Part shown: piece after piece, positions 1 to 64,000 of the stretch
How the letters are laid out: every line of letters starts with the position of its first letter
Position numbering within the stretch: the first letter of the stretch is position 1
Assembly: GCA_013239625.1 (NCBI GenBank)
Contig: MU053559.1
Location: forward strand, 1,240,001-1,304,000
Length of the DNA stretch: 64,000 bases
From: Lama guanicoe
Taxonomy: Eukaryota
Direction: 5' to 3'
Notes under the pieces: model-generated
Told to the model about the DNA's origin: nothing
The model's input: the letters and a program-made list of their open reading frames with translations, nothing else
Database searches by the model: none
Made by a program: the position numbers and the translations under genes

Positions 1-110
1 CGAGTGGGCATCTCTTCCTCCCCGCCCCAGACCCTGCCCCTGTAGCTCCCTGTCTCCCCACACCTAGAATCCACTGGCTCCCCAAGGCTGGCCCAGGAAG
101 GTGGTCTCAC

Positions 111-3100
111 CTGCAGCAGCTTGGTGAGGAGGTCAGCCCCGTCGCTGTCAAGTCTACCGCAAGGACAAGGGGACCTGTTTTAAATTGAGTTTGGGTACTN
201 NNNNNNNNNNNNNNNNNNNNNNNNNNNNNNNNNNNNNNNNNNNNNNNNNNNNNNNNNNNNNNNNNNNNNNNNNNNNNNNNNNNNNNNNNNNNNNNNNNNN
301 NNNNNNNNNNNNNNNNNNNNNNNNNNNNNNNNNNNNNNNNNNNNNNNNNNNNNNNTTACCCTAAGCATCTCACGGGGCCTCCCTGCACGAGGTCCCCACA
401 GCTCCTAGGGCTCGTGCCTCCTCACCCAAGATGCGGAAGATGAAGTGCAGCTGTTCCTCCACCGTGGAGCCCGGGAAGAGGGGCCGGCCTGTGGCCATCT
501 CATAGAAGATGCAGCCCACACCCCTGGGCAGGGAGGGCACAGTGGAGAGGGAGATGGTTGGCTGGTTGGCCACTGTGACCAAGCCACCCCTCTTCACCAC
601 ATGGCCTCTGCCACACTTCCACCTGTCCTCACCACATGTCAATCTGAGTGGAGTAGTCCGTGGACCCGAGCAGGATGTCGGGGGGCCGGTACCATAGCGT
701 TACCACCTCATTGGAGTAGGTCTTCGTTGGAATTGACTTGGCCCGGGCCAGGCCTGGTAGGTGGAGAGAAGGGGCAGCTGAAATTGAGGAGTCCTGGACA
801 GTCTCGGGGAGAATGCATTTGGGACTGAGGGCGTCCTAAGCCAAGCCTGGAGAGGCTGAAGGGGACGGAGGCTAGGTGGTCATGGGGAAGGGGAAAGCCA
901 GGAGTACCGAAGTCGGCCAGCTTGAGCNNNNNNNNNNNNNNNNNNNNNNNNNNNNNNNNNNNNNNNNNNNNNNNNNNNNNNNNNNNNNNNNNNNNNNNNN
1001 NNNNNNNNNNNNNNNNNNNNNNNNNNNNNNNNNNNNNNNNNNNNNNNNNNNNNNNNNNNTCAAAGAGTATTCAGCAGCCTGACCCCCAACAGGCACTGTT
1101 CCCCCTCCCAAACACCGGCACTGAGCCCAGAGCCTTGTCTCACAAAAGAGGACAGGGTCCCAATGCCCTCCAGGGGCTCCCAGCAAAAAAGCCAAACGGG
1201 AAAAGTCTGTTTCTGGGAGATTTGTGGGGTGCAATGGGTGAGCAGGGGGCCCCCTTGTGCCCCTGCTTCTTGCCCCACACCCACTTTCACATTGTGCATG
1301 TTGATGACGTTCCCACAGTCATCCAGGTACTGCTTCAGGTCCTTGTCCTGAAAGAAAAGCAGGTAGAGGAAAGGGGGTCACATCCTGTGGCTCCTGGCCA
1401 TCTCCCCACCTACCCCCCAGGACCCAAACCACCCAACCTTACCAGGTACTCAAAGACAAGGGTGAGCGACTTCTCTGTGTGGATAATGTCGTGTAGCGTG
1501 ACGATGTTGGCATGTTTGAGGTCCTTGAGCAGGGACACTGCACGAAGCATGGGGGTGGGACGAGAAAGAGTCAAGGCCCACCCTCAGGATAGAGGTGAGG
1601 AAGAGGACCAGATAGGGATGAGCCCGGGTTTCCTTCTTTCCCCATGCAGTTTGGGGTGGTGGCTCACAGCCACCAGCCCTAACACACCTGAGATCAGGAA
1701 GAAGGTGTGTACCCAAGTTCCAGATGTGGAAACTAAGGCTCAGAGAAGCGTATAGAGCAAGAACCTGGATTACTGCCTCAGGCTTATGTGATACTAGACT
1801 TTCACAACCAGTTTTTGGTTTCTGCAAAGGGGCTTTGCTCCAACCCTCAGTACATAGGCCTGCAGCTTCGTGTGAAAATGAGTTTGCACAGTGAATTTCT
1901 ATGCAATTCAGATTCATTCCATGTGATATTCTGACTAGAAACTATTGTGTCAAGTAAAGTGCTGAGCATTCTCAGGGGCATTCTCAGAACCAAAGCAAAC
2001 ACCCTGCTTTCCGATTCATCTACCTCTTCTCCACACAGGAAGGTTCCTGGTTACCCTGATTTATTATCTGGATATGTGGGTAATGGGCACTTTCTCATGA
2101 AGCCCAGAGCAACAGCAGGGCAGAAGCCTGGGGCAGANNNNNNNNNNNNNNNNNNNNNNNNNNNNNNNNNNNNNNNNNNNNNNNNNNNNNNNNNNNNNNN
2201 NNNNNNNNNNNNNNNNNNNNNNNNNNNNNNNNNNNNNNNNNNNNNNNNNNNNNNNNNNNNNNNNNNNNNNNNNNNNNNNNNNNNNGTGACAGGAGAGCAA
2301 CTATGGGGCTGCAGAGAGTTTCCAGTGACCCCCATCTCTACCATGGGCTCCCTGGCTGTCTCTCACCTCTCCCAGCTTGTCCAGCTTGATGTAGGTCTCC
2401 AGTTTCCCAAAGCCGATCTCAGACTGTGGGGTAAAGGAGGCAGATTGAAGCACGCTTAGCGGAAAGGACTTGGGGGCGGGGGAGGGGACAGGAACAGAAG
2501 ATGCTCACCAGGCTGACCCGGCGGAGGCGGCGGCTGAGGGGCTTGTCGAAGATGGGGCTATTGAGGGTCAACTTCTCAAGGTAGCCCTCGGGCAGCCGGA
2601 TGTCGGCTGGTAATGACAGGCGCTTGTTGATATCCTAGCAGGTTAAGATGGGGGACAAACAGGACCATAAGCTCCAACTTCCCAGGCCTGACCCTCTTTT
2701 TCCAGCCCCGCCACTGCTGGGACAGGGGGTTAAGCACCTCAGTGGAGATCTTGCGAGGGGGGTGGTTGCGCATGCGCACCCTCACTGGTGACTGCACCTC
2801 ATCCGAGGACGTGGCTGAAGCCTGGTCACTTTCCCCGTCAGACCCCATCTTCAAGTCCTCGTGTACAATCTCTGGTAGTGGGGACAGGGGGACGGCAGGC
2901 CAGGTGGGTTCAGGAGCCCAGGACAACCCCCCCCACCCCCACGTAACACATTCCCCTCATCACACACGTGTGCACACGGCCCCCAGAGCAGCCTGGAATC
3001 CCTCAGGGAGAGGGTGGGAAGGCCCAGGGAGGTTCACACGGGTCAAGACAGGTTGAATTGTTGAGGGGGGGCGGCAATAGTCACCTAGTGGAGCACCCCG

Positions 3101-3682
3101 TTTCAGCGGCGAGCTGAGACTGCAGCTGGCCCAAGGCCAGTGAGCAGGCAGCGGCAGAGGTAGCCAAATGCCCTGGGAAGGCAGGCCCAGGGCAGGCAGG
3201 CGCCAGGAGGCCTGAGGGGCCTGTCACAGAGCGCAGGAGAAGGGCAGAGGGAGGCTTGGGGCAGCTGCGGCAGGTGGGGCACCCTTCCTCCCAGAGGCCT
3301 GGGCACAATGCCAAGGAAAGGGGCACAGATGGACAACAGAGAGAAGGTGTTCGGAGAGGACGGCAGAGATAGGGGAGAAAACGGAGAAAGGAAAATGAAA
3401 ATAACGCAAGTCTAAGAAAAACTCAGCTGGAAGGCAGCACACCTAGGGACCAGTCTGGGAGCGGGAACAGTCAGTGGACCCACCTGGTGCAGAGCTGAGT
3501 GGGCCCCGCCCAGAGCGAGGTTCCCCAGGGGCAGCACGTGTGGGGGCCTCTCCAAGGTCACTGCCGCCGCCGCCACTCTCATCCAGGCCTATCTGTTCAG
3601 GGGCACCATTGGTCTTGTCTACACCTCGGCCCCCTCGGAGTGTCATTGACAGCTGCCGTTTGATCTTCTTCATCCGATCCAT
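111..3682 (-). CDS. CDK16: Cyclin-dependent kinase 16 (PCTAIRE-1), multi-exon CDS, 3' part outside window
   Basis: Exons read with GT-AG boundaries: 3484-3682 ([15 protein letters not shown]; acceptor boundary 3688), 2738-2871, 2509-2634, 2367-2423 ([19 protein letters not shown]), [PCTAIRE exon in gap 2138-2285], 1443-1537, 1285-1347, 908-gap (LKLADF), 633-753 ([25 protein letters not shown]), 426-523, [gap 200-356], 111-153 ([14 protein letters not shown]). Phases are consistent. Confidence 0.97.
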
Positions 3683-4489
3683 GGCGACCTGAGCAGGGGA
3701 GATGGATGGGAATGGGTCCCACATTAGCATTTGCCTGACCACCACGGGCCCCCTAAAACCTATGACAGCCCAGTGAGGCGCACAGCCATGAACATGTGTC
3801 AGTATCTGCCCAACCACCATGGAGCGCTGGAACCACTCAGGATTCCTGGAAACCTGCCATGGATGAGGACCTTTGTCAGTGCCTGCCACCTATGACAGCC
3901 AGCCCCTGGGGACCCTGCTCCTAAGTGGCTCACCTGGGTACTGCGGCTTGGGTGGCTGGCTGAGGGAAAGGGCCGAACTGATGAAGTGCTGGCCTCTATG
4001 GGAGCAGCCTCACTGTGGGAGCAGAGGGCTTCACAGCAGGTATTCTCGACTGCACTGGCACTGATGGACCCAGCCACCTGTCGGGCACGGGGCTTGCCCA
4101 GGACCTCAGGACCACTGACACGACCCCGGCCACGTCCAAAGGATGCCATGTTCCTCTGGCACCAGCCCCACATCACCCCCAACTACCAAGGCAGATCCCT
4201 CCCTGTGGCCACAAGAACTCTCCTGCTTCCCCCAGCAACCAACGTCAAGGTAACCAGTGTACTATCCCACTGGTTACTCAGGTGAGGGGGGGTTGGGGGC
4301 TGCCTAGACCCAACCACTGGGTGGGGTCGTGGGGGGGATCTTGATGCATACCAGCTATGCTGAGAGCTGCTGGAAAGGTTCAATCAGGTTGGGACCATAG
4401 GGTCCGACCCAGATTTTTACAAGCCCAGTCACATTTCTCCTCTATTTGGGAATATATCACATCTCCCTTATCATCCCAAATAAACATCT

Positions 4490-5006
4490 CAGTCTTTAAT
4501 ATGGCCCACAAGGTCTTACCGCATTCACCCCATTACCTCTCTGGTCTTACCTCCCCCTTGATCATTGCTAGTTGGTATTTTGCAACCACCCCAAAAGTTC
4601 CACCACAGGGTCTTTGCACTGGCTGTTCCCGATACCTAGAACACCCTTCCCCCATATTTCAAAATAGCTCGTCCCCTCCCTCACCCACTTCAGGCCACTG
4701 CTCAAATATAACCTTTTCCATAGATTACCCTCCATGAATAACCCTATTTAAAATCTCAATCATCCTAAGCTCCCTCACCTTGCCAATTATCCCCCCCCAG
4801 CACTTATCACCTCCTCAGAAATGACACCATCTACTTATTGGTTTCTTTATTCTTTACTGTCTGTCTCCTCACCGCCATAACTAGAAGATCAGCTCCGCCA
4901 GGGTAGATTTCTGTCTGTTTAGGTCACGGCTATATCCTGAGGACCTGGAACAGTGACTGACACAAAGTAGATGCTCAAAAAGTGCTTATGGTAGAAATTA
5001 ATGAAT
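4490..5006 (+). mobile_element. L2 fragment
   Basis: Ends ACCTGGAACAGTGACTGACACAAAGTAGATGCTCAA...AATGAATG. Confidence 0.65.
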
Positions 5007-6099
5007 GGGGTGGGGGGGCAAAGGAGGGCCTAGAAACCAATCTCTGTCAGGGTGAGGAGGGTGAGTCCCTGCTACTCATGAACAACCCCAGACAAGGTGG
5101 CCCAGGGACACTGGCATTGGCAAGATGACCTAGATGGGGCTGCTGGAGGGAATGGGGCCACCAAAAAGCTGAGGCCGGCCTTCTTCTGCTTCCTCCTGGG
5201 CTCTGGGCCAACAAGGAGGGGGAAAGACCTGGCCCAGGAACCATCTGGACTCACAGCAGGGCCTAAGATGGCCCTGGGCCCAAGGGAAGTGGAGCTAGAT
5301 AGGAGGTTGAGGATGAGGCTGGGGGTGGATTCGAGGAGAGAAGTGGGTCATCTGTCACCTTGAAATCAGGTGCTTACCCCAGTGGCTTCCAAACCCCGCT
5401 TCTGCCTGCCTGAACTCATCACCCCCAGGATGGGCAGAGGGGCCAGCCTAGCAGGAAGACCTCAGTAAAGAGGATGAAGTCTATCCAAAGAACCCAGGAT
5501 AACATTAACGAAAAAAATCCTGACCCAGGAGGCTGAACACTGAACATGAAGCTGAGGAAGGTGAAGTGTGGCCAGGCCCCAAAGACTGTCTTGTATCCGT
5601 ATGGCGCAGATATCCAGTCGCTTTGCCTGCTGGGGTAGGGAATGGGGGATCTGAGGCGGGGAGGAGGGTGGCTGTAAGTAGGGCTAGATGGAGGATGAGG
5701 AGGGAGCCAGAAGGAATCATGAGTCTATGACCGCTAAGTGGAAACCCCAAGGGTTTGGCATGTTCCAGAGTTCATTTTGGGGGGAATTTTAGGAAGATGG
5801 GGTACAAAATCTGTGTATCATACAACACCCCCAGCAGGGGGACCCTGTGAACAGAGACATTTGAACATCAATATGCAGTAAAACTTGTAAATATCATTTC
5901 CGTTTTCTGAGATTTTTAGACTTTCAGAATAGTGAAGGAGGGAGCAAGAAAACTGGATACACAACCCCTCTCAAAAAAGAGCACATGTCCTTCTTGACAC
6001 CCCCCACCCAGAGGACACACCCATCCTCAGAATACCCTCACATCCAAGTATACTCACCACCTCACATCACACCGACCACTGTGGACACAGTCATCACAC

Positions 6100-8010
6100 T
6101 CTACTAACTCCCATAGGGACACACCATCCTCATCCTGTCCAGAACCATCCCATAAGCACACACTGGCCTCTCACTGTGTCCTGCTTCCTTCAGTACACAC
6201 TGGACCCTCAAGAAGGCTTCTTTGCATCTTAACTGCCATCAGCACTGCAATTTCCCTATTTATCTCTAACCTCCATCAGCATACAAAGCCCCAGCAAAGC
6301 ACTGAACTCTGTTAGCACACAATTGGGCCCCTCTAAATTAACTCTTACCACCATACTCTTGGGCCCCTCGCAGGCCCAGGTGCTTGTTAGCTTCTCCACA
6401 GCACTCACTGTTCCCCCAACATGATTCCGACCCCTATTAACATGCACTTGGGACCCGCTACAGCTAACCCACATTAGCACTCACTGGACCTTCACACTGC
6501 CCTGAATCCCATTAACACAAAGTGCACCCTGCAGATTCCGATTCCTGACCTGTTTTGCCCACACTCGGACCCCTCCACAGCTAGGATCATCATTAACATG
6601 TATTCTGGTCCTCCCACTACCCTGTCCCCCTACCTCTCATCAGCACAAGCTGGACCTTCACTTCACCGTGACCCCTATTAGCACTCACTGGGCCTCACAC
6701 AGTGTCACCCCATTAGCACAGCCTGAACCTGGACTCGGCTCTATTCTCCAGGGACGCACAAACACACTGTTCTATAATGGCCTGACCCTCATTAGCACAC
6801 ACAGATCCTCATTCAGCCCGGAACCCCATTAGCCCACTCCAGCCCTCCATGGCTCTAATCCACTTTAGCACACCTAGATCTTCCCATAGTCCTGTCCTTT
6901 ATTTCTCTTCGCTTCAACTCCTCCACAGCTCTAAGCCCTGTTGGCTGACACTTGGATCCTTTCATAGCCCTGAGCGTCCCTATGGCACACTAGATCCCCT
7001 CCACAGTTCTACCCCCCATTAGCATTCCTGGGGACCTCAACACACCACAGGCCCCCACGGACACATGGGCACACACAGCCTTCATAATGTTCTGACGCTC
7101 ATTAGCATATTCCAGACCTCATACTGCTCTGATTCTCGCCCCCTCCCACCCCGGCACACATTTAAGCGCCTCCATGACTCTAAACCCACCTTAGCAGTCA
7201 TTAGAACTTCATCTGTTACCCTGCCCCTTCTTAGGGCATCCTAGAGTCTCTCAGATCCCCTGACCTCATGGACACACATACACACTGATCTCATACCATC
7301 TTGATCCTTAATACACTGACCCTTTTACAGTGCTAAGATACTTCCCTTGCCACCAACCACCACCCCACACACATAGCCACAATTCTGATACCCATTAGCA
7401 GAGGCTCAGGTCTTCCACCACTCTGCCCCCATTAGCTTACACTGGGCCTTAGACTACCCAGACCTTCATTACCATATGCACATATCCTCTATGGCTATGA
7501 CCGCCCCCATTAGCACCCTCTCAATACGGGAGTTTTTCCACTACCCTGCCCTCCATGAGCACACCCTGGACCCTCACACCCTGCAGTCCCTCATGGACAA
7601 ATGCACAGTAGTAACACCATCCTAACCCTCATTACCACAGTCAGGGCCTCAGAGCCCAGATCCTATGAGCACACCTTCTGGTACCTCTACCATCTCATCC
7701 CCCAGTGACACACACAGGGCCTCTCTACAGCTATAACCCCATTTGCATACCTCGTACTCCTCTGACGTCCTCTCCCCTGTTATACATCTCCTCGGGTCCC
7801 TCCATCGCCTTGCACCGCCCCTCTGTTAGCACACACTGGGCCTCAAAACCTCACACAGCGGTAAGACTTTTATTATTATCACATGATCGGACCCCTCCAC
7901 AGCTCAGGTCCCCATTAGCAAACCTCTAGTCTTTCACCACACGGCCACCTATCTCCACACCCTCTGGTCCTTCGATCACCCCGCTCCCCATTAGCACCCA
8001 CACTACTTCC
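6100..8010. repeat. Decayed ~37-39 bp minisatellite in CDK16 intron 1 (core CCCATTAGCACAC)
   Basis: Core variants at 6436, 6473, 6511, 6592, 6639, 6677, 6712, 6791, 6828, 6864, 7018, 7101, 7394, 7431, 7468, 7509, 7741, 7825, 7914 and 7990. Confidence 0.8.
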
Positions 8011-9520
8011 CATCTCCAGCTTCCAGACCGGGCCCAGGGCGGGGCCAAGGTCAGGGAGGCCCCGAATGACCCCCCGTCCCGGTGCATTCTGGGAAACTCG
8101 CCGCGGGAGGGGGCACATGCCAGCGGTGCAGCCCAGACCCCTGGGCACCGCCCGGGGTCTGGGTTGGTTCTGCAGAAGGAANNNNNNNNNNNNNNNNNNN
8201 NNNNNNNNNNNNNNNNNNNNNNNNNNNNNNNNNNNNNNNNNNNNNNNNNNNNNNNNNNNNNNNNNNNNNNNNNNNNNNNNNNNNNNNNNNNNNNNNNNNN
8301 NNNNNNNNNNNNNNNNNNNNNNNNNNNNNNNNNNNNNNNNNNNNNNNNNNNNNNNNNNNNNNNNNNNNNNNNNNNNNNNNNNNNNNNNNNNNNNNNNNNN
8401 NNNNNNNNNNNNNNNNNNNNNNNNNNNNNNNNNNNNNNNNNNNNNNNNNNNNNNNNNNNNNNNNNNNNNNNNNNNNNNNNNNNNNNNNNCCGGCTCGAAT
8501 CCGAGAGCTCACGGCGGCTCGCGGTTCAGAGCCGACTGCTCGCAGAGACGCGGCGGATCCCAGGGCCGAGCAGCCAATGGCCCAACCACTGCGCGCGCCG
8601 CGCTCCGCGCATGCGCACGCACGCGCTGGAAAGGGTGAAGTGGGAAGGAGGGGACTCACCTCGGACTGCATGTACCAAAAAACCCGTCCACAGCGGGAGG
8701 GGGCGCGGCCATTGCGCGCCCACTGGGGAATGTGGCGCTGGCCCTGGAACGGCGCCAGGGGGAAGTGTAGAGGTTGCTTAGTACTCAGTTCCGATCTTGC
8801 TAGAAGTTTGCTAGCGCCGAAGCGGGCAGCAGCCAGTGACAGCGTGTCAGTCACCAGTCGCTCCCCCTACTCAGTCTCACTTGGTACATCCCCATGATGG
8901 CAAACGGGACTTTTGCGAGGAAAAAGACAGTGAGGCACTCAGTCCTAGTTTCTTGAGGAGCCTCAAGAGGCAGCGGTTATAAAGGTTCGCGACAAGATGA
9001 TTTTTCTAGGAGAGGTGGCCTGGAGAATCATTGGCTTTTACCACCTTAGATAGGACAGAATCTAGCCCCTCCCAGCTGCTCCCCACTCCTCCCCGATCGC
9101 GAGCTCATTGCCACTGTGAACGTGTGCGGCCCCGCCCTTTGAGGTTGTTGCCCAGCCAATCGGATTTGCTCTCTGGGGTGAGGCAGAGCAAGAATGAAAG
9201 GCGAGGCCTGGCTGAAGAGGCGTGATTTCACTGTCCCGACCACGCCTCTGCCAGCTTTTCATTGGTTTTTACAGTAGAGGAGGCGGGTCCTCCTTTTTGT
9301 TCTGCACGCCTTTCTTACCATAGATCAAGTATCCCACAAGATGATTGGTCAAAAGACCATTCAATCGCGTTTCATCCCGCCTTTAACCCCTCCCATCTCC
9401 GTCAGAGAGGCTCACGGGGTGGAGCCTAGGCTGATGGGAAAGAACAGACCTTTAGAGGGGCGAGTGCATTACTGCGCATGCTTGGGACTTGGGGCTGGAA
9501 GGAGGCCTCTTTTCTGTCTC
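8000..9520 (-). promoter_or_regulatory. CDK16 CpG-island promoter
   Basis: CpG-dense region. NRF1 palindrome GCGCATGCGC at 8607-8616, CCAAT/ATTGG boxes (8574, ~9156, ~9261, ~9344), and GC boxes (~8037, ~9130). The main non-coding exon 1 probably lies in gap 8182-8489. Confidence 0.85.
8660..8671 (-). CDS. CDK16: Coding end of an alternative CDK16 first exon (MQSE), giving the [13 protein letters not shown]-terminus
   Basis: ATG CAG TCC GAG|GTGAGT has a consensus donor. It is in frame with the 6 nt (GTCGCC) preceding the main ATG in exon 2. It matches the MQSEIAMDRMKK human isoform as I recall it. Confidence 0.8.
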
Positions 9521-9959
9521 AGACGAGGATTTGCACTCCGAATTGGGTTTTCCTGCCACCCTTCCTGCCACCTCTTCTGGCCCGCCAGAGCCCCGTCCAT
9601 GGCTCCTCCCAACCCCTGGGCTTCTGCGGTTTTCCATTTTATTTATTGGGCGCCTGTTGTGTGTCAAGCACTGCCTGGCAGACCTAATCCCTCGCCCTTC
9701 TCTGCCTGGAAAACTCCTACACTATCACCAAGCCCAGTTCAAATGGCGGCAGCCTCTGGCAGGACTTCTAGAACATTTTTACACTGCACCCTAGTCCACA
9801 GTCAGCTTCCCCACCTCTCCTGGGCTTCCCTTTATGGCACCCTTGGTCATACCAGTTAGTTTTCAGTAAGGTTCGTACTAGCGAGGATTTAGGGGAGCAT
9901 GAGAGGAACGGAAATAATTTGACAAAGACAAAAGTCCACCACTGAAACGATAATCAGGT

Positions 9960-10445
9960 CCATCATTTCCCTGACTTCATCTCTTACTTTTCTCACTCCA
10001 CTCCAGCCGTGCTAGTATCCTAGTTGTTCCTGTATAAAGCAGGCACAATCCAGCCTCAGGGACTTTGCACTTGCTGCTCCCTTTTCCTGGAATGCTCTTC
10101 TTCCAGATATCCACAGGCCTCGCCCTCTTCTTCCAAGTCCTTGTTTCAGTGTCACCTTCTTCATGAAGTCTTCCCTGACTCCCATATTTTAAAATGCCTA
10201 CCTGCACCCCCATCATTCTGGACCTGGCTCTTTTGAATTGCACAGATGAACTTACAACACACAACTTACTTAGCGTGTCTACTGTCTATTCTGGGTCTCA
10301 CCCTAGGAAAACAAGCATGCGCGCACACATACACACGTGCACCCCACCTCGGGACAGGGGTCTTTTTTATCTGTTTCTGTCTCCAATGCCTACAGTAGTG
10401 CCCAGCACACAGTAAGCACTCAATAATGTTTACTGAATACTTGAT
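9960..10445 (+). mobile_element. L2 fragment
   Basis: CCTCAGGGACTTTGCACTTGCTG...GTGCCCAGCACACAGTAAGCACTCAATAA. Confidence 0.65.
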
Positions 10446-12281
10446 GACAAATAATTCTAGAAAGAGACAAGAAGAGACAACTTTATCCCACCCTTTCTTT
10501 CGTGTCTGCTGGGTGCAGAGAGCTCAGTGCGGTGACCCACCCCTGCCCACTGAGCCCTGGTCTCCCATCTTGCTGGTGTTCTAATAGTTGGCAAATGTGA
10601 CAGGGCCATAAAATGGCATGTGTGGGGAACTAAGATGCAACCAAGATTTACAGGGGTTTTGATGAGGAAGCTGTTCTTATACTTTCTGCGCATGAGGTAG
10701 CAAGGGGATACAGGGGCTGTGGTGGTGAAGGGACAGCAGTGTCTGGAGAATCAGGTGTAATGAGGGAGATACGGTGAACAAGGTCTAGAGTACCCATGAA
10801 GGCACTGGGACACTGGAGAAAGGAGGCAGAGGAATCAAGTTTGGGTGCAAGTGTCAGATGCTGTAACAGTGGGATCAGCAGACAGAAGTGTGGCGTATTT
10901 AGCATACTCTAAAGCAGTGATAATGGAAGAAGTAACTGTGGTAAGAAAACCTCTCCACTTGACCTAGACAGACAGCATCACCACTAAGTGGATGCCAGAG
11001 GTACAGCACTTCAGTCCCTAATGTCCTGGTGGGGAATGAAAGGAAATATGGAAGGATGAGGTCACCGAAGCACTACAGGCCAAGAGAAAAAGTCATGAGA
11101 GGGAGGTGGGCAAGGGCATATGCTGTACTTGGGGTCTGGAGCTGGCCCAGGAGGCAGCAGATGTGGGGACAGGCTGTAAAGGGTGTCAGGTCAGGGTCAG
11201 GCCAAGTTGTGCTATTCCCAATACCCAGGTTTGACTGAAGGAATGAGGGGTCTGTTTCTAAATGGAAGTTGGAATCTGGCTGGGTGAGGGACAGAAGTAT
11301 GAGTGGCATCCTCAGGCACCAGGTGTCCAGTCAGATTGGTGCTTTCAACTGTCTAGGGTGCTCAGCCAAAACCAAGGACGGAGTGTGGGCAGCTCTGCAG
11401 TGCTGGTGGGGCTCATGGTGAGCCTCCTACTGCCTGCTCGAACCAATCAACAACCCACAGCCAGCTCTTCTCGAAAGTAGGAGGCCTCACAACAGGCAAA
11501 CCAGGCCTGAAGGACAGGAAAGGGGCTTTTCCTCTACGGATGTTCTCAGCCAAATATTTTCATCAAAACTGCAAAGTATGCACAAACACTGGCATTCACA
11601 AACACTGGCATTCCTCAGTCCAGCAGAGCTGCTGAGTCCCCCCTGCAGCAGGGCAGTTGAACTAAGGGGACCACAGGCATTCTTGGCACTGGGAGCCACT
11701 ATGCTAAAGGCTTGTCCAGGGTCTGAGTGCTCTGACCCAGGTGGGAAGGGATCTTCCCCAAGGACATAAGCCACACTGACCAAGCCCTGACCGACTGGTT
11801 GCCCTAACTCTCCTCTTCACAGAAGGAGAGGACGAGGTCACCCAAGCAGCACAGGCCAAGAAAAAGTCATGAGAGGGAGGTGGGCAAGGGCATATGCTGT
11901 ATGCTTCACAGAGGTGGGGGATAAGGTTAGAGGACTTAAAGGACTTGCTCAAACACTATTCTCCACTACCTCTCAAAATCAACACGGCAGGGAGTTACGA
12001 GCTAGAGATGGGGAAGGCAGAATTTGAACCCCGCTCAAATGAAGTCACATGGACCTAGGTACCTGCTCTCTATGGCCTCACCGGTGCCGCCTTTCTCCCT
12101 AAGCAGGATCAGCAGGAGGAAGAAACGGCAGTTTCCACATTTTACATTTTCTCTGTCCAGGAAACTGGCAGGAAACTGGGATGAGGCGGAGCCCTTTGGG
12201 TTACCAACTGAACCAGAGAGCTCCAGGAAGTCCCTTCCTTCCCTGGGACAAGCAGGGTGTCCGTGTCTGGGTTAATAATTC

Positions 12282-12287
12282 TTTATT
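12282..12287 (-). terminator. UBA1 polyadenylation signal AATAAA
   Basis: TTTATT on the + strand, about 175 nt downstream of the stop codon. Confidence 0.85.
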
Positions 12288-12462
12288 AGGATTCAGGTTC
12301 CAAACAAGGTAGAAAGCAGCGGCAAGAGGGATTCAGGGAGGGAATGACGAGGGAACACCACGCTTGGCTAGCTGGGCCACTGCCAGAGGCCAAACGGGAG
12401 CCCTGGGCTGGAGAGGGGTCTGGAGAAGGGGCCTGGGGTCCGTCTACAGGAGAGGAGAGGGC

Positions 12463-25640
<13,178 letters not shown>

Positions 25641-28600
25641 CGCCTTTCTCCCCAGCCCAGCATAATGAGGGAGAGACTGCAACCCTGGGGGGGGGGAGGG
25701 GGGAAGGAGTGACAAGAATAATGTACTTGTTGGGGAGTCAGAGGAAGGATGTAACTTTAGGTCAGACCCTGCCACTCAACTGTTCTCATTTAACCCTTCT
25801 GGGCTCAGTTCCCCCACCTGTAAAAAAGCAGTGATAATACCACTTACCTAAGCCATGGAGCTGCTGAGGTGATGAGATTTAACCCAGACCAGAGAGCCTA
25901 GCACAGAGCAGGTAGGCAAGAGCAAGCAGCCATTCTCCTCTCCCTTAACCCCGGCAACAGGCGTGCAGGAGGGAAATGCAGCTCAGACAGCCACCAGCGT
26001 AGCATGATGGCAGGAGGTACCTTGTCGGGAACTCAGTCCCCGGAGGGGCTTAGGGAGGAGAGTTTTACAAAGTCCAACTCCCTCCTGCCACCCCAGGGTC
26101 TGGGAGGGGAAAACATTCAGGGCTCATAAAAGAGGTTACTGGGAGACAGAAAACACACACTTCCCAAGCCTTGTCTGCATGTGGAGCCCTGTAAGCAGGC
26201 CAAAAGTAGCAATGGCTGCATGTGTATCAGGAGTCCTCCCTGTGCCAAATGTCAAACTAGGCACTTTATGAGCTGTGCCTCACTTTGTCCTCAGGGCACC
26301 CCCGTGAGGTTTGGACTACTATCAGTAACATCCCCCAACTCACACTGGAAGAAAAAAAATCCGCTAGAGATGTTTTGGTGACTAGATGAAGGGACCCACA
26401 ACCAGAGTAGCCGAGCCGGAACCACACCAGAATCTGCTGACCCTGAGACCCAGGCTGCCTCCCGACGATATGGCATTTCATCCCCTCAATGGTCCCACCC
26501 CTGTAAGGCAGGGTTGATTGTCTTTGCCAGACAAACAGGAAAACCGAAGCTTACGAGGACTAGGTCCCAGAGATAGAACAATGCAGTCCTGCTGTGGAAG
26601 TGATGTCTTGAGGGCGGGGAGAGACGGCAGGATCCCCGATCATTCCCACTCACCCCCAATGCTCCTCTAAGCCTCTGTTCTCCTACACAGAGCCTTTTCT
26701 GACACCCAGTCACACCAAGTACCCTCCCTGTACCTAAGATTCCATCTTGGCACCTGTCACATTGTAGCACTAAACAAGATGACGAGGGCTCCCCACCATC
26801 TACTAAGAGCTTACTGCCTATCAGTCACAGGGTAAAGGGCTTTGTCTAATCCTAACAATGCCCACAAACCAGATAACCTTATACCCACATCACAAAAAAA
26901 GAAAACAAAGGCTCAGAGAACTCCAGTCACTTGCCCAGAGTCATGCAGCTGGTGCTGGATTGTTTGCCAAATGCCTCCTGAGGGAAGAGAGTCAGAACCC
27001 AGGGCCCAGCTCCCAAGGCTAAGAAATGAGGGAAGGGGACCCAGGAGGATGCCTAGGGCCAAGTCACCCAGCTGAACTGTGGGAATGCTAAAACCCAGCC
27101 TAGGTAGGGAGAGACTTGGTGAGTTAGCAGGAAGACCCAGGCAAATCCCATTTTTCCATTTACTGGCTTCCTGACGTGGGCTAGGGAATATTTCCTCTGA
27201 GCCCCATTTTTTTCCCCCAAAGCAGGAACAAATGGAACTATCCTCAAGGAGCTACTAGGGAGATTAAAAAAGTCAAGGTCTGTGGTCAGAACTCAGCAAT
27301 CTGAGGACATAAGCTCCTCCCTGGGCATCTGCAAAAGCCTCCATTACTGGAGTTATCTCCTTGCCTTGTCACCGGTTTGATTGTTTGGGACACACCATCT
27401 CCCCATTCCCTAAATCAGAGATGATCCAGGCCTAAGAGATCTTTGCTATCAGGACCTTTTTACTCTGGGTAGCTAGTGCTGCCAGCAAGGATTCTAAGCA
27501 AGTTTTGGTTGATGATCTGAGAGTGGATTTCAACTGCAGAGGTTTGGAACAGGCCAGTCTCAAGGCAAGCAGAAGGGGTCTGGGGAAGAAACCCCAGGAA
27601 GGAGCCAAAGATCCCCTATTCCCAGCATAAAATTGGTACCCTTTCCCCCTGAACATATGCTCAGGCCCCAGTTAGGATGCAAATACCAGCAACTGTTCAG
27701 CAAAGCTGAACTGAGGCTTAGAGAGTTTCAGAAATTGCCTGGTGATTTTGAAGCCTGGGCATTCTCTACCATCAAAAGCAGAGAAGGTTTGAGGTTAGAG
27801 TCCTGGGCAGATTCGAGAGGGGTAAGGCACAGGGTCAGCTTATCAGTATGGAGAAAAGCTAGGGCACAGGATGCTGGGGCCTGTCAAGCCTCCTGGAAGG
27901 GATTAACTGAGAAATCCCTGGGAATACAAAAGAGAGGAGTCAGGAGTTGTCTGAGCACATGGAGGCTCAGAGGGAGATGGCAAAGGGGATGTTAGAAGCA
28001 CTGGGGGGCAGGAGGGGCGGCGCCAGGCAAGGTTGTTAAGACCCAAACTTGGGTCCTTGGAAAAACAGCTTTTAGAAAAGGTGCAGAAAATTGCACTAGA
28101 GGCTGGAGGCTGCAGAGGAAATGGGTGGGGGATTCCGGGGCCAAAGGAGGCTGCAGGAAGATGCTGGGGTCTGGGGGCCGCCGGGCTGCTCTCCATAGGA
28201 TGCTGGGGCCCTGGGGGGGGGTGTTTCTGCTGGTGGCAGAGGGAAATCTTTGACCAAAAATAACAGGGACCTGCAGGAGAAGAGTTGTCTCTGACACTGA
28301 TGTCAGAGTCCCAGGAGGCTATGAGGGTGGATACTAAAGCTCAGGGTGGGGTTGGGGAGGGATTTCCAATGGAGCACAAAGGCCTTGTGTTGATCTGATT
28401 GGTACTTGCTAGGTCCTGCAGTCACTCAAGAGTGGAAAGGGGAGGCTGAGCCCAGACAATTCTGGCCCTAGAAAGTTCAGTAAGCAAATACTGGCTAGGT
28501 CCCCAAGTGGGGTTGGGTTTCTCTGACTAATTACGTGGGATCCCATGAAGGCTCTGAGAGTAGATGCTGAGAAGGGGGTTTTCTACTCTGATGGAGGACA

Positions 28601-29639
28601 ACTGAGCCTGCTGTGGGAAGGGACAAATGACAGTGATGTTGGGGTCCTACAAAGCTAAAAACAGAAGCTGAAAGCCTGACTGGAGATGCTGGGATCTTGA
28701 AAGGTTCTGAGGATAGATTTTAGGCTCAATGTGAGGTTTAAGGGATCTGTGAGAGAAGGTGGAACCCTGGTTGGCTTTTGAAGGCAGAGATTGATTAAAG
28801 GGGGGGATATGAAAGGCAAGTCTCTGATGGAGGGGGCCAGAAGCCAACGGGGTCTGCAATGGCAGAGGCTGGCAGGGAGATATCTGATGGAGGATTATAT
28901 GTTCAAACAGTTCGTCCCTGGTGTTTGGTCCCCTGGGAGGCTCTGTCCGAAATACCAGGGGTTAGGGGGTCTGACGGGGGGATGCTGAGCCCTGCAAGGG
29001 GTTGTCTCTGAAGAGAATACTGGGACCACAGAAAAGGAGGCATTCCCTTAAAGTAGATGAAGTCCCTGAGAGCAGATTCTAGGAATTAAAGGAGTCTCTA
29101 AAGGTGAATGCGGAGGGGTGTCTCTGAATTAAAACGCTGGCCTGGAGGGGTGTAGGATGGAAGATGCTAGGGCCGGGGTGGGGTTGGGAGACCCCTGAGA
29201 TGTGAAGGAGGGGTCTCCGACATGGAGGCCAGGCCCAAATGGCCTTTCACAGGGTCTAGACCTCTTGGAAGCTCTGAGAGTAGATCGAGTGTGTGTCGCG
29301 GGGGAGGGTGATTCTGAAGGAAGATGCTAGAGAAGACTCTATTTCAGATGAATGAAATCAAATGGACCCTCCCTAAGGTCTGATCCCTCCTGGAAGCTGC
29401 GAGGGCAAGTACTGAGACTAGGTTGTCTGAAGAGATCCTGGGGAAGATCTTTAACGACATGCGCTGGTAGGAGGCTTTGCACAGGAATGCCGACCCGGTA
29501 AGTCTCTACTGCTGACTGAGGGGAGTTCCGACCCGCGATGCAAGGTTCGAGACCGGGCCAGGTCCCTGACTAGGAATGCTAGCCTGAAGCTCTAAAAACA
29601 GATCCTGGGGGTCTGACCCCAAGGTCAGATTCCGGAGCT

Positions 29640-30120
29640 CGAAGTGATTGGGCTGGTCCCGGATGGGAACTGGCCCCGCCCCAAGAACTGCCCCCTGCTT
29701 CTTCCCTCCGAACCCTAGCGCACCAGTCATCACTGCCCGCCCCGACATCAGCCTGGCCCAGCGCCGGCCCAGATCCGGCACTACTTCCCGAAACCTCTGC
29801 CCCGGCCAAGGCGCCGAGAAAGGACGTTTGTTACCAATGCCGGTTCCCCGGGTCGCGCCGCCGCCAACTCCTCTAGGAGCCGAAGCCAAGCCCGGCCGCC
29901 GCCACCCTCCTCCTTCTCCTCCTCCTCCTCCCCGCCGCCTGGGCCGCCTAGAATCACCGCCGCTGTCTTCTCCTTTCCCGGCTGTAGTGATCCTGCTCGT
30001 CCCTGCCACCTCCTTCACCTCCGCCGCCGACACAAGATGGCGACTACGGAGCCTGGGGCCGGAACAAAACCTTGGGCCCCACCCCCAGAAACCCGGATGC
30101 AGGCTGGCCGCGCCCATTCA
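29640..30120 (-). promoter_or_regulatory. UBA1 proximal CpG-island promoter with YY1 and ETS motifs
   Basis: CAAGATGGCG (YY1, GCCATCTTG on the - strand) at 30033-30042, CCGGAA at ~30059, CCGGATG at ~30093, and high CpG density. Confidence 0.8.
29835..30050 (-). other. UBA1: UBA1 proximal non-coding first exon (5'UTR) in a CpG island
   Basis: Ends ...GAACCGGCATTG|GTAACA and contains no ATG. The 5' end is approximate. Confidence 0.8.
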
Positions 30121-30803
30121 TGAATCATATATGAGAGTCCCACACTGTCTGTGATTCATTCGAAGAGGAATAGCTCCATCTGGTGGCTGGCTACTGTGGC
30201 CGTGACTAGGAAAACAGGTAAAACTACATAGAGGCCATGCCCATGGGAATATGAATAAAGAATACTTTGTTACAGCCAGGCTACTATGGGAACCAAGAAA
30301 GGACTGCAAGGCCACACTTCCTAATCGTGAATTATGCATGAGGCCGGGTGGCTGGTCGACTAACACACTGCATCCAGAAAGCCAATGTTGAAACATGGAA
30401 GCCACGCCCCATGCTCATGAATAATGAATGATTTTGCTGCAGCCAGGAAGTCAAGCGGACCAAGGCTACATCTTCTCATGAATAATGCATGAGGCCCGGT
30501 GGGCAAGAACAAAAGAGACAGGTCTGCCTATGGCTGCATCTAATACCCTGTAAGCAGGGAAATAGGGCTAACACAGGTAAAACACACTACCCCCCCCTCG
30601 CTCATGAATAATGAATGGTGATGCTGCAGTGGCTAAACCTGGAGACTCAGCGAGGTCAAGAAAGGTCCCATTCAGTTACTCGTGAATTATGCATGAGGCT
30701 GGATGGACAGAAATACTCAAGACAGCACTGCCCAGCAAGTAGGGATTATTGGTACTCCAGACAAGGCAACATGGTCATGCCTTCCTGTTCATGCATAATG
30801 AAA
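30120..30803. promoter_or_regulatory. Cluster of 8 palindromic POU-dimer (MORE+1-like) motifs
   Basis: RTGMATWATGMAT-like words at 30120, 30251, 30327, 30417, 30478, 30604, 30682 and 30791. Confidence 0.7.
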
Positions 30804-31119
30804 GATGCTGCAGAGCCACAGGGGAAACCCAGGGGAAGTGTAAATGCCTCCTCCCCACCCTTGACTAACTGCACATGAACTAGGGCTGCCTTGGTCCCGC
30901 CAGATCCAGATTTACTACATGTCTCTGGCAGGTGCCTCAGTTTCTACAACTGTAAAATGGAGATAGTAATAGAACCCACCTACCTTATAAAGGCAAAATA
31001 TGTTACTATGAAAACCAGAGAAGATGAACTATGGAATGAGCTCAGAGCAGTGTTGGCACAGGGAACTGTTAAGGTTTTTGAGCATTATATAGTAATATAA
31101 AGGTAATATGTAAATACAT

Positions 31120-31200
31120 TTTATATTAATATAAAACATTATATTAATATAAAACGTTATATATATAATATAAAACATTATATTTATATTAATATAAAAC
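31120..31200. repeat. AT-rich ~20-bp minisatellite
   Basis: TTATATTAATATAAAACA-like unit, about 4 copies. Confidence 0.8.
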
Positions 31201-31589
31201 TCAGCTACTAGAGGAACCTCCATTTTGGGGCATTATTTTAAAAAAATAATGCTTTGAAACACCATTCCAGAATTACACTGGAAAACAGAATGCTAAGGTA
31301 AGGTCACCCATATCCATTAAATAGGTAGGATAGACTACCAGGTCATCAGAGATACAATTGTATCTCAAAGCCCCAGGCACACAATAAGCACCCAATACAT
31401 TTCTGTTGAATAATAATAATAAATCACATCACTGATCACCCGCTATGCAGGGTTTCCTCTCCATGCATTGTGCCACTGGTCTCAGGAACGCAGAGCAGGA
31501 AATCAGTTTCCTCTCGTCCTTCAGGTCTCAGCTCAAAGGTGACCTTCTTAGAAGGTTTTTAACCCCTCACAAAAATCATTTCCACCCAC

Positions 31590-32000
31590 TGATGACTAGC
31601 TGTGTGACTTGGGGCCAGACACTTCACTTCTCGGTGCCACTTTCCCAACCCCTAAAATGAAAACAATGGTAACTTACCTTGTGATGGAGTTTAAATGAAG
31701 AAATATGCTGAAATGGCTCAGAACAGTGCCTGGCACATAGTGCTATAGGACTAACAGTGGTAGTACCATTAAGTAGGGTGTGTGAGGGCAGAACAATGTA
31801 GTATTTGATTAAAACTTCAGACCCTGAACTAGACTGACTGGGTCTGAATCCTAGGTCAGCCAGTCACTGACTGTGAGTAACCTTAGGCAAATTACCTACC
31901 CTCCTGGTGTCCCAGTTTCCTCATCTATAAAATGGGATGATAATAACCTACCTCCTGGGATTGTTGTGGGGATTAAATGGGCTAATAAAGTGCTAAATGA
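31590..32000 (+). mobile_element. Two adjacent MIR SINEs
   Basis: CTAGCTGTGTGACTTGGGGC...; CAGTTTCCTCATCTATAAAATGGGATGATAATA core. Confidence 0.7.
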
Positions 32001-32148
32001 GTGTAAACTAATCTGATCATCATTATGCTCATACCCATTTTTTTCAGCCTCACAGAAAGATTTGCCAAAGATCACACAGCTGGCAAGGATCGATGCGATT
32101 TGAAGTTAGACCCTTTGTCGATAATCTGGGATTACTGAGCCATAAAGA

Positions 32149-32490
32149 ATGAACAATGAGCGAGGCCTCATCCCTTCGCTACATATAAGACTTAAATCCT
32201 GAAACCTATCAGGGGAAGCTAACAGCAGATCCTGCAGGTGAAGCTGTAAAAGCTACGCCCCTCATGAATTACGCACAATACTCCTAGAAAAGCCATGGAA
32301 ACATCGGGGCGGACTACTCACCTTGATGCTTAATCAGTGAGATCTAATTTGCTCGGCAGACTGACGCCCCTTCAGCACGCTGATCCGCCCCCCTCGTGAA
32401 TAATTCACAACCTGATACTTTCAACGGACCAGGTGCAAAAGAGGCAAAAATGGGCTTCCTCAACAGCACACCTCCTCATGAATAACGAAT
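32149..32490. promoter_or_regulatory. Second cluster of MORE+1-like motifs
   Basis: ATGAATTACGCAC at 32264, GTGAATAATTCAC at 32396 and ATGAATAACGAAT at 32478. Weaker copies at 32149 and 32326. Confidence 0.6.
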
Positions 32491-33150
32491 AAAGCCACGG
32501 ACAACGAAGGCCCGGTGGCACCCAGTCCCTTCGGGGAAAAGCCCAGCACAGTAGGCTCCGGTGTCCCTTCCCCAGCCTGGGCCGGGGGCTCCTCTTCCTA
32601 AAACTGTGGGGGCCCCACCGTGTCCAGTCCCTCTGCCTCTAATACCCAAGTGTGGTGAGACATCATAATAGAGCCAGAGGTCACAAAGGCCATAGGTACC
32701 TCCCCATGCCACGTCGGTCTCAAATGCTCCTCTTGTCACCGGGACCTTTCCTGAAACAAGCGCTCCCAAAATTCCGCCTTGAGTTCAGAAACCTCAAACT
32801 TTGCCTCTACCCTTGGGAAGTACACCAAACCCTGCCCCATGGACAGAGTACTCATACACGGACCCTAGGAGTCTTCCCAAACATCCCCCTGAACCCTGTC
32901 TCCAAGAGGTATAAACCCTGCCTCGGAGGGGTATCTAAACCCTGCCTCCGAGGGACGCTCTTCAAACAGACCCCCAAATCCCACTCCGGAGTCCCTAAAC
33001 GCCACTTACTAAGGGTCCCCTCAAAAACTGCCATCTCTAAGTGCCACCCGGGGCCCGGAGCCTCCAAATATGCCCACTCGGGGATCCCCGAAATTGAACT
33101 CCCTCTCTCAAATGCTGTCCAGAGGTTGGGGGTACCGCGCTCCAGCTCAC

Positions 33151-33330
33151 CCCCTGCGCCGGGCGGAAGCCTCGCCTTCCTGCTGGAGATGAGCCGAAGC
33201 CACGGGGCAGCGGAAGAGCAAACCACCTTCGTCGTGCAAGAAGAGCCAGAGTTTGCGCGGAGCTCGGAAGCGCGGGGCCTTGGAGGGCCCCTGGTTTGGG
33301 ACGCACCATAGGTGCATAGCTAGAGGGGCG
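33151..33330 (-). other. UBA1: UBA1 distal alternative non-coding first exon in a second CpG island (~33000-33570)
   Basis: Ends ...CTTCCGCCCGGCGCAGGGG|GTGAGC. CpG-rich and about 3 kb upstream of the proximal exon, matching the two-promoter organisation of human UBA1 as I recall it. Confidence 0.7.
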
Positions 33331-34073
33331 CCCGCCCCTTCTCCCGCGCCGCCGGCGCCAGTGTCAGACCCACACACCCCTGCGCGTTGTGGTACTTCCC
33401 TAGCGCGCGAGGCATGCTGGGGGTGGTAGTCCGGGTCAGCCAGTGCCTGGTGCACGTGGTGGGCATCAGCGCCCAGGGTAAGGGGAAATGAAAACCTGGG
33501 CTGTGGAACTCTAGGAGCCGTGCTGGGAGCTGAGTGGGCGGCGAGGGCAGTAGGAAAAGGGAGCGGAACATGAGGGTACCTCCAGATGGAAAGGCACACC
33601 CATCCTACAGATGGGAAAGCTGAGGTTCAGGTGGCCAAAGGAGTTCATTCATTTGACATTTATGGAGTTCAAGCTGTGGGCCAGGTGCTAGGGATTCTTC
33701 CTTGTCCTCGCGGAGCTGACACGCTAGCCAGACAGACAGACCATAAATGTAACAAATAAGTTAAAATTGTTAGATACATGTGAATATAATATAAATTATG
33801 TATAAAAATGTACATATAAATACAACATGATAGCTAGTGTCAGTATGTTAATAATTTCCGTCTGTATATCATGTTTTAAATACAGTGTATGTAGTCTACT
33901 CATACGTGAATATACAATTAAATATACATTGTATATATGTGATAACTGCTAAATGCTATGGAGAAAAATAGAACAAGGTAAGGGGAAATCTGTGGGTTCA
34001 GGTTGCATTTTTAGATAATGTGGTCAAGGAAGGCTTCACTTAGAAGGTGATGTCCAAGCAAAGATGTTTAACA

Positions 34074-34135
34074 TTAAATGCCTTTAATCTTATCCCAAAT
34101 TCTGTTAAATGCCTTTAATCTTATCCCAAATTCTG
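34074..34135. repeat. Exact 31-bp tandem duplication
   Basis: TTAAATGCCTTTAATCTTATCCCAAATTCTG x2. Confidence 0.9.
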
Positions 34136-34159
34136 TATCTCATCTCCCGCCCTCAAAAC

Positions 34160-35200
34160 CTCCAAATTGGTTCACTAGGAAAATATTTATTGAGTGCCTA
34201 CTGAGTGCCGGGCACTGGGAATGTGGCAAAGAAGGTAGCAAGGAGAATACTGCTTTTGCAATAGTCAAGAACACACTTCCATCAGATCTTTGCTTTCTTA
34301 TTTATCGTTTGCCTGATAGCTTGCCTGATACCCCATGTAAAGTACGTCAGGGAATGCCTCTCTGAGGAGGTGGTATGTGAAGAGCAAGGAGGCAAGCCAC
34401 GTGTAACAAAAAAATCGTCGGACAGAGGGCACATCAGGTGCAAAGCCTTGAGGTTGGAAGTTCTTGGCATGTTTGGGAAGAGCACAGATGTCTGTGTAGT
34501 TGGACAGGAGTGGAGAAGGGAGCACTGGGAAATGAGATATGAGCCCAGGTCTAGCAGGGCATTGTAAGCCAGGTTGAGATGTTTGTGTTTTCATTCTAAG
34601 ATCCGGGAGGGGCCATAAGAGGATTTTAAGTAGGGGGATCACATTACATAAGTTATATTTTAGAATAAGCAATCTGGCTGCTTTGTGCCGAAAGAACAAA
34701 CTGTAGGGGGGAAAGTGGAAGCAGAAAAACCAGTGGAAAGGCCACTGTAGGTGTCCAGGAAGTGATGAGAGAGCATCAAAGGTAGTAAAAGAGGAAGTGG
34801 TGAGGGGGGATTCCCTTTTGGATTGATTTTGAATATAAAGACACCAGGATTGGCCGAGAAATCGGATATGGGACATGAAAAATAGAGAGGAGTCCTGGCT
34901 GACCCACAGGTTTTTAGCCTGAGCTGCTGGCAGGATATAATTGTCATTAATTGATATGAGAAATATTCCATCAGGAGCAGGTGTGGGGCAGAATCAGGAG
35001 TTTGTTTGATGTGTTACATTTTCGATGCCTGTTAGACATCCAAAGTCTGGTATGTGTCAGTTGAGTGAAGAGTTTGGGGACCAAGTCTGAGATTCAGGGG
35101 ATGGAGGGAGGGCTGGGCTGGAGTTAGGGATTTGGGGACCATCAGAGGTGACAATTGAAGCCATAGGTGTGGCCAGTTTCTCCTCTGAAGAACTGATTCC
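34160..35200 (-). mobile_element. L2 fragment
   Basis: AAATATTTATTGAGTGCCTACT..GTGCCGGGCACTG L2 3' end, followed by typical purine-rich L2 body. Confidence 0.65.
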
Positions 35201-35939
35201 CTTCAAATGGATCAATAGGAGTAATTGAGGCCAGATTTGGACTTTCCCAAGTGGGACGGAAGGGCATTTCAGCTGGAGGAAACAGCTAGAGCAAAAGCCT
35301 GAGGCAAGTAAGAAAGCAGGGAGAGAGAAAGGAGGTGGGAGGAGAGTTTTATCATTTCACTTTGCTCCCAGCCACGTGTGAGAGTGCCTGCTGGTTCACA
35401 GCCTCACTGAGCAGATTGTCAAGCCTTTGGATGTCTGCCAATCTGGTGTAATTATAATCGTCATTTCTCTTATTAGGAGTGAGCTTAGGCATCTTTTCAT
35501 AGATTTAAAGGTATTTGCAGCTCTTGTTTTCTCGGAATTTGCTTTTTGCACCCTTTATCCATTTTCGATTGGGTTGTTGTACTTCTTGTGGATTGTTAGG
35601 AACTCTTTGTATATTAGCCTTTAAAAAAATGGGGTCTTGAGGATGAGAGTGATTTGAACAATTGTGGTGTGTGTATTTATTCATGCTTCCAAGGTCTGGT
35701 ATGTGCCAAACCCTGTTCGAGGCATTGGGGTGAGCAAGGCAGACAAAAGTTCCTTCCTTCGTGAAGCTTTCATTCTAGTGAAGGAGATAAAAGATAAAGA
35801 TAAGTAAGAAAATTTAGTGTATGTTAGAAATTGAGAAATGTTATGGAGAAAAATAATGCAAGGAAAAGAGCATAGGAAATATGGCAGGGCAGCATTTGGA
35901 ACTTTAAATTGGGTAGTCAGGAAGTGACATTTGAACATT

Positions 35940-37850
35940 CAAATGGCATGTCACCTTCAGTCTGGAACCCTTCTTCAGTCTTCCCTTGACCTTCATGACC
36001 TTTTACACTTTTGCAGATTACAAGCCAGGAATTTTGTAGACTGTCCCTCCGTTTGGCTTTGACATTTCCTCATGGTGAGATTCAGGTTCTGCATATTGTC
36101 TAGGAATATCACAGAAGGGGTGCTGTCTCCTCATTTCATTCTATCCTATGGCTCAGAATTTTAATACTGATGATGTTCACTTTGTTCCCTGAATCAAGGT
36201 GGTGTCTGCCAGGTTTCTCTACTGTAAAGATACTGCTTTCCCCTTTGGAATCAACTAACATGTATTTTGTGGAGAGATACTTTTAATCTCTGTAAATATC
36301 CCTTTCTTCATCAATGGGATATTTACAGAGATTAAAAGTATCTCTCCACAACCCAGAGATTTCATAACATTAACAGAACATCATCATTGTTCTGTGGTTA
36401 TTAGTTGACATTCTTCTGTAAAGGAGCTATTTCTCTTCTCCTCCATGTAGTTATTCTTTTATCCATTAATTTAAGTATGGATTTGTGGATTCTTGAACCT
36501 TATCAAATGCTTTTTCTGTGGTTAAGATTATATGTTTGTTTACTTTTGGTCTGTTAATGTAGAGCACTAGATATATAGCTTCTCTGATGTTGACCCAATT
36601 TTGCATTCCTGGAATAAACCTCTATTGGATCAAAACATATTTGCAAAATATACTGTTGGATTCACTTAGCTAAGATTTTATTTAAGATTTTTACATCTAC
36701 AGGTGTAAGTGGCTTGAAATTTTCTCATCTCTTTCATGGATCAAAATTACACTAGTCTCAGAAAATAGACATCTTTTGTTCTTTTTCTAAAATCTAGAAC
36801 AACTTTTATAAGATAGCAATTAGCTGTTCCTTGGGCGTTCGGTAGATCACACCTATAAAAACCATCTGGGTTTCTTTTTTGGTGGGGAGAGGGAAGCTTT
36901 TTGATTACCACCATCTTCTTGATTAATTTTTGCTCTATTCAAGTACTGTTTCTTCATGGAACAGTCTTGACATTTTATCTTCTTCTAGGAATGCACTCAT
37001 TTCATCTATATTTTCAGAAACACTTTCATTATTTTTAAAATCTCTGTTGCATCTGAGGTAGATTATTTTTCATTTTGTATTTGGTTTGTTTGCATCTTTT
37101 ATCTTCTTTAACTGACCAGTCTTGCCAGAGAGGTCTGCCTGTCCTCTTCATTTTTGTTAATGATTCTGCTTTTGGTTTTATTAATCTGTTGTTTTCCCTA
37201 TTTAATCTATTTCTGCTCTTCTATTATTTCCTTTCTTTTCATTGAGGTTTGCTCTGGTGGTCTTTTCCCAACTTCTCGTATAATTCATACGATAAAATGT
37301 TCAGATTTTAATTATGCTGCTTGTTGAATGTTTACCTAATTAATACACCCATGTGACCAGCACCCCAGTCAAGATACAGAAGCTTTTTCTTAGTCCAGAA
37401 AGCTACCCTGCAACCCCTTCCAGTAACATCCTCCCCACCACCACTCTGCTCTATTACCACAAATATGTTGTTTGAGAACTTCAGATAAATGGAATCATGC
37501 AGTAGGTACTCCTTTTGGGTCTGACCTTTTTCGCTCAGTATGTTTGTGAGATTTATTTGTGTTATGTTTGTATCAGTATTTTGTTTCTTTTTATTGCCAA
37601 GTTGTATTCTGTTGTACGACTATACCATACTTTATCCATTCTCCTCTTGGACGTTTGAGTTGTCCCTAGTTTTTGGCTATTCTGAATACAGCTGCTATGA
37701 ATGTATATAGAAGTCCTTTGGTTGACATGTTTATTCGGGGTAAATATCCAAGAATGGAATTGTTTGGTCATAGGGGAAGTGTATGTTCACCTTCGTATGA
37801 AACGAAGTGGCTGTACCATTGACTGCTGCCAGCCATGTATGAGGGTTCTT
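35940..37850 (-). mobile_element. Old L1 (L1M) fragments in the RBM10-UBA1 intergenic region
   Basis: T-rich + strand, PYDQTIPFLDIYP ORF2-like peptide, and TTGCATTCCTGGAATAAACC signature. Confidence 0.7.
36267..36351. repeat. Perfect inverted repeat, 36-bp arms with 13-nt loop
   Basis: TTGTGGAGAGATACTTTTAATCTCTGTAAATATCCC (36267-36302) is the exact reverse complement of 36316-36351. Confidence 0.95.
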
Positions 37851-38967
37851 TGTTGTGGGATTCCTGGGAGCTGTGCTCTGGGGAGTGGGAAGAGGAAAGG
37901 GATCATGGGGGTGTCTCCAGACTAAAAGCCACTCATCCAGAGACTGAGGTTCTTTCAAGTGGCCTCTTTCTATTCCTATTTCCTCTCCCTCTCTCCTCTA
38001 CCCCCACCTCTCCCACTGGGATATACCCCCCCACCAGATGAACACCATCCCACCTCTAAGGGCCCCTATAACTGGTGCAGGGTGACGTCACAATGCAGAT
38101 TAGTAAACGGAGGAGGGGCTTTGCGCCAATGGCTCTTCTCACACCACCTCCCTTCCACCTTCTTGTCTCACAAGCAAGCATTTTTTTGGGGGGGAGGGGT
38201 GGTTCCTGACCCCATTTCACAGCCCAGCCGGAGGCCCCAGGCCCGGAGAGGGCAGCCCCAGCTTCGTGTTCCCACTGCACTCAGACCTGTGCTGAGAGCG
38301 CACACACGTACTTGTGAATCACAGGGTGTGGACTGGTCAGCGGTGACTGGAGGGGTAGGGCGCTGTGGTAACAGCTGTGGAGAGGATGGGGATGAGGGTG
38401 GACCCAGATGGTCCTGGTGGGGCATCCCTGGGACCTGGGATTGGCAGGCTGACTTCTCTAACTCCATCCCTCTGGAGATCACAAGGCCCACTGGCGCCAG
38501 AGTTCCCATCGCTGTTCACTTAGAGATGCCCTTGGGCACTGTCCCAGACCCAGAGAGGGCCAAGTACAGTTTAGCCTTGTGATTGTACAGCAAGTGCAGC
38601 TGCGGGGTGGCAAGGCCAGGGAACGGGTGGTCCCCAGTCCTGCCTCTGACCCAGAGGGACTTCAAGCCTGACAGTGCCCTGGTGGTGCTGGATTTCCTAG
38701 CACAGCATGACCTGCCGGACACAACAATGGTCAGGGGCTGTGACCAGGACCTTGTGTGCTGGGATACAGGTCAGAACTCCATGTTCTGCCCCAACCCCCA
38801 CCAAGCTGGTAGCCACCATGTACCAAGACATTGTGAATGCCACCACTGCCACCCACCTCAGCCTGACAGGCCCCTTGTCTACCTGTGTTTATGTCCCTGT
38901 GTCTGTGTGAGCCACAAACCATGCTGGGACATGAGAGAGAGACATGCAAGCTGAGGACTTTTCAGCT

Positions 38968-38973
38968 TTTATT
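38968..38973 (-). terminator. RBM10 polyadenylation signal AATAAA
   Basis: TTTATT on the + strand, about 190 nt past the stop codon. Confidence 0.85.
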
Positions 38974-39159
38974 ACAAAAAGGAGGACATGACTCCAGCCT
39001 AGTTTTCCAACAAAAGTCACCAGCTCAAAGTCTGACTTGGTCAGGGCCTCTGCAGCAGGGGAGTAAGGCTGGTAGACAGGTGCAGGGCCCTACTCAGACT
39101 TCATCCTCCCCTGCCCCAGGCTGGACACCCGACATGAGTTAAGTAGGTCTTGCAGCTGC

Positions 39160-63502
<24,343 letters not shown>

Positions 63503-64000
63503 GTCCTGATAGGGCCTGCGAGGGCTGCTGGGGCCCCTCCTCAGCCGTTGGCTCCGTTTCACTTCCCAGCCACCCCCGCTGCTGCCACCATGATCTGCCA
63601 GCCTGGGTGATGTCTCCTGCAGGGACTCTGGGGAAAGCAGAAGGAAGAAAGGGGTCAAGGCAGTCTGGACAGAGAGCACCTTCTTGAGAAACCCTTGTTG
63701 TCCAGGCTTCTGCTGTTTCTTAGGCCAGTGATGTTTCCCAACTCCTAGTGCTCCTGGGGTCCCGAGTGAGAAGGCAGCTGCCATCTGGCCCGCTCCTTCC
63801 TTTCCCCGCAAACCTGAGGCCAGAGCCCGCTGCCCTAGAGACAGCAAGGCCTTCAGCAGACAGGGAGCATCCTGCAGAGAGACCCGGTGGTGCCACTCAT
63901 TCTGTGATCAGGGCTTTACCACCTGAGACCGCTAGACAAGTTCAAGCCCGGAGCTACCTGCCCAGGGGAGCTCTCAGTGCTGGATGACTTGTCTGAGATC

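What the first reader, a model, noticed from the sequence alone, without database searches (positions are those of the whole stretch)
6100..8010. Hidden ~38-bp decayed minisatellite in CDK16 intron 1 preserving an octamer/TAATGARAT-like core
Seen: about 1.9 kb immediately downstream of the CpG island consists of many diverged units (approx. CCCTCACAGCTCTGACCCCATTAGCACACACTGGA). Repeated 35-41 bp spacings include 6436-6473-6511, 6639-6677-6712, 6791-6828-6864 and 7394-7431-7468-7509. The core ATTAGCA is much better kept than the flanks. On the - strand it reads RTGCTAATGRG; ATGCTAATGAG at 7098-7108 matches the Oct-1 OCTA+/TAATGARAT-type site, and one unit carries a perfect octamer ATTTGCAT (7741). 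As pre-mRNA it reads UGCUAAU, a branch-point/SF1/QKI-like word. Inference: either a multivalent POU/homeodomain platform or an RNA-level STAR-protein array.
Basis: partly seen in the sequence, partly recalled or inferred. Interest (0 to 1): 0.7.

Follow-up and report, generated by a model that had tools for sequence, protein, structure and literature searches.

The report
Fossil minisatellite in CDK16 first intron
About fifty worn copies of a 38-base repeat fill part of the first intron of the gene CDK16; dozens of equally worn repeats crowd the same stretch of chromosome and thin out at the published seam between the old and the added part of the mammalian X, so this is likely an ancient relic rather than a protein-binding platform.

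Summary
The array is real: about 50 units of 38 bp at 6056-8012 in CDK16 intron 1, 69% identical to their consensus, single-copy, invisible to TRF. The ATTAGCA core is better kept than the rest (0.79 vs 0.67; 0 of 300 simulations reach it). But a column permutation is not significant (p 0.05-0.24), flank words also beat the simulations, and 7 of 43 other arrays spare unrelated words. The named factors fail: no TAATGARAT, one octamer, no QKI ACUAAY on the transcript, and none of 20 YUAAY words has a pyrimidine tract. The context is the new result. A scan of 1.66 Mb found 57 non-zinc-finger periodic stretches on the RBM10 side and none beyond RGN, the published border between the old and added X. 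A GC-rich control on another contig held 3 in 270 kb. A related 33-bp family shares the core, but one member lies the other way round in its gene. Most likely a frozen minisatellite of an old repeat-rich chromosome segment; weak constraint on the core is not excluded. No cross-species or binding data were obtained. The scan noted similar fossils on other DNA, not this stretch.

The parts
6056..8012 (.). Decayed tandem array, about 50 units of 38 bp, C-rich on + and G-rich on the transcribed minus strand (G 38%, C 14%)
   Evidence: mean identity to consensus 0.69, mean pairwise 0.545, best pair 0.79
6473..6479 (+). Example of the core ATTAGCA (UGCUAAU in the pre-mRNA); exact in 10 of 49 units, one mismatch in 20, two in 1, three or more in 18
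7098..7108 (-). ATGCTAATGAG, octamer-like half of an OCTA+ site; it continues CGT, so the GARAT part is missing
7741..7748 (+). The only perfect octamer (ATTTGCAT) of the array
8013..8800 (-). CpG-rich promoter region of CDK16. Exon 1 starts at about 8561; its length in a processed copy (about 308 nt) puts its donor roughly 240 nt before the array (inferred; the donor itself reads N here)
3723..3729 (-). Lone TGCTAAT 35 nt before the exon-2 acceptor, followed by a pyrimidine tract (70% Y): likely the true branch point of intron 1, the same word as the repeat core but not a repeat unit (profile score -13.5 against a median of 13)
3483..3688 (-). CDK16 exon 2 with the start codon at 3682

Best explanation
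This is a real array of about fifty 38-base units in CDK16 intron 1, one of dozens of equally decayed arrays in this chromosome segment, and it is likely a minisatellite that grew long ago, stopped turning over and has likely decayed without a sequence-specific function since. Shown: the array, its star-like divergence, its single-copy state, a related 33-bp family within 400 kb, the regional field of arrays, their tendency to abut CpG islands, and the drop in density at RBM10/RGN. Inferred: the segment was a minisatellite-generating end (or microchromosome-like block) of the ancestral therian X; fusion with the added region made it interstitial and the arrays froze; the spared core partly reflects unit subtypes that already shared it when the array froze.
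For: Star-like decay: pairwise identity 0.52-0.57 at all lags 1-12, best pair 0.79 against 0.80 in a column-shuffled null; JC distance 0.40 to consensus. One match, itself, in a DNA search of the own genome. Of 66 periodic stretches in 1.664 Mb, 63 lie on the RBM10 side (57 after removing 6 zinc-finger exons) and 3 on the other side (2 zinc-finger exons; 1 between RBM10 and RGN). RGN placed by PF08450; the border lies between RGN and RBM10 according to PMC3820666 (passages). Not a GC effect: windows with GC >= 0.50 score above threshold in 49 of 586 (RBM10 side), 0 of 73 (RGN side) and 3 of 341 (control contig); at GC 0.42-0.50 in 70 of 598, 1 of 335 and 0 of 59. All 44 arrays refitted are 0.62-0.79 identical to their consensus, none young. 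17 of 38 CpG islands have an array within 1 kb against 8.3 expected (0 of 5000 shifts). Spared words are not rare: 8 of 44 arrays beat all 40 of their simulations, with unrelated words. Column permutation p 0.05-0.24, and a two-subtype model gains 67 against 49-59 in 8 nulls. Named motifs are absent.
Against: The core excess survives both neutral models (0 of 110; 0 of 300 for uniform and for slippage-weighted indels) and holds in each base class. By excess over its own simulations it is the second strongest of 44 arrays. Core mismatches are bimodal (30 of 49 units with at most one, 1 with two, 18 with three or more), as expected if some units were constrained. In one subtype the core is 0.85 against 0.67. 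The 33-bp family shares exactly this part of the unit (2 of 1000 shuffles). Only one boundary and one 270-kb control were examined; gene density was not matched; 8 of the 57 stretches look by eye like simple repeats or clustered L2 tails. The chromosome-end origin is inference; I found no paper that tests it.
Confidence: 0.65

Rival explanations
1. RNA-level array: the repeated UGCUAAU words act in the pre-mRNA as decoy branch sites or as sites for a UGCU- or CUAAY-binding protein (MBNL, SF1 or QKI class), and modulate splicing to the exon-2 acceptor.
For: On the transcribed strand: 16 CUAAY (8.1 simulated, 2 of 300) and 23 UGCU (10.6, 0 of 300). The best-kept column is the would-be branch A (46 of 48). 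The likely true branch point of this intron is the same word. Exon 2 is also the acceptor of the UBA1-CDK16 read-through RNA in human and mouse (PMC13220885, passages).
Against: No ACUAAY or UACUAAC in sense; none of 20 YUAAY words has a pyrimidine tract (at most 8 of 15 Y before a YAG). YUNAY retention is marginal under the slippage model (40 of 300). The related array just inside the ARAF-like promoter has the C-rich strand as sense and the largest relative lies between two convergent gene ends. No stable RNA fold (z +1.13) and no Rfam match near a gathering score. PMC13220885 attributes the chimera to CTCF loops and saw no enrichment of repeat elements at the junctions (passages).
Confidence: 0.13
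2. Structural role independent of the core: the G-rich non-template strand just inside the promoter favours R-loops or G-quadruplexes and is kept for its skew.
For: GC skew about -0.47 on the + strand over 2 kb, the lowest of the window's 64 one-kb bins; two canonical G4 patterns on the sense strand; the ZNF41-like intron-1 array is also G-rich in sense; arrays are enriched next to CpG islands.
Against: G runs are not over-retained (69 against 80 simulated, 285 of 300 reach it). The ARAF-like intron-1 array has the opposite skew. Skew follows from the unit itself.
Confidence: 0.12
3. DNA-level platform for a POU or other homeodomain factor.
For: TAAT kept in 21 places against 13.3 simulated (6 of 300); position in intron 1 beside the CpG island; clustered promoter repeats such as MSR1 can change promoter output (PMC4725990, passages).
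Against: 0 TAATGARAT, 0 OCTA+ sites, 1 octamer, 2 ATGCTAAT; six units read GTGCTAAT. Two of the four TAAT columns are only averagely kept (31 of 47 and 32 of 47).
Confidence: 0.08
4. Artefact of low-complexity composition or of assembly.
For: TRF does not see it; one simple autocorrelation scan missed it and a second only just reached it (z 4.2).
Against: Profile score 328 against at most 102 in 152 Markov controls and 56 in block shuffles. Nine runs of five studies other than the possible source study hold 0.87-0.97 of its words.
Confidence: 0.02

Closest known systems
MSR1 minisatellite of human 19q13 (PMC4725990, passages)
   Same: 36-38 bp unit, clusters in promoters and first introns, regional concentration; the paper cites a degenerate cluster in the TNNI3 promoter conserved in human and mouse
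   Different: MSR1 is one dispersed family with copy-number variation; this unit is single-copy, 31% diverged and sits among arrays of many unrelated units. No sequence comparison with MSR1 was made
TR-CGIs, imperfect tandem repeats at CpG-island promoters (PMC12307798, abstract and supplement search)
   Same: Imperfect tandem repeat of over 400 bp next to a promoter CpG island; human cases cluster at chromosome ends
   Different: Units there are 50-150 bp and mostly primate-young; this unit is 38 bp, CpG-poor (o/e 0.28) and very old. CDK16, PCTK1 and ARAF have 0 hits in the 8 supplement files (one cut when stored)
Degenerate minisatellites of avian dot chromosomes (bioRxiv 10.1101/2025.10.14.682431, passages)
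   Same: Gene-rich euchromatin dense in degenerate minisatellites, with G4 and direct-repeat motifs enriched in introns
   Different: Units there are 10-30 bp and cover half of the sequence. That the Xp11.23 genes lie on a bird dot chromosome is my recall; the passages read did not confirm it
Clustered YY1 sites in first-intron tandem repeats of imprinted genes such as Peg3 (recalled, not read)
   Same: Decayed first-intron repeat with a short word kept better than its flanks
   Different: There the word is a known, bound motif conserved across species; here no YY1 site (0 GCCATNTT) and no factor can be named
Oct-1 OCTA+ TAATGARAT elements; QKI and SF1 response elements (consensus recalled)
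   Same: Partial word likeness (GCTAATG; CUAAY)
   Different: The defining full words are absent

Membership tests
Decayed (frozen) minisatellite | Head-to-tail units of 10-100 bp, beyond chance | tested here: met
   period 37-39, z 6.9; about 50 units; score 328 vs at most 102 in controls
Decayed (frozen) minisatellite | No recent homogenisation | tested here: met
   flat identity with lag, best pair 0.79 vs 0.80 null
Decayed (frozen) minisatellite | Uniform, unconstrained decay along the unit | tested here: inconclusive
   core beats star models but not column permutation; 7 of 43 other arrays also beat their models
OCTA+ TAATGARAT / octamer array | ATGCTAATGARAT or TAATGARAT words | tested here: not met
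   0 and 0
OCTA+ TAATGARAT / octamer array | Repeated octamers above neutral expectation | tested here: not met
   1 perfect; 4 near-octamers vs 2.1, 46 of 300
OCTA+ TAATGARAT / octamer array | POU2F1 occupancy | not testable with these tools
   no ChIP data on hand
QKI / SF1 (STAR) response element array | ACUAAY core with UAAY half-site, or UACUAAC, on the transcript | tested here: not met
   0 in sense
QKI / SF1 (STAR) response element array | CLIP occupancy | not testable with these tools
   no CLIP data on hand
Functional branch point | yUnAy word followed by pyrimidine tract and YAG | tested here: not met
   0 of 20 YUAAY words in the array; met by the lone word at 3723-3729
MSR1 | Similarity to the MSR1 consensus | not tested
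   no MSR1 sequence was given by a tool
MSR1 | Dispersed multi-locus family | tested here: not met
   one match in the own genome; of 23 pattern-hit loci only this array and its 33-bp relative were arrays
TR-CGI | Imperfect repeat of at least 400 bp beside a promoter CpG island | tested here: met
   1.96 kb, ending at the CpG-rich region
TR-CGI | Unit of 50-150 bp | tested here: not met
   38 bp
TR-CGI | Gain of methylation at the island | not testable with these tools
   no methylation data

The most novel reading that the evidence does not exclude
The CDK16 array is one member of an undescribed field of fossil minisatellites that marks the former end of the therian X and stops at the fusion seam, and in this member selection has kept about thirty UGCUAAU words as a decoy branch-site or UGCU-protein array that tunes use of the exon-2 acceptor shared by CDK16 and the sex-biased UBA1-CDK16 read-through RNA. 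The field reading alone I put at about 0.4; the functional core at about 0.13.
Probability: 0.1. Interest if true: 0.7.

Novelty: new member of a known kind. Interest (0 to 1): 0.36.

Why it matters
As a single element it is ordinary: a worn minisatellite with no nameable binding factor. Two things give it some value. First, arrays like it crowd about a megabase of the old X segment and vanish beyond RGN, so repeats too decayed for TRF may record where a chromosome once ended; that is testable in any mammal genome. Second, if the core proved constrained across species, it would be a repeated RNA or DNA element in the intron that controls an exon used by a sex-biased read-through transcript.

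Tried and rejected
Genome-wide family: DNA searches with the array and with its 33-bp relative each found only themselves. A two-unit pattern gave 3 places, two of them one 19-bp repeat. Two 15-base patterns gave 15 and 8 places; only this array and the relative were arrays. A 16-base pattern of the relative gave 7 scattered places, not examined further. These searches cannot see arrays this diverged elsewhere, so absence is not shown. Orthologues: a metagenome scan for the CDK16 N-terminus found none; no reads or contigs were laid on the stretch, so there are no cross-species differences. Anchored alignment was dropped as circular. Two autocorrelation detectors were too weak and were replaced by a wrap-around profile scan. 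YY1 and CCAAT readings: 0 and 1 sites. Ancestral CpG decay explains at most about three flank column pairs. RNA structure and Rfam: nothing. Kinship of the unit with other arrays: of 65 others compared, only the 33-bp array stood out (p 0.01); two more at 0.035 are within chance; the 16/32-bp family gave 18 of 1000. Dot-chromosome origin could not be confirmed from the papers read.

Full report
Observation. The stretch 6056-8012 is a tandem array. 4-mer matches at lags 35-41 are 0.103 against 0.053 +/- 0.006 in 30 dinucleotide shuffles, with the peak at 37. TRF lists none of its 78 rows here. A wrap-around profile with gaps, which converged on the same unit from three of five different starts, gives about 50 units of 38 bp, 69% identical to their consensus. 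Nine sequencing runs of five studies other than the possible source study hold 0.87-0.97 of the words of 5900-8180, so it is no assembly artefact.

Setting. CDK16 is on the minus strand (names of genes in this report come from recalled peptide likeness and order, except RGN, placed by Pfam PF08450). Three processed copies in the same genome join an exon starting at 8561 straight to exon 2 and match nothing between, so the array is in intron 1, an inferred 240 nt after the donor. The transcript carries the G-rich strand (G 38%, C 14%). The genome is probably a camelid (recalled likeness of a SINE; earlier notes say the same).

Age and history. Units are 54.5% identical pairwise with no trend over lags 1-12; the best pair is 0.79 against 0.80 in a column-shuffled null. 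The JC distance to the consensus is 0.40. At a recalled neutral rate of 2-3 x 10^-9 per site per year that is well over 100 million years; this is an upper estimate because a two-subtype model fits better than chance (gain 67 against 49-59 in 8 nulls).

Is the core constrained? For: core columns are 0.79 identical against 0.67. No star simulation reached this (0 of 110; 0 of 300 under uniform and under slippage-weighted indels). Mismatches per core are bimodal: 10, 20, 1, 12, 4 and 2 units with 0 to 5. Against: permuting the observed columns gives p 0.05-0.24 for windows of 5-13; flank words CCTC and CACAG also beat the simulations (4 and 3 of 300), so the star model is too simple; in one subtype the core is 0.73 against 0.70, in the other 0.85 against 0.67. 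Of 44 arrays refitted in the same way, 8 beat all 40 of their simulations and 13 were reached by at most 2; this array ranks fifth by contrast and second by excess over its own simulations. It was also picked because its core stands out. Verdict: real unevenness, cause open.

Named factors. The array has no TAATGARAT and no OCTA+ site; the 7098-7108 word continues CGT. One perfect octamer exists; near-octamers are 4 against 2.1 simulated (46 of 300). The transcript has no ACUAAY and no UACUAAC, and none of 20 YUAAY words is followed by a pyrimidine tract. UGCU, CUAAY and TAAT are all raised, so the pattern names no factor. The same word TGCTAAT stands alone 35 nt before the exon-2 acceptor with a 70% pyrimidine stretch and is likely the true branch point. 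A 901-nt part folds no better than shuffles (z +1.13); Rfam gives two weak matches far below threshold. Motif consensuses are recalled.

Relatives. The array is single-copy by DNA search. A 33-bp array 117 kb away (C1178, about 1126.5-1129.4 kb, between two convergent zinc-finger genes) shares the block CTGACCC(T)CCATTAGC (2 of 1000 shuffles). Its profile finds two more members, at 993 kb and 860 kb (E 2e-4 and 2e-7; none below E 1.9 in the reversed control). The 993-kb member lies just inside an ARAF-like promoter with the C-rich strand as sense, opposite to CDK16. In the 33-bp array the best-kept window is CAGCAGA, not the shared core.

Regional field. I scanned C1178:240,001-1,904,000 in 3327 windows (threshold 120, controls at most 102). 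It gave 66 stretches: 63 on the RBM10 side (1.07 Mb) and 3 on the other (0.59 Mb). Removing zinc-finger exons leaves 57 and 1, and that one lies between RBM10 and RGN. By eye 4 of the 57 are simple repeats, 4 are clusters of L2 tails and six neighbours at 406-435 kb are one 40-bp family. By GC class the contrast holds: 49 of 586, 0 of 73 and 3 of 341 windows at GC >= 0.50 for the RBM10 side, the RGN side and a 270-kb control around the RBM5-like gene of contig C4216; 70 of 598 (35 of 551 without the 40-bp field), 1 of 335 and 0 of 59 at GC 0.42-0.50. 17 of 38 CpG islands on the RBM10 side have an array within 1 kb against 8.3 expected (0 of 5000 shifts; 59 stretches used, two zinc-finger exons left in by a faulty flag); 0 of 8 on the RGN side and 1 of 16 in the control. 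All 44 refitted arrays are 0.62-0.79 identical to consensus.

Mechanism. PMC3820666 (passages) places the border of the conserved and added X between RGN and RBM10 and reports the elephant centromere there, read as a Robertsonian fusion. Tandem repeats concentrate at telomeric and pericentromeric regions (PMC1794428, passages) and degenerate minisatellites fill bird dot-chromosome euchromatin (10.1101/2025.10.14.682431, passages). I infer that this segment generated minisatellites while it was a chromosome end or microchromosome-like block, often beside CpG islands, and that they froze after fusion. One boundary in one genome cannot prove this; a pericentromeric origin fits as well.

Literature. 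Ten searches showed no description of this array or of the field; subscription journals are mostly outside the library. PMC13220885 (passages) shows exon 2 is the acceptor of a UBA1-CDK16 chimera and reports no repeat enrichment at the junctions. PMC4725990 (passages) describes MSR1. PMC12307798 (abstract; supplement search) has no CDK16 entry. PMC9974502, PMC11835228 and PMC8609325 (passages) did not confirm a dot-chromosome link. Supplements of the bioRxiv preprint were not seen and could bear on that link.

Verdict. New member of a known kind; interest 0.36, mostly for the regional field.

Noticed in passing
G000:C1178:240001-1310000 versus 1340000-1904000: Dense field of decayed minisatellites (57 non-zinc-finger stretches) on the RBM10 side and none beyond RGN, matching the published border of the conserved and added X.
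   Followed up: partly
G000:C1178:1126500-1129400, 992900-993700, 859800-860600: A 33-bp decayed family in three places; shares a 15-base block with the CDK16 unit; one copy lies just inside an ARAF-like promoter.
   Followed up: yes
G000:C1178:966150-967100 and 1121900-1124300: Two copies of a 16/32-bp decayed array that also share flanking sequence, an old local duplication; one lies in a SYN1-like intron.
   Followed up: partly
G000:C1178:1079500-1080600 and 553500-555000: A 22-23-bp G-rich array directly behind the ZNF41-like CpG island, with a relative 525 kb away behind another island.
   Followed up: partly
G000:C1178:406000-435000: About 29 kb of a decayed 40-bp repeat between the GATA1-like and SUV39H1-like genes; further paired families at 389/592 kb (32 bp) and 661-664/1149 kb (53-55 bp).
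   Followed up: no
window 3723-3729 (minus): Likely branch point of CDK16 intron 1, the same seven letters as the repeat core.
   Followed up: partly
window 8660-8671 (minus): An ATG and a donor-like GTGAGT upstream of exon 1 would add four codons in frame to exon 2; probably an alternative first exon (a longer isoform is recalled).
   Followed up: no
L046, L047, L048 (G000:C1448, C3067, C2903): Three processed copies of CDK16, 87-90% identical over exon 2.
   Followed up: partly
window 27400-29200 and 14800-16200: Further G-skewed, weakly periodic stretches near the UBA1-like gene; below the scan threshold.
   Followed up: no

What the first reader, a model, noticed from the sequence alone, without database searches (positions are those of the whole stretch)
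30120..30803. Phased homotypic array of palindromic POU-dimer (MORE+1) sites directly upstream of the UBA1 TSS
Seen: eight copies of CTCATGAATAATGCATGAG-like words in two alternating subtypes. Type A (ATGAATAATGAAT.. followed by TGCTGCAG or a variant) is at 30251, 30417, 30604 and 30791, with spacings 166, 187 and 187 bp. Type B (RTGAATWATGCATGAGGC) is at 30327, 30478 and 30682, plus a variant at 30120. The spacers have diverged while the motifs are retained. Established: ATG(C/A)AT-W-AT(G/T)CAT is the MORE+1/IR1 configuration bound by POU dimers (Oct-1, Oct-6, Brn-2). Inference: an old ~170-190 bp tandem amplification kept for its POU sites at roughly nucleosome-repeat spacing, acting as a nucleosome-phasing or anti-silencing module for UBA1.
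Basis: partly seen in the sequence, partly recalled or inferred. Interest (0 to 1): 0.8.

Follow-up and report, generated by a model that had tools for sequence, protein, structure and literature searches.

The report
POU-like site array upstream of UBA1
Just upstream of the second (proximal) start site of the ubiquitin-activating enzyme gene UBA1 lies an old, decayed tandem repeat. It has kept eleven copies of one 18-19-base word that looks like a docking site for POU/Oct transcription factors, so it is probably a real regulatory module, but nobody has yet shown what binds it.

Summary
All eight words sit at the stated coordinates. Three more lie at 32261-32493, giving eleven copies of CTCRTGAATWATGMATGA, all in one orientation. 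The 10-base core occurs 9 times on the + strand in 64 kb (0.45 expected on both strands together), and only here.

UBA1 is on the minus strand. Cluster 1 (30117-30806) starts about 80 bp upstream of the proximal alternative first exon (Ex1'). It therefore lies inside intron 1 of transcripts from the distal start site.

The four ~150-207-bp units are homologous. Word columns are far better kept than spacers: 24/38 versus 14/93 invariant columns (p 1e-7), and identity 0.80 versus 0.45.

Only one copy (30478) is an exact MORE+1 POU-dimer site. Four are one mismatch away and the rest two or three. The first 11 bases are the conserved part. CpG decay may have created some of the POU likeness.

Spurious ORFs from other mammals show the promoter-nearest copy retained in five sequence clusters. 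Where spacers could be compared they were conserved about as well.

A CTCF-like site lies inside the array. Nucleosome phasing and anti-silencing were not tested.

The parts
30117..30135 (+). Copy B0, TTCATGAATCATATATGAG. It is the nearest copy to the proximal first exon (about 80-100 bp upstream).
   Evidence: The core ATGAATCAT is retained in ORF translations from five other sequence clusters (MIHEW / IIHEW / MIHD / IIHD).
30248..30266 (+). Copy A1, TATGAATAAAGAATACTTT (degenerate type A; contains AATAAA).
   Evidence: 2 mismatches to MORE+1. P0005 keeps YSLF over it.
30324..30342 (+). Copy B1, ATCGTGAATTATGCATGAG, followed by GCCGGGTGG.
   Evidence: 1 mismatch. P0005 keeps GLMHNS over it.
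30414..30432 (+). Copy A2, CTCATGAATAATGAATGAT, preceded by GCCACGCCCC and followed by TTTGCTGCAG.
   Evidence: 1 mismatch.
30475..30493 (+). Copy B2, CTCATGAATAATGCATGAG. It is the only exact MORE+1 (A4C4 type) site and a 19-nt near-palindrome.
   Evidence: 0 mismatches.
30601..30619 (+). Copy A3, CTCATGAATAATGAATGGT, followed by GATGCTGCAG.
30679..30697 (+). Copy B3, CTCGTGAATTATGCATGAG, followed by GCTGGATGG.
30788..30806 (+). Copy A4, TTCATGCATAATGAAAGAT, followed by GCTGCAG.
   Evidence: 2 mismatches.
32261..32279 (+). Copy C1, CTCATGAATTACGCACAAT (CpG-bearing), preceded by GCTACGCCC.
32393..32411 (+). Copy C2, CTCGTGAATAATTCACAAC, preceded by CCGCCCCC.
32475..32493 (+). Copy C3, CTCATGAATAACGAATAAA (CpG-bearing).
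30173..30186 (-). CTCF-consensus-like site CCACCAGATGGAGC, inside the first unit of the array, about 140 bp upstream of Ex1'.
   Evidence: 1 mismatch to CCASYAGRKGGCRS, one of only two such sites in 64 kb, although the total count is at chance level. The ATRW codons over it are kept in P0005. Human papers place an occupied CTCF element just upstream of the escaping start site (10.1101/2024.06.14.599122).
29861..30035 (-). Proximal alternative non-coding first exon of UBA1 (Ex1' / TSS1') within a CpG island.
   Evidence: Human Ex1' primers from PMC2794193 match with 1 and 6 mismatches. GC is 0.63-0.65.
33177..33269 (-). Distal first exon of UBA1 (Ex1 / TSS1) within a second CpG island.
   Evidence: Human TSS1 primers match with 0 and 4 mismatches. 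GC is 0.61-0.65.
30931..30981 (.). Interspersed-repeat fragment (MIR-like by my recollection), in the DNA that separates cluster 1 from cluster 2.
   Evidence: 76% identical to 31906-31953. The 31874-31936 part of that neighbouring segment has a further, reverse-oriented copy at 25513-25573.

Best explanation
This is an old tandem duplication. Its basic unit is a C-rich box plus an 18-19-nt word. That unit was later amplified as an A+B pair of about 190 bp. The result is a same-orientation cluster of eleven sites for one sequence-specific DNA-binding factor in UBA1 intron 1 and the proximal promoter. The factor is most likely a POU-domain protein. The ubiquitous Oct-1/POU2F1 is the natural candidate for a housekeeping gene, and class III or IV POU factors in neural tissue. 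It would bind as a MORE+1-type dimer on the B copies, and as a monomer or weaker dimer on the CTCRTGAATWA half of the others. The cluster would then act as an upstream activating module for the proximal start site (TSS1'). Shown here: the words, their excess over chance, their position relative to the two first exons, unit homology, and slower decay of words than spacers. Inferred: that the slower decay reflects purifying selection for protein binding, that the protein is a POU factor, and that the effect is activation of TSS1'.
For: The core occurs 9 times on the + strand against 0.45 expected on both strands, only at 30325-32476. The logo of the eleven copies carries information over 18 positions and almost none in the flanks. 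In the four-unit alignment, 24 of 38 word columns are invariant against 14 of 93 fully occupied spacer columns, Fisher p 1e-7. Pairwise identity is 0.80 against 0.45, JC distance 0.24 against 0.98. Like-type spacers still align in register, so the copies descend from duplication rather than convergence. B2 equals the published MORE+1 consensus ATG[C/A]AT[A/T]AT[T/G]CAT, and four further copies are one mismatch away (PMC10812921). MORE+1-A4C4 sites are bound by Oct6/Brn1/Brn2 in vivo (PMC4576985). The copy nearest the promoter, B0, is retained in ORF translations from five other clusters, and B1 and A1 are retained in the one cluster that reaches them. The first copy is about 80 bp upstream of Ex1'.
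Against: There are no binding data of any kind, and no paper in the library links UBA1 to POU factors. Only one copy is an exact MORE+1. Type A and cluster 2 are not palindromic. The first 11 bases are kept at 0.81 and the last 8 at only 0.56. All copies share one orientation, which fits an asymmetric site better than a symmetric dimer. The G/A, CG/TG and TG/CA alternatives among copies fit decay of an ancestral CpG-bearing word (CTCGTGAATAACGMACGAG). In that case part of the POU likeness would be a by-product. The one cross-species comparison that covers spacers cannot separate words from spacers: by my hand count on the alignment, 9/12 against 20/28 codons are identical. TE origin was not tested.
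Confidence: 0.5

Rival explanations
1. The same selected array of sites, but bound by a different factor. A long-footprint zinc-finger protein (for example a KRAB-ZNF) or another homeodomain complex would recognise the asymmetric CTCRTGAATWA word, or its ancestral CpG-bearing form. The MORE+1 likeness of the B copies would then be incidental.
For: The conserved information is asymmetric: the first 11 nt are at 0.81 and the last 8 at 0.56. All eleven copies share one orientation. About 18 informative positions is long for a POU dimer core of 13. The CpG-bearing variants in cluster 2 suggest a different ancestral word.
Against: No named alternative fits as well as the POU consensus: one exact match and four one-mismatch matches to a published 13-mer. 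The alternatives I weighed from memory (ZNF143 SBS, PAR-bZIP, C/EBP, PBX-HOX, TEAD, TAATGARAT) all fit worse, and TAATGARAT is not enriched in the array.
Confidence: 0.2
2. A relic with no present function: a decayed minisatellite, or the internal repeat of an ancient transposable element, whose AT-rich words merely decayed more slowly than the CpG-containing spacers.
For: TE origin could not be checked. The DNA around it is full of interspersed-repeat debris. CpG decay inflates spacer divergence. Where the cross-species ORF data cover spacers, they show no extra conservation of the words (my count on the alignment).
Against: A four-fold difference in distance between words and spacers within one array, 63% against 15% invariant columns, and the same word kept in two clusters whose spacers no longer resemble each other are hard to obtain neutrally. 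The array has no look-alike elsewhere in the 64 kb.
Confidence: 0.12
3. One reading: the array positions nucleosomes or blocks the spread of silencing, so that the proximal UBA1 start site can escape X inactivation.
For: In human the proximal start site escapes while the upstream ones do not, with a boundary of <1 kb just upstream of it (PMC2794193; 10.1101/2024.11.06.622310). That is the interval the array occupies here. A CTCF-like site sits inside the array.
Against: The human papers assign the boundary to a CTCF element. They also report near-equal factor occupancy on the active and inactive X at four binding elements within the escaping start site (10.1101/2024.06.14.599122; 10.1101/2024.11.06.622310). 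Escape of this start site differs between species (human, chimp and horse escape; mouse and cow do not; PMC7890635), and the species of this window is not known to me. Spacing is irregular (131/76/90/61/126/78/109 bp between successive copies), so 'phasing' is no more than unit length. Nothing could be tested here.
Confidence: 0.1
4. The array acts at the RNA level. In one version the words lie in intron 1 of distal-start transcripts. In another, read on the + strand, they act as poly(A)-signal-like words (AATAAA at A1 and C3, AATAAT elsewhere) that cut short upstream-antisense transcripts from the proximal promoter.
For: The + strand is the antisense direction from TSS1'. Two copies carry exact AATAAA. 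Antisense UBA1 transcripts were seen upstream of the distal start site in human (PMC2794193).
Against: Conservation covers 18 positions, not a hexamer, and only 2 of 11 copies have AATAAA. No Rfam family matches 29000-34000. No RNA reads could be laid.
Confidence: 0.03

Closest known systems
MORE / MORE+1 POU-dimer elements (ATG[C/A]AT[A/T]0-2AT[T/G]CAT), including the MORE+1-A4C4 composite sites bound by Oct6, Brn1 and Brn2 (PMC4576985; PMC10812921)
   Same: B2 is an exact MORE+1-A4C4 word. B1, B3, A2 and A3 are one mismatch away. The CTCATG flank also occurs in the classical MORE oligonucleotide quoted in PMC4576985 (CCTCATGCATATGCAT).
   Different: Known MOREs are single sites near neural or Oct target genes. 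Here eleven related words form a same-orientation array at a housekeeping gene, most copies are not palindromic, and binding is untested.
Homotypic clusters of transcription-factor sites made by tandem duplication (a general class of promoter and enhancer architecture)
   Same: Several copies of one word lie within about 0.7 kb next to a start site, descend from duplicated units, and are kept better than the spacers.
   Different: The second cluster lies 1.5 kb away, separated by interspersed-repeat debris. The factor is unknown.
The boundary between the X-inactivated upstream start sites and the escaping proximal start site of human UBA1 (PMC2794193; 10.1101/2024.06.14.599122; 10.1101/2024.11.06.622310)
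   Same: The interval is the same, as judged by primer anchors. A CTCF-like site is present at 30173-30186.
   Different: Those papers describe CTCF, CpG methylation and histone marks, not a POU-like array. Whether human DNA carries the array was not examined here.
X-linked tandem repeats bound by CTCF/YY1 on the inactive X (DXZ4, FIRRE, ICCE)
   Same: It is a tandem array on the X carrying a repeated factor-binding word, next to a CTCF-like site.
   Different: Those are kilobase-scale units with many copies, and the CTCF/YY1 sites lie in every unit. Here the units are about 190 bp, there are 4+ of them, and only a single CTCF-like site. This is a resemblance from my own knowledge only.

Membership tests
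MORE+1 POU-dimer site | Two inverted half-sites, ATG[C/A]AT and AT[T/G]CAT | tested here: inconclusive
   The feature is met exactly by 1 of 11 copies (30478). Four copies have one mismatch, five have two and B0 has three (plus my count for B0). In type A the second half is ATGAAT, a direct rather than inverted repeat.
MORE+1 POU-dimer site | A single A/T base between the half-sites | tested here: met
   The base is A or T in 10 of 11 copies and C in B0 (column 9). No MORE+0 or MORE+2 form occurs in the window.
MORE+1 POU-dimer site | Bound by POU-domain homodimers in vitro or in vivo | not testable with these tools
   No ChIP, EMSA or footprint data were available. The literature searches found nothing for UBA1.
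Selected (functional) binding-site cluster | Words conserved better than the intervening DNA among paralogous units | tested here: met
   24/38 against 14/93 invariant columns, p 1e-7. Identity is 0.80 against 0.45.
Selected (functional) binding-site cluster | Words conserved better than the intervening DNA between species | tested here: inconclusive
   Only ORF translations were available. B0 is kept in 5 clusters, and B1 and A1 in 1. Spacer codons in that cluster are kept equally well: 20/28 against 9/12 by my count on the alignment.
Tandem repeat | Head-to-tail units that are homologous over their whole length | tested here: met
   Four units of 151-207 bp align. Like-type spacers score 0.60-0.72 against 0.43 for shuffles, while cross-type spacers score 0.54 against 0.51. 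The array is too decayed for Tandem Repeats Finder. For cluster 2, homology beyond the word is not demonstrable.
Transposable-element-derived repeat | Match to a repeat-family consensus, or further copies elsewhere in the genome | not testable with these tools
   No Dfam or RepeatMasker was available. There are no other copies in the 64-kb window, none in the scan's own index, and the metagenome scan gave only bare 20-mer matches.
CTCF boundary element | CTCF core motif CCASYAGRKGGCRS | tested here: inconclusive
   There is one 1-mismatch site at 30173-30186, but window-wide counts equal chance (27 against 29). Occupancy is not testable.

The most novel reading that the evidence does not exclude
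The array, together with the CTCF-like site embedded in it, is the sequence determinant of the sub-kilobase boundary that lets the proximal UBA1 start site stay active on the inactive X. A dense row of POU-type sites would keep the promoter-proximal 0.7 kb occupied and block inward spread of silencing. Gain, loss or decay of copies would then explain why this start site escapes in human, chimp and horse but not in mouse or cow.
Probability: 0.08. Interest if true: 0.8.

Novelty: new member of a known kind. Interest (0 to 1): 0.4.

Why it matters
UBA1 is the main ubiquitin-activating enzyme. It is mutated in VEXAS syndrome and X-linked spinal muscular atrophy. Its proximal start site is a textbook case of promoter-specific escape from X inactivation, with a boundary of less than 1 kb that current papers explain only by CTCF. 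A selected array of eleven identical-type factor sites in exactly that interval has not been described in any paper I could search. If a POU factor binds it, this gives a concrete, mutable candidate for control of the proximal promoter. It also allows a direct comparative test, because escape of this start site differs between mammals. If nothing binds it, it is an ordinary decayed repeat.

Tried and rejected

(2) Orthologues by DNA pattern. The metagenome scan with TCRTGAATWATGCATGAGGC gave 14 loci that share only the 20-mer. None is an orthologue and none was taken for human.

(3) Orthologues by spurious ORFs. The CpG-island ORF 29509-30117(-) found P0001-P0008 and 16 further cluster members, P0009-P0024. 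The array ORFs 30615-30875(+) and 30121-30405(-) found nothing.

(6) Literature. The exact words are not in any relevant paper. No paper links UBA1 with POU or Oct factors.

(7) Rfam gave no match in 29000-34000.

(8) The scan's own index gave nothing by sequence or by POU words.

(9) The bacterial promoter scan is irrelevant to a mammalian locus and is disregarded.

(10) TAATGARAT is not enriched in the array.

(11) Other factors weighed from memory and set aside as poorer fits: ZNF143 SBS, PAR-bZIP/NFIL3, C/EBP, PBX-HOX, TEAD, IRF.

(12) The human In1-5 primers did not anchor unambiguously and were not used.

Exons were located only by short peptide words from my own knowledge and by published primers.

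Full report
**Observation**

The stretch 30100-30810 was read directly.
- Type A (ATGAAT-A-ATGAAT, followed by TGCTGCAG or a variant) starts at 30251, 30417, 30604 and 30791.
- Type B (RTGAATWATGCATGAGGC) starts at 30327, 30478 and 30682, with a variant at 30120.

The excess over chance is large.
- ATGAATWATGMAT with up to one mismatch gives 7 hits against 0.13 expected.
- The 10-base core TCRTGMATWA gives 9 hits on the + strand, against 0.45 expected on both strands together.
- All of those core hits lie between 30325 and 32476.

A scan with the 19-mer consensus found three further copies at 32261, 32393 and 32475. The feature therefore has eleven copies in two clusters, all in the same orientation.

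The logo over the eleven copies is CTCRTGAATWATGMATGA, and the flanks carry almost no information. One copy was one base out of register in that table, so the logo is slightly understated. Most A-type and cluster-2 copies are preceded by a C-rich box (GCCACGCCCC and variants).

**Gene context**

UBA1 lies on the minus strand. The Met1 exon is near 25410 and the stop near 12420. These were located with short peptide words from my own knowledge of UBA1.

The published human primers of Goto and Kimura (PMC2794193) anchor both first exons in the window.
- The distal first exon is at 33177-33269 (0 and 4 mismatches).
- The proximal alternative first exon, Ex1', is at 29861-30035 (1 and 6 mismatches).
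- Both sit in CpG islands.

Cluster 1 therefore starts about 80 bp upstream of Ex1' and runs to about 770 bp upstream. For transcripts from the distal start site it is intronic. Cluster 2 lies between the anchors of the human amplicon In1-2 (32152-32174) and Ex1.

The DNA between the clusters holds copies of an interspersed repeat. I take them for MIR fragments, from memory only.

**Origin**

Tandem Repeats Finder does not call the array. Four units of 151-207 bp nevertheless align.

With the words removed, like-type spacers still match in register. The identical fraction is 0.72 for A>B spacers and 0.60 for B>A spacers, against 0.43 for shuffles. Cross-type pairs give 0.54 against 0.51. This supports an old tandem duplication of an A+B unit.

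For cluster 2, nothing beyond the word and its C-rich box is demonstrably homologous.

**Retention of the words**

In the four-unit alignment, 24 of 38 word columns are invariant. Only 14 of 93 fully occupied spacer columns are (Fisher p 1e-7). Pairwise identity is 0.80 in the words and 0.45 in the spacers, giving Jukes-Cantor distances of 0.24 and 0.98.

Alignment anchoring inflates this contrast somewhat. The alignment-free counts above point the same way.

I read this as purifying selection on the word, which is an inference. The spacer distance suggests an age of the order of the eutherian radiation or older. That estimate is rough and is also an inference.

**What the word is**

The MORE consensus is ATG[C/A]AT[A/T]0-2AT[T/G]CAT (PMC10812921). 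MORE+1 sites, including A4C4 composites, occur under Oct6/Brn1/Brn2 ChIP-seq peaks (PMC4576985).

Against that 13-mer the copies score as follows (B0 counted by hand):
- 30478 is exact.
- 30327, 30417, 30604 and 30682 have one mismatch.
- 30251, 30791, 32264, 32396 and 32478 have two.
- 30120 has three.

The window has 16 matches at up to 2 mismatches, against 2.4 expected.

Several points weaken the dimer reading.
- Type A is a direct repeat, not an inverted one.
- The first 11 bases are kept at 0.81 and the last 8 at only 0.56.
- All copies share one orientation, which suggests that an asymmetric word is what is recognised.
- The alternatives among copies (CTCG/CTCA, ACG/ATG, and CATG/CACA at the 3' end) are the products expected from CpG decay.

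On the last point, the ancestral word may have been CTCGTGAATAACGMACGAG. Part of the MORE likeness could then be a decay product. This is inference.

**Other species**

No mammalian genome collection was on hand. The metagenome scan gave only bare 20-mer matches.

A mechanical ORF over the Ex1' CpG island (29509-30117, minus strand) found eight ORF 'proteins' from Logan and ENA contigs. These are translations of the orthologous region in other animals. Cluster members added more.

None reads as human. The published human Ex1' primer carries TGA where P0001-P0007 read R in ASAPRGVGG. P0008 reads HEWARP where the human primer would give HEWGCV.

What these translations show:
- Those that reach the array keep the core of B0 (MIHEW, IIHEW, MIHD, IIHD, which translate ATGATTCATGAA-type DNA). 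This holds in five clusters.
- P0005 reaches 30366. It keeps B1 (GLMHNS), A1 (YSLF) and the CTCF-like word (ATRW).
- In that same comparison, by my hand count on the alignment, spacer codons are as well kept as word codons (20/28 against 9/12).
- That species is therefore too close to the window's species to separate selection on the words from shared ancestry.

**Neighbouring elements and the X-inactivation question**

A CTCF-consensus-like site, CCACCAGATGGAGC (one mismatch), lies at 30173-30186 on the gene's strand, inside the first unit. Window-wide counts of such matches are at chance level, so the motif alone is weak evidence.

The human literature describes the following.
- The proximal start site escapes X inactivation while the upstream ones do not (PMC2794193; PMC5114649).
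- The boundary is less than 1 kb wide (10.1101/2024.11.06.622310).
- An occupied CTCF element bookends the escaping start site (10.1101/2024.06.14.599122).
- Factor occupancy at four binding elements within the escaping start site barely differs between the active and the inactive X (10.1101/2024.11.06.622310).
- Escape of this start site varies among mammals: human, chimp and horse escape, mouse and cow do not (PMC7890635).

The array occupies the equivalent interval. Nothing here shows that it contributes to the boundary. The 'nucleosome-repeat phasing' claim rests only on unit length, and successive copies are 131, 76, 90, 61, 126, 78 and 109 bp apart.

**Limits**

- TE origin was not tested.
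- No binding, chromatin or expression data were examined.
- The species is coded and unknown to me.

**Verdict**

This is a real, statistically robust and apparently undescribed homotypic array of POU-like words. It derives from an old tandem duplication and sits at the proximal UBA1 promoter.
- The POU-dimer label fits a minority of copies exactly.
- The factor and the function remain inferences.
- The anti-silencing and phasing idea is untested.

Noticed in passing
window 32261-32493: A second cluster of three copies of the same word (CTCATGAATTACGCACAAT, CTCGTGAATAATTCACAAC, CTCATGAATAACGAATAAA). They keep CpGs where cluster 1 has TG/CA, and lie 0.7-0.9 kb downstream of the distal first exon. 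By primer anchors this corresponds to the interval between the human amplicon In1-2 and Ex1; In1-1, where Xi-specific hypomethylation and CTCF were reported, could not be anchored.
   Followed up: partly
window 30173-30186 (-): A CTCF-consensus-like site, CCACCAGATGGAGC, lies inside the first unit of the array. It is retained at codon level in P0005.
   Followed up: partly
window 30034-30042 (+): AAGATGGCG, the YY1 core as I recall it, sits at the 5' edge of the proximal first exon, on the strand opposite to the gene. Weaker AACATGG words recur in the spacers (30394, 30770).
   Followed up: no
window 30931-30981, 31906-31953, 25513-25573: Three fragments of one interspersed repeat family (MIR-like by memory). 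Two of them lie between the two clusters.
   Followed up: partly
window 31121-31189: An AT-rich 18-bp tandem repeat (TTATATTAATATAAAACA, 3.7 copies) just beyond the array.
   Followed up: no
window 32892-32949: A 22-bp tandem repeat (AACCCTGCCTCCAAGAGGTACTA, 2.5 copies) in intron 1, close to the distal first exon.
   Followed up: no
window 5800-8200 (CDK16 intron 1): Notes s1-860031 and s1-860038 propose a related POU-core minisatellite here. Tandem Repeats Finder finds nothing. The core TCRTGMATWA has no hit. TAATGARAT with <=1 mismatch has one hit, and ATGCAAAT has one hit at 7741. No shared word with the UBA1 array was seen.
   Followed up: partly
window 29509-30117 (-) and proteins P0001-P0024: The public protein collection holds gene-caller ORFs that are translations of this non-coding CpG island from several mammals. 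They are useful as a back door to orthologous promoter sequence, but they are not proteins.
   Followed up: yes
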